Shown piece by piece: positions 1-64,000 of a stretch of 64,000 nt of DNA; the stretch's first letter is position 1; the number at the start of each line of letters is the position of its first letter. The translations under genes and the position numbers were made by a program. Source of the DNA: Desulfobacteraceae bacterium CG2_30_51_40 (GTDB lineage: Bacteria > Desulfobacterota > DSM-4660 > Desulfatiglandales > Desulfatiglandaceae); NCBI GenBank assembly GCA_001874005.1, contig MNYJ01000137.1, forward strand, positions 8,535 through 72,534, written 5' to 3'. The notes beneath the pieces were generated by a model. The model had not been told where the DNA came from. It ran no database searches and was given only the letters and a program-made list of their open reading frames with translations.

Positions 1-272
1 TCAATGAAGGCTACCATTCCTCCCGCGGCCTGCGCCTCTGCGGCTATGTGAAGAGCAAGGGTGGTCTTCCCGGAGGATTCAGGACCATATATCTCAACTA
101 CTCTTCCCCTGGGCACCCCTCCAATGCCGAGGGCCATATCCAGGGAAAGCGCACCGGTGGATATCGCCGGTATATCGAGGAGCCTATCGGCCCCCATCTT
201 CATAATCGAGCCCCTTCCAAACTGCTTTTCTATCTGAGATATGGCCTGATCTACCGCTCTTTCTTTATCCAT
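1..272 (-). CDS. recA: RecA recombinase, N-terminal ~90 codons (gene continues beyond window start)
   Basis: Own translation of the minus strand from the ATG at 272-270 gives [27 protein letters not shown]...[24 protein letters not shown]. This is a canonical RecA N-terminus with Walker A GPESSGKT. It is not in the ORF track because it is truncated by the window edge. The + ORF 48..329 is its antisense shadow. Confidence 0.9.
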
Positions 273-325
273 AGCCTTTCTCCTTTCTTATCAAGTTGTG
301 CTGATCGCGCCTGCGGCTTTACTTC

Positions 326-901
326 CTAAAGGCTTCCCTCCAGCCGCCATCTCCCAAGTTCTGAATAAAGAGGCCCCGATGGCTTGAGGTCACTTCTGTA
401 AAACGCTAAATCATTAAGCACCCCCCTTGGGCTTTCAATATTTTTGTAACGGCTCATAATACCGACCAGGTCATCTCCTCCCCCCGTGTCCTGTCTGAAT
501 CTTCCGAGTGTTATATGGGGCCTGAAAGGCCTTTTTTCTTCCTTGATTCCATAGGGCTTGAGAGCCTTCTGCAACGAATCCCTGAAGCTATCCATCCTCT
601 CAATATCGCCGTCCATGCCGATCCATATCACGCGGGGACTCCTGATAGAGCCGAAATAGCCCGCGCCCTTTATCATTAACTCAAAGGGAGCATAGTCGGA
701 GCAAACACCTCTGACGGAGCCCCCGATCGCATCAATGCTTCCTTCTTCCATATCACCCATAAAAACCACTGTCAGATGGATGTTGCCAGGGTGAACCCAC
801 CGAACAGCAAGGCGGCTTTTCCTGAGGCCATCTGAGGTCTTGGCCACAAATTGCGCAAGTTCGTCAGGAAGATCAAAGGCAAGAAATGAACGGATAGCCA
901 C
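326..901 (-). CDS. thpR: RNA 2',3'-cyclic phosphodiesterase (2H phosphoesterase, LigT/ThpR family)
   Basis: 191 aa with the two H-x-T/S-x motifs of 2H phosphoesterases (HLTVVF, HITLGR). It lies in a recA-thpR-cinA neighbourhood. Confidence 0.75.
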   Translation of the reverse strand: MAIRSFLAFDLPDELAQFVAKTSDGLRKSRLAVRWVHPGNIHLTVVFMGDMEEGSIDAIGGSVRGVCSDYAPFELMIKGAGYFGSIRSPRVIWIGMDGDIERMDSFRDSLQKALKPYGIKEEKRPFRPHITLGRFRQDTGGGDDLVGIMSRYKNIESPRGVLNDLAFYRSDLKPSGPLYSELGRWRLEGSL

Positions 902-2129
902 TTAAGTATCTCCTTAATATATCAAGCGCCGCCGTAGCAGTAATTATCTTTATCTGCTCTCTTTTACCTCTGAAAAGAAACTTGAAAGATCGTGTGCCGC
1001 TACGTGTACAGATTCCTATGTAAACGGTACCGACGGGCTTTTCTTCAGTGCCTCCCCGGGGGCCTGCTATGCCTGTCACGGAAAGCCCTATATCCGATTT
1101 AATAACCCTGCAAACACCTCCGGCCATTTCTCCTGCGCTCTGATCGCTCACTGCCCCGTAGGAGGCCAGGGTATCATTTGAAACTCCAAGGAGACGGCTC
1201 TTTGCGTCGTTACTGTAAGCGACCACGCCTCCCAGAAAGTATGAAGAACTTCCTGAAACATTGGTTATCCTGTGGCCTATGAGCCCTCCTGTGCATGATT
1301 CCGCAGTGGAAAGAGTAAGCCCCGCTCTTACCAGGAGCCTTCCGACGACATCTTCCATATTATCCGCATCCCTCGCAAACGCGCTTGGGCCGAGGAGGTC
1401 TTCGATGCCCTTTGTGATTCGTTCCATCTCCGTGAGCAGAAACGGCTTGTCATCTCCCCTGAGGGTAATTGTGATATGGTTTTCAGGAAACTGCGGATAA
1501 AAACCCAGCAAAGCATCCCCGCATCTGCCTTTGATCTGCTTAAAGAGTTCCGCTATCGCAGGCTCCGGTATCCCGAAGACCTTTATGGTGCGCTGAACTA
1601 TGGAAGGGAGGTTTCCGTATTGGGAGATTATCTCCGGAAGCACGAAGTTGTCCATCAGGTATCGCATCTGTTCAGGGACGCCCGGGAGAAAATAGATGCT
1701 TACACCCTTTTCCATCAACGAAAAACCGCACACTCCGGCCCTGGGGTTGATTATGCGGGAACCTTCCGGCATCCAGGCCATCTTTTCAAGAGATGGGGTC
1801 ATCTTTCTGCCGCGCAGCTCCACATAGGCCCTTATTGCCTCAAGCGTTGTCTTATCCAGACACAGAGGCCTTTCCAGCGCCTGGGCGGCTATCCCACAGG
1901 TCACGTCGTCGTCGGTTGAACCGAGTCCGCCTGTAACGATTACGAACCTGGAGGATGAAAGAGCAGAGGCAAGGGCCTCTGTGACCTTTATCTTGTCATC
2001 TCCGACCGATGTGATGCGAACCACCCTGAGCCCGCTTGCCGTGAGCCTCCCGGCCGCGTACCAGGCGTTAAGATCCCTTGTGCGGCCTGAGGTAAGTTCA
2101 TTGCCTATAGTTATTATCTCGCCATACAT
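873..2129 (-). CDS. cinA: CinA family protein (MoCF-binding domain + nicotinamide-nucleotide amidase PncC domain)
   Basis: 418 aa. The N-terminus EIITIGNELTSGRTRDLN and the C-terminal half LSTAESCTGGLIGHRITNVSGSSSYF...VYIG are typical of CinA. Confidence 0.85.
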   Translation of the reverse strand: MYGEIITIGNELTSGRTRDLNAWYAAGRLTASGLRVVRITSVGDDKIKVTEALASALSSSRFVIVTGGLGSTDDDVTCGIAAQALERPLCLDKTTLEAIRAYVELRGRKMTPSLEKMAWMPEGSRIINPRAGVCGFSLMEKGVSIYFLPGVPEQMRYLMDNFVLPEIISQYGNLPSIVQRTIKVFGIPEPAIAELFKQIKGRCGDALLGFYPQFPENHITITLRGDDKPFLLTEMERITKGIEDLLGPSAFARDADNMEDVVGRLLVRAGLTLSTAESCTGGLIGHRITNVSGSSSYFLGGVVAYSNDAKSRLLGVSNDTLASYGAVSDQSAGEMAGGVCRVIKSDIGLSVTGIAGPRGGTEEKPVGTVYIGICTRSGTRSFKFLFRGKREQIKIITATAALDILRRYLSGYPFISCL

Positions 2130-2330
2130 AATTAAAAAAAATCTTTCAGGCGTTTCATTGACAAGTCCATTTCAAAGTTGCTGGTCTCGTAAAAAGCCCC
2201 AAATTGCCTATTTTCGTGATTCCGGCGAAGCCTGTGCCGGGCCACGTTTTTTTTATTGCTCGTCGCTGCGGCCTGCTTCCAGCCACCCTTTATTTCCGGG
2301 AACAAAAAAGGCCCTTTTCGCGGACATCTT

Positions 2331-2858
2331 TCAAAAGCCTTTCATAAACCTATATAGACCGGCATCTAAAAGGAAAAGTGCCGCCATCGCATATAAGCCG
2401 GCAGTAAGATCATCGGCTACTATCCCCAGGCCGCCCTTGAGTTTTTCGAGCGCATTTACTGGAAACGGCTTTATTATATCAAAAAACCGAAACAGTAAAA
2501 AGCCCGCTATTACATTGAACCAGGTAAATGTCACAAAACAGGTCGCAAGCAGAAATCCGGCAACCTCGTCAATAACAACCTCCTGAGGGTCGCTACGGTT
2601 TACTATTGTCGCGTGGAGATCGGAGACCCATATCGCAAGCGCTATTATACCCAGCAATAGCAATATCCTGTAGTTAAGACTGATCTCTGACAGTGCAAAA
2701 GCAAAGGGGATCGCAGCCATGGTTCCAAAGGTGCCGGGTGCCTTTGGAACCAACCCTAATCCAAGACACGTAGCAGACAATACCGCAGCCTTTTTCCCTA
2801 TGGGCAGGCTCCTTAAGTTTTCGAAGATATCTTTAGCTCTTCCTGCTTTCTTAGCCAT
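2331..2858 (-). CDS. pgpA: phosphatidylglycerophosphatase A
   Basis: 175-aa membrane protein with DPQEVVIDEVAGF, FRFFDIIKPFP and GIVADDLTAGLYA motifs characteristic of PgpA. Confidence 0.8.
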   Translation of the reverse strand: MAKKAGRAKDIFENLRSLPIGKKAAVLSATCLGLGLVPKAPGTFGTMAAIPFAFALSEISLNYRILLLLGIIALAIWVSDLHATIVNRSDPQEVVIDEVAGFLLATCFVTFTWFNVIAGFLLFRFFDIIKPFPVNALEKLKGGLGIVADDLTAGLYAMAALFLLDAGLYRFMKGF

Positions 2859-2895
2859 ATATCCCCAACAGATTTGATAGAGATGTAATTATCTA

Positions 2896-3165
2896 GTGTC
2901 CATCCGGAAATGAGATAGTTTCGTCGAGTTCAAGGCGGGCGATAATTTTAACCACTGGAATACATTGACGTATTTCGAGGATTAAAATTTGAGCCCAACG
3001 CCGAAATCGGTGAAAATAGCCATTTACGGATGGGAACCATCTACAGGTCTTCTGCCGCACGAGAACCGTGCGCCCTTCGCCTAAAGGCGCATCTATAGAA
3101 GCTGATTCCTGGTCCGCATGACCTGGTCTGCGCAAAGCCATCCCCCCAATTATTGAGCTGATACT
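2896..3165 (+). repeat. Repeat family D, full-length copy (~270 nt, non-coding, structured)
   Basis: The 5' 138 nt are about 96 % identical (5 mismatches by eye) to the inverted copy at 18849-18986. The 3' ~70 nt are about 93 % identical to 26361-26429. ORF 2893..3141(-) has no protein-like features. Confidence 0.6.
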
Positions 3166-3213
3166 ATCTTCCTATATTCTAACCCCCATAGCACAAAAGG
3201 GACACAACAAAGC

Positions 3214-3418
3214 ATGAAAATCACCCCCATCCTTCCCTCCCCCGTCGAGGGGGAGGGAATAATGCTGACGCATCCCGGCGTTTCGACGGAAAAAGGGGAG
3301 GGAATAATGCGGCCGTACCCCTGCCTTTCGACGGTAAAGGGGGAGAGAGTAATGATGCCGCCGTATCCCTACGTTTCGACGGTAAAGGGAGAGGGATAAA
3401 CGCAGGGGGCATTTTCAT
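3214..3418. repeat. MITE-like element (family B): terminal inverted repeats ATGAAAATCACCCCC / GGGGGCATTTTCAT, 11-bp GC hairpin, ~3.5 internal tandem ~47-bp units
   Basis: TIRs lie at 3214-3228 and 3405-3418. The hairpin is TTCCCTCCCCC-gtcga-GGGGGAGGGAA. The unit gtttcgacggNaaaggggaggg..taatg.. is repeated. Shorter copies lie at 24029-24123, 37238-37304 and 54221-54287. Confidence 0.6.
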
Positions 3419-3423
3419 ATAAA

Positions 3424-4602
3424 CTAAGCAGTCACTGAGCTATGGTTCAATCCGGAGACCCAGGCATATACCGATCTGAGGGGCACATTTTCTTGAATAG
3501 CAATCCTTCTGCATTCCTCATATTCGGGAATGATGAACAATGTCCCGTCTCTGTTTCCTGCCTGCTTGGCATTCATCATGCCCCAGGGGGTCTCTATCCG
3601 GACGGATTGCCTCTCCATGATCGTTCGTTGCATAAAGGATGTCCTTACGCCCAGGGTCCCTGTCTCCCTGAAGAGCACCTCCGTAACTGCGCCTTTCAAA
3701 TGAGGCGGGGAGATTACCTGCGCATGAACTCCGGGCCGGTTCTTCTTCATCTGGGCCGGCATGAAAACAACGTCCAGTGCTCCGGCTTTAAAGAGCCTCT
3801 CCATCGCGTATCCGAGCCATTCAGGGTTTGCGTCGTCCATATCCGTTTCAATAACTGATACGGTTTCCGTCTCAGGGCCTGAGGTGTGCCTTCCTATCAG
3901 GATGCGCAGGAGATTTGGTCTGTCCGGAAGGTCCCTCGTCCCCACACCGTATCCTATCGAATCTATGGCCATCGGAGGCATGGTCCCGAAGGATGAAGAA
4001 AACTCTGTAACAAGCGCGGCGCCTGTTGGAGTGACCATTTCAAAGGGGATGCCGGCGCTGTAAACCGGGACACCCTTTAGAAGTGCTACTGTCGCTGGGG
4101 CAGGCACAGGGATCGTTCCGTGCATACTCTTGGTAAAGCCGTTTCCCAGGGGAAGTGTCGAGGTACGGATGTCTGTTATGCCCAGATATTCGATGCAGAA
4201 AACAGCACCCACTATATCAATGATGGAATCAACGGCGCCTACTTCGTGGAAATGAACCTCTTCTAGGGAAACTCCATGAATCTGCGCCTCGGCAACAGCA
4301 AGGCGTTCAAAGACCGCTTTACTGCGCCCCTTCACTCCCGCGCTCAGATTGCTATCCTCTATCAGCTTCTTTATGTCGGAGAGGTTTCTGTGGATTTTTT
4401 TCCCTGATGAATCTTTGACGGTAAAACGGGTTCCTGAGATGTGATGTCTTTTTTCTTTCCTGGCATCCAGGGCATAGCCCCTGAATGGGACGGTCTCAAT
4501 GGCCTTTGTGAGCGCCTCAAGGGGGACTCCCCCATCCAGAAGAGCCCCGAGGAGCATGTCTCCGCTGATCCCGGAGAAGCAGTCCAGATAAGCTGTTTTC
4601 AT
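3424..4602 (-). CDS. larC: Nickel insertion protein LarC (NPN-cofactor nickel insertase, DUF111 family)
   Basis: 392 aa. The N-terminus MKTAYLDCFSGISGDMLLGALLDGG is the hallmark LarC/DUF111 start, and the length fits. Confidence 0.85.
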   Translation of the reverse strand: MKTAYLDCFSGISGDMLLGALLDGGVPLEALTKAIETVPFRGYALDARKEKRHHISGTRFTVKDSSGKKIHRNLSDIKKLIEDSNLSAGVKGRSKAVFERLAVAEAQIHGVSLEEVHFHEVGAVDSIIDIVGAVFCIEYLGITDIRTSTLPLGNGFTKSMHGTIPVPAPATVALLKGVPVYSAGIPFEMVTPTGAALVTEFSSSFGTMPPMAIDSIGYGVGTRDLPDRPNLLRILIGRHTSGPETETVSVIETDMDDANPEWLGYAMERLFKAGALDVVFMPAQMKKNRPGVHAQVISPPHLKGAVTEVLFRETGTLGVRTSFMQRTIMERQSVRIETPWGMMNAKQAGNRDGTLFIIPEYEECRRIAIQENVPLRSVYAWVSGLNHSSVTA

Positions 4603-4615
4603 TCGGCCTTCATAT

Positions 4616-4650
4616 AAAAAGGCCCTGTCTGAAAAGAACAGGGCCTTTTA
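4616..4650. terminator. Bidirectional rho-independent terminator between the Fe-S protein gene and larC
   Basis: The stem is GGCCCTG (4621-4627) / CAGGGCC (4639-4645). It is flanked by an A-run upstream and TTTTA downstream, so it reads as hairpin plus T-run on both strands. Confidence 0.6.
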
Positions 4651-4663
4651 TTGAGAGATTTAA

Positions 4664-5812
4664 TCACAGGGCCTCTGCGATCAGTTCCGAAATGTCCCTT
4701 ATCTCGATTTCGCTTTCTTTGTTGGTGGTCTTTCTGCTGTCTTCCAACATGGATACGCAATAGGGACAAGCGGTTGCAAGGATCGAAGCGCCTGTTTCAC
4801 ATGCCTCGTGGATCCTGAGATCAGAAAATCTCCACTCGGGTTTTGTTTCCATCCAGAGCCTTCCGCCTCCGGCGCCGCAGCAGAGGCTTTCCTTTTTTAT
4901 GCGCTTCATCTCGACCAGATTACCGCCTGTCACAGCGGATATAAGCTCTCTTGGCTCATCATAGACCTCACTGTGCCTTCCAAGATAGCATGGGTCGTGG
5001 TAGGTAACCCTTTTGTCCAGGGTCTTTGAGAGCTTGAGCTTTCCGTTTGCAAGGAGTTCGGAAAGAAGCTGGGTGTAGTGAACCACTTCAAAATCCGCTC
5101 CCAGATCGGGATACTCCTTCTTGAAGGTATAAAAGCAGTGAGGAGATGTAGTAATTACCTTCTTTACGCCCTTTTCACCGAATAGGCCTATATTTTTCTC
5201 CGCTGTCTTGGCGAATAGTTCCTCGTCTCCTATCTTTCTTACGGACTCACCACAGCAGTTTTCCTCGATGCCTATGACCCCGTAGCTCACCCCCGCTGCA
5301 GCCAGCACCTTTATCATTGCCTTGGCTATGTTTTGACTTCTTACGTCATAGGCGGACGTGCAGCATATAGAAAGAAAGTATTCCTTATCGGGCCCGAAGG
5401 CCGGGACCTCAAGGGACTGGGTCCAGGCTATCCTTTTTTCCCTGGGTTCCGACCATGGGTTACCGTTACTGTGGACGCTGCCTGTGACTGTCCTCAAAAC
5501 GCCCGGGATGGCTCCTGTCTCTGCGATCATGGCCCTCATGGCCCTCACGACATCGATAATAGTGACTCCTCTGGGGCACTTGAGCACGCACTTATTGCAA
5601 GTGGTGCATCCGTAAAGAACATCGGCGGATTCATAGCCTTCGACTCCCAGTTGAGCCATGCGTATCAATTTTCTTATGTTGAATGGGCCGTTTACCAGCC
5701 TCCACGGGCATGATCCGGCGCACATGCCGCACTGCATGCAGAGATTGAGTTTTTCGGCCCCCATGGCTACCAGGGCCTGATTTACTTCATATAAAGGGGT
5801 TAATGCCTCCAT
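4664..5812 (-). CDS. (Fe-S)-binding oxidoreductase subunit, HdrD/GlcF/GlpC-like (2x[4Fe-4S] + CCG domains)
   Basis: 382 aa with two ferredoxin-type motifs (CMQCGMCAGSCP, CTTCNKCVLKCP) and CCG motifs (ENCCGE, LCCGAGGG). Confidence 0.75.
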   Translation of the reverse strand: MEALTPLYEVNQALVAMGAEKLNLCMQCGMCAGSCPWRLVNGPFNIRKLIRMAQLGVEGYESADVLYGCTTCNKCVLKCPRGVTIIDVVRAMRAMIAETGAIPGVLRTVTGSVHSNGNPWSEPREKRIAWTQSLEVPAFGPDKEYFLSICCTSAYDVRSQNIAKAMIKVLAAAGVSYGVIGIEENCCGESVRKIGDEELFAKTAEKNIGLFGEKGVKKVITTSPHCFYTFKKEYPDLGADFEVVHYTQLLSELLANGKLKLSKTLDKRVTYHDPCYLGRHSEVYDEPRELISAVTGGNLVEMKRIKKESLCCGAGGGRLWMETKPEWRFSDLRIHEACETGASILATACPYCVSMLEDSRKTTNKESEIEIRDISELIAEAL

Positions 5813-5858
5813 CAGATAACTTGCTCCTTTCGTTGATATAAGCGCTGCCGATCATTTT

Positions 5859-6866
5859 TTAGTGAAAATCGGAAGAATGTGATTTTTTTAACAAACCCCC
5901 CCCATCATTGTCAACACTTGAATGGCCCGGGAAATAGAACGGCGTGCTTGAAGTGAAGTCAGGCACAAAGGCGCTTCTTCCATCAACCGAAAGGCAATTA
6001 TCTTCAGGAAACTGGATAAAGAGGTTTTCAAATCCAAGGTCCAGACAGTGACCATAGACCCTTTCGAATTCCTCGATGCTAATCCTCCTGTTGAGCGAAG
6101 CATCCTTATGCTCTTTCAAGGGTTGATATTGGGACATAAGACTGAGGGGAAGTTCTGATCCGAATTCCAGATACAGGTTTGTGATGGCGTTGATGGAGTT
6201 TTCCACATGGCCGGGCAGGATGAGATGTCTTGCCAGCACCCCCTTTGACGCAATCGCTCCCTCGCATTGCGCGTCAAGAAATCCCTTCTGCTTTACCATC
6301 TCTGTTATGGCGTCAAGAGCTTTCCGGGGATAGTCCGGGCAGCTTGAAAGGAGGGCGGCAAGCCTGGATTCCGAATACTTGTAATCAGGCAGGTAGATAT
6401 CTGTAAAGCCTGAGGATATCTTAAGAAATTCAATGGACTGATAGCCGGAGAGATTAAGCATTATCGGCGTCGGCACACCTTCCTGTCTTATCAACTCCAC
6501 GGTTCTTTCAAGGTGTGGAAGGAAATGGTCTGGTGTTACAAAGTTTAGGTTATGGACCCTTGTTCTTACAGCAAGGTCTTTCAATGCTTCGGCAAGCTCT
6601 TGACAGCTAAATTTTCTTCCGATTCCATCGTGGGAAATCTGATGGTTCTGGCAGAACGAACACCTCAGGGAACAACCGGAAAAAAAGACTGTCCCTGATC
6701 CCCTGGTGCCGGTCAGGGGAGGCTCCTCCCCGAAGTGAGGGCCCACATAGGCGATTCGAAGCTCGCCGGTCTCGCCGCAGAAGCCTTTATTTTCCCCTCT
6801 TGTGCGGTCAGTCCCGCATCTTCGGGGGCAAAGCCTGCAATGCCTGTATGCGTCAAAAAGCTCCAT
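5859..6866 (-). CDS. Radical SAM protein, PflX-like (pyruvate formate-lyase activase homologue)
   Basis: 335 aa with the CxxxCxxC motif CSLRCSFCQN. The N-terminal Cys-rich segment (CRLCPRRCG) is as in COG1313-type proteins. Confidence 0.7.
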   Translation of the reverse strand: MELFDAYRHCRLCPRRCGTDRTRGENKGFCGETGELRIAYVGPHFGEEPPLTGTRGSGTVFFSGCSLRCSFCQNHQISHDGIGRKFSCQELAEALKDLAVRTRVHNLNFVTPDHFLPHLERTVELIRQEGVPTPIMLNLSGYQSIEFLKISSGFTDIYLPDYKYSESRLAALLSSCPDYPRKALDAITEMVKQKGFLDAQCEGAIASKGVLARHLILPGHVENSINAITNLYLEFGSELPLSLMSQYQPLKEHKDASLNRRISIEEFERVYGHCLDLGFENLFIQFPEDNCLSVDGRSAFVPDFTSSTPFYFPGHSSVDNDGGGLLKKSHSSDFH

Positions 6867-7209
6867 TTTCGATCCTGGCTGAGATTTGCTCCCGGCCTTT
6901 CATCTTTGTTGTGACAAGGGCTTTAAGGCTCACTATATAGACTGCCTTTTGTGGCACATTTCCAGGGACATTAAGAAATAACCCTTCTATCATAGAAGGC
7001 CCGCTTAGAGATATTACCGGAGATTACGCCAGAGAAATAAAATTGCCAAGCAATATTGGAAGCATTCTCATCCGGAAATGGCCGTTCAGGTTAACCCTTG
7101 ATTCTCGATGTATTAAAATATGATAATGCGCTCAAAAGCAAGAAAGCGAGTCGAGAGGCTTGTCGCTGTTTCCGACCATTTGTCCCTAATCAATTTCAGG
7201 AGGATAGCT

Positions 7210-8742
7210 ATGGCAGTCAAGACCTATGAGGAATACTTTGATCGCATAAAAAAACTCAAGAGAAACGTCTATGTCAAAGGGGAAAGGGTTGACAGGACAG
7301 AATACGATGGGCTTCGGGGAGCATTCAGAACCATCAGAGAGACCTATGATTGTTCAAATGATCCCAGGTACATGGACCTGTGCAGGACAAAATCCCATCT
7401 TAACGGTGATGAGATTAGCAGGTTCACTCACATTCACCAGAGTGTTGAAGACCTTTTAAATAAACAGAGGATGACTCGCGTATTGTGCCACAGGACAGGC
7501 GGGTGCATCCAGCGCTGCATGGGCATAGACGCCATGAACGCACTTTCGGTTGTAACCCATGAGATGGACCAGATATTAAAGACTGACTGTAACAGCAACT
7601 TTTTAAAATATCTGGCCTATTGGCAGAAGGAAGACATTACCGCAAACTGCGCCCAGACCGATACAAAGGGCCATCGCCTGAAAAGGCCCCATGAGCAGGA
7701 CGACCCAGATCTCTATGTGCGCATCGTGGAGAGCAGGCCGGACGGCATTGTGGTAAGGGGCGCAAAGGTAGATAATACCGCTGCCCCTGTAAGCGATGAG
7801 ATCATAGTTATCCCCACGCGTTTCATGACTGATAAGGACAACGAATATGCGGTAGCGTTTTCGGTTCCGGCGGACTTTGACGGGGTAAAGATGCTTGTCC
7901 GTCCCGCCAACCATCACAAGAGGACCCATCTTCCAGCCCCTATAGCAGAGATTGGAGACGGCGAATCCTTCACCATATTTGATGATGTCTTTGTGCCAAG
8001 GGACCGGGTCTTTATGGACGGGAAGGGAGATCCCAGGCAGACTCCCTTTGCGGGGTTTCTGGCACTGCTATTTGCCCACTACCACCGCCATTCCTACACC
8101 GGATGCAAGCCGGCTGTCTCAGAGATACTTGCAAGCGCGGCAGCCCTTGTCTCAGAATACAACGGTATTGAGGGGGTGGATCACGTAAAGGACAAGATAT
8201 CCCACCTGATAGGTACGGCTGAACTAGTCTTTGCGGCGGGCCAGGTGAGCGCTTACAGGGCCGAGAGATCTTCTTCCGGCACCTTTATCCCTGATGAAAT
8301 CCTGACCAACGCGGGCAGGAGATTGGCCGGGGAAGAGATCTATAACGAGTTCAAGATAGTCGCTGACCTGGCGGGAGGACTCTGCGCTACCATGCCCTTT
8401 GAGGAGGAGTTTTTCAGCAAGGAGACAGGCCCCCTTGCCAATAAATATATGATGCGAAACCCCAAGATATCGGCGGAAGACCAGCATCGCTGCTTCAGGG
8501 GTATTGAGAATCTGGTGGTATCCGAGCTTGCCACGGTCAATCAGGTAGCCGGCCTTCACGGAGGCGGCTCACCTCAGATGGAGACCATCGCCATGATGTC
8601 CCGCTATGATCTAGGTGCACTCAAAAATATAGCCAGGTATCTCTTCGGGATAGACAAGGACATGCCGGTTTATGAAAGGCCCACGGTGACTCCCAGAAAG
8701 CAACTTGAAAGATTCAAGAAAATCTTCGGCTCCAAGGCCTGA
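7210..8742 (+). CDS. 4-hydroxybutyryl-CoA dehydratase/vinylacetyl-CoA isomerase family protein (AbfD / HpaB-like fold)
   Basis: I prefer the ATG at 7210 (RBS caGGAGGatagct) over the ORF-track start 7120. GGCIQRC (C-x3-C) and HRHSYTGC (H-x6-C) match the spacing of the [4Fe-4S] ligands of AbfD. Confidence 0.65.
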   Translation: MAVKTYEEYFDRIKKLKRNVYVKGERVDRTEYDGLRGAFRTIRETYDCSNDPRYMDLCRTKSHLNGDEISRFTHIHQSVEDLLNKQRMTRVLCHRTGGCIQRCMGIDAMNALSVVTHEMDQILKTDCNSNFLKYLAYWQKEDITANCAQTDTKGHRLKRPHEQDDPDLYVRIVESRPDGIVVRGAKVDNTAAPVSDEIIVIPTRFMTDKDNEYAVAFSVPADFDGVKMLVRPANHHKRTHLPAPIAEIGDGESFTIFDDVFVPRDRVFMDGKGDPRQTPFAGFLALLFAHYHRHSYTGCKPAVSEILASAAALVSEYNGIEGVDHVKDKISHLIGTAELVFAAGQVSAYRAERSSSGTFIPDEILTNAGRRLAGEEIYNEFKIVADLAGGLCATMPFEEEFFSKETGPLANKYMMRNPKISAEDQHRCFRGIENLVVSELATVNQVAGLHGGGSPQMETIAMMSRYDLGALKNIARYLFGIDKDMPVYERPTVTPRKQLERFKKIFGSKA

Positions 8743-8922
8743 TTTTGAATCTCCAGGGTGCATTTTCCGTGGCTTGAGGTAGAGTCGTCATGACGGCGAG
8801 GCATTTTTCGGACCTTGATATGCGGGCCTGGATCAATAAAAGCCGGCCGGATTCCGTGCCAATAATGTAACGTCGGTCAAGGAGGGAAGACGGCACCCCG
8901 CTCTCATAGCAGGGGTCGTTAA

Positions 8923-10797
8923 TTGGGTGAGGAAAATCCAAACAATATGGTAGGCATAAGAAAAAAGCTCTCCGGTCTGCTGGCCGAAGAATGCGCGAGA
9001 AGGGGCTTACTTCCCGAGCAAGGTCTTATCTATTGGAGAGAACGAATACTTCTGGCCGTGCTAGGAACGGCAGTGCTCCTCTCTGCCCTTGCAGCGGTGC
9101 CTGCGTTTTTCCTTGCCTTAGAGGAGAAGCTTTGGAAGCTTCTGATCCTCGATTGCTCCGCTTTTTTACTGGGTGTTTCTTTACTCCTGCTCAAGAGGTT
9201 ATCCTACAATATTAGGGCTTCTATAGTCGTGATGGGGTTCTATGGCCTTGGAGTTTCCATCATCTTCAACGCCGGTATCATGAGCGGGGGGCCGGTCTGG
9301 CTTTTTACCTTCGGTGCCATGTCCGGCCTTCTTATCGGACTGAGAGCTGCTCTCATGGCGGTTCTGCTTAATGCCGTAACCCTTGCGGCCCTGGGGAGCC
9401 TTTACTACAGCGGGCATCTCGAAGCGAGTATTCCTTACTATTTGAGCGGAATTCGCGCCGTTACGGCAGGGGCTAACTTTGTCGTCCTCAACCTTATCGT
9501 GGCTTCCGCGGCCGCTGTGATGGTAAGGGGTATAGAATTTGCGGCAGACAAGGAAAGGGATATTTCCCGATCTCTTTCCGAGGAAAAGGATCTTCTCCTT
9601 GAGGTAAGAAAGAGTCTTGAGCAAGAGGTAGCCTCACGAAGCGAGGCGGAGAGTCTCGCTCGGGAATCCGAACTCAAGTATAGACTTATCGCCGACAATA
9701 TCTCGGATATCATCTGGACGATTGATCTGACAACCATGCGGTATGAATACATGAGCCCGTCGGTTTTCAGGGTGAGGGGCTTCTCTCAGAAAGAAGCGAT
9801 GGAAATGAGCATGGAGGAGACCCTTTCTCCTTCTTCTTTTCAGGAGGTAAAGGGTTACCTCGCATCGGAACTTGCAAGAGACGGCTCCCCTGGAGTTGAT
9901 CCTGCCAGATCACTTACAATCGAGGTAGAGCAAACGAGAAAAGACGGTTCTTTTGGGTGGGTCGAGGTCACGGTGACCTTCATGCGGGACGAGAATGGGA
10001 GGCCATCGAAGATCCTCGGGGTAAGCCGTGATATAACTGAGCGCAGGCGCATTGAGGGGGAAAAGAGGGAACTTGAAAGGAGGCTCCATGAGGCAAGGAA
10101 GACGGATGCCATAGCAACACTGGCAGGAGGGGTGGCTCATCAGTTTAACAATGCCCTGAGCGTGGTAAGCCTGAGTATTGAGGCCATTGAGTCTCCATCT
10201 TTAGCTCCTGAAAAGAGGCCACGATACCTGAACAATATCAAATCCATGAAGGACAGGATGGTAGGTCTGACGGCCCAGCTTCTGGGATATGCGAGGGGAG
10301 GCAAGTACCAGCCGAAAAAAATTGCAGCCGGTGAGCTGGTTAGCACCGCGATCGAGCTGACGGGAGATATGGTAAAGGCGCCCGTGACTATGGAAAAAGA
10401 CATCCCTGATGGGTTGCACAACTTAAATGTGGATGTAACCCAGTTACAGATGGTATTGTCCGCTTTAATTGCAAATGCCTCCGAGGCCATAGAAGGGGAA
10501 GGCAAGATAACGGTTCGCTGCAGAAATATAGAGCTGTCGGAGAAAGACTCCATCCTTGATGTGCGTCCTGAGCCCGGCAGATACGTGTGCGTAATGATCC
10601 AGGACGACGGCAGTGGAATGGACACTGAAACCCTGTCCAGGGTCTTCGAGCCCTTCTTCAGTACCAAGTTTCAGGGAAGGGGTCTCGGAATGGCAGCCGT
10701 ATATGGAATTGTAAGAAACCACGGAGGCCATATTGAGGTGGAATCCGCGCCTGACCTGGGAACCACCGTTCGTATTTACCTCAAGTCCGCTGATTGA
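8923..10797 (+). CDS. Membrane-bound PAS sensor histidine kinase (orphan)
   Basis: There are about 6 N-terminal TM helices, a coiled coil, a PAS domain (YRLIADNISDIIWTID...), an H-box region and HATPase G-boxes (DDGSGM, GRGLGMA). The start is TTG 8923 or ATG 8947. Confidence 0.8.
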   Translation: MGEENPNNMVGIRKKLSGLLAEECARRGLLPEQGLIYWRERILLAVLGTAVLLSALAAVPAFFLALEEKLWKLLILDCSAFLLGVSLLLLKRLSYNIRASIVVMGFYGLGVSIIFNAGIMSGGPVWLFTFGAMSGLLIGLRAALMAVLLNAVTLAALGSLYYSGHLEASIPYYLSGIRAVTAGANFVVLNLIVASAAAVMVRGIEFAADKERDISRSLSEEKDLLLEVRKSLEQEVASRSEAESLARESELKYRLIADNISDIIWTIDLTTMRYEYMSPSVFRVRGFSQKEAMEMSMEETLSPSSFQEVKGYLASELARDGSPGVDPARSLTIEVEQTRKDGSFGWVEVTVTFMRDENGRPSKILGVSRDITERRRIEGEKRELERRLHEARKTDAIATLAGGVAHQFNNALSVVSLSIEAIESPSLAPEKRPRYLNNIKSMKDRMVGLTAQLLGYARGGKYQPKKIAAGELVSTAIELTGDMVKAPVTMEKDIPDGLHNLNVDVTQLQMVLSALIANASEAIEGEGKITVRCRNIELSEKDSILDVRPEPGRYVCVMIQDDGSGMDTETLSRVFEPFFSTKFQGRGLGMAAVYGIVRNHGGHIEVESAPDLGTTVRIYLKSAD

Positions 10798-10882
10798 CCT
10801 AATATATTCTTTATTTGATATTAACCTGTCATATTTATCTTATTTATTATCCATCGCTATTCCTTTCTCTCTCATCATTTCG

Positions 10883-10919
10883 TTCGACAATCCTGTCGAG
10901 GTTTTCCCTGATTGTCGAA
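10883..10919 (+). promoter_or_regulatory. Perfect 10-bp inverted repeat TTCGACAATC-N17-GATTGTCGAA (candidate enhancer/UAS)
   Basis: The arms at 10883-10892 and 10910-10919 are exact reverse complements. They lie about 60-90 bp upstream of the -24/-12-like element. Confidence 0.4.
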
Positions 10920-10971
10920 TCCTATGATCCAGCCATGCAGATAACATGCTGATATTGAGCAATATATTGTT

Positions 10972-10986
10972 TGGCACAATCCTTGA
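10972..10986 (+). promoter_or_regulatory. Sigma-54-like -24/-12 element TGGCAC-N5-TTGA (imperfect -12)
   Basis: TGGCACaatccTTGA has correct spacing and a perfect -24 box. The -12 box reads TTGA rather than TTGC. It lies about 130 nt upstream of the 11118 ORF, and a sigma-54 activator is encoded 4 kb downstream. Confidence 0.35.
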
Positions 10987-11117
10987 ATAATTCCATCCCA
11001 AACGATGCTTGAGCTTTTGTGAGCGAAAGGCATCGACTCATTAGACAAGAGCAATTTTGATTTAGGCATCACTTTTACGGAAGAGGTTTCATTAATGAGA
11101 AAGGAGGTGAGAAGGAT

Positions 11118-11399
11118 TTGAAGAAAAGATGGGTTTCCCTTGGCTCGGCATGCCTATTGGCCCTTGCCCTATATTCATTTGGCAGTGATGAGGCCCTTGC
11201 CGGCCGGAACGGATCATCGGTCGGCAATATGTGGCAACGAGGAGAAAACCGCGGTCAAGCAACCGGAGACATGGCGCAGGTTCGCAGCAGGATGAGGCAG
11301 CAGAACCTGGGAACTCAAACAACCAGCAATGGGCAGGGAGGCGCCTCTGGGGTTTGCGATGGCACCGGCCGAGGGAACGGAAATGGACGAAGCAGATAA
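11118..11399 (+). CDS. Small secreted Gly/Asn/Gln/Arg-rich protein (P1), unknown function
   Basis: RBS AAGGAGG at 11101-11107 precedes a TTG start. The signal peptide is MKKRWVSLGSACLLALALYSFGSDEALA. The disordered mature part ends GGASGVCDGTGRGNGNGRSR. Confidence 0.5.
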   Translation: MKKRWVSLGSACLLALALYSFGSDEALAGRNGSSVGNMWQRGENRGQATGDMAQVRSRMRQQNLGTQTTSNGQGGASGVCDGTGRGNGNGRSR

Positions 11400-11485
11400 A
11401 TAATAAATTATGAATGATGAGTGGTGAATGATGAACAAGGTGAAAAAGGTAATTGAAAGAGGAAATTGCAAAAACATTACCACTA

Positions 11486-11590
11486 GTCATCCCGGCGGAG
11501 CCTGTCCCGGGCCCCGATCCGGGAGCCGGAATCCATAAGAATTGCTTCAAGGATAGACTGGATTCTCCGATCAAGTCGGGGAATGACGAA
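11486..11590. repeat. Family A palindromic repeat (..ccggcg..gccgg-aatcc..ctggattc..ggaatgacg type)
   Basis: It shares the catcccggcggagcc...gagccggaatcc...ctggattctccgatcaagtcggggaatgacg core with the copies at 21432-21570, 43424-43503, 52258-52340 and 56876-56945. Confidence 0.4.
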
Positions 11591-11661
11591 ACTGTGAATT
11601 TTGCAATTGCCTCGGAAGTAAAATAATCAACAGGCATTGGAAGGAAAAGGAGGAATTGATA

Positions 11662-12147
11662 ATGAAAAATAGAATGGGTGCTGTCTTTGCAGTATTGGCT
11701 CTTATATTGCTTAGCCCTATGTGGGCACTTGCGGGAAACGGCAAGGGTGTTATGGATGGAACCGGGCCGGCGCCGAAACATGATCTGTTGCAGGGGATTC
11801 CTTTTGAATATACCGGCACAGTTGTGGAGTGTAATGACGGTCAGGGCCTTGTTCTTTATGTCGGCGATGAAGGCGGAGAGGAATTCAGCGTCGTTATCAG
11901 CGGCATAGGCCCGCAGCGTTACTGGGACCTGATGGGAGTGTCTCGACCTGACGTAACTGACGTCATCACAGTCGAAGGTTATAAGATCACGGTCGGCGAG
12001 CTTGCATTTAACGTCGCATTTAAGATAACTTTTATAAACGAGGAAGATGAGCCCGGGGCCAGCATCCAGCTCCGCGATCCGGATACGGGCCTTCCCCTCT
12101 GGAGAAAGGCAAAGCTCAAGATGAACAAGAAAGGCTGCGAGGAATAG
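11662..12147 (+). CDS. Secreted protein (P2) with N-terminal GNGKGVMDGTGP segment and beta-rich domain, unknown function
   Basis: ATG at 11662 lies 8 nt after RBS AAGGAGG. The signal peptide is MKNRMGAVFAVLALILLSPMWALA. The antisense 363-aa ORF 11092..12183 is rejected. Confidence 0.65.
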   Translation: MKNRMGAVFAVLALILLSPMWALAGNGKGVMDGTGPAPKHDLLQGIPFEYTGTVVECNDGQGLVLYVGDEGGEEFSVVISGIGPQRYWDLMGVSRPDVTDVITVEGYKITVGELAFNVAFKITFINEEDEPGASIQLRDPDTGLPLWRKAKLKMNKKGCEE

Positions 12148-12151
12148 GTAA

Positions 12152-13195
12152 TTGAGAAGGGGTGCCTTACCAGCGTGGTTCACTAAGCGGTTGTGGTTCC
12201 CCTTCTTTTTTTCCCTGATACTCCTCTTCCGTGTCTACAGCCTACATGCGGCTGAACTCACGCTAACCTCCTCCGCCGGATATGACAGCAATCCGGCGCG
12301 TTACGAAGATGAGGAAGGCTCTTTCTTTGCGGCTTACGGGGTTTCTGCCTCCCATAGACTCATCTCCACCAATCGCGCTAATCTTGGAATAGCCGCAAGC
12401 GCATCATATCGTGATCATTTTTCCCTGGGGGACAATTATAGACTGGAGGCGGGACCCGAGTTGTCATTCCCCCTGTTCCATGGAGCCTTGATCCCTGCCG
12501 TTTCAGTGGGAGCCGTTATCTACCGTGATTATCTGGTGGATGAAGATGAAAGAAACGAGGTTTTTGCCGATCTGGGCCTTGCCTGGTTTGCGAGCCGGAG
12601 TGCTGTTATTACACTCCGCACAGGCGTAAGGAGGCTTGATTATCTCAATGAAGCCTCTAGTTACGGGGGAAGGGCGGACGGCGGCAGCCATATTGGAAGA
12701 GGCGGTATGGGCCGCGCTTCTTTTCGGAATGGGAAAGGCCCCGGCGGCGGGCAGGGGCAAGGGACGCCAGGCGGAAGTACTGGAAACACCGACGGACAAC
12801 CGGTTGTTTATCCCGGCCGCGAAGACAATCTAATTACCCTTGGGGCCGATCTGGATCTTGCGTTATCTCCCTCATTATCGCTGGGCATATACGGATCGTA
12901 TTCAAGGCTTGATTCCTCCAGATCCGAAGAGACGAGAGACATCGCGGAATTAGGCGCATCGCTTGAGAAGAGGTGGGAGGATCTATGGGCCGCTGATTTC
13001 AACGCCTCGGTCAGATCCTCCTGGTTTCACGAATCGCGCAGGGACAAAGGCGCTTTTATTTCCCTTCGTCTTTCGAGGTTTTTCGGAAGATGGCGGCTTT
13101 TTGCGGGAGCGGACCTCAGCCGGAATGATTCAACGGCAGGGGGGGAATCATATACTCAGGTAATGACTGAATGCGGCGTATCCTGTTCATATTAA
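12152..13195 (+). CDS. Putative outer-membrane beta-barrel protein (P3) with Gly-rich loop insertion
   Basis: There is a signal-like N-terminus ending SLHA/AE, and AGYDSNP near the mature N-terminus. Amphipathic strands alternate (LITLGADLDLAL, LSLGIYGSYSRL, AFISLRLSRFF). The terminal residue is aromatic (..SCSY). The start is 4 nt after the P2 stop. Confidence 0.55.
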   Translation: MRRGALPAWFTKRLWFPFFFSLILLFRVYSLHAAELTLTSSAGYDSNPARYEDEEGSFFAAYGVSASHRLISTNRANLGIAASASYRDHFSLGDNYRLEAGPELSFPLFHGALIPAVSVGAVIYRDYLVDEDERNEVFADLGLAWFASRSAVITLRTGVRRLDYLNEASSYGGRADGGSHIGRGGMGRASFRNGKGPGGGQGQGTPGGSTGNTDGQPVVYPGREDNLITLGADLDLALSPSLSLGIYGSYSRLDSSRSEETRDIAELGASLEKRWEDLWAADFNASVRSSWFHESRRDKGAFISLRLSRFFGRWRLFAGADLSRNDSTAGGESYTQVMTECGVSCSY

Positions 13196-13554
13196 ACCTC
13201 ATTTTCCTTATCGCGGCGGCAAATGCAATTGCCGAGGACGCCCTTGTGGGGCGAGTGGTCTCCATCGGACCCGAAAAGGGAACCATTACGGTGATCCCGG
13301 TAGGAGAGGAAGAAGAGATTCTGGTGGGCTTCAAGGATGGGAAAGTACCCTTCGGGATTTCCGTGGGCGATATGGTGCGCGTCTGGGGAGACAGGGATTT
13401 ACTGACCAGGCTCTTCCAGGCAGGCTCCGTCCGGGCTGTTTCCGGAGGAGGCGCGGGTTCAGATCCTACGGGTGTAAGGCGCAGACTGGGCGGATCGGGC
13501 GGCATGGGTCACGGCGGAGGCTTTGGCGGCAGAGGAGGGAGAGGTGGCAGGTAA
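13171..13554 (+). CDS. Small secreted protein (P4) with Gly/Arg-rich C-terminal tail, unknown function
   Basis: The ATG at 13171 overlaps the P3 end by 25 nt. The signal peptide is MRRILFILNLIFLIAAANAIA. The C-terminus is SGGGAGSDPTGVRRRLGGSGGMGHGGGFGGRGGRGGR. Confidence 0.6.
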   Translation: MRRILFILNLIFLIAAANAIAEDALVGRVVSIGPEKGTITVIPVGEEEEILVGFKDGKVPFGISVGDMVRVWGDRDLLTRLFQAGSVRAVSGGGAGSDPTGVRRRLGGSGGMGHGGGFGGRGGRGGR

Positions 13555-15133
13555 AAAGCCATTCCCCCTGTGGGTTGCCAACCTTTTGGCCTTCGGGGTT
13601 TTCTTTGCGGCATCAGCCGGGTATCATCTCTGGCAGATGCGGCAGGCAAAAGAGGCGATGGAAGCCCATGCGTTGGCCCATGCGTCCATGGTTGCAGGCG
13701 TCATACAGAGAAATGCCGAGGCGGCCGTCATGACCAGAGAGGCGACGGAAGACATCCTCAAGGGACTTCTCGGCAATACAGCGCGTTTTGTGTCATACCT
13801 GGATCAGGTGGAGCCATTTTCGAGCGATGAACTTGCCGCCTTCTCCAGGGAGGCGGGACTCAGGGGCATAAGCATCAATAGGAAATCAGGTGCTTCGGTT
13901 GACGGTCCCGCAGGATGGCTCCAGGGCAGGAGCGATGAATGCAAGGATAAGCCGGCCCTGCAACACATACAGGGGGAGCACCTCTATCGCCTACTATGGC
14001 CTGCGGAAGAAAGCGAGGCATGTGTGGCGATAGGATCAGAGGCCCTTCGTCTTGAGGAACTGCAGGAACAGATGGGACTTGCCAAAATGGCCAAGGTCCT
14101 CTCTACGATGCCCGGCATAGCCTATGTAAAGCTCGGCAAGCAAGATCAGGATGGCTCCGAATGGGGAAAACTGAAGCTCTTGGAGGATGAGGAGTCTGGA
14201 AAAGACGTGGTCGAAGTCATTCTTCCCGTAGCTTCATCCTCTCTTTCAGTGGGGGTGGATGCGGATTATCTGACACTTTTCAAGATAAGGTTATGGAGGG
14301 GGTTTTTCATTTTCAGCACGGCCCTGGCCCTGTTCGGAGCGATTCTTTCCTTCCTGCTTTACAGGGGGCAGAAAAGAGAGCTTGCCGGGGTAAGGAGCTT
14401 TGAAAGGGAGCTATCCAGATCGAGAGAGGAGGCATCCCTCGGGAGGGCCGCTGCCGCAATAAGCCATGAGATAAAGAATTCACTCAACGCTGTTAATATG
14501 GGCCTTCAGAGGCTCCAGGTGGAGTCTCCACTTCTTTCATCTGAAAACAGACGGCTCATGGAGCTTATGTCAAGCGCGGTGTGCAGGGCCAATGCAACCG
14601 TAACCGGACTTTTACGCTATGCGAGACCGCCCAGACCTCGAATCGAGGAAGTATCGTTGGAGGCGCTCGTGAAAAACTGTCTTGAACTATACCGAGACCG
14701 AGCAGTACTCGCTGGAATAAGATTTGTGCTTGAGCCTTGGCTGAAAGAACCGGTCGCAGGGGACCCATCCCTCCTGGGACAGGTAGTTGATAATTTAGTA
14801 AAAAACGCAATTGAGGCCCAGCCGGAAGGAGGATTCATGGCAGTATCGAGCGGACGGGATGGGGAGGAGGGGTTTCTAAACGTAAGGAACTCCGGATTTG
14901 CGCTTTCACCGGATGACCTTGACGGCATCTTTGAACCCTACTTTACCACAAAGGCAGACGGCACAGGCTTGGGGCTATCCATTGCGAGCCGTATCATCAA
15001 GGCCCACAGCGGAAGGATGACCGCGCGTATCCTTGAAAAGGATCAACTGAATATAACCTTCTATCTCCCTCTTTGGAAGGGCCAATGGGTTCGTTCATCA
15101 AACGCCTCCGAAGGCCCGTTGGCGGCCGCATGA
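13544..15133 (+). CDS. Sensor histidine kinase with ~230-aa extracytoplasmic domain
   Basis: Two TM segments are present. The H-box is AAAISHEIKNSLNAV, the N-box LVKNAIEA, and the G-boxes VRNSG and GTGLGLSIA. The start is GTG 13544 (RBS GGAGGGAGAG) or TTG 13523, and it overlaps the P4 stop. Confidence 0.8.
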   Translation: MAGKKPFPLWVANLLAFGVFFAASAGYHLWQMRQAKEAMEAHALAHASMVAGVIQRNAEAAVMTREATEDILKGLLGNTARFVSYLDQVEPFSSDELAAFSREAGLRGISINRKSGASVDGPAGWLQGRSDECKDKPALQHIQGEHLYRLLWPAEESEACVAIGSEALRLEELQEQMGLAKMAKVLSTMPGIAYVKLGKQDQDGSEWGKLKLLEDEESGKDVVEVILPVASSSLSVGVDADYLTLFKIRLWRGFFIFSTALALFGAILSFLLYRGQKRELAGVRSFERELSRSREEASLGRAAAAISHEIKNSLNAVNMGLQRLQVESPLLSSENRRLMELMSSAVCRANATVTGLLRYARPPRPRIEEVSLEALVKNCLELYRDRAVLAGIRFVLEPWLKEPVAGDPSLLGQVVDNLVKNAIEAQPEGGFMAVSSGRDGEEGFLNVRNSGFALSPDDLDGIFEPYFTTKADGTGLGLSIASRIIKAHSGRMTARILEKDQLNITFYLPLWKGQWVRSSNASEGPLAAA

Positions 15134-16464
15134 CTGTCCTTGTGGTGGACGATGATCCCGTCCAAGTGGAACTTCTGACAGGATTCCTTAAAAAACAGGG
15201 TGTTAAGGTATTTTCTGCCCCAAATGGCGATGAGGGCCTTAAGATATTTCTCAGAGAGCCCGTGCGCGTGGTGCTCCTGGATCAGCGAATGCCCGGCCCC
15301 AGCGGGGATAAGGTGCTTAAGGCCATGAAGGAGGCCAATCCGATGGCCAGGATCATCATGGTTACAGCCTACGCCGATGTGCACACTGCTGTGGGGGCCA
15401 TGAAAGACGGCGCCGATGAGTTTCTGGAAAAGCCCCTGGATCTCAAACTTCTCCTTGAAAAGATAAACGCACTGGATAGCGACATGGGTGTTGATGAGGA
15501 CCTGCTTGTTGTCGAGGATGAGCTTGAGCGCAGGCCGCTGCCCCTCAAGGTGATTGCCCGAAGTCCAGCCATGCAAAAGGTGCTCTCGGCTGTTCGAAGA
15601 GTCTCTGACACGGACTGGCCCGTCCTGATAGAGGGTGAGACTGGGACAGGCAAGGAAGTCATGGCAAGGCTCATACATCACTTGAGTTCAAGACGGGATC
15701 ATCCTTTTGTTGATCTCAACTGCGCTGCTATACCGGAAAACCTTTTTGAAAGCGAACTGTTCGGCCATGAAAAAGGTTCATTTACCGGAGCCGTGAGCGA
15801 TAGAAAGGGCCGGTTTGAGCTTGCCGACGGCGGTAGCCTCTTCCTGGACGAGATAGGCGAGATGCCCCTTCTTCTCCAGCCGAAACTCCTAAGGGTGATT
15901 CAGGAGGGAAAGATATCTCGGGTCGGGAGCGAAAAGAGCCTGCCGGTAAACGTGAGGCTTATCTCGGCTACCAACAAGGATCTTAAGCAGTCGGCGGATG
16001 AGGGCCGGTTCAGGCAGGATCTATTTTATAGGGTAAAGGTGCTTGAAATCAAAACGCCTTCCCTGCGGGAAAGAAAGGAGGATATCCCCGACCTTGTAGC
16101 CTTCTTTGTAGAGAAGTACGGGAAGGGGCCCGTTCGGATGACCCCAGAGGCGATGGATATGCTTGTCAAGTATCCGTTTCCGGGAAATGTCCGGGAGCTT
16201 GAGCACGTGATCCAGCGCACTGTTACCATGGTGAGAAGCAGCCTCATAAGGCCCTCGGATCTGCCCGAAGAGATCCGTCACCATAGCCTTACTACCCAGG
16301 GAAGCCTCACGGAACGTCTGGAGAATCTGGAGAAGGCGCTAATAAGGGCCTCCCTGACCGAGAGTAACTGGGTACAGACCAGGGCTGCAGAGCGCCTGGG
16401 GATAAGTGAGAGGGTCCTGCGCTACAAGATGCAGAAGCACAACCTTTCTAAGGAAGTCTCTTAA
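15130..16464 (+). CDS. Sigma-54-dependent response regulator (NtrC/ZraR family: REC + AAA+ + Fis-type HTH)
   Basis: The ATG at 15130 overlaps the kinase stop (ATGA). Motifs are VLVVDDD, Walker A GETGTGKE, ESELFGHEKGSFTGA (GAFTGA variant) and a C-terminal HTH AAERLGISERVLRYKM. Confidence 0.9.
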   Translation: MTVLVVDDDPVQVELLTGFLKKQGVKVFSAPNGDEGLKIFLREPVRVVLLDQRMPGPSGDKVLKAMKEANPMARIIMVTAYADVHTAVGAMKDGADEFLEKPLDLKLLLEKINALDSDMGVDEDLLVVEDELERRPLPLKVIARSPAMQKVLSAVRRVSDTDWPVLIEGETGTGKEVMARLIHHLSSRRDHPFVDLNCAAIPENLFESELFGHEKGSFTGAVSDRKGRFELADGGSLFLDEIGEMPLLLQPKLLRVIQEGKISRVGSEKSLPVNVRLISATNKDLKQSADEGRFRQDLFYRVKVLEIKTPSLRERKEDIPDLVAFFVEKYGKGPVRMTPEAMDMLVKYPFPGNVRELEHVIQRTVTMVRSSLIRPSDLPEEIRHHSLTTQGSLTERLENLEKALIRASLTESNWVQTRAAERLGISERVLRYKMQKHNLSKEVS

Positions 16465-16547
16465 GGCGCGGGCCATTTAGGGATCATTTCCTCAGATGAA
16501 TATGCCGGGTCTATGTTTCTAAGGTAACTCGCCATGAACCCTGATAG

Positions 16548-16576
16548 TTGACAAAAAAATCCCACCATACTAAGTT
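16548..16576 (+). promoter_or_regulatory. Sigma-70-like promoter TTGACA-N17-TAAGTT upstream of the cytochrome gene
   Basis: TTGACA lies at 16548-16553 and TAAGTT at 16571-16576, about 55 nt upstream of ATG 16632. Confidence 0.35.
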
Positions 16577-16631
16577 CGCCTTCGACAAGATCGCATGGTT
16601 GTCCTGCCTTCTCATCGGGAGATCTGATAAG

Positions 16632-17102
16632 ATGCTCAAATCAATCGCTATTCTAATTTGTTTCGGGATAATGTGGGTGTCCTGCTTTGCCGCAGGCGGT
16701 GAAGCTCAAGAGCGGAATGTCCTATACGTCGGATCAGAGGCATGCAAGGAATGTCATGATGCCCAGTTTAAGAGTTTCATGGCCAATTCAAAGAAGGCGG
16801 GTTCCTTTGCCAACATCCTCAGGATGCAAAAGAAGCTCTCCGATTCAGAGTTCAGGGATTGCTTCAAGTGTCACACAACAGGATATGGGGAGCCTGGAGG
16901 GTTCAGGTCCGCTGAGAAAACCCCCCATCTCAAGAATCCCGGGTGCGAGGTATGCCATGGAGCAGGCAGCATCCACGCGGAGAGCGGAGACCCTTCGGAC
17001 TTGAAAGTCAAGGTATCCCTGAAGGTCTGCAACCGCTGTCACAACTCCGAAAGGGTGGCCGCATTCGGCTTCAAGCCGATCCTCTATTCAGGCGGCCATT
17101 GA
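16632..17102 (+). CDS. Periplasmic tetraheme c-type cytochrome (cytochrome c554-like multiheme family)
   Basis: The start is at internal ATG 16632, which gives the signal peptide [22 protein letters not shown]. There are four CxxCH motifs: CKECH, CFKCH, CEVCH, CNRCH. Confidence 0.8.
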
Positions 17103-17133
17103 TTCATCATTGGTAAATGAAAGGCTGATCCCT

Positions 17134-18609
17134 ATGAAACAGAACATCTTCCTTATCCTTACCCAAAAACTATGGATAAGGGTTGTAAGCATCCTGACCT
17201 TAATTCTGGTTGTCGTGGTTGGATCGGTCATCTGGTTCAATATCCGTTCGCAGGAGGAATCCATCCGCGGCCAGAGCAGAATTGCCAACGGGATGCTCGC
17301 TGCCGCTATTGAGGGAGGCATATTTGACTTGCTGGCCGCTGGAAGAAACAGCGAGGTGAAGTCACAGCTTAAGAGACTCAAGGAGAAGATGCCGGGGATG
17401 GATGTCTCCATATTTGCCTTCAACGGCTCTATAACATTTACGACCATGAATTCCTCTGCAGGAAAGGATATTTCAGCGTTTCTTCACAACGAAGAAGCAA
17501 AGTCAGTGGTTTCCGGATTGCTGAAGGACGGAGCGGACACGGGTGGCATGTTTGATGAAATGATAGATGGGGCTTACTATGTAAGCACCTTCAGGCCCAT
17601 ATTGAATGAGGCATCTTGCCACCACTGCCACGGCGGCTCAAGAAAGGTACTTGGAGGTCTGCAAGTGCGCACATCCGCACAGGAGGCCTTGGATGCGGTC
17701 TTGTTTACACGCAATAAAAGTCTGATTATGGGTGCGGCGGGATGTGCGGCCCTGATAATAGTGATCTATCTCCTGTTTCAGCGCATGGTAAACAGGCCGG
17801 TAGTCAGGCTCCTTGAACTTGCAGGAAGGATGCGTCAAGGAGACCTTAGTCACAGGCTTGAGGTCCGGGGTAGAACCGAACTCAGTCACATGACTGCAAG
17901 GATGAATCTGGTAAATCAAAGCCTGTGCGATATGATAGGAGAGATCGCCGCCGCATCTGCTAAGATCAGCTCGTCAGCTACCGGCCAGGCCGCTTCGCTT
18001 GAAGAGACAAGCGCTTCGCTTGAAGAGATGTCCTCCATGACGCAGCGAAACTCCCAGGACGCTCAGGGGGCTGACGAACTTATGAAAGAGGCAAATCGTC
18101 TTGCTTCCCAGGCAAAAAAGTCCATGACGCTTCTGACAGAATCCATGGCCAATATCTCCAGGGCGAGCGAAGAGACCTCAAAGGTGGTAAAGAACATTGA
18201 TGAAATAGCCTTTCAGACCAATCTGCTAGCTCTGAATGCGGCAGTTGAGGCGGCAAGGGCAGGGGATGCGGGGGCTGGATTTGCGGTGGTCGCAAACGAG
18301 GTAAGGTCTCTTGCGATGCGGGCTGCCGAGTCCGCGCGAAATACTGCTGATCTACTGTCAGGTACGGCACGGAGCGTGGAGGAAGGCGCAGGCATTTCCA
18401 AGGAGACGGCCGTAGCAGTCTCAGAGGTTATCTCTTCCGTTGAAAAGGCCGCAGAACTTGTGGCCTCCATAGCAGGCGCCTCCAGAGAACAGGCCTCAGG
18501 CATCGAGCAGATAAACAAGGCGGTTGCCGACATGGACAAATCCACCCAGGAATACGCCGCCACCGCCCAACAGCTCTCCGCCGCCACCGCGCAGTTTAAA
18601 ACCCGATAG
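17134..18609 (+). CDS. Methyl-accepting chemotaxis protein with periplasmic c-type heme (CxxCH) sensor domain
   Basis: It has 2 TM segments and a ~170-aa periplasmic domain containing [24 protein letters not shown] domain follows, then the conserved MCP signalling hairpin ([21 protein letters not shown]). Confidence 0.85.
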
Positions 18610-18848
18610 GGGCACGCCCTTAGCTTTTACAGATTTGCTATGTCGGGATAAGGCCTTACGCCACTAGAGCCGGCGAAAGAATACACTTTGCGCTGAGCCC
18701 TGAAGAACCATACTCGAATCGGATACATCAATGAGTTTCATAACTGATACCTCTCGGTTTATATGAAAATCTCTCTTGCCTGGTGGTGATTTCCACGCTT
18801 CGTTTAGCCCCTGGGGGCATGATCCTTGGTCAGTCTTCTGGGTAGTAT

Positions 18849-18986
18849 CCATCAGTAAATGGCTATTTTCACCGATTTCGGCGTTGGGCTCAAATTTTAA
18901 TCCTCGAAATACCTCAATGTATTCCTGTGGTTAAAATTATCGCCCACCTTGAACTCGACAAAACTATCTCATTTCCGGATGGACAC
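18849..18986 (-). repeat. Repeat family D, 5' partial copy (inverted relative to 2896-3165)
   Basis: The reverse complement aligns to 2896-3033 with about 5 mismatches. Confidence 0.6.
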
Positions 18987-19320
18987 CAGGTAAGGCGCAC
19001 GATGAAGCTCAAGTAAGGGGGATGGAGAGGCGGGTTCATGGCGTGGCTTTCATTAATCCGGGCCATCGGTCGTCTTCGGTTCGACGTATCGGTCTTTGAT
19101 CAAGCGCCTTTCGGCCTCGGGCAGGGACTTGAGATACCCTTTCCAGCCAGGGCACCATCGGGTATGCCACCTCCACAGCCTTCCAAGGACAGAGCCGGGA
19201 TTTTTGTCGTGCCTCTTTCTCAACGGGCAACCGGTGCATCTGTGCAAGGCCAAAAAACATCACCTCCATCCATTATCTGCGTGCGGGGCGTCGGGGCAGG
19301 TTTGACAGCAGCTTGGCGGA

Positions 19321-21327
19321 TTAAAAGTTCTTGAACTCATCTTCATCAAGCGGGATCACCTGCTCAGGCCTTACCTCGTTTGCGGCGCTTGACGCAGGGG
19401 CCGTATGCACGGCCTTTCCAATTCGGGCAAGTGCAAGGGCCTTAGACCCTGGAACCGCTCTCTGATTTATTGACTCCTGCAGCCCTTTCGTTCCAATGGC
19501 TTCCTTGGTTCTATCGGCTCCGACCATCTGCGCCAGTTCCTGAACAAGGGATTCCAGTTCCACTGCCTGGGAACTCATCTGCTGGGCTGCTGAGGCTGCC
19601 AGCTCTGCGCCTGCGGCGTTTTGCTGGGTCACCTTGTCCAGTTCGGATACGGCCTTGTTGATCTGCTCTATCCCCTGGGCCTGTTCGGATGATCCCTCGC
19701 TTATCTGGGCCACGAAATCCGCCACTTTAGCGGCGGCTTTGGCCACCTGCTTGAAGGCCTTGTTTGCGCCCTCTACATGGCCGGCGCCTTCTTTAACCTT
19801 GGCGACCGTCCCTTCAATAAGCCCGGATGTTATTCTGGCTGCTTCGGCCGCGCGCATTGCGAGATTTCTCACCTCATCTGCCACAACGGCAAAGCCCGCT
19901 CCTGCTTCTCCCGCCCGCGCTGCCTCCACCGCCGCATTGAGGGCCAGGAGATTTGTCTGAAATGCTATCTCGTCTATGGTCTTTATGATCTTGCTGGTCT
20001 CCTCGCCGGCCTTGGATATCTCAAGCATGGACTTGGTAAGCATATCCATGGATTGATCGGCCTTTCCGACCACCTCATTTGCCCCGGCCATAAGCTTGTT
20101 TGCCTCAAGGGCGCTCTCTGCATTTCTCTTAGTCATGGAAGACATTTCTTCAAGTGAGGATGAGGTCTCCTCCAATGCGGAGGCCTGCTCGGAGGTCCCC
20201 TCTGCAAGGCTCTGGCCTGCGGAGGCCACCTGGCCTGCCGCTGACTGCACCTCTTCTGCCCCCTGGCCCAGCCCATCTATAACCCTCTTGATCGGCCTTG
20301 TGACGGAGCGCGTAACAATGAGCCCGAGCGCCAATGCGAGTAAGGCGCCTCCTATTGCTACAGCCCCGGATACGATCTTCATGATGCGGGCCTGTCTTTC
20401 AAAGGCTGCTGTTGTTTGGGACGCTGCCGCACGGTTCATGGTAAGGAGCCTTCCCATGGGCTGGAAGGCGCTGGCCTGTGCCTTCTTGACAGGGCCTGTG
20501 ATGTTCTCCTGGAGCTTCACTATCAATTTGAGGGAATCCTCTGCCGCGTTTGTCATGCTGTTGAGGACCGAAAGGCAGGACTCCGACGCCTGGAGAAGAT
20601 CCTTTTCAAATAACATGTTGGCATCAAGAAATGCCTGTTCGCTTACGAGCTTTTTAATCCCTGCCACCGTCCCGTGCAGCTTCTTGTGCGGCTCGGCAAG
20701 AGATTGGACGTGCTTCATGAACTGATCGTTGTCGTTTTTGTATGAGGAAGACCATTTGCCTAGAGGGCACTCCGAGGCGCTTTCTCCCCCTTTCAACTCC
20801 TTTGACTCCTGGAGGAATTCCTTAACCTGCAATACCAAACCGTTTATTTCGCCCTTGAATATTTCAAGAGTAAGTTTAATATCCACCGGGTCCGTTATGC
20901 CGGATTTATCGAAGAGATGACCCAGCTCGATAGCCTTTTCAATTTCCTTTATCCAAATAAGCCATGCAGCCTTAAACTCAGTCCATGCGGCTTTTTCTTC
21001 AGCAGTCTTTGGAAGCCCTTCATATTTACTTATGCCCTGGTCTGCCTTTTCCATACCGGATTTCAATGAGGTGTACTGCTCCTTACGAACATCCTGTGCA
21101 AGCCCCGGAATAGCAAGGATTCTTAAGGATGCGTTAATGCTTTCTGCGGAAGAACTTATGAAAAGGAGGCTGTCCAGGGATGGCAGTCTTTCCTGGCCTA
21201 TTTCCCTTATGGCCCTTTCACCTTTGGCGGATTGGAAATAGCCGAAAGCGCCGAGAGCCAGGGTGACAACCGCTACCACTGAGAATCCTGCGATCAATTT
21301 GAAGCCGAGTGTCCTTTTCCTGCCCAT
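19321..21327 (-). CDS. Methyl-accepting chemotaxis protein, large periplasmic helical sensor with CZB-like Cys/His motif
   Basis: 668 aa with TM1, a ~300-aa periplasmic domain, TM2, HAMP and an MCP signalling domain ([21 protein letters not shown]). The periplasmic motif is CPLGKW-x21-HKKLH. Confidence 0.85.
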
Positions 21328-21431
21328 GGACTTACTCCTTTATGCTTGAGTCGTTACAGATTAATTCCCTCCCCTTCGCCATATCATACCGATCTTGATC
21401 ATCTCGTAAGGATGCTTCGCTTTTGATTATG

Positions 21432-21570
21432 CTTTTATATGAAAATACATCATCATACCGGTGTAGGCCGGTATCCAGTCTTTTACACATGGATTCCAGA
21501 TCAAGTCCGGAATCACATGCGGCATTTTCATTCTTACTTGTGCTGCTTTCAAGGCATGAGGGTTAATTAG
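21432..21570. repeat. Composite intergenic repeat (family B end tttatatgaaaat + family A core + family C tail)
   Basis: It shares tttatatgaaaata, ccggtgtaggccggtatccag...tggattccagatcaagtccggaatcac and ggcattttcattcttacttgtgc...catgagggttaattag with other copies. Confidence 0.45.
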
Positions 21571-21589
21571 AACGAATCAGAATCCTTTG

Positions 21590-22417
21590 TCAACCGTTAG
21601 CTGCAAAGCCGTGTCTTATACCGATTGCCCTGGCCATGCGGGCAAATCCGACCCCAAGATCGAAGACGGAATCAATGTCCAGGTTCTCGTCGGCGGTCTT
21701 ATCAAAAAAAACGTTTATGGATGACGCCATCTCCTCATCCGGCAGCCAGTAGCAGACCATCATCGGCACAAGAGGAAGCGGATGCAGCACAACCGATATG
21801 TCCGATCGAAATTGAGGCTCCACCTTCCTGCCGCCGAAGAGATGCACCATATCGTCGAAGAGATCCGTATATACGTCCGCAACCTGCTTAAGGGCTTGCT
21901 CGCACCTTTTGCTGAAAAGAGGATAGCGCTCACGGCCTTCCTTGAGCTCCCTGAAGGACACCCAGTCCCCCGTCGGCTCTGTCCCTCTTCCATTCAAAAG
22001 GTGATTGAGGAAGGGTACCGCGATCCAGGGGTTAATATGGATCTCAGAGAAAAGATTGCCTTTTTGATCAACGCTGAAATCTTTTCCCATGACCTTGATG
22101 GTGAGCCTTCCTGCCGCGTATTGCGCCTTGATCCTTTTAGCCGCCACGGCAAGATCAATTCCGGATATGGCGGATTTCAGCGTCTCCAGATATGATATTC
22201 CTTCCCCCTCAGTGCCCTTTTCGTTGGGGTCTTTATCATCGAGCATCTTAGCCGTCTGAGGGTCAAGCCTGGGGCATTCGGATGCCTTTCGCCTTTCCCT
22301 GAGTACCGCCCCTGCAAATGCAAGGCAGGTCTTCTCACCGCATTCTCCACAGTTGGATTTTTCAAGAAGTTTATATATTTCAAAAGCATTTTTGGGTTTG
22401 CCCACGTGTTCCTCCAT
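21590..22417 (-). CDS. DUF3786-like protein with N-terminal Fe-S cluster-binding domain (CxxCGxxxC...C, RnfB/AcsC-N type)
   Basis: 275 aa. NCGECGEKTCLAFAGAVL...ECP matches the putative Fe-S domain. The family assignment of the remainder is from memory only. Confidence 0.5.
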   Translation of the reverse strand: MEEHVGKPKNAFEIYKLLEKSNCGECGEKTCLAFAGAVLRERRKASECPRLDPQTAKMLDDKDPNEKGTEGEGISYLETLKSAISGIDLAVAAKRIKAQYAAGRLTIKVMGKDFSVDQKGNLFSEIHINPWIAVPFLNHLLNGRGTEPTGDWVSFRELKEGRERYPLFSKRCEQALKQVADVYTDLFDDMVHLFGGRKVEPQFRSDISVVLHPLPLVPMMVCYWLPDEEMASSINVFFDKTADENLDIDSVFDLGVGFARMARAIGIRHGFAANG

Positions 22418-22461
22418 TTTATTGAGATAGTTCCATCTTTAAGGGGAATCCAGCCTGTTTT

Positions 22462-23850
22462 CTAAGCGGAGAATCTGTGCCCCTCACCATGATTCGAGCA
22501 TCGCACCTTGTCCCTTACGGCCTGAGCAGCCCTTCTTATCCCTACATAATCGGCACGCTGCGGCTCACTCCAGCATGGAAGGAGTGTGTTGTTGTGATAG
22601 AGGGGTTCTCGTAATATATCGTATCTGGAGACTGCGACCGCTCTCTCCCATAGCGCCGTATGCGGTATGGGTGAGTATTCGGCTATAAAGGGCATTATCC
22701 CCACGCTATCAAGAAAGTAAAGAGTGTTATAGACATCCTCCGGCGACTGATCGGGAAGACCGGCAAGCACGTAGGCCCCTATATCATCTGCCCTGAATCC
22801 CGCTTTAAATAGGGCCTCAACCGCGTTTTCAAACTCCCCTTCCTTAAGCTTGTGGTCAAGCTTCATCCGCAGAGAAAAGTCAGCCGTCTCAAGCCCGAGT
22901 CTTATTGTCTTGAATCCTGCTTCAAAAAGGAGATGCGCCAGGCGTGGAGTAATCCGCGTTGCATGAAGGGCGTTGGGGGTGTGAAAACGGAGGTCCTTTT
23001 CTAGACGCATGATTCCTCTCAGAAGATCTTCCACGGCGCCATCTCCGCCCGGGAGAAGGGCGTCATCATAGAAGGCGAAATCCTTTATGCCGTATTCTTC
23101 GCTCCAGTAGAGGATCTCCCTTAAGACTTCCTCCGAAGCCCTGCGCGAAAAGGACGGATTCAGGAAACGGCTTGCGCAGTAACGGCAGTCAAAGGGACAA
23201 CCGCTTGAAGTCCGGATACAGACGTAATCCAGGCCGTGAAGGAGATCAAAGGCAGGGTAAGGGTGGGGCGCCAAATCTTCCGATGTCGGTTGGGGAAGAA
23301 ATCCCTGTTTCTTGATAAAGGCCTCGATAAAGCTGGTCTCATCCGAACCGTCCCAGACCAGATCAGGTACTGCAAAAGCCTTTGCATGCTCCGGACAGAG
23401 CCTGGCATATATCCCCCCCAGGATGACCGGGACATGGGGATGAACCGAGCGTGCCGCCCTGATTGCCTCCGCAACTCCGGGATACCAGTAGGTCATGAGC
23501 GATGTTACTATGATTACCGAAGGCGTCTCAACAGATGAAAGATCAGCCAGAAATGCCTCCATGCTTATTCCGTATCTGCTGTAACGCCTCCTTACATGGG
23601 AAAGCGCGGTGGGTTTTGTTATCGCTTCTTTGCGAAATTTCCCTGTACCGTACGGCCCTTTTTTCAGTCTTAAGACTTCGTCTTTTTCTATTGAGGGATG
23701 ATGCATATCCATGCAGTCTATGACGCGAACCGAAAAAGCCCTGCTTCGCAGCGCCGATGCTATGGTCAAAAGACCCAGGGGCTTAGCCCACAGGTCATGG
23801 GCCGCGAAATCATATATCCATGGATTGATAAGAAGGGGGACGCCCTTCAT
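22462..23850 (-). CDS. B12-binding domain-containing radical SAM protein
   Basis: 462 aa with an N-terminal Rossmann-like B12-binding region. The radical SAM motif is CPFDCRYCAS. Confidence 0.8.
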   Translation of the reverse strand: MKGVPLLINPWIYDFAAHDLWAKPLGLLTIASALRSRAFSVRVIDCMDMHHPSIEKDEVLRLKKGPYGTGKFRKEAITKPTALSHVRRRYSRYGISMEAFLADLSSVETPSVIIVTSLMTYWYPGVAEAIRAARSVHPHVPVILGGIYARLCPEHAKAFAVPDLVWDGSDETSFIEAFIKKQGFLPQPTSEDLAPHPYPAFDLLHGLDYVCIRTSSGCPFDCRYCASRFLNPSFSRRASEEVLREILYWSEEYGIKDFAFYDDALLPGGDGAVEDLLRGIMRLEKDLRFHTPNALHATRITPRLAHLLFEAGFKTIRLGLETADFSLRMKLDHKLKEGEFENAVEALFKAGFRADDIGAYVLAGLPDQSPEDVYNTLYFLDSVGIMPFIAEYSPIPHTALWERAVAVSRYDILREPLYHNNTLLPCWSEPQRADYVGIRRAAQAVRDKVRCSNHGEGHRFSA

Positions 23851-24028
23851 TTTTACAGTTTTATCTCCTTTTCCAGATCTGATTTTTCTTGATCTTCCCC
23901 CATTAACAAGCTGGCGGCAAGGGACAATTGTATTTTCTCGATAAATCGGGGAGAGTCTTCTTTCCAGCCGCTTATGTATTGCAGCTTTTGTTAATATGAT
24001 AAGGACTTGGCGTCTTGAGCCATTTACC

Positions 24029-24123
24029 GTGAAAATACACCCCCCACCCCCAACCTTCCCCCGCGCGGGGGGAGGGAAATCCTCGACCTCGTAGAGTGTA
24101 GAGCCGGAGGAGGATTTTCATTA
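24029..24123. repeat. Family B MITE-like element copy
   Basis: The ends are GAAAATACACCCCCC ... GGAGGAGGATTTTC. The internal GC hairpin is cttcccccgcgcgggggGaggg. ORF 23972..24235(-) is its translation artefact. Confidence 0.5.
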
Positions 24124-24290
24124 GCGGGGGCGACAAAATATTTCTTTCATGAGCGTATGGACAAAGCCCGTCCCGGACCACGGTTAGGGAGCAGGAACCC
24201 CAGGGCCTGACCTCTGATTTGTATAACGGAGCCATCTTTGATAAGCTTCAAGATATCTTCTGGACAAGTGAGAGCAGGGGGGAAAACCGT

Positions 24291-24788
24291 ATGGGGAAAA
24301 AGATTTCAGATAATATCGGGAAGGCTTTTAACATAGAATCAATGGCTGCCGCCAGAAACAGGGCCTTTGCCTTTCAGGCGCAAAAAGAGGGGAGAAAGGA
24401 TTTGGCGAGGCTGTTCAGGGCCATTGCCGATGCCAAGTCGGCCCAGGCGAGAAGATTCCTCGGCCACATGAAGGGAAAGATCGGCTCTACGAAGGAGAAT
24501 CTATCTGAGGCCCTGGAAAACGAAAAAAGGGCACTGGAAGATATTTATCCCGGCATGGCAAAGGAGGCGGAGGGGGCGCCGTGGGCCGTCAAGAAGGCCT
24601 TCAACCAGACCATGAAGGTTTCCTCCCGTCACCTTGATCTTTTTCGCAGGGTAACTGAGACCGGGGATTCTGAAGTCGAGGCGACCTTATATGTCTGTAG
24701 AATATGCGGATATATAAGCGAAAACGAGGTGCCGGATAACTGTCCCGTGTGCCATGCGGTAAAAGGGAGATTCGCGGAGGTTGCATAG
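24291..24788 (+). CDS. Rubrerythrin-like protein with C-terminal rubredoxin-type Cys4 site and degenerate ferritin-like domain
   Basis: The start is at ATG 24291. The C-terminus CRICGY...CPVCH has the rubredoxin-like CxxC..CxxC pattern, and the N-terminal helices resemble rubrerythrin (ESMAAARNRAFAF...). No ExxH motif occurs anywhere in the sequence. Confidence 0.7.
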   Translation: MGKKISDNIGKAFNIESMAAARNRAFAFQAQKEGRKDLARLFRAIADAKSAQARRFLGHMKGKIGSTKENLSEALENEKRALEDIYPGMAKEAEGAPWAVKKAFNQTMKVSSRHLDLFRRVTETGDSEVEATLYVCRICGYISENEVPDNCPVCHAVKGRFAEVA

Positions 24789-24896
24789 CCCGGTCACACT
24801 GCTTGTTCCGCTGCCCGGCCTTTTGCGCCTGTCGGTGCATGTCCGGCATGGAGGTCAACAAAAGTGTTACGAGAGTATCGATGATTCAAAATCTAT

Positions 24897-26150
24897 TCAG
24901 GATCTTTGCGCCTTGGGTGAAAGGGAAAGTGCAAGGGTGAAGGCGCCGAGGCTTGCGCCCGCAAGTACCATAAAAAGCACGCTATAGGTGCCAGTTACAT
25001 CGAAGAGATGGCCTCCCAGTATAGGCCCTGCTGCGCCTCCTATGGTGCCGCTGAAAATGACGCTTCCCAAAAGAATTCCATGTGATCTTGTGCCGAAAAA
25101 GGCTGCAACTGCCGGGGACATGAGGGCGAAAAACGCGCCGTGGGCGAATCCGTGGATTACTGCAAACAGATAATACATCAAGGCCGACCCTGCTTTGTTA
25201 AGCACTATGAGCCCGGTAAACATCATGGCAAAGGTAAAGGCCAGGGCCATTTTAGCCCCTATCCTGTCTGCCGCGGCACCCATCACAAGTCTTCCCACGA
25301 TGCTTACGGCCCCTAATGTGGAGAGCACCGTTGCGGCCTTCGCAGGGGTCATGCCGGTATCTATGAGGTGTGGAACAAGGTGCATCAGCATAGTATATGT
25401 GCAGGCAACCGTAAGAACGCATATCAGGCAAAGGGACCAGAATTGTCTTGTCAGGATCGCCTCCCGATAGGTCAACCCCTCTTCGGCCAAACGGCCGCAA
25501 GCGGAACCGATTGGTCCTGCATTGTCTGCCGACTGACCTTTTAAGGCCGGATCTCTTACCAGAAACTGTGCCAGAACCACATAAGAAACTGCAATTATGG
25601 CTCCCAGGATGGCAAAGCAGGTACGCCAGGGATAGAGTGCAAGGAGAATGGTGATGAAGATGGGGGCGATCACCATGCCGAGGCCGGTTCCTACCTTCAA
25701 TATCCCGCTCATGGCCCCTCTAAGGCGGATAAACCAGCGGGCAACAGTGGAAAGGAGCACCACATCGGTCCCGCTCACCCCCATCCCTATTATGATCCCG
25801 TAATAGAGGTATATCTCCCAGAGGTTGTCCGCCTTTGCCATAAGAAGATAACCTGAACCCATCAGCAGCCCGCATCCGGTCATGATCAGCCTGGGACCGA
25901 TTCGATCGTTAAGGGCGCCGACGAATATGCTCAAGAGGCCGTGGACAAGTATGCTTATGGATGCTGCGCCCGCCACGGATGCCCTGCTCCATCCGAATTC
26001 CTTTATGATCGGATTAAAGAAAACGCCGTAGCTGTTGTGTATGCCCCACCCTATCACCTGGATGGCAAAGGATGTCGCTACCACTACATAACCGTAAAAA
26101 TAGCGGTTTTGCTTTGGTGTTTCGTCACGGGCCTTTATTTGTTCGAGCAA
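24897..26150 (-). CDS. MFS transporter (oxalate/formate antiporter-like)
   Basis: 417 aa with about 12 predicted TM helices and a typical MFS loop motif (GALNDRIGPR). Confidence 0.8.
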   Translation of the reverse strand: MLEQIKARDETPKQNRYFYGYVVVATSFAIQVIGWGIHNSYGVFFNPIIKEFGWSRASVAGAASISILVHGLLSIFVGALNDRIGPRLIMTGCGLLMGSGYLLMAKADNLWEIYLYYGIIIGMGVSGTDVVLLSTVARWFIRLRGAMSGILKVGTGLGMVIAPIFITILLALYPWRTCFAILGAIIAVSYVVLAQFLVRDPALKGQSADNAGPIGSACGRLAEEGLTYREAILTRQFWSLCLICVLTVACTYTMLMHLVPHLIDTGMTPAKAATVLSTLGAVSIVGRLVMGAAADRIGAKMALAFTFAMMFTGLIVLNKAGSALMYYLFAVIHGFAHGAFFALMSPAVAAFFGTRSHGILLGSVIFSGTIGGAAGPILGGHLFDVTGTYSVLFMVLAGASLGAFTLALSLSPKAQRS

Positions 26151-26335
26151 TTCCTTCTCCTTGTATAGGCCAACTGATATATCTGTGTGGCACAGGATAA
26201 GGCCGAATGCCGTGTGTTACAAGGCTTGCTCAATAAATAATATTCAGCCTTGCCTGAGTACATGCGAATATATCTTGAATAGATCGTATTTATTGGCATA
26301 CTTATCTGCGCAATGTATGAGTTCAAAAACCCGGG

Positions 26336-26429
26336 GTAGGTGCGGCTTCAGCCGCACCTACAGAAGCTGATTCCTGGTCTGTATGTCCTGATCTGCGCAA
26401 AGCCATCCCCCAATTATTGAGCTGATACT
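26336..26429 (+). repeat. Repeat family D, 3' partial copy preceded by an 11-bp-stem hairpin
   Basis: 26361-26429 aligns to 3097-3165 at about 93 %. The hairpin GTAGGTGCGGC-ttca-GCCGCACCTAC occupies the place of a different hairpin (TGCGCC..GGCGCA) in copy 1. Confidence 0.55.
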
Positions 26430-26613
26430 GCGCAATCTTCTTCATGGCCGAAAGGCCACCTCCGGCCGGGAAAATGCTTGGAGGGCTATATCGGTATCGT
26501 ATTTTAACGATGATTCTTTTCTGTCTTTCTCAATTTCAACCACGATACCGCGGGGGAATCTTCACAGCAGGCTTATTTTAGCGAACGTAATGATGACAGG
26601 AGGAAAACAGGAG

Positions 26614-27852
26614 ATGGCAGGAAAAAGAATCCACTATGGATGGATAGTCATAGCAATGGGACTGCTAACGGCCATAGCGGCCCACGGCTTCGGCAGGATG
26701 GCCTATACCATCATCCTTCCGGCCATGAAGGACGGACTCAAGTTCGATTATACCCAACTGGGCCTCCTGGGAACGGGAAACTTCATCGGTTATCTTGCGA
26801 TGGCCATAATCGGCGGTTTTCTGGCTGCCAGGTTCGGCACCAGGATCGTCATAACACTTGCCCTCCTCCTTATGGGGATTACCATGATATTGACAGGACT
26901 AAGCCAGACGTTCGGATTCGCATTCGCCATGCGGCTGATGACCGGGCTCGGAAACGGCGCCGCCTATGTGCCGGCCATGGCCCTGGGTTCAGCCTGGTTT
27001 GCCGTCAGGAGGAGGGGCTTTGCAACCGGTATTGTCTCTGCCGGAATAGGGGCAGGCACTCTCATCTCAGGCCTCGTTGTGCCGCCGCTTCTCAGTTCCT
27101 TTGGGGCGGAAGGATGGCGCACTTCATGGTATGTGCTTGGTTGCGCGGTTATCGTCATCGCAGTGATAGTCTTTGTTTTTGTCAGAAGCAGGCCCGAGGA
27201 AAAGGGGCTTCAGCCGGTCGGAGATGTCCCTTCCCAGACTCCGCCGGCCGGGATCCCCCATCAGAAAAGGGCTTCATCCCTTGCATGGGGGACTGTCTAT
27301 TCAAAGGGGCAGGTCTGGTACCTGGGTCTTGTCTATTTCTTCTACGGCATGTCCTACATCATCTATATGGTATTTTTTGCGGCATATCTTGTAAAGGAGA
27401 TGGGATACAGCCAGGCGTGGGCAGGAAGCCTCTGGGCCATGGTAGGTGGTTTGAGCATCTTTTGCGGGGTAATTTGGGGCGGCATTTCCGACCGCCTCGG
27501 CCGAAGCCGGGGGGCGGCCCTTGCATATCTTGTCCTGGGGATATCCTATCTCGTTTATGCAACTCTCAAAATGGAGACAGGCTTTTACATATCGGCCGTC
27601 CTCTTTGGTCTTACTGCCTGGAGCATACCAACCATCATGGCGGCAGCCGCCGGGGATATGGTAGGCCCGAGGCTTGCGCCAGCGGGCCTTGGTTTCATAA
27701 CGCTTTTTTTTGGAATAGGCCAGGCACTGGGGCCCGCCCTGGGTGGTTATCTTGCTGACAAGACCCAGTCCTTCACGGTCCCGTTTCTGGTTGCTGCGGG
27801 GATTTCTTTTGCCGGGGCCGTTTTCTCCCTTTTCTTGAAAAGGCCCAGATAG
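26614..27852 (+). CDS. MFS transporter
   Basis: ATG 26614 lies after RBS cAGGAGG. It has about 12 TM helices. The parallel 372-aa ORF 26640..27758 is an out-of-frame artefact. Confidence 0.8.
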   Translation: MAGKRIHYGWIVIAMGLLTAIAAHGFGRMAYTIILPAMKDGLKFDYTQLGLLGTGNFIGYLAMAIIGGFLAARFGTRIVITLALLLMGITMILTGLSQTFGFAFAMRLMTGLGNGAAYVPAMALGSAWFAVRRRGFATGIVSAGIGAGTLISGLVVPPLLSSFGAEGWRTSWYVLGCAVIVIAVIVFVFVRSRPEEKGLQPVGDVPSQTPPAGIPHQKRASSLAWGTVYSKGQVWYLGLVYFFYGMSYIIYMVFFAAYLVKEMGYSQAWAGSLWAMVGGLSIFCGVIWGGISDRLGRSRGAALAYLVLGISYLVYATLKMETGFYISAVLFGLTAWSIPTIMAAAAGDMVGPRLAPAGLGFITLFFGIGQALGPALGGYLADKTQSFTVPFLVAAGISFAGAVFSLFLKRPR

Positions 27853-27880
27853 GCCTAACCCATATCCGGGCCTTGGGTTT

Positions 27881-29224
27881 CTATCTGATTGCCCCTGCTC
27901 CGAAGGCAACCTTGGGAAGCCAGAGAATAATATCGGGAAAAAGTATGCACAGGATAAGCGCCACCCACTGGAGGCAGATAAATGGAAGAACCCCTTTGTA
28001 TATGTGCACTATGGTCATCTCAGGCGGCGCGATTCCCCTCAGGTAGAAAAGTGAATATCCGAAGGGGGGTGTCAGAAAGGCCATCTGCAGATTTATGCAT
28101 ATCAGGATGGAAAACCATATCTGGTTAAAGCCCATCTCCATGGCGACAGGCATGAATATGGGTATGACTATGAGAAGAATCCCCAGCCAGTCAATAAACA
28201 TGCCGAGGAAGAAGACTATCCCCATCATGATGAAAAGGACTCCATAGTATCCGGCCTCGGTCCCGACCAGCATGTTTGTCACCATCTCCCCACCGCCAAG
28301 CCCCATGAAAACTGCCTGGAATGCGTTTCCGCCCAAAAACAGGGTCATGACCATTGCGGTGGTAAGAAAGGTAGCCCATGATGCATCGTATAGGGCCTTC
28401 CAACTTAATTTTCTGTAAAGAAGTGCCAAGAGAACAGCGCCTGCGCATCCCATGCCCGCCGCTTCAGTGGGGGTGGCAACTCCTGCAAGGATGCTTCCCA
28501 GCACCACCACCACTAGGACGATCGCCGGGAAGAGAGAGGTTATGAAGACCTTTACCTTATATCCAATTGAGTAAATCCTTTCCTCTTTGGGAAGAGGAGG
28601 GCCGTATTCGGGCTTTATTGCGCACGCGACGGCGATATACAGGACATAGAGAAGCGAAAGAAGCATCCCCGGTCCGAAGGCCGCCGCATAAAGATGACCT
28701 ACCGAAAGGGCGGCAAGGCTTCCATAGACAACGAGCATTATGCTGGGGGGGATGATAATTCCCAGTGTCCCTCCTGCACAGATGGAGCCTGCTATGAGGG
28801 GAATATGATATTTCTTGGCCATGAGGGCTGGCACGGCAAGAAGCCCTACGGATACCTCCGTAGCACCCACAACGCCTGCGGTGGCGGCAAAGATGGTGCA
28901 GGCTATGATCACCGCCAGGGCAAGACCTCCACGAACAGGGCCCATTATGATGTGCATGCTTTCAAAAAGCCTCTCGGCGATACCTGTGGAATCAAGCACC
29001 TGGGCCATGAATATGAAGAGGGGCACTGCGACCAGCACATATTCCTCCATGACCCCGTAAGCCCGGTTGGCAAGGAGGTTAAATACCACATCAACATCGC
29101 CTCCCCAGCCCAGGACTCCGAAGACGAGGGCGAGGATTCCAAGGGAGAAGGCCAGAGGGTGGCCCAGAAAAAGCGTCACAAAAAGAGTTCCGAACATCAC
29201 CATGGCGAGGGTTTCGGGATTCAT
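27881..29224 (-). CDS. dctM: TRAP transporter large permease (DctM), locus 1 - intact but orphaned
   Basis: 447 aa and paralogous to 48828..50150 over its full length. No intact dctQ or dctP lies upstream. Confidence 0.85.
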   Translation of the reverse strand: MNPETLAMVMFGTLFVTLFLGHPLAFSLGILALVFGVLGWGGDVDVVFNLLANRAYGVMEEYVLVAVPLFIFMAQVLDSTGIAERLFESMHIIMGPVRGGLALAVIIACTIFAATAGVVGATEVSVGLLAVPALMAKKYHIPLIAGSICAGGTLGIIIPPSIMLVVYGSLAALSVGHLYAAAFGPGMLLSLLYVLYIAVACAIKPEYGPPLPKEERIYSIGYKVKVFITSLFPAIVLVVVVLGSILAGVATPTEAAGMGCAGAVLLALLYRKLSWKALYDASWATFLTTAMVMTLFLGGNAFQAVFMGLGGGEMVTNMLVGTEAGYYGVLFIMMGIVFFLGMFIDWLGILLIVIPIFMPVAMEMGFNQIWFSILICINLQMAFLTPPFGYSLFYLRGIAPPEMTIVHIYKGVLPFICLQWVALILCILFPDIILWLPKVAFGAGAIR

Positions 29225-29409
29225 ATCTTTTCTCCCTTCAACTCGTAATAGTCACGAACAAAATTGGCGATCCCCTGCAGCAGAAGCATAAACATAGTAA
29301 CCGGCATGACCGTCTTATAAGGTAAGTGTCGTGGGCCATCGATGAGTAAGGTCCTCTCAGCGCCTGCACGGGTGAGAGCCATTTCCTTTCCCCGGCATGG
29401 CTGCGCCAA
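29221..29409 (-). pseudogene. dctQ: TRAP small permease (DctQ) 3' remnant
   Basis: Only the last ~45 codons (..PYKTVMPVTMFMLLLQGIANFVRDYYELKG) align with the C-termini of the intact DctQ proteins at 42759..43274 and 50147..50656. The ATGA overlap with dctM is retained, and the 5' two-thirds are absent. Confidence 0.65.
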
Positions 29410-29466
29410 AGGATTAGGAGAGGGACCTTGGGACGGGTTGTAATTTCACAAAGGAGGAGATATTAC

Positions 29467-30660
29467 TTGAATCATCAAATTGTATTGAAAGACGCCTACA
29501 AGAGGTACACCCTTGACCAGGACAAGATCGTATCCCCTGAGGAAACGGCCCGGCGTTTCAGGGAGAGGCTTCAGAGCCTGGATATCCCGGTCTATTTCAA
29601 CATATGCGGCCGGGATGCCAGGGCCAGCATCGGGACACGGAAGCAGATGTGGAAGGGGGACACGCCCAATCAGTCCGAGGTGAGCGCGGTCATGGAGCTG
29701 GCGGAGCGGTTCAGTTTTTTCAGCTTCTCCAGAGATTCTGAAAACTCCATGGTTGAGGAATACCGGAATATCAGAGACCGGGCACTTCCTTTTGAGATGC
29801 CAGCCCGATCGGTCCATGATGAATCCGATGATCTGGATGCGGCGCGGGAGATGTTTTCGCTGTTGCCGCTCAGATGGACCTGGGGTTACAATATGACGAA
29901 ATAGGAATCCTTTCTGATCCCCTTTGACTGGTTTTTTGCCATCAACGAATTTAATGGGGCCTCTGCCGGAAATGGTGCGGAGGAGATGATCCTTCAGGGT
30001 ATCTGCGAGGTAGTGGAGTGGCAAGTGTTGTCCCTTTTCACCAGAGGGAGGCTGAAGACGGCGACCATTGATCTAGACAGTGTAACCGATCCCCTTGTCG
30101 CGGAGATGATTGGAAAGTACCATAAGACGGGCATCCGGGTTTTCACCTCGGATTTCACATTCAGCATGGGGATCCCTTCGGTCGGGGTTCTTGCCTATGA
30201 TCCGGCCACTTTTCCGGAAAAAAGTGAGATCGTCTGAACCGCAGGCGCCACGCCCGATCCCCAGAAGGCCTTGCGCCGCACCCTGACCGAGGTGGCCCAA
30301 CTGGCCTGCGATTTTAATTCAGGGTCCAATTATGTGGCCAATGGTCTTCCTAAATTCCGGGACTTGTCCGGGGCCGATTTTGTCCTCCATCCCGATGAAC
30401 GCGTCGATATTCTGCGCCTCCCCGATTTCTCCCACAAAAATATTCGGGCGGAGGTGGAAAACTGCATTGGGGCAGTGGCCCAAACAGGAATGGAAATCGT
30501 TGTCGTAGACGTGATGCATCCCAAATTGGGGATCCCCGCATTATATACCATCGTGCCCGGGGTCCATTTCAGGGAGAGGGCCGAGGGCACCAGCATCGGG
30601 ATGTTCACGGCCAAACTGATTGCAGAGAGAGGGGACCCGGAATGGGCTGTGTGGAGGTGA
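29467..30660 (+). pseudogene. ycaO: YcaO-domain protein interrupted by in-frame TAG (29902-29904) and TGA (30235-30237)
   Basis: Three track ORFs (29428.., 29986.., 30271..) are in the same frame. The joined product carries YcaO hallmarks (KQMWKG, SAVMELAERFS, NGASAGNGAEEMILQGICEVVE, TAGATPDPQKALRRTLTEVAQ). The probable start is TTG 29467, 8 nt after AAGGAGG. Confidence 0.75.
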
Positions 30661-30665
30661 AAAAG

Positions 30666-31076
30666 ATGGATCACATGCTGCCGGACAAGTATTATGTCAA
30701 ATTCTTTCTGGGGCTTTCATACATGGCACGCAATGACCTGTCAAACACCCTGGCCTGCCTCCAGGAGGCCCTTGAAAAGGCCATGCAGATTGATGACGAA
30801 CGGACGGATGTGTACAAGCTTCGGGGTTTCTGTCATTTCAAACAGAAGGCGCATGAAAAGACCATTGATGCATTCCAGAAGGTACTTGAACTCAATCCCG
30901 GTTCGGCCATTGCTTACGCCAACATCGCTTCCAACTACAGGGATATGGGCGAAAGGGACAAGACGGTGCAATACTACAAATTGGCTCCGGAACCGGATGA
31001 GACAATCGCATTTGCAAGGGAAAACCTCAGAAAATTAGAGGCTGAAGGGACGAAAAAATCGGGGCAGCGGCCTTGA
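30666..31076 (+). CDS. TPR repeat protein (YcaO-associated)
   Basis: 136 aa with about 3 TPR units (..ALEKAMQIDDERTDVYKLRGFCHFKQKAHEKTIDAFQKVLELNPGSAIAYANIASNY..). The start is 6 nt after the YcaO stop. Confidence 0.7.
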   Translation: MDHMLPDKYYVKFFLGLSYMARNDLSNTLACLQEALEKAMQIDDERTDVYKLRGFCHFKQKAHEKTIDAFQKVLELNPGSAIAYANIASNYRDMGERDKTVQYYKLAPEPDETIAFARENLRKLEAEGTKKSGQRP

Positions 31077-31278
31077 CTGCCGGTCTTATACGTTTATATT
31101 TATCTCGTATCTGCAATTCGGCCGCCCGTAACCCGCACTCGGTATGCAGTATGGAGTATGTAGTGAGAGAAGTGAATAAAATGCCTAAAGTTTGAAGTTA
31201 GAAGGTGAAATCGGAATTCTTTCGTTCTTGACTGTAGGCACTCCAAACTCTTAACTTCAAGCTTCCCAAAAAAAAGAA

Positions 31279-31308
31279 CCCAGTATCCAGTATCCAGTAT
31301 CCAGCACC
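31279..31308 (+). repeat. Tandem heptamer repeat (CCAGTAT)x3+ just upstream of the ABC operon start
   Basis: The sequence is ccagtatccagtatccagtatccagcacc. A second heptamer array gtatgcA gtatggA gtatgtA lies at 31141-31165. Confidence 0.7.
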
Positions 31309-31322
31309 AATGAGGTCTGTCT

Positions 31323-32294
31323 ATGATAGAGGTAAACCATCTCAGTAAATATTTTGGTGAAACCGGCGCTGTTAACGACATCTCTTTTACCGTGGACCGG
31401 GGAGAGGTCTTGGGGTTTTTAGGTCCCAATGCCGCAGGAAAATCGACGACCATGCGGATGATTACCGGATTTCTAACCCCCACGGCCGGGACGGCCGTTA
31501 TCGGCGGGAGCGATATCATTAAAGACTGCCTGGGGGCCAGGAGAAAGATCGGGTATCTCCCTGAGAACGCCCCTGCCTACCCTGACATGACGGTTGCCGG
31601 GTTCCTCGGCTTTATCGCCGGAATACGGGGGTTCTCCGGCGATGCCAAGCGGGTGCGCGTCCAGGAGACCCTTGATCGCTGTTTCCTCTCAGATGTGCGG
31701 CACCAGATCATCAATACCCTTTCCAAGGGATATAAACAGAGGGTCTGTTTTGCTCAGAGCATCCTCCATGACCCCGAATATCTCATCATGGATGAACCCA
31801 CGGATGGCCTCGATCCGAACCAGAAACATGAAGTCCGCGCCATGATCCGTGACATGTCCCGGGACAAGGCCATCGTCATTTCCACCCACATCTTGGAGGA
31901 GGTGGAACTGGTATGCAAGCGGGTCATCATCATCGCCCGGGGTCACATTGTGGCGGATGATACGCCCGAAGGGCTCACGGAAAGGTCGGCACTCCACGGG
32001 GCGATCGGTCTGACGGTCCGTAAGCAGGATGGAAATGCTCTGATTAAAGGCATTCAGGATCTGCCTGAGATCGATCGGAGTGAGGTGGTGGGTGAAAGCG
32101 AATCCGATATGACGCTCCGTCTCTTTCTGAAAGAAACCGCTTCTCTCAGCGACGGCGGGATGGAGCGGGTTGTCCGGCGTCTGTTTGAAAGGGGGTCTTC
32201 TGTAGAGACATTTTTTATGGAAAAGGGCCGGTTGGATGAGGTCTTCCGGATGGTCACCCGGTCGGATTCGACAACGACGGACCGGGTTGCGTAG
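31323..32294 (+). CDS. ABC transporter ATP-binding protein (GldA-like, ABC-2 type)
   Basis: Motifs are Walker A GPNAAGKSTT, signature LSKGYKQRV and Walker B LIMDEP. Confidence 0.85.
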   Translation: MIEVNHLSKYFGETGAVNDISFTVDRGEVLGFLGPNAAGKSTTMRMITGFLTPTAGTAVIGGSDIIKDCLGARRKIGYLPENAPAYPDMTVAGFLGFIAGIRGFSGDAKRVRVQETLDRCFLSDVRHQIINTLSKGYKQRVCFAQSILHDPEYLIMDEPTDGLDPNQKHEVRAMIRDMSRDKAIVISTHILEEVELVCKRVIIIARGHIVADDTPEGLTERSALHGAIGLTVRKQDGNALIKGIQDLPEIDRSEVVGESESDMTLRLFLKETASLSDGGMERVVRRLFERGSSVETFFMEKGRLDEVFRMVTRSDSTTTDRVA

Positions 32295-32329
32295 CCAGCT
32301 CCTTTAACACGATCTGAATGGGGTAATTT

Positions 32330-33076
32330 ATGAATGATTTTGTGAGGAACACTTCGGGGATCCTGATGCGGGAATTCGGCGGATATTTCGGGTCGCCCGT
32401 GGCCTATGTCTTTATCGTCATTTTTCTGATGCTGTGCGGGTTCTTCACCTTTTCCCTGAGCCATTTCTATGAGATCGGCCAGGCAGACCTGCGGGTTTTT
32501 TTTGAGTGGCATCCCTGGATCTTCCTCTTTTTGGTGCCTGCTGTGGCTATGCGGTTGTGGGCCGAGGAACGCCGGACCGGGACCATCGAACTTATCCTGA
32601 CCCTGCCGGTCACCCTTGTGCAGGTCATTGTGGGAAAATTTCTGGCTGCATGGCTCTTCATCGGGGTGGCGCTGATCCTGACCTTTCCCATGGCCCTGAC
32701 GGTCCTGTACTTAGGCGATCCGGACATGGGGGCCATTGTGTGCGGGTATTTCGGTAGCTTTCTCATGGCCGGGGCCTACCTGAGCGTGGGCTCCATGACC
32801 TCCGCCATGACGCGGAACCAGGTGATCAGCTTCATCCTTTCCGTGGTCATCTGCCTGTTCCTGGTCTTGGCCGGGTGGCCGCCGGTAACCGATGCCCTGA
32901 CCGGATGGGCCCCTGCCTGGCTGGTGAATGTGGTCGCCGGATTCAGCTTCATGCCCCATTTCGCGTCCATGGAACGGGGGGTCGCGGACCTGCGTGATCT
33001 GATCTATTTTGGTTCCGTCATATTTTTCATGCTTTTTGCAAACGGTGTGATCCTGCAGAACCGCAGGGCAAACTGA
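32330..33076 (+). CDS. ABC-2 type transporter permease (GldF-like)
   Basis: 248 aa with 6 TM helices, immediately downstream of the ATPase gene. Confidence 0.75.
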   Translation: MNDFVRNTSGILMREFGGYFGSPVAYVFIVIFLMLCGFFTFSLSHFYEIGQADLRVFFEWHPWIFLFLVPAVAMRLWAEERRTGTIELILTLPVTLVQVIVGKFLAAWLFIGVALILTFPMALTVLYLGDPDMGAIVCGYFGSFLMAGAYLSVGSMTSAMTRNQVISFILSVVICLFLVLAGWPPVTDALTGWAPAWLVNVVAGFSFMPHFASMERGVADLRDLIYFGSVIFFMLFANGVILQNRRAN

Positions 33077-33090
33077 AGGAGGCGCTGACA

Positions 33091-34974
33091 ATGGCAACGG
33101 GGAAAGGTTATGATTATAAAAAGGCGCTCGTATCGGTTACGGGATTAGCGCTCCTGTTCCTTGTCCTGATCTTTGTCAACATCATTGCATCGTATGCGAC
33201 GATTCGATGGGATGCCACTGAAGACAATGCCTACTCCCTTTCCGATGGGACGCGGCACATCCTTGACACCATGACGGAACCGGTCACCATCAAGTTTTTC
33301 TACTCCAGGAGCAATCCCGACGTTCCGGCCAACATCAAGGTGTATGCGAAACACGTGGAAGATTTCCTCTCCGAATACCGGCACGAGGGCAAGGGCCGGA
33401 TCAAGGTGGAAATGGTGGATCCGAAACCTGACTCGGATGAGGAGGAATGGGCCCAGAAGTATGGTGTTGAGCCCATGAGGACGCCGGGAGGGAAGGTCTA
33501 TTGCGGCCTGGTCTTTTTTTCTGCGGACCAGGAAGAGGTTATTCCATGGTTGGATCCGGCCAAGGAGCAGATGCTGGAATACGATCTTACCAGCATCATC
33601 CAGGGCCTTCAGACAACGGGAAAAAAGGTGGTCGGCATCATCAGCAGTCTTCCGGTCTTCGGGACCAAGGGAAGGGCCATGCCGGGCCAGGCCCCGGAAG
33701 AGGAATGGCTCTTTGTCACGGAGATGAAGAAGATCTATGATGTCCGGGCCATCAGCCCGTTGGTCCAGACCATCGATTCGTCCCTGGATCTCCTCATGGT
33801 GGTGTATCCAAAAAATATCAGCTCCCAGTTGGAGTACGCGATCGATCAGTATGTCCTCTCGGGCGGTAATGCCCTCATCTTTATGGACCCCCTGTGCGTT
33901 TCAGACCGGGAAGCGGGGCAGCAGCAGTTCCTGCGGTCTTCAGGCACTTCTTTGGATAAGGTCTTTAAGGCATGGGGCATATCGATGGATCCGGCTAAGG
34001 CCGTAGCCGATTTCGGTCAGCCGACCAGGGTGAGCACCGGGAGCAACAGCACGGAAGACAATCCCCTGATGATATCGGCCAGGGGCGAGGTTTTCAATCG
34101 TAAGGACGTTGTCACCGCAGGTCTCGAAAGCATGCTCTTCCCGGTGGCCGGGGCGATCGAGAAGACCGGCTACATGGACCATGAATTTGAGCCACTGGTG
34201 GATTCGAGTGCCAACGCCGCCCTGACGGATGCCTTCAATGCCTTTCTGGGTGTGGAGGCCGTCAAAAAGGGGTTTGTCCCGGCCGGGAAATCATTCAACC
34301 TTGTGGTGTACGTTCGAGGGACGTTCAAGACCGCCTTTCCCGAAGGCCGTCCCAAATCAGAGGACCCCGCGGCTGAATCCCCTGAGGCGCTGAAGGGCCC
34401 CCATCTCAAAGAAGCGAAAAAGGCCTCGACCCTTATCATTGTCTCTGATGCGGATATGCTGGCCGACCAGTTTTATGTGCAGCGGGGTAATTTTTTCGGC
34501 CTGCCCGTCTCGGAGATGTTCAACGATAACCTGAACTTTTTTTCCAATGCCGCAGAGATTCTCACAGGGAGCGAGGATCTGATCGGGCTCAGGTCCCGGG
34601 GAAAGCTGGAAAGGCCCTTTACGGCGGTACTGGAGCTGAAGAGAAAGGCCCAGGAACGCTGGCTGTCAAAGGAAAACGAACTCGTTAAACAGATAGAGGA
34701 GACCAATCAGAAGCTCCGTCAGCTTGAGCAACAGAAGGACGGATCCCAGAAAATGATAATCAGCCCTGAGCAGGAGGCAGAGGTCGCCCGGTTCAAGGAG
34801 GAGCGGCAAAAGATCAATGGGCAACTGAAAGAGGTTCGAAAAAACCTGCGCTCCGAGATCGAGAACCTGGGCGCGACACTCAAAGGGATCAATATATTCC
34901 TGATGCCTTTTTTGGTCGCCATTACAGGAATTGTCTTTGCCATCTATAGACAGAGGAAGATCAGGAGAAAATGA
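33091..34974 (+). CDS. GldG-like ABC-transporter auxiliary protein
   Basis: 627 aa with N- and C-terminal TM anchors, a large extracytoplasmic domain and a coiled coil near the C-terminus. Its position after GldA/F-like genes is typical. Confidence 0.65.
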   Translation: MATGKGYDYKKALVSVTGLALLFLVLIFVNIIASYATIRWDATEDNAYSLSDGTRHILDTMTEPVTIKFFYSRSNPDVPANIKVYAKHVEDFLSEYRHEGKGRIKVEMVDPKPDSDEEEWAQKYGVEPMRTPGGKVYCGLVFFSADQEEVIPWLDPAKEQMLEYDLTSIIQGLQTTGKKVVGIISSLPVFGTKGRAMPGQAPEEEWLFVTEMKKIYDVRAISPLVQTIDSSLDLLMVVYPKNISSQLEYAIDQYVLSGGNALIFMDPLCVSDREAGQQQFLRSSGTSLDKVFKAWGISMDPAKAVADFGQPTRVSTGSNSTEDNPLMISARGEVFNRKDVVTAGLESMLFPVAGAIEKTGYMDHEFEPLVDSSANAALTDAFNAFLGVEAVKKGFVPAGKSFNLVVYVRGTFKTAFPEGRPKSEDPAAESPEALKGPHLKEAKKASTLIIVSDADMLADQFYVQRGNFFGLPVSEMFNDNLNFFSNAAEILTGSEDLIGLRSRGKLERPFTAVLELKRKAQERWLSKENELVKQIEETNQKLRQLEQQKDGSQKMIISPEQEAEVARFKEERQKINGQLKEVRKNLRSEIENLGATLKGINIFLMPFLVAITGIVFAIYRQRKIRRK

Positions 34975-36140
34975 AGCCGAGGACACTTGTGATTCTATTG
35001 GTCATTCTGGTGGCCCTCGCAGGGGCGGGGGCCCTCCTCATCCATTCACGGGACATGCGTTCCTCGTCCGGAGAGATGGGCGCCTACCTTCTGGAGCAGC
35101 TTCCGGTCAATGATATTGCTTCAATTGTCATCGAGACGCCGACGTCTGCTGTTTCCCTGAAAAAACCGGCCGATTCGTGGATTGTGGAAGAGCGTTTCGG
35201 CTATCCGGCGGATTTTGCCAAGCTCTCCGAGTTTGTGAGGATCCTTAAGGAGGTCAAAATAGGACGCAAATTCGATGCCTCTGAGAAGGTACTGAAACGT
35301 CTTTCTATCAAATCTCCTGATGACGCCGATGCCCTGGATGAAGAGAAGGGGACCCGTGTCCGGATGACAAACTCGAATGGAAAATGTCTTCTCGACATGG
35401 TCTTGGGTAAAACCAGGGCCAAGGACCCGCAGAAAGGCCCGCCGGATGGCCAGTACGTGATGATGGGGGAGGCCCCTGAGATCTATCTGATCGATAAGAT
35501 TCTGTCCTCTCTTGAGGGGGGACCGGCCGAATGGCTGGAAAAGAGCCCGGTCCAGGTCGATGCAGGGGAGATTCAAAAGATTACCTGTCTGGGACCCGGG
35601 GAGACCCCTGTGCGCTATCTGTTCGAGCGTACTGCCAGGGGGAAGGATCTTGAGCTGATTAAACCTGCAACGGACCTGAATATCAAGAAATCCTCGCTTA
35701 ACCGATTGTCAAACGCCCTGTCGTCACTCAAGATCACCGATGTGGAAGCCTCCTCGGCATCATCGGAAGTGATCGGGAAAGATGCCTCTGTGCGCCTGGA
35801 CTACACGCTTTTCGACGGGTGGGTCTATCAGGTTTATATGGGCAAGGCCTGTTCGGCGACCGTTACCTGCCGGATACGGCTTGAAGTCGGTTATCAGCCC
35901 ACCGGGCCTGCGAGACCGGAGGCTGATCAGACTGCCACGACCGAAGATAAGGCTGCTGCCGGGGCCAAAAGCAAAGCGGCCACAACGGCCGTAGAAACAA
36001 CAGAAGAAAACGAGCGACTGAAACGCTGGGTCTTCACGATCCCGGAACGGCAACATCAGGCGTTTTTTATTGACCTGGAACCGTTGCTTGAAAAAAAGGC
36101 CGAAAAAATTGGATCGGACAGAGCATCCCCCGGCAGATAA
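34971..36140 (+). CDS. DUF4340-like membrane-anchored protein
   Basis: There is an ATGA overlap with the preceding gene and an N-terminal TM anchor. It is the usual fourth gene of GldAFG-like clusters. The family call is from memory. Confidence 0.5.
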   Translation: MKPRTLVILLVILVALAGAGALLIHSRDMRSSSGEMGAYLLEQLPVNDIASIVIETPTSAVSLKKPADSWIVEERFGYPADFAKLSEFVRILKEVKIGRKFDASEKVLKRLSIKSPDDADALDEEKGTRVRMTNSNGKCLLDMVLGKTRAKDPQKGPPDGQYVMMGEAPEIYLIDKILSSLEGGPAEWLEKSPVQVDAGEIQKITCLGPGETPVRYLFERTARGKDLELIKPATDLNIKKSSLNRLSNALSSLKITDVEASSASSEVIGKDASVRLDYTLFDGWVYQVYMGKACSATVTCRIRLEVGYQPTGPARPEADQTATTEDKAAAGAKSKAATTAVETTEENERLKRWVFTIPERQHQAFFIDLEPLLEKKAEKIGSDRASPGR

Positions 36141-36428
36141 CGCGCTTTTTTTCCTTAACCCCCGACAAAGCTGTTAATGCCCTGCCTTATTTCTTATGGC
36201 ATGGCTCCATTTGCGAATCGAGTTTACTCTGAAGAATCGGTTTCTCTTGCCAGAGTGGCGACCTTGGGCTTGGGACCATACAATTTACTTGGGAAGGAGG
36301 TTGGCACTTTGGGAGAAGGAGTTGTGAAGTAGTTCAGCGAAAGAAAAGGGTTTGGGTTGGGAAATCACGACAAACCGCCAATTTTCTCAATTAGAATTAT
36401 GCTCAACAGCCCTTAGAGTCGTACTGGC

Positions 36429-36734
36429 TTACTGCATGAGGGTTAGATGGAATGCTAGCTTTATCTTGAGGCGGCCAGCCAGTCTGATGCCCTTTTGGTT
36501 AAGCAGTCTGGAGAACTAGTTTGCAGCGTTGCGGTGCTTCTGATTTTCAATCCTGTCCAGTATGATGACCAGCGTATCGCCAGTCAACCGGAGATATCCA
36601 GATTTTCTGGTAACCATGTTCAGAATTTGCTTGATGTCTCGATGGTCATCATAGCATCCTTTGAAAATATCCGCCAAACGTTCCCGTGAGTGGAAGGCCA
36701 GGCACTGCATCAAATCATAGAGCCAGGAAAACAT
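36429..36734 (-). pseudogene. Degraded transposase C-terminal fragment (family not assignable)
   Basis: The sequence ..RKSGYLRLTGDTLVIILDRIENQKHRNAAN*FSRLLNQKGIRLAGRLKIKLAFHL resembles the conserved C-terminal tail of some DDE transposases. It has an in-frame TAG at 36516-36518 and another TAG just upstream of the first Met. Confidence 0.3.
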
Positions 36735-37200
36735 GCTTGATAAGATGCCCCTTTGTGTTTCGCTCAGGCCCTACCAATAATCCATTTATTGTCAACTAGT
36801 TGGAGCCCATTCCCGCACTGCGCCCGGAAATGGAGAAAAAGTCACGCCAACATCTCCTATTGTTCAATTTTTATTGTTGCTGTTATTTAAGCAAGTTATA
36901 TATTATGAAACTACATTGTGCACAGTTTTATGTGAGTAGATGCGGACAATGATGTCAATATGTTATGAAAATGAATACCATTCACCGTGATCTCTGCTTG
37001 TTGGGGGCCGGCCGGGTAAAATCGGAGATCAGCGCGCTGGCGTTCTTCCTCCCATTGTCCATCTCGGTCAGCAGGGAGTTCTCGATCGGATCGGCCAGTA
37101 CGGCGTAAACAGCCCCCTCCGGGTCCGAAAGTTCCTGGAGCGATTTCATCTCCAGGGTCGGTACAGATTCGGGAAACCGCAGCGTCAGCGGATTTTCGCC

Positions 37201-37304
37201 GTACTAACCGCCATGCCCGGGCAGGGCACAACGAAAGATGAAAATCACCCCCACCCCTCCCTCCCCCGCCGAGTGGGAGGAGTAAAGCCAAGGGTCATTT
37301 TCAT
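37201..37304. repeat. Family C + family B repeat copy
   Basis: ctaaccgccatgcccgggcagggcacaacgaaag is followed by ATGAAAATCACCCCC...GGGTCATTTTCAT. ORF 36911..37291(-) is an artefact of it. Confidence 0.5.
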
Positions 37305-37450
37305 ATAAAGGCAGTCGTGCAGTCTTGTCAGCCATAATGGTTCCCTTTCATGAAATGTCCGCGTCAGGATATCTTAAAAAGCGCCAAGTCTAAAGAGGTG
37401 ATGGACGGAGCGGAAAACGCGCTCCTTTGAAGGAAATTGCTACGGAACCC

Positions 37451-38587
37451 TTATCCGTGAGATATGGACCTGACCACCATATCGGTGATGTCCACGACAT
37501 CGAGATCGAGCTTTTCCCGTCGTACCTTCCCCTTGATGGTCCGGACGCACTGCTGGCAGGCCGTAACCACAATATCGGCCCCTGTCTGCCGGACCTCCTC
37601 GATCTTGTTCTGAGCGATGCGGCCCGAGAGGGCCGCATCCGCCATCTCCAGGTTGCCGCCCCCGCCGCAGCAGATGCTCTGGTTCCGGTTGCTTGCCAGT
37701 TCCACAAAGGTGAGCCCGGGAATGGATCGGAGGATCTCCCTGGGCGCATCAAAAACCCCCGCGTTTCTTCCCAGATCGCAGGGATCGTGATAAGTCACCG
37801 TCTCCCGCAGTTCTCCCAGCGAAATGGGCCCCTCCTTTATCAGCCTTTCTATAACCTGCGTGGAATGGGAAAGCTTCAGGTCGGTCGGATAGTGCTCCTT
37901 CCAGGTCCGATAGCACGAGGGACAGGAAAACGCGACTTCCCTAGCGCCCAGGGCCTTGACCTTCTCCAGGTTATGGTCCATCAGTGCCTTCATCTCGCCG
38001 GGCGCCCCCGCGCCGATCAGCGGAAACCCGCAGCACCACTCCTCTCCTGCCAGGATGGCAAAGTCCACACTGGCTAGTTGGAGGATCCGGACCATGTTGC
38101 GGGGGATCGACTGGACCATGGGGAAAAAGGAGGCCACGCAGCCCACGAAATAGACCACATCCGCTCGTTCCTTTTCGTACATGTGCTCGGGCAGGTCCCG
38201 AATGTCGTCCCGCCAGTCTCCCCGTTCCGAGTTGTCCTCATCGGATATGTTATGGTTGACCAAGAGCGATGTTACCGCGGCCTCGACGTTCGGGTGGAGA
38301 CCCTGCTTCTTCACGATCTCCTCCCGCATCGCGAGGAATACCGTTTTCTGATCCACGCCGCTCGGGCAGGTCACGGTGCAGGCCCCGCAGAGGAGGCACT
38401 TAGCAAAGATATCCCGGTAATGCTCACTGATCTCCAGATCTCCAGCGGCATACCGCTTGGCGAGCTGGACCTTTCCCCTCGGCGTGTACTTCTCGAGGAA
38501 AAGGGTCTTCCCGACCGGACAGGTTGCCAGGCAAAGCCCACACTTGATGCATTGATCAAACTCGTTCGCTATTTCATTCAGTATCAT
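37451..38587 (-). CDS. (Fe-S)-binding protein, GlcF/LutA-like (2x[4Fe-4S] + CCG domains)
   Basis: 378 aa with CIKCGLCLATCP, CLLCGACTVTCP, EWCCGFP and ICCGGGGN motifs. Confidence 0.8.
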   Translation of the reverse strand: MILNEIANEFDQCIKCGLCLATCPVGKTLFLEKYTPRGKVQLAKRYAAGDLEISEHYRDIFAKCLLCGACTVTCPSGVDQKTVFLAMREEIVKKQGLHPNVEAAVTSLLVNHNISDEDNSERGDWRDDIRDLPEHMYEKERADVVYFVGCVASFFPMVQSIPRNMVRILQLASVDFAILAGEEWCCGFPLIGAGAPGEMKALMDHNLEKVKALGAREVAFSCPSCYRTWKEHYPTDLKLSHSTQVIERLIKEGPISLGELRETVTYHDPCDLGRNAGVFDAPREILRSIPGLTFVELASNRNQSICCGGGGNLEMADAALSGRIAQNKIEEVRQTGADIVVTACQQCVRTIKGKVRREKLDLDVVDITDMVVRSISHG

Positions 38588-38637
38588 GTCAGTCTCTCAC
38601 GTCAAAAATTTACAAATTTAGGAATTTAGGAATTCCC

Positions 38638-40011
38638 CTAAAGAAAGCTCCCGGGGTTCAGGATATTGTTAGGATCGAAGACCTTCTTGATCCCCCGCAT
38701 CAAGTCAATGGAGGTCTGGCTGAACTCCATGGACATGAACCGGTCCTTGGCAATGCCGATGCCGTGCTCTCCGGAGAGGGTTCCTCCCATGGCAATGGCC
38801 GCCTCGACCAGTTCGACCAGCGCCTTGTCGACGCGCTCCATCTCTTCTTTGTCGCGAAGATCGGTCATGAACAGGGGGTGAAGATTTCCGTCTCCCGCGT
38901 GGGCCAGGACACCGATCTGAATATGATACTTTTCTGCGATTTCGACGATCTTTCGGATCATGGCCGGAAGCATCTTGACCGGCACGGTGGCGTCCTCCAC
39001 AATGCAGTTGGGCCTCAGGCTGGCCACCGCGCCAAAGGCGGTCCTTCTCGCCTGCCACAGCCTGTCCGCCTCCTCGGGCGTGCTGGCCCGCTCCACCTGA
39101 AAGGCCCCCCTCTCCTTGCAAAAGGCCTCGATCCGCTTTCCCTGAGCCTCCACCAGAATATCTTCGCCGTCTACCTCTATCAGGAGAAGGGCCTGGGCCT
39201 TATCTGAAAATTGAGCATCCCCATAATTGCTGATCACATCCAGCACGGTCCGGTCGATCAACTCCAGGGTCGTGGGAACGATACCGGCCCCGATAATGGC
39301 AGACACCGTGGTCGCGGCGTCGTCCAGGTCGGCATAGATGGCCTGGAGCGTGGCCTTGGCAGGGGAGAGGGGAACCAGCCGAAGAATGATCTCGGTGAAG
39401 ATCCCCAGCGTCCCCTCCGAGCCGCACATGAGCCGTGTCAAATCGTATCCGCTTACATTTTTGAGGGTTTTGCCCCCGGTCCGAATGATCTCTCCGCTCG
39501 GGAGCACCACCTCGAGCCCCAGAAGATAGTCCCTCGTCACCCCGTACTTGACACCCCTCGGCCCCCCTGCATTTAGGGCTACATTGCCGCCGATAGTGGA
39601 AACGAACATGCTAGCGGGATCCGGCGGGTACATCAGGCCGTATGCGGCAACCGCCTTTTGAAGCTCTGCGTTCACCACGCCGGGTTGAACCACGGCGCAT
39701 CTGGATTCGGGATCTATCTCGATGATGCGGTTGAGCCGATGAAAGGCGAGGATAATCCCTCCCTTTCTGGCCACAGAACTCCCGCAGATATTGGTCCCTG
39801 CGGCCCTGGGAATGATATTGATCCTTTCCCGGTTAGCCACCTTCATCACGCTGGCGATCTCATCCCTGTCCCCGGGGACAATCACGGCGTCGGGCATGAA
39901 TTCCGGCAGGAATCCATCATATGAATAGGTGATCAAATCCTCGGGTGAATCGAGGAACCATTCATCCCCCACGATCCCCCGGATCTCATTTTTGATCGTA
40001 TCTGAAATCAT
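38638..40011 (-). CDS. FAD-linked oxidase (GlcD / D-lactate dehydrogenase family)
   Basis: 457 aa with the FAD_binding_4 region (IIPRAAGTNICGSSV) and the C-terminal FAD-oxidase_C signature GTLSGEHGIGIAK. Confidence 0.85.
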   Translation of the reverse strand: MISDTIKNEIRGIVGDEWFLDSPEDLITYSYDGFLPEFMPDAVIVPGDRDEIASVMKVANRERINIIPRAAGTNICGSSVARKGGIILAFHRLNRIIEIDPESRCAVVQPGVVNAELQKAVAAYGLMYPPDPASMFVSTIGGNVALNAGGPRGVKYGVTRDYLLGLEVVLPSGEIIRTGGKTLKNVSGYDLTRLMCGSEGTLGIFTEIILRLVPLSPAKATLQAIYADLDDAATTVSAIIGAGIVPTTLELIDRTVLDVISNYGDAQFSDKAQALLLIEVDGEDILVEAQGKRIEAFCKERGAFQVERASTPEEADRLWQARRTAFGAVASLRPNCIVEDATVPVKMLPAMIRKIVEIAEKYHIQIGVLAHAGDGNLHPLFMTDLRDKEEMERVDKALVELVEAAIAMGGTLSGEHGIGIAKDRFMSMEFSQTSIDLMRGIKKVFDPNNILNPGSFL

Positions 40012-40112
40012 AACCTGTCTCCTTCGAGTGGAATCTAAAACTGGATATTTGTAGACTTTGAAATAATGGAATAGCGGAGTGCCAGCTCTGTCGGAGAGTT
40101 AAGCTTCAATCA

Positions 40113-41390
40113 CTATTCTACCGGTCTGAGCGAGCCCTTGGCATCAAGAGAAAGGGGACCCAGTGTTTCCATCACCTTCAAATCGTCTCTCGCCTCGACC
40201 TCTTCCATGAGCGCCTTCGAGACCTCCAGTTCCCCTATTTCCAGTGTATTCTTGATGTGCACCACCCGTGCCTTTTCCGGATCTACAGCGCCGATGGTAT
40301 CGATGGCCGCCTGGACCGCCTCCCTGTCTGTTTCAAGGGCAATGGGGATCCTTGCCTTTTCAGGCGACATGGCCGTGATGCAGTTGATGGCCGTGGTCCG
40401 ATGATCGATCTTGTCCGCCAGCCTTCTCGTTGTGTAATCAGCCAGCCCGATCCCGACCGCATTGCCATGGGACTCCTCTGTCAGATCCAGGACCACAATC
40501 CGCGTGATCCTCGGATGTTCGGGCTCCTTCTCACCAATGAACATGATCTGCCCCACGACATTGGTGTCCATCCCCGTGCCGCTCACGTTCTTGCCCATTT
40601 TGTCCACGATAAGGACATCGAGAGGATCAAGAGGGAGCCTGGCCATAAGTCTCTTGGCATCGGAGAGGAGCTTTTTTTCATCTTCCAGAAACTGGTCGGG
40701 GCGCACTGCCCGGATCATGGCGGTTTCGTCGTAGATATTTTCAACGATTCCGATCCCGAAGAGGATGGGGAGTTTTTTCAGAATTACGCCGCCGATCTCC
40801 GGAATGACGTCTCGATAGCCGTACTGAACGGTCTGCTTATGGACCTCGAAACACCCGCGATGCTTTCCCATCCCGATGGCCATCATTTTCATGAGGCCGC
40901 TTTCCACAGGTCCTTCGAATTCCGTATGGGGCTTGATCCGGTTCACGACAATCACGCCGTCCGCCTCGGCAGCGAGTTTATCCACCATGATCGGGAATCC
41001 GAACCGCGATCGTGCAATTTCCACGACCTCCATGGAGGAGAGGATCGGCGCCCCGATTGTCCCCTCCGTTACACGGAGGCTTTCGAGCACCGCTGACTGG
41101 CCTTCCGCAGTCCCCCCGCCATGACTCCCCATGGTGGGAATCAAAAACGGCCGGGCCCCGCGCTCTTTCAGGGCCATGACGAGACGACCCAGTATCCGGT
41201 CGATATGGGCGATTCCCCGGCTTCCTGCAGTGATAGCGATCCGCGCCCCCTCCTTTATTCGGAAGTCCACCCCAATCAAGGCCAGTTCCCTGTCCAGGGC
41301 CGCCTCTACGTCCGCTTCCCTCGGGGCGTCAAATACCTGCCGTATTCGATACATGTTCGGGAAATTCATAGGCATCACACTCCTCGACAA
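40113..41390 (-). CDS. LarA-like / DUF2088 (lactate racemase domain) protein
   Basis: 425 aa. PTMGSHGGGTAEGQ and NRIKPHTEFEGPVESG occupy the positions of the LarA His-containing motifs (GFHRP, ESHFFAGFSGG). The sequence diverges from Lactobacillus LarA, and the assignment is from memory. Confidence 0.55.
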   Translation of the reverse strand: MSRSVMPMNFPNMYRIRQVFDAPREADVEAALDRELALIGVDFRIKEGARIAITAGSRGIAHIDRILGRLVMALKERGARPFLIPTMGSHGGGTAEGQSAVLESLRVTEGTIGAPILSSMEVVEIARSRFGFPIMVDKLAAEADGVIVVNRIKPHTEFEGPVESGLMKMMAIGMGKHRGCFEVHKQTVQYGYRDVIPEIGGVILKKLPILFGIGIVENIYDETAMIRAVRPDQFLEDEKKLLSDAKRLMARLPLDPLDVLIVDKMGKNVSGTGMDTNVVGQIMFIGEKEPEHPRITRIVVLDLTEESHGNAVGIGLADYTTRRLADKIDHRTTAINCITAMSPEKARIPIALETDREAVQAAIDTIGAVDPEKARVVHIKNTLEIGELEVSKALMEEVEARDDLKVMETLGPLSLDAKGSLRPVE

Positions 41391-41440
41391 AAACGCTCAC
41401 TCACACCATCCACTCCCCAGTTAAGCGCCTCCCTCCATGG

Positions 41441-42762
41441 CTATTTGATCATCAGCCCCGGCAGAAACGTGATGACCTGTGGAAAGAAAACACATACCAA
41501 AAGTCCAACCACCTGAAGGGCGACAAAAGGCACTACCCCTTTATAGATATCCGTTGTCTGGACCTCCGGAGGCGTGATTCCTTTGAGATAGAAGATCGAA
41601 TAGGCAAAGGGAGGCGTCAGAAAGGATATCTGAAAGTTGACCATCACCAGCACCGCAAACCATATGGGATCGAAGCCAAGGGCCTCGGCAATCGGCGTTA
41701 TCAAAGGAACCACGATAAAAACAATTCCGATCCAGTCAATGAACATCCCTATAATGATCAACAGGACCATGATGGCAGCGAGAATACCCCATTTTCCAAA
41801 AGGGAGGTTGAGGAACAGATTGCTGATCACCTCATCCCCGTTGAGCGACACAAACACGGTGGCAAAGAAAGATGCGGCCACCGCGATCATGAGGATCATG
41901 GCAGTGATCTGGAGCGTCTGCATACAGGCGTCCTTCAAGACCTGGTAGTTCAGGCGACCATAACTTGCCGCCAGCAGTATGCTGGCGAGTGCCCCGACCG
42001 CGGCGGCCTCGGTTACCGCTGCAATGCCGAAAAAGATGCTGCCCAATACCGCAAAAACAAGGATAGCCGGGGGCGCAATAGAGGTGACGAGCAGAAATAT
42101 CTTCCTCGCAAGTGGCACTCCCCTTTCTTCAGGGGGCATGGGCGGCCCGTCCTCGCGTCTGAAATAGCACCGAATCGCTATGTAGACAATATACATTAGC
42201 GCAAGAAGAAGACCGGGGAATACTGCACCCAAAAAGAGCTTTCCGACCGAGAGATTTGCAATGGGACCATAGACGACGATCATGACGCTCGGGGGAATGA
42301 GTATTCCAAGGGTCCTTCCGGCGCAGATCATGCCGCATGCCATGGATTTGTTGTAGTTTCTGCTGAGCATGGCCGAAAGGGCCATCAGACCGATGGTCAC
42401 CTCCGAGGCCCCGACCACCCCCCGGTCGCCGCGGCAAAAAGGACGCAAATGGCAATCGTGCTGATGCCCAGACTGCCCTTGAGACCCCCCAAAAGGAGAT
42501 AGAGGGAACTAAAGAGCTTCTCCGCCACGCCGGATTTCTCGATAAAAACGCCCATAAACAGGAACAGCGGGACGGCCAGGAGGGTATAGTTTTTCATGAC
42601 GCCTTCGAGCCGGACCACAAAAAAACCAAATACCTCGAAGCCGCTGAAAATGACGCCAAAAATCATCGCCAGTCCACCCAGGACAAAGGCGGTTGGATAC
42701 CCGAAGAAAACGCCGACAAAGAGTCCGAGAAGCATCAGCAAAACGATCAGCTCAGGACTCAT
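41441..42762 (-). pseudogene. dctM: TRAP large permease (DctM), locus 2, split by a frameshift in a G6 run
   Basis: ORFs 42397..42762 (N-terminus) and 41441..42448 (remainder) together equal a full DctM. The frames switch inside CCCCCC at 42418-42423 (GGGGGG on the coding strand). The paralogues read ..AATAGVVGATE.. where this gene reads ..AAATGG/VVGASE.. Confidence 0.8.
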
Positions 42763-43274
42763 GACGCACCTCCTTTACGCAGCGTGTTGATACAGCGAAT
42801 AAATTCGGCAATCCCCTGGAGCAGGAAGAGGGAAACCGCCACAGGCATGACGGTCTTGAAGGGGTAAATGACAGGCATCCAGTAGCCCTGTATGGACCTC
42901 TCTCCCGTTTCCCAGGCGAGATAGACATAAGGGATCAACGCATAAAAGAGCCCGCCCCAGAGAGGGAAGAAAAAGAGGGCGTAGAACATGATGTCCACCC
43001 ACGCCTTTTTACGGTCCGAAAAGCGTGAGTAGAAGATATCGATTCTGACATGCCCCTTTTTATAAAGGGTGTAGGCCTCTCCCAATATGAAGTAGGAACC
43101 CCCCAGCATGTAGCTCATATCAAAGGCCCATTTGGTGGGGGCGTTAAACAGATATCGCATCACAATTTCATAGCCCAGCATCAGCGTGAGAACAAGGACC
43201 AGCCAGGATACCGTCTTGCCCGTCCATTTGCTCATGCCATCGACAACCCGCAAAAATGTGTTCTCTTTTTCCAT
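42759..43274 (-). CDS. dctQ: TRAP small permease (DctQ), locus 2
   Basis: 171 aa with 4 TM helices and an ATGA overlap with dctM. Confidence 0.8.
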   Translation of the reverse strand: MEKENTFLRVVDGMSKWTGKTVSWLVLVLTLMLGYEIVMRYLFNAPTKWAFDMSYMLGGSYFILGEAYTLYKKGHVRIDIFYSRFSDRKKAWVDIMFYALFFFPLWGGLFYALIPYVYLAWETGERSIQGYWMPVIYPFKTVMPVAVSLFLLQGIAEFIRCINTLRKGGAS

Positions 43275-43423
43275 ACGTTATCCGCACACCGACGCCTCGA
43301 ATGCGCCTCCTTCGACGAATGACACACCGCCAGCTTTCGTAACACGTTAGTGCCTTATTGCCAGGTTTTCTGTCATGAAAAACAAGAAAATATGGCCATC
43401 CTTCAACTGAACGCTTGCCCTTC

Positions 43424-43503
43424 CGTCATTCCGGCACGATTCTGGCCGGAATGACGGAATACGCCGGACTGGATTCCGGCTAAGGGCATGTCGGAATGAC
43501 GGG
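43424..43503. repeat. Family A palindromic repeat in the dctP-dctQ intergenic region
   Basis: The sequence is cgtcattccggcacgattctggccggaatgacgg...ctggattccggc...tcggaatgacgg, which forms multiple hairpins. Confidence 0.6.
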
Positions 43504-43555
43504 ATAGCTCGCTGAGAGCTTGGTTGCGGTTATCCGCGTTAAATTTTTCTGGAAA

Positions 43556-44591
43556 TTACTCATATTGCGGCGTCATCATCTTCTTGTACGAGTTGTACCC
43601 CTTGCGGAAGTTCAGTTGAGACTTCCATACCTTTGCAAAAAATGGATCGGCTGCGGCCTTTTTTCCCATCAATGCAACCGATTTGGCGTGGAGGGCTTTT
43701 TGAATTCCCGGCTCCAGGTAGATGACATTGATCCCTTTTTCTTTAAAAAACTCTATAGCCGAAATGTCCTTGTTGATGCTATTGGTTAGCATCCTCATGG
43801 TGGTTACCTCGGCGGCGTTCTTTACAATATTCTTAAGATCGTCCGGGAGCTTATCCCAGGATTTCTTGTTGATGATGCAGTCCAAAGTCGTGCTGGGCTG
43901 ATGGATGCCGGGTACCAGCAGGTATTTGGTGGCTTCATGGAATGAAAGGGTCTTATCCATGCTGGGAATACTGAATTCAGCAGCATCCAAAACATTCCGC
44001 TGAAGGGCTTCGTAGATTTCCCCCGCGGGCAACATCATGACGGACGCCCCTGCTTCTGTGAGGATTTCCCCCCAATAGCCGGAGGTGCGGAATTTCAGGC
44101 CCTTAAAGTCCTCCATTGACTTGATCGGCTTATTGGACCATGCCAGATCTTTGGCTGGAAGGATGCCGCAAGGGGCCGCGAACCCAAACCCATACTTCGC
44201 ATACATCTCGTTGTACAACGTAAGCCCCTCTCCGTCATACATCCAGATCAAATAGGGGATGGCTTCCATACCGAATGGGATATAGCCGAAAAGGGCGCCC
44301 GCCGGTATCTTGCCAATATGGTAGGAAGGGGAAGAATGGCCGACGTCAATCGTTCCCATCTTTACAGCGTCAAAGACCTCAAGGGCCCCAATCAGCTTGC
44401 CTGCAGGAAAGCTCTTGATTTCCAACCTGCCGCTGCTCATATCATTGACCGTTTTGGCAAAAAAAATCGGCTGCCCACTGGACCTGTGTCCCGGATGGCC
44501 AGGCAGAGGCCATTTTCCATTGAATTGTCTTTCCAAAAGCGGCGGTCCCTGTTCCAACCACCAAAAAAAAGGCCACTAAACATCCCAACAT
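43556..44591 (-). pseudogene. dctP: TRAP substrate-binding protein (DctP), locus 2, frameshifted in an 8-nt A/T run
   Basis: From ATG 44591 the minus strand reads MLGCLVAFFLVVGTGTAAFGKTIQWKMASAWPSGTQVQWAADFF. The frame is then lost in TTTTTTTT (plus-strand A8 at 44459-44466). Seven T would continue ..AKTVNDMSSGRLEIK.., which is the frame of track ORF 43556..44557. Confidence 0.75.
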
Positions 44592-44760
44592 CTTAAATCT
44601 CTACATCTTATCCTCCTTCGATCCTTCAGGGTTTACATCCTCTTTACCAACAGCCAGGTCCTCTTAACACGATCACCGTCCTTTCCGCCAAGCTCATTCA
44701 TGCCTCGATTCCCACACCTTCGGGTCTGATATCACACAGCATTAGGGCATGCGGTCAACT

Positions 44761-44771
44761 TGGTCTGACCA
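44761..44771. promoter_or_regulatory. Candidate GntR/FadR-type operator TGGTcTGACCA in the divergent dctP/GntR region
   Basis: The palindromic arms TGGT/ACCA are separated by 3 nt. The same motif with one central-base change lies at 53322-53332, upstream of the second GntR gene. Confidence 0.45.
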
Positions 44772-44991
44772 CGCTATCAACAACAGATCCGGTTGTCAAG
44801 CGATTTTTGTCCATACGATTGATCATTATTTATGTTGTGTTATTTCAAATAGTTAAAGCACTTATATGCTGTCACATCCATAAAATGAATTGACACATCA
44901 AATATTTTCTGTCAGTCTTCATCCTTATTGGTCAGTCCAAACCGCACCAGGATACGAAGTGAAACAGTTACGCTCCAAAAGAGAAGTTAAA

Positions 44992-45726
44992 ATGGAAGAG
45001 ATATTCAGGCAGCTCAGACCCCACAAGATCCCAGCCGAGATTGTTCAGCAGGTCAAATCTCTGATCAAGGAGGGGAAACTTCAGCCCGGTCAGAAACTCC
45101 CGCCTGAACGCGCCTTATCCGATATGCTCGGGGTGGGCCGGTCGTCGCTTCGAGAGGCGGTCAACATTCTGGAAACCCTCGGTTTTGTTGAGACCAAAAC
45201 ACGAAAAGGCATTTTTGTTCGGTCTGTCAGCTCTGCCAGCATGCCCGATCCCATGCGCCAGATCCTCGAAGAAGACAATCGCACCCTTTACCAATTGTAC
45301 GAACTGAGAAAGGACATTGAACTGGCCTCTGTCTTCAGGGCTGCCAGACTCCGGACCCCTGCGGACATGGAGGAAATCCTAAAGTCGCTGGTTCGAATGG
45401 AGGGAGACGCCAAGGCCGCCCGTCTGGTCCTGAATGCCGACCAGGATTTCCATCTGGCCATTGCCAGGGCCACCCAGAATTTCTTCAGGGTCCATATCCT
45501 CAAGAATATATTTGACCTTGCCGAGGATCACATGGGCCTGATCGTAGAGAAGTTGATTGAAGAAAAGGCCGGCGTCTTCGCTGTCCTCGATCAACATGAG
45601 AGGATCTACAAAGCGGTACAGAATCAAGATCCGGAATCGGCCAGAATACTCATGGACGACCATCTGACATGGGTTGAAGAGAAGTGGCGGACATTTGGAT
45701 CCAAGGCGCCACCCCCTTCCGCATGA
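44992..45726 (+). CDS. GntR family transcriptional regulator (FadR subfamily, FCD domain)
   Basis: The start is at ATG 44992. The wHTH is LPPERALSDMLGVGRSSLREAVNILETLGFVE, and the C-terminus is an all-helical FCD-like domain. Confidence 0.85.
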   Translation: MEEIFRQLRPHKIPAEIVQQVKSLIKEGKLQPGQKLPPERALSDMLGVGRSSLREAVNILETLGFVETKTRKGIFVRSVSSASMPDPMRQILEEDNRTLYQLYELRKDIELASVFRAARLRTPADMEEILKSLVRMEGDAKAARLVLNADQDFHLAIARATQNFFRVHILKNIFDLAEDHMGLIVEKLIEEKAGVFAVLDQHERIYKAVQNQDPESARILMDDHLTWVEEKWRTFGSKAPPPSA

Positions 45727-45792
45727 GATCAGAAAGACAGACACCCGTCCGGACCTCTTTTTTATGCGGATAGGATCAGCTTTTGCATAATG

Positions 45793-46101
45793 TCAGTACC
45801 GGCCTTTTCCACGTAATAAGTAGTACTTGCCGTCAGCCGTCATACCTACGATACTATGGGCCGTCATTTGCTGCAGCATCTTCGGCAGGTAATCCCTGGC
45901 CCCTATCCGAAAGATGTTCTGTCGGGAATAGGGCAGGTCAACGGCCGAAGACGGATCCATTGCCTCCTTTTGCTCAAGGTCTTTGACAATCACGTTATAT
46001 GCCCGTGCCATCCGCCACGCATGATAGCGCCTGGTCAGGATATAGACCCCGATCAGGGCACAGACGCCGATAACGATCTCCCATGTTTCTGAGCTGCTCA
46101 T
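45793..46101 (-). CDS. Hypothetical small membrane-anchored protein
   Basis: 102 aa with one N-terminal TM helix (WEIVIGVCALIGVYIL). I recognise no family. Confidence 0.4.
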   Translation of the reverse strand: MSSSETWEIVIGVCALIGVYILTRRYHAWRMARAYNVIVKDLEQKEAMDPSSAVDLPYSRQNIFRIGARDYLPKMLQQMTAHSIVGMTADGKYYLLRGKGRY

Positions 46102-46606
46102 ATCGTTTTATTCCCCCTTTTCAATCAACTAGACCTTGCCAGGACGCCACGATTCTCTTGTTTCAGAGGCTATTTGCTGGTGTACTGAATTCGTAACCGA
46201 ATTCGGAGTTCAGATCTGCCCCTGCCCGCAGTGCCTAAAGCCACGGTTTTTGTAGGCGGGCGTCACCCTTTTATTAATAACCCTGAGGGCTAATCCCGCT
46301 TAAGGGTGGGACCTATTCAGCGCCCGAACGAAAACTCTGAAATTTAAGTAAGCGCAAATAATATTGTCGGCTCTATCGAGCTTACACTTATTCCTTCAAT
46401 CGCGAATTCCTCAATTCGTAACATCTCAATAACTGGGGGTAACCCGTCTGGATTAGGGCGAAAGCCGGAATCCAGGAAGCTTGTGGAGAAGGTGGTCGCC
46501 CCGATTAATTGAGAAGATACCTCAATTCCTCAATTCGCAATTGTGCCTGAATCACGCCAAGGCGTGATTTTCGTTCAGGCACTATTTAGACCATGGGGCT
46601 ACTCAC

Positions 46607-47098
46607 ATGATTTCCGACATCAAAAAGATCCCTTGCACAACAGAGCTGTCCATGAACGCCGAGTATGCGTTTGGGTATGCAGTAAGCCTGGCCAACCGAT
46701 ACAGGGCAGGGATCACGCTCCTCCACGTCCTCGAGGATATGTCCCCGTACCGGGATTCCCTCATGATGAATATCCTGGGTGAGGAGAAATGGAAGGGCCT
46801 GATGGAGACAAACAAGGAAAAGATCATCCAGGACCTGAAAGATGGGCTTGGAAAATTCTGCGACAGCGTCAGTGCCCAACTCCCCGCCTGTCCCTTTATC
46901 ACGGACGACATTGTCGTAAAAATCGGAAACCCGGTGGAGGCAATCCTGGAACAGGCCGAGGAGATGGACTGCGATCTGGTGGTCATGGGCACCCATGGGC
47001 ACGGGATTCTGGGAGACGCCATGATCGGGAGCGTATCCAGAAGGGTGCTTCGGCGCTCGAAGAAGCCGGTGCTGGTGGTCCGTCTGCCCCAGAAATAA
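46607..47098 (+). CDS. Universal stress protein (UspA family)
   Basis: 163 aa. LLHVLED...DLVVMGTHGHGILGDAMIGSVSRRVLRRSKKPVLVV carries the USP ATP-binding G-2x-G-9x-G(S/T) motif. Confidence 0.85.
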   Translation: MISDIKKIPCTTELSMNAEYAFGYAVSLANRYRAGITLLHVLEDMSPYRDSLMMNILGEEKWKGLMETNKEKIIQDLKDGLGKFCDSVSAQLPACPFITDDIVVKIGNPVEAILEQAEEMDCDLVVMGTHGHGILGDAMIGSVSRRVLRRSKKPVLVVRLPQK

Positions 47099-47103
47099 GG
47101 GGA

Positions 47104-48741
47104 TCAATGCCCTGATTTCCGCTTTACCTCCAACGCCTTCAGCTCTTTCCGGATGATCTTTCCCGTGGTGGTCATGGGGAGTTCTGTCACGAACTCGATC
47201 TCACGGGGATATTCATGGGCCGCCAACCGGACCTTGACGTACTTTTTGATCTCCTCTTCCAGTTCAGGACCGGGGGTTATACCGGCCTTTGGCAGGATAA
47301 AGGCCTTGACGACCTCTGTCCGGACCTTGTCCGGGCTTCCCACCACCGCCACCATTCCCACGGCCGGGTGCTTCATGAGGCAGTCTTCAATCTCGGCAGG
47401 ACCTATCCGATACCCCGAGCTGGTGATCAGATCATCCTTTCTCCCCACAAACCAGAAGTACCCATCCTCATCCTTTCTGGCCAGGTCTCCGGTGAGCCAC
47501 CAGTCATGGATGTACTTCCCCCGGGTGGCCTCGGGGTTGTTCCAGTATTCAATACACATGACCGGATCGGGACGCTGAATGGCAATCTCCCCAGGGGTCC
47601 CCGGAGGAACCGGAATGCCCGATTCGTCCACCACTTCCACCCGGTGCCCGGGGATGGCCTTTCCCATGGAACCGGGCCGGACCTCCATCACCTCGGAGCA
47701 GGTTCCCACCACCAGGTTGACCTCGGTCTGGCCGTAAAACTCATTGATGGTCAGTCCCATGACCTCCCGGCCCCAGTCGAGGAGTTCCTCACCCAGTGCC
47801 TCTCCCCCGCTCCCGATGGTCCTCATGGCATAGTCATAACGGCTGCGCGGATCCGGGACCTGCCGCATCAGCTTCAGTGCCGTTGGGGGCATGAAGGCAT
47901 TCCGAATCCCGTATTCGGCGATCAGGTGAAATGCCTCCTCCGGATCGAACTTCCTGGCCCGATGGGCCAGCACCGGGACCCCGTAATGCCAGCTCGGCAG
48001 GAGGACGTCCATGAACCCCCCGAACCAGGCCCAGTCGGCCGGGGTCCAGAAGAAATCGTCCTCCTTGGGAAAGAAGTTATGGGGGAACTGTACGCCGGGA
48101 AGATGCCCTAACAGAACGCGTTGTGCGTGAAACGCCCCTTTGGGGGGGCCCGTGGTGCCCGAGGTATAGCTAATAAAGGCCGGGTCATCGGCCCTCGTCT
48201 TGACGGGCTGAAACGATGACGATCCCTTTTCAATCAACTCCCAGAAACTCACGACCCCGTCCGGGGTCTTACCCCTTGCCAGCACAATCGTTTGAAGGTT
48301 GGGCAGCCGGTTCCGTATCTCCAGAACCTTGGGCAGATTGGCTTCATCCGTGACAATGCCCCTGGCCCAGCTGTTAGACAGCCTGTACTCCAGGGCCTCT
48401 GTGCCGAACAGGGTAAAGAGGGGAATGACCACGGCCCCCATCTTATAGACCGCAATATGGGCGATCCCTGCCTCAGGAGACTGGGGCAGCATGATGGCGA
48501 AGCGGTCGCCGGGTTCGATCCCATGGGCCTTGAGTCCATTGGCAAGCCCGTTTGACAGACGCATCAGGTCCCAGAATGTATATTTCTCCACCTCCCCGGT
48601 TTCGTTCTCATAGATCAAGGCCAGCCGGTATCGCTGGTGTGCCCACTTGTCGCAGATGTCCACCCCGATGTTGTAGAATTCGGGGATCTCCCAACGAAAC
48701 GACCGATACACCTCGTCATAGGTCCTTCCAGGCTTTAACAT
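47104..48741 (-). CDS. AMP-forming acyl-CoA synthetase (acetyl/medium-chain-CoA ligase family)
   Basis: The AMP-binding motif is YTSGTTGPPKG, with GEI..., YWNNPEAT and a C-terminal TTTGKIIRKEL. The start is ATG 48741 (MLKPGRTYDE..) or GTG 48768. Confidence 0.85.
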   Translation of the reverse strand: MLKPGRTYDEVYRSFRWEIPEFYNIGVDICDKWAHQRYRLALIYENETGEVEKYTFWDLMRLSNGLANGLKAHGIEPGDRFAIMLPQSPEAGIAHIAVYKMGAVVIPLFTLFGTEALEYRLSNSWARGIVTDEANLPKVLEIRNRLPNLQTIVLARGKTPDGVVSFWELIEKGSSSFQPVKTRADDPAFISYTSGTTGPPKGAFHAQRVLLGHLPGVQFPHNFFPKEDDFFWTPADWAWFGGFMDVLLPSWHYGVPVLAHRARKFDPEEAFHLIAEYGIRNAFMPPTALKLMRQVPDPRSRYDYAMRTIGSGGEALGEELLDWGREVMGLTINEFYGQTEVNLVVGTCSEVMEVRPGSMGKAIPGHRVEVVDESGIPVPPGTPGEIAIQRPDPVMCIEYWNNPEATRGKYIHDWWLTGDLARKDEDGYFWFVGRKDDLITSSGYRIGPAEIEDCLMKHPAVGMVAVVGSPDKVRTEVVKAFILPKAGITPGPELEEEIKKYVKVRLAAHEYPREIEFVTELPMTTTGKIIRKELKALEVKRKSGH

Positions 48742-48827
48742 GTCCGTCCCCCATCCCTGCAAATACACTCCCTACTGCTTACTCCCTGCTCCTCGCTCTC
48801 CGCTCCTCGCCCCCTGCTCCCTCCCGT

Positions 48828-50150
48828 CTACTTCACCAGCGTATTGGCTAGCCAGAGAATGCTCTGGGGCCAGATAACACAGGCGATCAGGCCCAGTTCC
48901 ATGAGCCTCCAGAACGGAAAGGTCCCCCAGTAGATATCCTTGGTGGTCACCTCAGGGGGTGCGACCCCTTTCAAATAGAAAAGGGCATAGCCGAACGGGG
49001 GCGTTAAAAAAGAATCCTGGAGCATAACCGCGATAATCACCACAAACCAGACCTTGTCAAACCCTAGATCCGCGGCAATGGGAAGAAACAGGGGAAAGCA
49101 GATCATAATGATCCCGATCCAGTCCAGGAACATCCCGAGGATAAAGAGGATAATCATCATGACGATGAAGGTGCCCCATTTGCCGAGGCCGATCGTCATA
49201 ATAACCTCCTTGACCACCTCGTCGCCGGCCGATCCCATGAACACGCCGGCAAAGCAGCTTGCCCCCACCAGGATGATGATCACCATAGAAGTAGTCTTTG
49301 CGGTGTTCACTACGGCCTTGGTGAGTCCTCTCCAGGTGAATTTGCCATAGACTACGGTCATGAGAAAAGCCAGTACCGCGCCCACCGCAGCGGCCTCCGT
49401 GGGCGTGGCAATGCCCGCGAAGATGGAGCCGAGGACCCCGGCGATGAGAATCAGGGGGGGTACCATAGACTTCAGTGCCATCCCCATAATCTGTGTCACT
49501 GTTACAGCATCCCGTTCTTCCCTCGTAAGGGCAGGGCCGTCCTCGGGCTTCCACCAGCACCGGAAGAGGATGTAGAGGACATACATGGTCGAGAGAATGA
49601 GCCCGGGGATAATGGCCCCGGCGAACAGTTTCCCCACCGACAGACCGGACTGGTCGGCCATAACCACCAACATGATGCTGGGGGGAATCAGTATCCCCAG
49701 GGTGCCGCCCGCACAGATGGTCCCGGAGGCCAGTTGTTTACTGTACCCGTATTTGAGCATGACCGGCATGCCCAGAAGGCCCATGGTGACCACCGAGGCC
49801 CCGATAATCCCGGTGCAGGCCCCGAAAAGCGTAGAGACCACGATGACGGCGATGGCGATCCCCCCGCGAATAGGCCCGAAGAGATAGCGCATGGTGTCGA
49901 AGAGGTCTTCCGCCACCCCGGACTGATCCAGCAACTGGGCCATGAGGATAAAGAGGGGGATGGCCACCAGGATGTAGTTGTCCATGACGCCCCAGGTCCG
50001 GTTGATAAACATGAAAAAGGAAGCCGAACCCCAGCCCATATATCCAAAGATCACTGCAAGGCCGCCCAGTACAAAGGCCAGGGGGTGGCCCATGAAGAGC
50101 CCGATGAGGAGCCCGATGAACATCCCGTAGGTAATGAATTCTGCGCTCAT
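48828..50150 (-). CDS. dctM: TRAP transporter large permease (DctM), locus 3, intact
   Basis: 440 aa and multi-TM. It is a paralogue of the other two DctM copies. Confidence 0.9.
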   Translation of the reverse strand: MSAEFITYGMFIGLLIGLFMGHPLAFVLGGLAVIFGYMGWGSASFFMFINRTWGVMDNYILVAIPLFILMAQLLDQSGVAEDLFDTMRYLFGPIRGGIAIAVIVVSTLFGACTGIIGASVVTMGLLGMPVMLKYGYSKQLASGTICAGGTLGILIPPSIMLVVMADQSGLSVGKLFAGAIIPGLILSTMYVLYILFRCWWKPEDGPALTREERDAVTVTQIMGMALKSMVPPLILIAGVLGSIFAGIATPTEAAAVGAVLAFLMTVVYGKFTWRGLTKAVVNTAKTTSMVIIILVGASCFAGVFMGSAGDEVVKEVIMTIGLGKWGTFIVMMIILFILGMFLDWIGIIMICFPLFLPIAADLGFDKVWFVVIIAVMLQDSFLTPPFGYALFYLKGVAPPEVTTKDIYWGTFPFWRLMELGLIACVIWPQSILWLANTLVK

Positions 50151-50656
50151 ATCTCTTTCCCCTTCACAGTGAGGTAAATGCTGCGGATAAAGGTGGCCAG
50201 TCCCTGGATGATCAGAAGGGCAAACGCCACCGGCATGGCGGTCTTGACCTCGGGCACTATGGGCAATGCCGCAGAGCCGCTTGTCTCGCCCTGCATCCAG
50301 GAGGTGTAGGCAAAATCCGTCCCGATATACAGCATGATGATGCAGAAGGGGAAAAAGAATATAAGGTGGGTCAGGATGTCGAACATGCCCCTGACCCTGG
50401 GCGGAAATCCCTGATAGATGATGTCCACGCTCACGTGGGCCTTATATAGAAGGGTATAGGCCGCCACCAGCATGAAGTGGGCCCCATAGATGTAATCCGT
50501 GACCTCGGTCGCCCAGATATGGGGCGCATTGAAGACCCTTCTGGCGACGACCTCATAGGCCACCACCCCGGTCAGGGGAATGATGAGCCAGACAAAGATC
50601 CGCCCGCTCCATTCGCTGATCTGATCAAGCCCGTTCAAAAATGCCTTAAGCTTCAT
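50147..50656 (-). CDS. dctQ: TRAP transporter small permease (DctQ), locus 3
   Basis: 169 aa with 4 TM helices and an ATGA overlap with dctM. Confidence 0.85.
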   Translation of the reverse strand: MKLKAFLNGLDQISEWSGRIFVWLIIPLTGVVAYEVVARRVFNAPHIWATEVTDYIYGAHFMLVAAYTLLYKAHVSVDIIYQGFPPRVRGMFDILTHLIFFFPFCIIMLYIGTDFAYTSWMQGETSGSAALPIVPEVKTAMPVAFALLIIQGLATFIRSIYLTVKGKEI

Positions 50657-50747
50657 AAAGTTCCCTTTCGTTGACCATAGCCATAGCCGAAATTTTGCCC
50701 ATAAGAAGGTCTATTTCACCCCGCTGACAAAGGCCCCGGCCCTGTGG

Positions 50748-50843
50748 GAGAGGCATCATGCCTCGACCATCGAGGCTGAAAGCCTCTCTCACAATGGCCG
50801 CAACTCCGGAAAACGCCTTTGGAGGGGATCCCTACAAAGGCCT
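50748..50843 (-). promoter_or_regulatory. Three consecutive stem-loops in the dctP-dctQ intercistronic region
   Basis: The stem-loops are GAGGCA-tca-TGCCTC (50750-50764), GAGGCT-gaa-AGCCTC (50772-50786) and GCCTTTG-N13-CAAAGGC (50815-50841). The last is followed on the minus strand by GTTTTCC. Confidence 0.45.
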
Positions 50844-50851
50844 GGTCCCGA

Positions 50852-51985
50852 TTATTTGACGCCGAGTTTATCCAGCTCCGCCAACACCGCATCCACATAC
50901 TTGGGCGTGCGCCCCTGGCCGAATTGGCCGCTCATATCCCGCCAGATCTTGTATTCCTTGAGATATAGCATCTGTGACTTGAGTATCCTCGCATAGAAAG
51001 GCTGTCCCTTTCCCATGGTCTCCTTGGCCTGCATAATGGCGTACTGCCCTGCCAGCGCCTCCAGCTTCTCGAGGGTCGCATCGTCCAAGGTGGAGAGCTC
51101 TGTTCCTTTATCGAGAAATCGCTTGACGCCCCTGCCCGAATCCACCTCGTAAAAGGCCAGAGCCTTGATGGCCGCGGCCTGGGCCCCGTATTTGAGGATG
51201 GCCTGGTATTCCTTGGAAAGGGCATTGTAGGCCTTCAGGTTGACCATCATCCCTAATTGGGAGGCGGGCTGAAACCAGCAGGGGACGCTCCAGTATTTGG
51301 TGATCTCGGCAAAGCCCATTTCCCAATCCACGCCCGGGCTGCTGAACTCGGCCCCATCCAGGGTGCCTCTCTCCACGGCCAGGTAGATCTCGCCCCCGGG
51401 GAGCTTCACCGGCGCAGCGCCCACCTGCTCCAGGATCCAAATGGTGGCGCGTGAGGGGGTCCGCATCTTCTTTCCCTTGTAATCCTCAAGGGTCTTGATG
51501 GGGCCTGCTTTGGCCGTGGTCCGAAAGCCCGATTCCATGGGGGTAGAGCCTAATGAAAAATAGGTCATGTTATATTTTCCATAGAGTTCCTGCATAAGTT
51601 CCAGGCCGCCGCACTCATACATCCAGTTGACATAGTCCACATTGGTAAAGCCGAAGGGGAAGGAACCCAGAAAGTCAAAGGCCGGGTCCTTGCTTGCCCA
51701 GTAGCTGGGCCAGTCGCCGACTGCCTCCACCGCTCCCTTGCTGCAGCCGTCAAAATATTCGAATGCCCCCATGAGCGTGCCCGAAGGAAACCACTTGATC
51801 TCAAAATTTCCCCCGGTCATCTCGCCCACGTATTTGATCAGTTCCTTATCGCCGTAATAGAGATTGATGGCAGGGGTCCAGGTGCTCCCCAATTTCCATT
51901 GGATTTTCTTGGCCAACGCCGTGGCTCCAAATGCCAACACGGTAGTTAACACGCCCAAAAACATCAACATCTTGATCTTTTTCAT
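50852..51985 (-). CDS. dctP: TRAP transporter substrate-binding protein (DctP family), locus 3
   Basis: 377 aa. The signal peptide is MKKIKMLMFLGVLTTVLAFGATALA. It is a paralogue of the frameshifted copy at 43556..44591. Confidence 0.85.
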   Translation of the reverse strand: MKKIKMLMFLGVLTTVLAFGATALAKKIQWKLGSTWTPAINLYYGDKELIKYVGEMTGGNFEIKWFPSGTLMGAFEYFDGCSKGAVEAVGDWPSYWASKDPAFDFLGSFPFGFTNVDYVNWMYECGGLELMQELYGKYNMTYFSLGSTPMESGFRTTAKAGPIKTLEDYKGKKMRTPSRATIWILEQVGAAPVKLPGGEIYLAVERGTLDGAEFSSPGVDWEMGFAEITKYWSVPCWFQPASQLGMMVNLKAYNALSKEYQAILKYGAQAAAIKALAFYEVDSGRGVKRFLDKGTELSTLDDATLEKLEALAGQYAIMQAKETMGKGQPFYARILKSQMLYLKEYKIWRDMSGQFGQGRTPKYVDAVLAELDKLGVK

Positions 51986-52257
51986 CTTTACCCTCCATAG
52001 AATAAATGTTTTATCGATTGCACTCCGTGAGGATTGTCCCCACCCCTACCCTATTTTCCGAAATCACCTCCCTTCCCATTTCTTTAGGGTTGTCTATTTT
52101 GCCGGCCATGTCCAAGTCTTAGCGCGCCTTGAATGCGATAGGGCGCTGGATAGAAGATGATGACGTAGGAAATAATGTTTTCCGGCATGTCACTTAACTA
52201 CTCGAGAGCACACAGTTCTTGTAACATATTGATATTAGGGAATGTATAAAAAGCACG

Positions 52258-52605
52258 CCGTCATTCCGGCGAAAGCCGGTATCCAGCATTATTTCATGAG
52301 GTTACCCATCCTGGATGCCGGATCAAGTCCAGCATGACGGGAGAACCTCGGACTCTTGAGTTTTTATATGAAAATACCCGTGTCTATCTGTTGATGTTGT
52401 GATATTCACCATTCCTAATTAGCTTGAAAAGCGATTTATATAAAAATAGAAAGTTATCTCATATTATCAACTAGTTCTGCTATCGATGTTTGTTTCTGGA
52501 TACCGGCTCCAGGATCAAGGTTCGGGACAGGCTTCGCCGGTATGACGATCATTATATGTATTCATCCTTCTTTGTGCCCCATTCGGGCATGACAGTTAGT
52601 ACAAT
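52258..52605. repeat. Cluster of family A, B-end and C repeats
   Basis: The pieces are gtcattccggcgaaagccggtatccag...ctggatgccggatcaagtccagcatgacgg (52258-52340), tttttatatgaaaata (52360-52376), ctggataccggctcc...cttcgccggtatgacg (52497-52550) and ttctttgtgccccattcgggcatgacagttag (52570-52601). Confidence 0.55.
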
Positions 52606-53321
52606 CAAGCAAGAAATCTTCAATCTGAGTCTGATCTCAGTTCATTTCTCTTAAACGGGGAAATCGATGATGATCCGAGTTGCACAAGAGCAGGCATTTC
52701 AACTCCGGATGCCAAACGTATCCAATTTTATAACAGATCACCATCGAAATGTCATTCACTCAATGAAAAAATTTTCAGTGCCTGAATTAAAAGCCGATCC
52801 TTCGGCCAGGAAATCCGAAACCCGAGCCACAAAATAGGAAACAATCACCAAAAACAAAATTGTCTCAATGACAGAACCCCCATATTTTAAAGGCCTTTGG
52901 TTTTTTTGATGTTGACATTTAGGTATTCCTATTTGTTCCGGATTTCATAATTTGATATTCGGATTTTGCCTTGATCACGTCGAAGCTTGATTTCCGTTCA
53001 GGCACTACTTAGTGCCGCTGCGAAGATTACCGTGATTGATACCATTAAGCGTCTCTCTGAAAGGCGTAAAAGATCAGCCGATTGGCCCTAAGCAACTGGT
53101 AATGTCAATATGCCAATTCCCGAAGTGTGTCAAGAAGAAGTTTTTAAGGAGCCGTATGAAACGGCGCCCCGGACAGGCCATTTTGCCTGATGTATATATT
53201 AAATAACTAATCATAACAAGTATATCAAATTCTAAGGATTGTTTTTAAACAACCTTGGAACATCAATGTCAATGGGCGATTCGGGCGCTGAAAAATTCGG
53301 CTTGCATGGCGAAAATAAATC

Positions 53322-53332
53322 TGGTATGACCA
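53322..53332. promoter_or_regulatory. Candidate GntR/FadR-type operator TGGTaTGACCA upstream of the second GntR gene
   Basis: It lies about 80 nt upstream of ATG 53413 and shares the palindrome found at 44761-44771. Confidence 0.45.
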
Positions 53333-53412
53333 TATAAAAAAATCATTGCAGCGACAGAAGCCCACGGTTTGCAAAACCTGCCTGCCTGCACAGGGCGTTG
53401 AGAAGGGGGGTT

Positions 53413-54123
53413 ATGTTCAAGAAGATTTCCGCCAGAAAGATATCGGATGAAATCATCGAGCAGTTCAAGGAGATGTTGAACAAGGGCGAGCTGAAGCCGG
53501 GGGACGAACTTCCCTCGGAGCGGGATCTGGCTGAAATGATCGGCGTCAGTCGTCCCCCCTTGAGAGAGGCGCTCAATGCCCTTCAAACCATGGGCTTTAT
53601 TGAAATCCGGCCCAGGAGCAAGATCGTCGTCCGATCTATTGTCGAGAAATTTATCGGGGACCCGGTCAGCATCCTGATCGCCCAGGATATTGAGAAGATA
53701 TTTGAACTCCTGGAGATCCGTCGGGCCATGGAAAGCTGGGTCGCTTACAATGCCGCGAAACGGGCATCGAAGGAAGATATTGAAAAAATAGGAAAGATCA
53801 TAGAGAAGGACCAGGAAAACCTTAGGCTAAAAAAAGATGATGCGAAGACCGACGCGGATTTCCATGTGTCCATCGCCCAGGCCACGGGCAATACCATCTT
53901 TTCCCATCTCATGGCCTCCTGCTACCATATCCTCTGGAACACCCAGATCGTATCCCGGGAGACCCTGTTCAAGAAAGAGGCGAATCGTGAGAGGATCGCC
54001 GCGCAGCACCTCAATATTTTCGAGGCCATTCGCGCGCGGGATGCCGACAGGGCTGCCAGAGAGGCCAGGCGGCACATCGACTTTGTGGCGGAGGAACTGA
54101 GACGTCTGCTCAGCGTGGGATAG
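53413..54123 (+). CDS. GntR family transcriptional regulator (FadR subfamily, FCD domain)
   Basis: ATG 53413 lies after RBS GAAGGGGGG. The wHTH is LPSERDLAEMIGVSRPPLREALNALQTMGFIE. It is a paralogue of 44992..45726. Confidence 0.85.
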   Translation: MFKKISARKISDEIIEQFKEMLNKGELKPGDELPSERDLAEMIGVSRPPLREALNALQTMGFIEIRPRSKIVVRSIVEKFIGDPVSILIAQDIEKIFELLEIRRAMESWVAYNAAKRASKEDIEKIGKIIEKDQENLRLKKDDAKTDADFHVSIAQATGNTIFSHLMASCYHILWNTQIVSRETLFKKEANRERIAAQHLNIFEAIRARDADRAAREARRHIDFVAEELRRLLSVG

Positions 54124-54185
54124 GCCCATCGAAATGACTAGATGGACTCCGGATCGGTGCCAAAATGACATGCGGCATTTTTATG

Positions 54186-54325
54186 CTTCGTTGTGCCCCA
54201 CCAGGACATGACAGTTTTATATGAAAATTCCCCTTCCCTTTATCCCTCTCCCTAGACGGATGAGGGAGTGGTGGGTGTGATTTTCATCTTTCGTTGTGCC
54301 CCATTCGGGCGTGGGGGTTAGTTGT
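54186..54325. repeat. Family C - family B - family C composite repeat
   Basis: cttcgttgtgccccaccaggacatgacagtt is followed by ATGAAAATTCCCC...GGGTGTGATTTTCAT and then ctttcgttgtgccccattcgggcgtgggggttag. Confidence 0.55.
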
Positions 54326-54350
54326 AACGCAGCACTAATTGCCCCTCCTT

Positions 54351-55121
54351 TTAAATATTCTCTGCGCTGTGCCTGGCTGCCTCACCCTTCAGAAGAGTTC
54401 CCATTCGTGGGCGCCTTGAGGCCAAGAGATAGCGATCCCTCCTGAGCCTTGCAAAGATTGTAGCCCCAGGGCAGGGTGCGACAAGTTTTTGAGAGTGCTG
54501 CTCTCCTATCACCTGAAAAAGCTCAAGGCAGCAGGAGCAAAGATGGGCGCTTCGGTCTATTGAATATGGAATAAGTCCCCCGTCGCTGTTTGTGAACAGG
54601 CGGGGGGAAATGAAATTAGCATGATTTGCCGATTGAGTAAGAAACAGAAGTTCATAGTCTTCAATCTCTGAGCCAAGCCTTTTTGCCCACCTGAGATAGA
54701 TTCGTTTTTCGGTATCCTCGACCTCCGACCACTGCCGCGGTGCGAGGGCGAGATAATCAGGATCAGCGACAAGGCTGAGTTTATCGTTTCTCGTTGCGAG
54801 GGATTCAGGGACAAAATCGGTTTCAGTTATTATGGACGTCAGGTTTTCCTCAAATTGAGCAAGCTCAAATGAACTGACAACCAGATAAAGGCCGTTTTTG
54901 TCCGAGGCACGATACCAGCTTCCAGGTCTCTTGCACGTTTCGTCCCAAACGGAAGGGGCAACCAGGGATATCTTATTGATGGGATCAAGCGGGGTGCACA
55001 TTACGCCCTTTGCCTGCCTGAGCTTTACTCCCATATCCGCTGTAATTTTCTCGAGATTTCCAACTTGGGATTCTTTTAGCCAGTAAGCAAATTTTCTATA
55101 AGGTTCTTTATCTCTGCCCAT
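54351..55121 (-). CDS. Hypothetical protein, no recognisable family (orphan flanked by repeats)
   Basis: I prefer ATG 55121 (RBS-like GGGGGAAAGGGTGGAT upstream), giving 256 aa. The gene is lower in GC than its neighbours. The C-terminal Cys/His cluster is AHLCSCCLELF..x15..APCPG. Confidence 0.5.
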   Translation of the reverse strand: MGRDKEPYRKFAYWLKESQVGNLEKITADMGVKLRQAKGVMCTPLDPINKISLVAPSVWDETCKRPGSWYRASDKNGLYLVVSSFELAQFEENLTSIITETDFVPESLATRNDKLSLVADPDYLALAPRQWSEVEDTEKRIYLRWAKRLGSEIEDYELLFLTQSANHANFISPRLFTNSDGGLIPYSIDRSAHLCSCCLELFQVIGEQHSQKLVAPCPGATIFARLRRDRYLLASRRPRMGTLLKGEAARHSAENI

Positions 55122-55440
55122 ATCCACCCTTTCCCCCTGCTCTGTTTCAGAGCGTTGATAGTGGCATACAGGATGACTGATGGCAACGGAAAATAGCATG
55201 GCCTGCGGCGATGTATTTGATATAGATTATTGGGGGCCCGACGGCTATCCGGCAGACTCTGTTATCCGGCCTTCCGATGAGGCAACATATTCAAGCCTCG
55301 CGCCTCCGTGATCGGGATATAGTCTAAAGCGTTTTTGTCTCCCGCGATATTTCCGTTGATGGAAGGGCGGGAGTCAAATAGGATAGACAAGGGCCCTTTT
55401 GTGTCTGTCAACTTAAAGTATAAAGGAGAATAAACCCAGG

Positions 55441-56820
55441 ATGATGGAAAGGTTCTTTTACCCCCGAAGCGTTGCCGTTGTGGGCGCATCCCCGGACAGG
55501 CGAAAAGGGGGCAATGCAATTTTTTGCAATCTAAAAATTTCGCTATCAGCGGGTCTGTACCCGATAAACCCCCGCTACGGGGAGATCGAAGGCATCGGGT
55601 GCCTGCCGAGTGTTTCGGATCTGCCGGATGCCGTTGATCTGGTTATCGCCTTCATCCCCGCCCCTTCAATCCCTGCCCTGATTGATGAATGCGGAAGGAA
55701 AGGAATCAGGAGAGTCATGATCCAAAGTGCCGGTTTTGCGGAAACAGGGGAAGCCGGCCGCCTTCTGCAAGAGCGATGCAAGGCCGTTGCTAAAGCCTAT
55801 GGAATAAGGCTCTGGGGGCCTAACTGCATGGGCGTGATAAACGGCTACACCCGTTTTGTGGCCTCGTTTATGAGACCTTTTATATGGGAGCATAATCTGA
55901 AGGCAGGCGGGGTTTCTGTAATAGTTCAGAGCGGTATGCTCGCAGCCGGTTTTCTTATGCAGGTAATAAGCCAAGGCTGTTTCGGCCTGAGCAAGGCATG
56001 TTCCATAGGCAACCGTTCCGACGTCAATGAATCTGATATACTGGAATATCTGAGAGATGACCAATCAACAAAGGTCGTGGGTCTTTATCTTGAATCAATC
56101 GCAGATATTCCCAGGTTCAGGAAAGCTGTAAAGACCCTCGGTAAACCCATTGTTCTGCTTAAAGGGGGAATAAGCCCCTTTGGGGCAAAGGCTGCGCTAA
56201 GCCACACTGCCAGCCTTGCTGAGGATGCCGCGGTGGCGGAGGGCTTTTTCCGGCAGTTGGGGATAGAGAGGGCCTATGACATAATGCAGTTGACGGATTT
56301 CCTTAAGGCCCTGAATGGGGGCAACTATTATAAAAAGGCAGGAAAAGGGGTTGCGGTGGTAACTTTCAGCGGAGCGGCCGGCATTGTTACTGCCGACCAT
56401 ATTTCTAGGGCCGGCCTTGAACTGGCTCGGCTGGGAAGTGAAACCACAGAGGCCATTTCTAATATATTTCCTCAATGGATGCGGCCTGATAACCCGGTGG
56501 ATATATGGCCTTCCCTTGAGCAGCATCCAAGATCGCTGACATATTCCGTGATCTTGAAGGCCCTGCTGGAAGACCTATCCGTTGATGCCGTATTCCTCCA
56601 TGTCTTTGCCGATCCCGATCCTGATGGGGAATATGATCTGTTTCTCGACTCCATCGGCAGGGTCGAAAAGCCTGTTGTCGGTTGGATGATAGGAGATGCC
56701 ACATATTTCAGGGGGTTGAAAGAGAAAATGGAGGAAAAGGGAATACTCGTATATGATGAGATAGGGCGTGGGGTGGAGGTTTTGAGGCTTCTTATGGACG
56801 GTTTATGTGAAAAGAGATAG
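55441..56820 (+). CDS. CoA-binding / ADP-forming acyl-CoA synthetase alpha-type protein (no ATP-grasp beta domain)
   Basis: 459 aa. FYPRSVAVVGASPDRRKGGN...PINPRYGEIEGIGCLPSVSDLPDAVDLVI is the CoA_binding_2 signature. A succinyl-CoA-synthetase-like flavodoxin domain follows. Confidence 0.75.
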   Translation: MMERFFYPRSVAVVGASPDRRKGGNAIFCNLKISLSAGLYPINPRYGEIEGIGCLPSVSDLPDAVDLVIAFIPAPSIPALIDECGRKGIRRVMIQSAGFAETGEAGRLLQERCKAVAKAYGIRLWGPNCMGVINGYTRFVASFMRPFIWEHNLKAGGVSVIVQSGMLAAGFLMQVISQGCFGLSKACSIGNRSDVNESDILEYLRDDQSTKVVGLYLESIADIPRFRKAVKTLGKPIVLLKGGISPFGAKAALSHTASLAEDAAVAEGFFRQLGIERAYDIMQLTDFLKALNGGNYYKKAGKGVAVVTFSGAAGIVTADHISRAGLELARLGSETTEAISNIFPQWMRPDNPVDIWPSLEQHPRSLTYSVILKALLEDLSVDAVFLHVFADPDPDGEYDLFLDSIGRVEKPVVGWMIGDATYFRGLKEKMEEKGILVYDEIGRGVEVLRLLMDGLCEKR

Positions 56821-57125
56821 CGATAGCGGCGAAGGCTTTACCGTATTGTGATCCGGGGGTCGCTATCCGTTTCTTGTCCCGGACTTTCCCGTAATGACGA
56901 CCTGGATTCCGGACCGGGCTCAACACAGGTTCATCCCGGCCTCCGCATCCGAGCAATGCTTCTTCTCCTTTTCAGGACACGGCATATTCTTGTGGACATG
57001 CATGGCCTTTTTCGTGCAATAAAGGGCCTGGAAGGTCATGCAGCTTCCTGCTCCATCGAGTGCCTGATCTTTCGGCCAGACGGCATGCAAGCATGTGAGA
57101 TCGCAGAATTCCATAAGGAATATGA

Positions 57126-57413
57126 TTACTGAATGGTGGGTTCACCCTGAGGCATTTCAAATGCCTGTATCTTCCCGAAGTTCTCTTCGTATTTTGCAAG
57201 ATTTTCCTGCAGGGCCTTCACAATCCTTTTCATGTGCCCGGGGCTTATGATGATCCTTGCCGCAACTGTTCCTGAGGGAGGGGCAAGCATAAGGAAATCC
57301 ATTATGAACTCCTCCTTGGTATGTGCAACAACCATGTTGTTGGAATAGACACCGCCCAGGAGTTCCTTGGGAAAATCAATCCTGGCCTCGCTGCTCTTGT
57401 TTTGTGCAGTCAT
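57126..57413 (-). CDS. DUF3467-like small protein
   Basis: 95 aa. GGVYSNNMVVAHTKEEFIMDFL matches my recollection of the DUF3467 core. Confidence 0.55.
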   Translation of the reverse strand: MTAQNKSSEARIDFPKELLGGVYSNNMVVAHTKEEFIMDFLMLAPPSGTVAARIIISPGHMKRIVKALQENLAKYEENFGKIQAFEMPQGEPTIQ

Positions 57414-57429
57414 TTTATCTCCTTTTTCA

Positions 57430-58425
57430 TCATCCGCCTATGCTTGACATCAATCGCGCGCACTTTCGCGGTCCTCGTCGTAGTAAGTTATGGTTTTCCG
57501 GCTTGGTTTCAACGGCTCTGCGCATCAGTTCAAGCAATAAATCGTCGCCGGCTCCGCTTCTCAATGGCCCCTTCAGGTCTATCTCCTGATCCGAGAAAAG
57601 GCATCCCCGAAGTTGCCCCTCGGCCGTCAGTCTCAAACGGTTACATTTGGCGCAGAAATGATTGCTGAGCGCGCCGATCAGCCCGATCTCGCCGTCCCCT
57701 TTGCCGAGCCTGAACTTAAGCGCAGGCCCGTCCAGCTTTCCCGATTCAATCGGTGTAAGGGGCCAGGCTTGCCTAATGATTTCAAGCATTTCATCAATGG
57801 ATACGAACTCCTCCGGCCTCCATCCGTTCTTTCCTCCGATGGGCATGAACTCTATAAAACGCACGTGGATGGGCTTTTCCGTTGCAAGGGCGGCAAAATC
57901 CAGTAGCTCGTCGTCGTTAATACCTCTCATCACGACAACATTTATTTTGATGGGGGAAAGCCCCTCCTCCTGTGCCGCCCTTATTCCGGCAATGACTTTG
58001 TCAAAATAATCACGTCCGGTAATCTTTAGGAATCTTTGCGGTTTAAGCGAATCAAGGCTTATGTTGATTCGCCTTATCCCTGCATTCTTAAGGTCCCGGG
58101 CGTAATCCTCAAGCAGAACCCCGTTGGTCGTAAGCGTTATCTCATCTAGCCCTTCAAGGCTGGAAAGAGTCTTCAGAAAAGGTGTCAGCCCTTTTCGAAC
58201 AAGGGGTTCACCGCCGGTGATCCTTACTTTTCTTATGCCATGAAGCGATGATAACCTTACCACCCTGGCCATTTCCTCAAAGGATAGGATCTCTTCATGC
58301 GGAACGAAGCTCACCCCTTCAGGCGGCATGCAGTAACGGCACCTCAGGTTGCAGCGGTCTGTAACGGAGAGCCGCAGATAGGTTACTATTCTGTTGTTTC
58401 CGGCATTCAGAGTGTCTGCGGCCAT
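57430..58425 (-). CDS. moaA: GTP 3',8-cyclase (molybdenum cofactor biosynthesis protein A)
   Basis: 331 aa with YLRLSVTDRCNLRCRYCMP (radical SAM cluster) and the C-terminal auxiliary cluster CxxCxRLRLTAEGxLxxCL. Confidence 0.9.
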   Translation of the reverse strand: MAADTLNAGNNRIVTYLRLSVTDRCNLRCRYCMPPEGVSFVPHEEILSFEEMARVVRLSSLHGIRKVRITGGEPLVRKGLTPFLKTLSSLEGLDEITLTTNGVLLEDYARDLKNAGIRRINISLDSLKPQRFLKITGRDYFDKVIAGIRAAQEEGLSPIKINVVVMRGINDDELLDFAALATEKPIHVRFIEFMPIGGKNGWRPEEFVSIDEMLEIIRQAWPLTPIESGKLDGPALKFRLGKGDGEIGLIGALSNHFCAKCNRLRLTAEGQLRGCLFSDQEIDLKGPLRSGAGDDLLLELMRRAVETKPENHNLLRRGPRKCARLMSSIGG

Positions 58426-58558
58426 TTAACCAAGTCAGTCTTTCTTGAAAATTTATTGTCGCGGGATGCCCTTTCAGGACTTCCGAGAATAAGACCTGAT
58501 CTTAATACTCCCTGCCGGGGTATATTGCAAGAGAAGGTAACATTAAGGCAGGATTATC

Positions 58559-61315
58559 TTATTCCGCGTACACGCTTCTCCCAGCCCCATAATAAGCGTC
58601 ATAGACATGTTGGAAGACAGCGGCAGCCTTTTGCTCGAAGAGGTTGGGAGTATAAGCACTCGGCAATCCCCTGTCCAAAAGCTTCTCGATAGTCACCCTG
58701 ACCTCAGCACGGGCCTGCTGCCTCTTGCGCCAATCAAGCACCAGTTTTCCAGCCTTGAGCCAAACCAACAATTCGCGGGCCGTGGCCTTGACCCTGCTCC
58801 GGTCCGTTGAAGTCATTTCAATGAGCGGCCTGGTCAGGATGTCAAAAAGCGCCAGTTCCTCTTCGGTCAACTGCTCTCCTACAGCCCTCTTTTCCTCCTC
58901 GTCCAAACCCCTGGCAAAAACAACCAACTGATGGAAGAACTCCTCGGCGTTCAGGCTCCCGGCATTGTATTCATCTATCATAATCTGGAAGCGATCCAGA
59001 TAGTCCATACGGGTTCGGTTGAGCCGCACCATGACCATGAGCCTCTGTGCCAGAGCCCCTTTGAGCTTTTCATTGACTGTGCGTTTGCGGCCTGTTTTGA
59101 ACTTCTGTTCCATTGCCTCAAAATCAAATCCACTAAGGTCAATGAGGCGATCACGGCCATAAGCAATGCCTCTCTCGCCTATGATGTAACCCTCTGTGGC
59201 AATGGAGCGGCCCAGCAGTCCTTCAACCCGCTGTATGACCTGTGAGATGTCCGCCGGCGGTGTCAGCGCGCGGATCTTATCGGCTATGACCTGCACGGGC
59301 GACACCTCGGCGGCAAATTCCCGCGCCGCCGGGTCGGGCAGCACGGCCTTGTAGAGCCGTAGAACCGTGTTGGTCAGATCGAGATAGCGGAGCTTGATCT
59401 CTTCGGAGGCGACCAGCGCCTCTACGGCGTCATCGAGCAAACCGACGCGGGCAAATCCCTCGGCGGCCTGGATGGTCGCGAGGTTGATCCCCTGTTCCCG
59501 ACACAAGCCCCGGGTTTCTTCCAACGCCTGCCGCAGCGCCGCCTCCAATGCGGACTTGTCCTGCACCGGCTTATTGCCGCCGCCCGTGCCCCCGGCGGCC
59601 CCATAGATGGCCAGCGCCCGTTCGAGATTGCGGAACACCCCGGCATAGTCCACGATCAGGCCGCTCACCTTGCCGGGATAGACCCGGTTGGCCCGGGCGA
59701 TGGTCTGTATCAGGGTGTGGTTGCGCATCGGTTTGTCGAGATAGAGGGTCGAGCAGCTCGGCACATCGAAACCGGTCATCCACATGGCGCAAACAAAGAC
59801 CAGCCGGAAGGGGTCGTTGGGATTCTTGAACTTCGTCTCCATATCCTCATCGAGCATGCGCTTGCGGTGCGGTCGGATGTCGAGCCCTTTTTCGCTCATC
59901 TCGGCAATCTCGTTTTGCCCCTGAGAGACGACCACCGCCATATCGGTTTCCTTCATCCGGGCCATCTGCGCTTCGATCTCCCGCCGGGCGTCGCCCTCTA
60001 CCCCGGCCGCTTCTGTCTGCAAGGCCGCAATCTTTTCGCTCCAATACTTCTTAACCTTGTCGTACATGCGAATGGCCGTGGCCTTGTCGATGCAGATCAT
60101 CATGCCCTTGCCCTGGAAGCCACGCCCCGTGAAATGGGTCACTAAGTTCTTGGCCACAGCCTCCAGACGGTCGTCGCGGGTGATCAGGTGGTACTCCCGG
60201 CCGAACTCCTGCTCCAGCTTCTTTTCCTGCTCCTCGTCCAACTCCGCCGCCTCCAGGAGGTTTTCCATGTCCTCGTTGAGGTTGTCGTTGACCAGTTGCA
60301 GTTCCGGGATGCGGTTCTCGTAGTAAAGAGGGACCGTCGCGCCGTCGGCCATGGACTGCTGGAAGTCATAGACGCTGACGTAGTCGCCGAAGACCTGCCG
60401 GGTCTTTTCCTCGCCCACGATCAGCGGTGTGCCGGTGAAGGCCAGAAAGGCGGCATTCGGCAGGGCCGCAAGCGCATTGTTGACGCCCAGATACTGGTGG
60501 TTCTTGGCCGTCAGCTTTATGAGCCCGCCGGGGACCTCCTGAAAGAGGCAAAAATTCTCCACCAGATCCAGAAACCGCGCCGGGTCGCAGACGCCGCGCA
60601 GCATGGTCTCCAGCGACACCCGGCCCGCCTCGTCCTCACTGCCTACCTTCTTCCATTCGGCGAAGTGTTCCCAGCCGGCGGTGACGCTCCCCACCCGGCT
60701 CTGGCTGCCGTTGGAAAGGATGATCAGGGCGTTGGGCCAGAAAAGCTGCGGAATGGTGTCCTTGTAGTCGCGCAGGTTGCCGGTGAAGGCGGTCTCCAGG
60801 CGGCGGTGGGCGGCCTTGAGTTCGATGAACAGCAGCGGCAACCCATTGACGAAGCCCACCAGGTCGGCCCGCCGGGTGTGCATCTCGCCGGTCACCCAGA
60901 ACTGCGAGCAGAGCAGGAAGTCGTTTTGGGCCGGGTCGTCCCATTCCACCACCCGCACCACTTCTACCGTCTCGCCATCGCCGTCGGGATCGGGACGGGG
61001 AACACGCACACCGTTCTTGAGGAGGTGGTAGACCTCGCGATTGGCCGCCGCCGCACTCATCCGCGACCGATCGCGGGTCAATTCATCGATGGCCTGATGG
61101 ACGGCCTCCGGTGAGGCCTCGGAATTGAGCTTCAGGAGCGCTTCCCGCAGGCGGGATTTCAGTACCACCTCATCCTTGGTCTCCCGGCCCAGACTGCTCG
61201 CACCGTGGTCGAACTCGTGATAGGCGTTGACCGTCTGCCAGCCCAGCGAAGCCAAGAGGGCAATGGCCGGTCGCTCGATCAGGGCGTCTTCGGTATAGCC
61301 GGAGGGAGGGGTCAT
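58559..61315 (-). CDS. hsdR: Type I restriction enzyme R subunit with in-frame internal deletion of helicase motifs I-II
   Basis: The N-terminal nuclease core (ADLVGFVNGLPLLFIELK) is present. So are motif III (FLAFTGTP) and later helicase motifs (MWMTGFDVP, QTIARANR). No GxGK(S/T) Walker A or DEAH box occurs anywhere. KNHQYLGVNNA joins directly to LAALPNAAFLAFTGTP at about 60461-60475. Confidence 0.8.
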   Translation of the reverse strand: MTPPSGYTEDALIERPAIALLASLGWQTVNAYHEFDHGASSLGRETKDEVVLKSRLREALLKLNSEASPEAVHQAIDELTRDRSRMSAAAANREVYHLLKNGVRVPRPDPDGDGETVEVVRVVEWDDPAQNDFLLCSQFWVTGEMHTRRADLVGFVNGLPLLFIELKAAHRRLETAFTGNLRDYKDTIPQLFWPNALIILSNGSQSRVGSVTAGWEHFAEWKKVGSEDEAGRVSLETMLRGVCDPARFLDLVENFCLFQEVPGGLIKLTAKNHQYLGVNNALAALPNAAFLAFTGTPLIVGEEKTRQVFGDYVSVYDFQQSMADGATVPLYYENRIPELQLVNDNLNEDMENLLEAAELDEEQEKKLEQEFGREYHLITRDDRLEAVAKNLVTHFTGRGFQGKGMMICIDKATAIRMYDKVKKYWSEKIAALQTEAAGVEGDARREIEAQMARMKETDMAVVVSQGQNEIAEMSEKGLDIRPHRKRMLDEDMETKFKNPNDPFRLVFVCAMWMTGFDVPSCSTLYLDKPMRNHTLIQTIARANRVYPGKVSGLIVDYAGVFRNLERALAIYGAAGGTGGGNKPVQDKSALEAALRQALEETRGLCREQGINLATIQAAEGFARVGLLDDAVEALVASEEIKLRYLDLTNTVLRLYKAVLPDPAAREFAAEVSPVQVIADKIRALTPPADISQVIQRVEGLLGRSIATEGYIIGERGIAYGRDRLIDLSGFDFEAMEQKFKTGRKRTVNEKLKGALAQRLMVMVRLNRTRMDYLDRFQIMIDEYNAGSLNAEEFFHQLVVFARGLDEEEKRAVGEQLTEEELALFDILTRPLIEMTSTDRSRVKATARELLVWLKAGKLVLDWRKRQQARAEVRVTIEKLLDRGLPSAYTPNLFEQKAAAVFQHVYDAYYGAGRSVYAE

Positions 61316-62835
61316 GAAGGAGTCTCCTTTTCAGCGTTTGCAAGGACTGTGCGACCGGCAGAGGTGGTGCGGTACCGCTGCTTCGAACTACGGGGTTTGT
61401 CGGGGATGGTCCGTTCGATCAACCCTTTGTCAAGCGAAGGTTCGAGATAATTTTTGAGGAAATGCACACGATCTTTGAGGTGTAGCGCCGATTGGAGATC
61501 CGCCGCACTGGCTTCCCGCATGGCAGTACGCAGGAGGATCATTACTTGTGGGGTAACTTGTGGGGCACTTGTGGGGTGCTTGTGGGGTACTTGAGGGGTG
61601 GGCTCCACCTCATGGGCCTTTTCATGGGCCAGAGCTTGGTCCCGACCTGGTCCCTTCTCGGTCCCGACTTGTGCGGTACTTGGTGCCTCTTTGGCACCCA
61701 CCTGCGCCCGTACCTCCGGATTGGGATAGAAGATCGCGGTGAAAAATCCGTTCTCCTCGAAGACCGGCGCCGGGCAATGCTGATCCCGTGCCTCTTCGCG
61801 CATACGCTTGATGCCGGTCCCGGCCTTTTCAATGAAGGTGATGCGGTGGAGCATATCGGCAAGAAGGGCATTGCGGCGGATGCTCTTCCGGCCGAGGTCG
61901 GAAAACTTCATCCCCTTAGGCAGGCCCCCGGGGCTGGATATCTCGAGCCGGTCGGTATAGATCTCCACGAAAACGTTAGCCCCTTCCACGAACCAGTCGC
62001 GATGCATGACCGCATTGGTGATCGCCTCGCGCAGGGCCTTCATCGGGTATTCCGGGATATCCTCCCGGCGCAGCCCTTCAATCCGGTAGGCCGTTCGGGT
62101 GTTGCGCTCGATGAAGCGCAGGCTATCCTGGATATCCGCAACGACACCGCCGGGGAAATCCTTGCGGTCCAGGATATGCACCTTGTCTGTACCTTTGGCC
62201 AAAAGACAGGTGACGTACGCCTGGTTAAAAAAATGTCTTACGTTCTTTGCGAAGAAGAGAACCCCGGCATTGCGGAAAAGAAGTTTGGCGCCGGAACGCT
62301 CGGCGGTCTCGATGTTGACCAGGACGTCCTCGGTGCTGGGACGGCCCGTGATGCCGCTCAACTGGAGCCAGGCAGCGTATTTCTCCCGGTCAAAGTCCTG
62401 GGGGTAGCGGAACCTTGGACAGACCGAGGTATCGAAACGGATCGCCCCCTCGCTGCGGAAGAGATCCCGGATCTCGTCGCGGCTGAGCTTCTGGGTGACG
62501 GCGCCCTGCCTCCAGAAATAACCATCGCTGCACTGAACGGGCTTTGATTCGCTCTCACGAACCGTTACCACGATGACCTCGCCGATCCGTTGCAGCAGGA
62601 TCTTGACCGGCGGATCGCAATTGCGGGCGATATCCTGGATACGGGCGCGAAGCGGATTGGTATCGGCAATCCCCTTGACGGCGCCGTCATCGCGCACCCC
62701 CAGCAGAATCCTGCCGCCCGCCGTATTGGCAAAGCCCACCAGTTCGCGGGCAAAGGAGGAGGATAGGCTCTCCTTGTACTCCAGCATGACGCCTTCGCCC
62801 TCCTGGAGCAGGATGTCGAGATCGGCGGCTTTCAT
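61312..62835 (-). CDS. AlbA_2/Schlafen-type putative DNA-binding ATPase-like regulator (RecG-like C-terminal wHTH) embedded in the R-M operon
   Basis: 507 aa. The N-terminus LEYKESLSSSFARELVGFANTAGGRILLGVRDDG is the AlbA_2 motif. A central HATPase_c_4-like region follows, then a C-terminal wHTH-like tail (LIERTIPDKPRSSKQRYRTT). It has ATGA overlaps with both neighbours. Confidence 0.65.
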   Translation of the reverse strand: MKAADLDILLQEGEGVMLEYKESLSSSFARELVGFANTAGGRILLGVRDDGAVKGIADTNPLRARIQDIARNCDPPVKILLQRIGEVIVVTVRESESKPVQCSDGYFWRQGAVTQKLSRDEIRDLFRSEGAIRFDTSVCPRFRYPQDFDREKYAAWLQLSGITGRPSTEDVLVNIETAERSGAKLLFRNAGVLFFAKNVRHFFNQAYVTCLLAKGTDKVHILDRKDFPGGVVADIQDSLRFIERNTRTAYRIEGLRREDIPEYPMKALREAITNAVMHRDWFVEGANVFVEIYTDRLEISSPGGLPKGMKFSDLGRKSIRRNALLADMLHRITFIEKAGTGIKRMREEARDQHCPAPVFEENGFFTAIFYPNPEVRAQVGAKEAPSTAQVGTEKGPGRDQALAHEKAHEVEPTPQVPHKHPTSAPQVTPQVMILLRTAMREASAADLQSALHLKDRVHFLKNYLEPSLDKGLIERTIPDKPRSSKQRYRTTSAGRTVLANAEKETPS

Positions 62836-64000
62836 GCGGCTACCTCCTCGGGAATGATGATGCCCAGTTCCGACACATCCACCTCGCCGGAGATGAGCTT
62901 GGGCAGGAGCAGGTCGCGCGTGCGGCGGAGGGCTTCATTTCTCTTTGCTAAACTGACTATCAGGGCCAAACTCGACTCTACCACCTTGTCAAATCGTTCC
63001 GCAATGTCCAATGGCGGGACAACAAGTGGTAAACCATTTACACCTGCCTGGTTGATACCAGGCTGTGCTGCGTTTGCATTGGTAGCCCGTATCGCCGAAA
63101 TTATGGCCGGTTCTTGCAGCCACAAGTAAAGAATATTCTGTGTCAGTCGTTTTCCAGTGGTTCGCAGAAGAAAAACATGCTCGTTAACGCAGAACTGGGC
63201 ATGGGGAAAACTGTCGCGAAAGTATGAAGACCTGCCGATGTATGCACCATCTTTGTAGAGCGCAACGTCGCCGTCTTTCACAATACCGTTTCTCATTGCT
63301 TCGAAAAATTCACGTGATACATATTTTTCGCTTTGGTACTTATGCCTGCCAATCCCAAAGATATTCTTCGCTCCAACGCTGGGCACGCCAGATTCTAAGT
63401 CTTTCGTTCCACCTTTTGGCCGTTTCCCACTTTCTAAAGCAATCAAGTGTTCTCCCAGAACTGACACATCCCAGCCCTTAGGAATCCTACCGAGGGGGGG
63501 AATCGACGAAGCGGGCGCGCTCGTGGCCGGGAGAGCGGTATTTGACGAACCACTCGCGGTAGAGGTCTTGCGCCATGTCCTCCAGAATCTTGATCCGCCG
63601 CAGGTTGTTCTCGATCAGGTCGTCGTAGGCCGAGAGAACCGCCGCGATTTTTTGTTGAGTTGGTAGGAGGGGAAAGCGTATCGGAAGACTGCGAAGAATA
63701 CTTGTATTCAAATTCGGCAGCGTTGCTCCGATAGCTTGGTTGGCAATCCATCCGATAACGTCTGGTTCCCGAAGATAATAGTGAAGAAAAAACGGGTCGA
63801 TATTTGAGTTCCCGAGACTCAACCGGAGACAACCTGTACCACAAAGCCATCCAGCCTGCTACTGTCGGATCAACGCTTGACGTCCGATATCACCACGCCT
63901 ACCATAAACGATATCACCAGGTTTGAGCTTGTGCCTTGACAGTCGCTCAACGTGTTCGGGAGCGACACAGGCAACACTGTCCGTTACAATTCGACCTCCG
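62832..64000 (-). pseudogene. hsdS: Type I R-M specificity subunit, disrupted (in-frame TAG + homopolymer frameshift); 5' end beyond the window
   Basis: The TRD1/central conserved region (..GWLCGTGCLRLSLGNSNIDPFFLHYYL...LYREWFVKYRSPGHE) continues into TRD2 (IPKGWDVSVLGEHL...LLLPKLISGEVDV) only after a -1 correction in GGGGGGG at 63494-63500. There is an in-frame TAG at 63859-63861. Confidence 0.8.

Follow-up and report, generated by a model that had tools for sequence, protein, structure and literature searches.

A translationally coupled operon of uncultivated deltaproteobacteria that probably encodes a self-regulating envelope-sensing device

The locus lies within a 64-kb stretch of DNA (the window) and contains six plus-strand open reading frames spanning 11118-16464, from a small secreted protein (P1) to a response regulator (RR), with a set of regulatory elements upstream. 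The gene coordinates of the original prediction were verified, and the features are as follows.

10884-10899, no strand: perfect palindrome TCGACA-N4-TGTCGA, with its centre some 80 nt ahead of the -24 element
10913-10918, plus strand: third half-site, TGTCGA, 13 nt past the palindrome
10942-10954, minus strand: IHF-like site TATCAGCATGTTA, situated between palindrome and promoter
10972-10987, plus strand: sigma-54-type promoter TGGCACAATCCTTGAA, TGGCAC-N5-TTGAA, supported by conservation
11118-11399, plus strand: P1, 93 aa, TTG start, strong ribosome-binding site AAAGGAGGTGAG
11662-12147, plus strand: P2, 161 aa, TAG stop at 12145-12147
12152-13195, plus strand: P3, 347 aa, stop at 13193-13195
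13171-13554, plus strand: P4, 127 aa, stop at 13552-13554
13544-15133, plus strand: sensor histidine kinase, from domain matches and transmembrane segments
15130-16464, plus strand: NtrC-type RR, from domain matches

From P2 onward the genes are tightly packed. A 4-nt gap separates P2 from the TTG start of P3 at 12152, the P4 ATG at 13171 lies within the 3' end of P3 (a 25-nt overlap), the kinase GTG at 13544 follows the ribosome-binding site GGAGGGAG and overlaps P4 by 11 nt (with an alternative TTG start at 13523), and the kinase and RR share 4 nt, where ATGA combines the RR ATG (15130) with the kinase TGA. No convincing internal terminator was found between P1 and the RR. The predicted packing of P2 to RR is therefore upheld as one conserved, tightly coupled unit, which we expect to be a single transcript. 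The spacing of about 260 nt reported between P1 and P2 is present (262 nt) but is a window-specific insertion rather than an ancestral feature. Public gene callers do not annotate P1 and instead call a 57-aa open reading frame (11453-11626) that sits within this insertion.

Inspected by eye, the signal peptides of the secreted proteins have a basic n-region, a hydrophobic core, and an AxA-type site, with no lipobox after the core. No Pfam or NCBIfam family matched P1-P4, in agreement with the earlier view that they belong to no nameable family. A D[GP]TG motif is found in P1, P2, and P4, and occurs just once in the 17,171 aa of the window's other long open reading frames. Gly-rich stretches had been described in all four proteins; they are strong in P1, the P4 tail, and a P3 loop, but in P2 there is a short motif only.

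The distribution of these genes was followed in loci seeded with P3, comprising 5 close relatives and 4 remote members (E-values 1e-19 to 1e-4), one of the remote loci being from an uncultured Desulfuromonas. P3 was accompanied by a 120-129-aa protein corresponding to P4 and by the kinase in 9/9 loci with enough contig, and by the sigma-54 RR wherever the contig reached that far. Scans seeded with P2 agreed, in that every locus with P3 and enough sequence also had P4, kinase, and RR. Both the P3/P4 and the P4/kinase overlaps are conserved from Desulfatiglandales to Desulfuromonas, and the 25-nt P3/P4 overlap is retained in 15 of the 16 scorable loci, with the ATG-CGG start of P4 dual-coded within the conserved E/Q-C-G codons of P3. 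These comparisons of sequence and gene order indicate that the operon is real and conserved in uncultivated deltaproteobacterial lineages (all known carriers are uncultivated organisms), and that its universal core is P3-P4-kinase-RR, with P1 and P2 outside. Adjacency to the kinase, which had been proposed as a test for P2, P3, and P4, thus holds for P3 and P4, while P2 is often solitary: the kinase and regulator are not adjacent in 4 of 15 genome loci, and P2 stands alone in 10 of 22 metagenome loci with sufficient sequence. The original picture, a barrel with three different secreted partners, needs correction, since the partners are not of equal standing: P1 is lineage-specific and P2 also occurs alone. 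In the window's clade a tetrahaem cytochrome gene is found just downstream of the cassette; it is not conserved alongside the cassette in the other loci compared.

P3 is predicted to be a 14-strand outer-membrane barrel, as originally proposed. The AlphaFold2 topology is a 14-strand beta-barrel, at low confidence (pLDDT 56.8, from a five-sequence alignment), and a Foldseek search with this model returned outer-membrane barrels only, with the best TM-score to OmpG. The C-terminus carries a beta-signal (...ECGVSCSY) with a conserved terminal aromatic residue, and a Gly-rich loop of about 55 residues (residues 166-220, 10/20 Gly) joins strands 7 and 8. Clustering at 50% identity divides the P3 family into about 140 clusters. 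Although the window's P3 itself matched nothing in Pfam up to an E-value of 1, 15 of 97 family members weakly match the putative beta-barrel porins of Pfam BBP2_2 (PF10082; best E 4e-8), which have in common with P3 their size class, GYDxNP-type strand motifs, and the aromatic C-terminal residue. The fixed partnership with P4, kinase, and RR and the single long central loop set P3 apart as a separate family.

P4 is a secreted protein with a small beta-rich domain, followed by the motif D-x-T-G-V-R-x-R-L/I/M and a basic Gly/Arg tail (GGFGGRGGRGGR; 14/20 Gly). The invariant motif and basic tail are found in all 20 loci examined, and DxTGVRxR surpasses the globular region in conservation. P4 itself had no family or PDB match. 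Some members matched TOBE_3 (E 0.031), the NirD/YgiW/YdeI stress OB fold (E 0.037), or ExtJ of the selenite/tellurite operon (E 0.012-0.03), all weakly and far under family cut-offs. Gly content of the P4 tail does not covary with that of the P3 loop (rho 0.19, p 0.43).

P2 is, by its structural model, a secreted OB-fold protein: the AlphaFold2 core (pLDDT 78-92) has the topology b1-b3, helix, b4-b5, and the top Foldseek matches were all OB folds. Family alignments show an N-terminal GNGKGxxDGTGP, to which its Gly-richness is limited (5/20 Gly), and conserved YGIGPxRYW and LRDPxTGxPLWR motifs. P2 is an accessory gene belonging to a wider OB-fold family that is found both in the cassette and alone.

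P1 is a secreted, disordered, Gly/Asn/Gln-rich protein (24.6% Gly when mature) ending in CDGTGxGxGxGR. It is kept in all five related lineages together with its ribosome-binding site; that site, the signal peptide, and a CDG(T/S)G motif are common to loci L007, L012, L010, and L015, and in divergent pairs third-codon-position changes exceed those at first and second positions. L018, L024, and L026 encode analogous proteins with DGTG repeats, and a P1-type gene is absent from L019, L022, L025, and L029. P1 is a lineage-specific accessory gene. The P1-like proteins of other clades are long Gly/Ser/Asn repeats.

The kinase consists of TM1, a periplasmic domain of about 220-224 aa, TM2, HisKA with its H-box, and HATPase_c. 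Its periplasmic domain, with the core FLGNTARFxxYLDxxEPF, is conserved in all cassettes and has no Pfam or PDB match. The transmitter is most similar to AtoS and ZraS, with a score of 150 against the ZraS equivalog cut-off of 479. The RR contains REC, a sigma-54 AAA+ domain with the GSFTGA loop, and HTH_8, and falls under every NCBIfam equivalog cut-off (AtoC 404 vs 714, ZraR 360 vs 760, GlrR 331 vs 763).

A sigma-54 consensus scan alone performed no better than chance (22 matches vs 29 expected), so support for the promoter rests on conservation. Its -24 element is perfect, while the -12 element, TTGAA, is non-canonical compared with TTGC; the promoter is kept in five lineages inside an otherwise diverged spacer, and distant orthologous loci have a canonical TGGCAT/C-N5-TTGCT in the same place. 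TCGACA-N4-TGTCGA is present as a single perfect copy in the window, and a palindrome upstream of the cassette is kept in near relatives, distant Desulfobacterota loci, and remote Desulfuromonas-type loci. The third half-site recurs at equal spacing in nine loci (L007, L010, L015, L024, L026, L029, L030, L063, and L064). The palindrome probably serves as an upstream activating sequence for the sigma-54 activator that the operon itself encodes, and this phylogenetic footprinting backs the sigma-54/activator control that had been proposed. The pattern WATCARNNNNTTR has five matches in the window, the IHF-like site among them, and an ATAACAT..TGATAT block at that site is conserved in the near-clade alignment; the site may function in IHF binding.

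Taken together, the operon probably encodes a self-regulating device that senses the envelope, and its components come largely from families of proteins not previously described. One sigma-54 transcript would begin about 120 nt upstream of P1 and run through P2, P3, P4, kinase, and RR. Phosphorylated RR would bind the palindrome and the neighboring half-site, aided by an IHF-type bend in activating sigma-54 RNA polymerase, and because the RR would thereby activate its own operon's promoter, the system would amplify its own synthesis. P3 would enter the outer membrane as a 14-strand barrel, and P4, remaining in the periplasm, would be made in fixed proportion to P3 through the dual-coded 25-nt junction and to the kinase through the 11-nt overlap. 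The DxTGVRxR motif and flexible basic tail of P4 would then relay the condition of the barrel, or of the outer membrane, to the kinase periplasmic domain, with information flowing inward by way of physical contacts among P3, P4, and kinase. P2 (OB fold) and P1 (disordered), with their similar D-G/P-T-G motifs, would be clade-specific additions serving as outputs or feedback modulators. Our leading guess for the signal is envelope or outer-membrane perturbation. We give this autoregulated trans-envelope cassette, with P4 linking barrel to kinase, about an even chance. Counted against it are the low-confidence P3 model, the lack of covariation between P3 loop and P4 tail, the TTGAA -12 element, and the frequency of P2 without the system.

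Effector-first autoregulated operons exist, pmrCAB being an example, so co-transcription is no proof that P3 and P4 feed into sensing. The kinase may instead sense alone via its own periplasmic domain, with P1-P4 as its regulon: an inducible porin and protective OB-type proteins of the periplasm, which remodel the envelope or shield it and have no role in perception. This is possible, though we doubt it. The accessory genes lie behind the sigma-54 promoter and so are certainly outputs, a small self-contained regulon would fit with the window's sole perfect palindrome, proteins of the P2 type also work by themselves in other genomes, and the periplasmic OB-fold proteins YgiW and YdeI are stress-protection outputs of enterobacterial two-component systems. 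However, the conserved overlaps on either side of P4 are tighter than a mere regulon member needs, P4 and kinase adjoin P3 in every P3-seeded locus long enough, and conservation in P4 peaks in a short linear motif of the kind typically seen at binding interfaces.

We think it unlikely that the cassette serves homeostasis of a metal or solute in the way of ZraPSR or CusF. In that reading P3 would be a channel specific for its substrate, P2 and P4 would bind or chaperone a metal ion or oxyanion in the periplasm, and the kinase would sense the solute. The P4 matches to TOBE_3, NirD/YgiW/YdeI, and ExtJ point in this direction but are far under the cut-offs; some P4 tails are His/Met/Gly-rich (L029: GIHHGHD...KHGHGGRGMGMGRNHGGG), but that of the window contains a single His and lacks any cluster of Cys or Met, and the invariant DxTGVRxR and basic tail are unlike a metal-ligand pattern. 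The kinase transmitter resembles ZraS and AtoS, yet no LTxxQ or Metal_resist matches were found, and the neighboring cytochrome is not conserved with the cassette. Export of Gly-rich surface or matrix proteins through P3, with P1, P2, and P4 as curli- or Fap-like cargo or subunits, would account for a dedicated barrel co-encoded with proteins bearing signal peptides and Gly/Asn/Gln-rich disordered regions, and for the long repeats of P1-like proteins elsewhere, but is very improbable given that a 14-strand barrel is too narrow for folded OB domains, P1 and P2 are missing from the universal core, amyloid-type imperfect repeats and curli or Fap family matches were not found, and a dedicated kinase translationally coupled to cargo would be needless.

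The signaling cassette favored here has partial parallels among known systems. The Rcs phosphorelay with RcsF-OmpA/C/F combines an outer-membrane barrel with a small envelope protein whose flexible, positively charged segment can thread through the lumen of the barrel and alert an inner-membrane signaling system to perturbation of the outer membrane or LPS. RcsF is a lipoprotein that uses general porins, whereas the cassette barrel is dedicated and co-encoded, P4 lacks a lipobox, and what lies downstream is a classical kinase paired with a sigma-54 RR; P4 threading through P3 is purely hypothetical. The BOF proteins YgiW/VisP and YdeI/OmdA (Pfam PF04076, NCBIfam NF033674) are small, secreted OB-fold proteins genetically linked to two-component systems; ygiW adjoins qseBC, and YdeI reportedly interacts with a porin. 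P2 does not match the BOF models and has its own motifs (DGTGP, YGIGPxRYW, LRDPxTGxPLWR), and only 1 of 14 P4 sequences weakly matches NF033674 (E 0.037).

The original prediction took ZraP-ZraSR or CpxP as its paradigm; ZraP-ZraSR, CpxP-CpxAR, and Spy are envelope stress systems (PMC4987338). The regulatory logic stands, in that a small periplasmic protein lies behind a sigma-54 promoter under a cognate kinase/NtrC-type pair and may feed back on the sensor. A sequence relationship does not: P1-P4 are unrelated to ZraP, as had also been stated, P2 is modeled as a beta-type OB fold and not as a helical hairpin, kinase and RR fall far below the ZraS and ZraR cut-offs, and ZraPSR has no outer-membrane barrel. 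In addition, zraP is transcribed divergently and is not co-transcribed with the kinase genes. The E. coli QseE-QseG-QseF (GlrK-YfhG-GlrR) operon is a closer architectural analog, encoding a kinase, a sigma-54-dependent NtrC-type regulator, and an outer-membrane-associated accessory protein that makes periplasmic contact with the kinase and governs how active it is (PMC6075780, PMC12691602). The likeness is this combination in one operon. QseG, however, is a lipoprotein rather than a beta-barrel, the P4 motif and tail and the OB-fold P2 have no counterpart, the kinase sensor domains are unrelated, the RR reaches 331 bits where the GlrR cut-off is 763, and in the present operon the accessory genes come before the kinase and follow a sigma-54 promoter that belongs to the system itself. 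The cassette is thus a member of neither QseEGF nor ZraPSR, but resembles both in its logic.

Six open reading frames (ORFs) on the plus strand make up the cassette, and all of them were recovered in a mechanical ORF list as originally predicted. Four accessory genes, P1 to P4, are followed by a histidine kinase and a response regulator (RR).

10972-10987: sigma-54-like site, TGGCACAATCCTTGAA (TGGCAC-N5-TTGAA)
11118-11399, plus strand: P1
11662-12147, plus strand: P2
12152-13195, plus strand: P3
13171-13554, plus strand: P4
13523 or 13544 to 15133, plus strand: histidine kinase
15130-16464, plus strand: RR

The tight packing claimed for the genes from P2 through the RR is borne out by the junction sequences. 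P2 and P3 are separated by a 4-nt gap, P3 and P4 overlap by 25 nt, P4 and the kinase overlap by 11 nt, with the GTG start of the kinase at 13544 preceded by a ribosome-binding site (GGAGGGAG), and the kinase and RR share an ATGA overlap. P2 is preceded by P1 at a distance of 262 nt (about 260 nt had been proposed), and a consensus scan found no convincing terminator within the six-gene block. An antisense ORF of 363 amino acids (11092-12183, minus strand) covers both P1 and P2 and is the longest ORF of that stretch; it is probably a mechanical artefact, since the plus-strand P1 and P2 genes are conserved.

The accessory proteins had been described as secreted, without a named family, and Gly-rich. 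Inspection by eye agrees with the first point, each of P1 through P4 having a signal peptide with a basic n-region, a hydrophobic core, and an AxA-type cleavage site, and in none of the four sequences does a lipobox Cys follow the hydrophobic core. The second also stands, as none of them matches a Pfam or NCBIfam model. Glycine-rich stretches are strong in P1, P4, and one loop of P3, but P2 has only a short N-terminal motif of this kind. The motif D[GP]TG is present in P1, P2, and P4, and the 17,171 amino acids of the window's other long ORFs have it a single time, in the kinase G2 box.

The kinase contains HisKA and HATPase_c Pfam domains and two transmembrane segments flanking a periplasmic domain of ~220 residues, which has a conserved core (FLGNTARFxxYLDxxEPFxxxEL) and no match in Pfam or the PDB. 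Profile searches of PDB sequences with P2, P4, and the kinase sensor domain returned nothing below E 0.2. Two Cys are found in the periplasmic domain of the window's kinase (approximately residues 26-249), in SDEC and SEAC; they recur in about half of the cassette kinases (those of the related loci L018, L019, L022, L024, and L064) and not in the rest, and the pair could form a periplasmic disulfide. The RR is of the NtrC type by its Pfam domains (Response_reg, 1.4e-25; Sigma54_activat, 8.5e-73; HTH_8, 9e-13), with GSFTGA as its AAA+ loop where the consensus is GAFTGA.

An association of the accessory genes with such a kinase and RR in other genomes was implied by the original prediction. For P3 and P4 it holds wherever the contig allows, and for P2 it holds in some loci and fails in others. 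A P2-seeded scan of GTDB species genomes yielded 15 loci, all from Desulfobacterota MAGs. P3 comes after P2 in 11 of these, and P4, the kinase (35-47% identity), and the RR (55-63%) then follow wherever the contig permits, while P2 stands alone in the other 4. An 86%-identical locus belongs to a Desulfatiglandaceae MAG. The same P2-seeded approach in metagenomes gave 30 loci: in 12, P2 is followed by P3 and, where the sequence is long enough, by P4, the kinase, and the RR; in 10, P2 stands alone although 2 kb or more of sequence lies downstream; and 8 are too short to judge. Contexts seeded with P3 were sampled by exact look-up, and all four remote members (E 1e-19 to 1e-4; the count omits a fifth look-up on a 1.4-kb contig) lack an upstream P2 and carry, beside P3, a motif-bearing protein of 121-129 amino acids, a kinase, and a sigma-54 RR. 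The five P3 clusters found by a word-indexed protein search share the same gene arrangement (5/5). One of the remote loci is from an organism named in RefSeq as an uncultured Desulfuromonas, and no cultivated carrier of the cassette appeared in the searches made. From these P2- and P3-seeded neighborhoods we therefore define the core as P3-P4-kinase-RR, with P2 as an accessory gene and P1 as lineage-specific. As a conserved unit the cassette is well supported.

Genes flanking the cassette were considered as further core members and rejected, their conservation being limited to the near clade. Downstream of the RR on the same strand are a tetraheme c-type cytochrome (16548 or 16632 to 17102; Cytochrome_C554, four CxxCH) and then a methyl-accepting chemotaxis protein (17110-18609), which are kept with the cassette in the closest lineages only, L009, L010, and the remote loci having other genes in their place. 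On the upstream side, an orphan MASE11-PAS histidine kinase (8923-10797) is syntenic in the near clade only; it ends ~90 nt 5' of the palindrome discussed below, and cross-talk with the cassette RR is possible.

The assignment of P3 as an outer-membrane barrel finds agreement in its AlphaFold2 model, which was built on a five-sequence alignment, has 14 antiparallel strands, and is of low confidence (mean pLDDT 56.8). Foldseek comparison of this model with the PDB returned outer-membrane barrels exclusively, with the top TM-scores to the 14-strand porin OmpG. P3 also has the signal peptide, even strand number, and C-terminal aromatic residue expected of a barrel (the terminal SWS(Y/F) is conserved), and the family C-terminus, QCG(V/L)SWS(F/Y), is a standard beta-signal. 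Strands 7 and 8 are joined by a disordered, Gly-rich loop (residues 166-220). The usual topology rule would make this loop extracellular loop 4 or fold it into the lumen; its Gly content does not co-vary with that of the P4 tail (rho 0.19, p 0.43). At 50% identity, an exhaustive profile search finds 140 family clusters when E is allowed to reach 1e-3 and 118 when it is limited to 1e-10. Among 97 members scanned, 15 have a sub- or near-threshold match to BBP2_2 and 4 touch OMP_b-brl. The window's P3 itself had no hit to BBP2_2 (PF10082), whose gathering threshold was the criterion. Judged by these profile scores, P3 is a remote relative of BBP2_2 rather than a member.

P4 is best conserved in a short linear motif, D-x-T/S-G-V-R-x-R-L/I/M, which is invariant; behind it comes a tail of 16-75 residues that is basic and usually rich in glycine. 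Motif and basic tail were found in 20 of the 20 distinct loci examined. In one clade (L025, 9580-10179, and L030) the tail is ~75 residues of nearly pure glycine (52 Gly), with DSTGVRQRLG retained. Sub-threshold hints in P4 point to ExtJ, TOBE_3, and a stress OB fold. ExtJ (NF040942, a selenite/tellurite operon protein) scored 14.7 bits (E 0.03) against a cut-off of 52.5 bits and matched only 2 of 14 P4 members, in a match that takes in the signal peptide, and NF033674 matched 1 of 14 sequences (E 0.037). Of 16 scorable loci, 15 retain the 25-nt overlap of P3 with P4, which is identical from Desulfatiglandales to Desulfuromonas. Within it the P4 start, ATG CGG (Met-Arg), is dual-coded in the conserved E/Q-C-G codons of P3 (13171-13195 in the window, and 14 other loci), and the near-invariant Cys-Gly of P3 may be partly constrained by the overlap. 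An apparent P4-kinase fusion in a related locus, L011, is a gene-caller artefact, with an intact P4 in another reading frame.

The core of the P2 model is well predicted (pLDDT 78-92, residues 41-150), with the topology b1-b3, helix, b4-b5. Its top Foldseek matches are all OB folds (LysRS N-terminal domain, Stn1, RPA32, PriB, and SSB), with E-values that are modest (1e-3 to 1e-2) though unanimous on the fold. Together with the signal peptide seen by inspection, this gives P2 the OB fold in a secreted protein that characterizes BOF proteins; the fold is common to both but the sequence family is not, and the BOF and stress OB-fold models (PF04076, NF033674) did not match P2. Homology between P2 and P4 was rejected (hhalign probability 0.7%), as was DGTGP as a mark of Pfam DUF5320, since P1-like and P2 sequences had no DUF5320 match at E up to 10. 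A full-text literature search for DGTGP found nothing relevant. Stand-alone copies of P2 (L013, 8001-8441; L020, L023, L027, L031-L037, L044, and L052) come from Syntrophales, Syntrophobacteraceae, and other MAGs and keep the motifs GNGxG..GTGP, YGIGPVRYW, and LRDPxTGxPLWR; their gene neighbors are heterogeneous, with no common theme among them. P2 is thus an accessory gene from a wider OB-fold family, and this family of small secreted proteins is itself without a name.

P1 and its ribosome-binding site are conserved in an upstream-region alignment of five lineages. The gene is fast-evolving, and in divergent comparisons changes at third codon positions exceed those at first and second positions. 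Analogous proteins with DGTG repeats are encoded in L018, L024, and L026, and nothing comparable was found in L019, L022, L025, and L029, a distribution by which P1 is lineage-specific. Public gene callers skip P1 and instead call a 57-amino acid ORF (11453-11626) that has no counterpart elsewhere. This ORF lies inside an insertion of ~200 nt in the P1-P2 gap (11440-11640) that belongs to the window's lineage alone and is missing in all four related lineages. A GC-rich hairpin lies within the insertion (~11492-11533). A riboswitch or other RNA element there was rejected, with a folding z of -1.57 (not significant) and no Rfam match.

The sigma-54-like promoter proposed upstream of P1 stands on its conservation and not on its match to the consensus. 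A consensus scan gave 22 matches in the window versus 29 expected, no better than chance, and although the -24 element agrees with the consensus, the C of the -12 TTGCW is replaced by A. In the five-lineage alignment, however, the element TTTGGCAY-N5-TTGAATA is conserved within an otherwise diverged spacer. The -12 is TTGAA throughout the window's clade (the window, L007, L012, and L010) and TTGTA in L015, and a departure from the canonical -12 that is conserved in this way could change the basal activity of the promoter or its need for an activator. Further afield the promoter is canonical, reading TGGCAT-N5-TTGCT in L024 and L026, TGGCAC-N5-TTGCT in L022, and TGGAAC-N5-TTGCT in L061. About 80 nt 5' of the element, the five lineages also share a perfect palindrome, TCGACA-N4-TGTCGA, along with a third TGTCGA half-site. 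In distant and remote loci both recur ahead of the cassette's first gene, again with the promoter ~80 nt 3' of them. The perfect palindrome has a single copy in the window, and its position and conservation are those of a putative activator-binding inverted repeat, expected ~80-150 nt upstream. One of only five matches in the window to the IHF-type WATCARNNNNTTR sits between palindrome and promoter. The predicted layout is that of a textbook activator-dependent sigma-54 promoter. Palindrome and promoter accompany the RR from clade to clade, and this is most simply read as autoregulation, in which the RR would control the cassette through the palindrome. A paper on the sigma-54 regulome of Desulfovibrio vulgaris names neither the palindrome nor such genes.

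We favor an autoregulated envelope-signaling cassette in which P4 would bridge the P3 barrel and the periplasmic domain of the kinase, with P2 and P1 added in particular clades as outputs or feedback modulators. We prefer to give P3 and P4 a part in sensing rather than in output alone because they always adjoin the kinase, because the overlapping junctions are conserved, and because conservation within P4 is highest in a short linear motif. We infer contact among P3, P4, and the kinase from position, overlaps, and motif, which are not proof of it. An operon in which P3 and P4 are outputs with no part in sensing keeps substantial weight, since effector-first autoregulated operons exist. A metal or solute module would draw on sub-threshold matches only, along with the His/Met-rich tails of a few homologues. 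P3 as a secretion pore for the Gly-rich proteins is unlikely, given a narrow barrel and a core that lacks P1 and P2.

The favored signaling cassette could be taken further, to a dedicated P3-P4 complex that threads the barrel and docks on the kinase, which would be a new barrel-dependent class of two-component system; we think this rather improbable. P4 would insert its DxTGVRxR motif and basic flexible tail into the lumen of the 14-strand barrel, or thread them through it, and the periplasmic domain of P4 would dock on the novel sensor domain. The kinase would then directly sense the condition of the outer membrane or cell surface, with P1 and P2 as motif-mimicking feedback modulators. RcsF in general porins is a precedent for a protein segment threading a barrel lumen, and the RcsF-porin complex would be a functional analogue for this threading arrangement only. 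If true, the class would be widespread in Desulfobacterota and Desulfuromonadota.

The four core genes co-occur at a rate comparable to that of well-studied three-component systems, and the dual-coded junction and putative regulator site persist across order- to phylum-level divergence. Several of the parts are unnamed: P3 is tied only remotely to BBP2_2, P2 has a recognizable fold and no family, and P4 and the kinase sensor domain have neither a named family nor a solved structure. Alignments of P3, P4, P2, and the sensor domain could seed new family models, and the defined promoter, palindrome, and motif make the cassette testable in a heterologous host. The cassette is carried by anaerobes that matter for the cycling of sulfur, metals, and hydrocarbons in the subsurface, and envelope signaling in them is almost unstudied. 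Should the genetic linkage mirror physical contact, the cassette would give a histidine kinase a new means of surveying the outer membrane, one that relies on a dedicated beta-barrel instead of a lipoprotein.

The cassette is a two-component system with accessory envelope proteins of undescribed families and a dedicated beta-barrel partner. Its logic is like that of QseE-QseG-QseF in E. coli, where one operon encodes a kinase, an outer-membrane accessory protein, and a sigma-54 RR (PMC6075780, PMC12691602), and like that of ZraPSR, whose periplasmic accessory protein is controlled through sigma-54 by its own system (PMC4987338). It is a member of neither. The cassette lacks a QseG-type outer-membrane lipoprotein, and the RR scored 331 bits against the NCBIfam GlrR equivalog (cut-off 763), which sets it apart from QseEGF/GlrKR. 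The originally proposed analogy to ZraP thus survives as regulatory logic but not as membership: the kinase scored 150.5 bits against the ZraS equivalog (cut-off 479) and the RR 359.7 bits against ZraR (cut-off 760), LTXXQ and Metal_resist models did not match P1-P4 or their homologues at E up to 1-10, and ZraP, CpxP, and Spy are alpha-helical hairpins, whereas P2 is predicted to be an all-beta OB fold.
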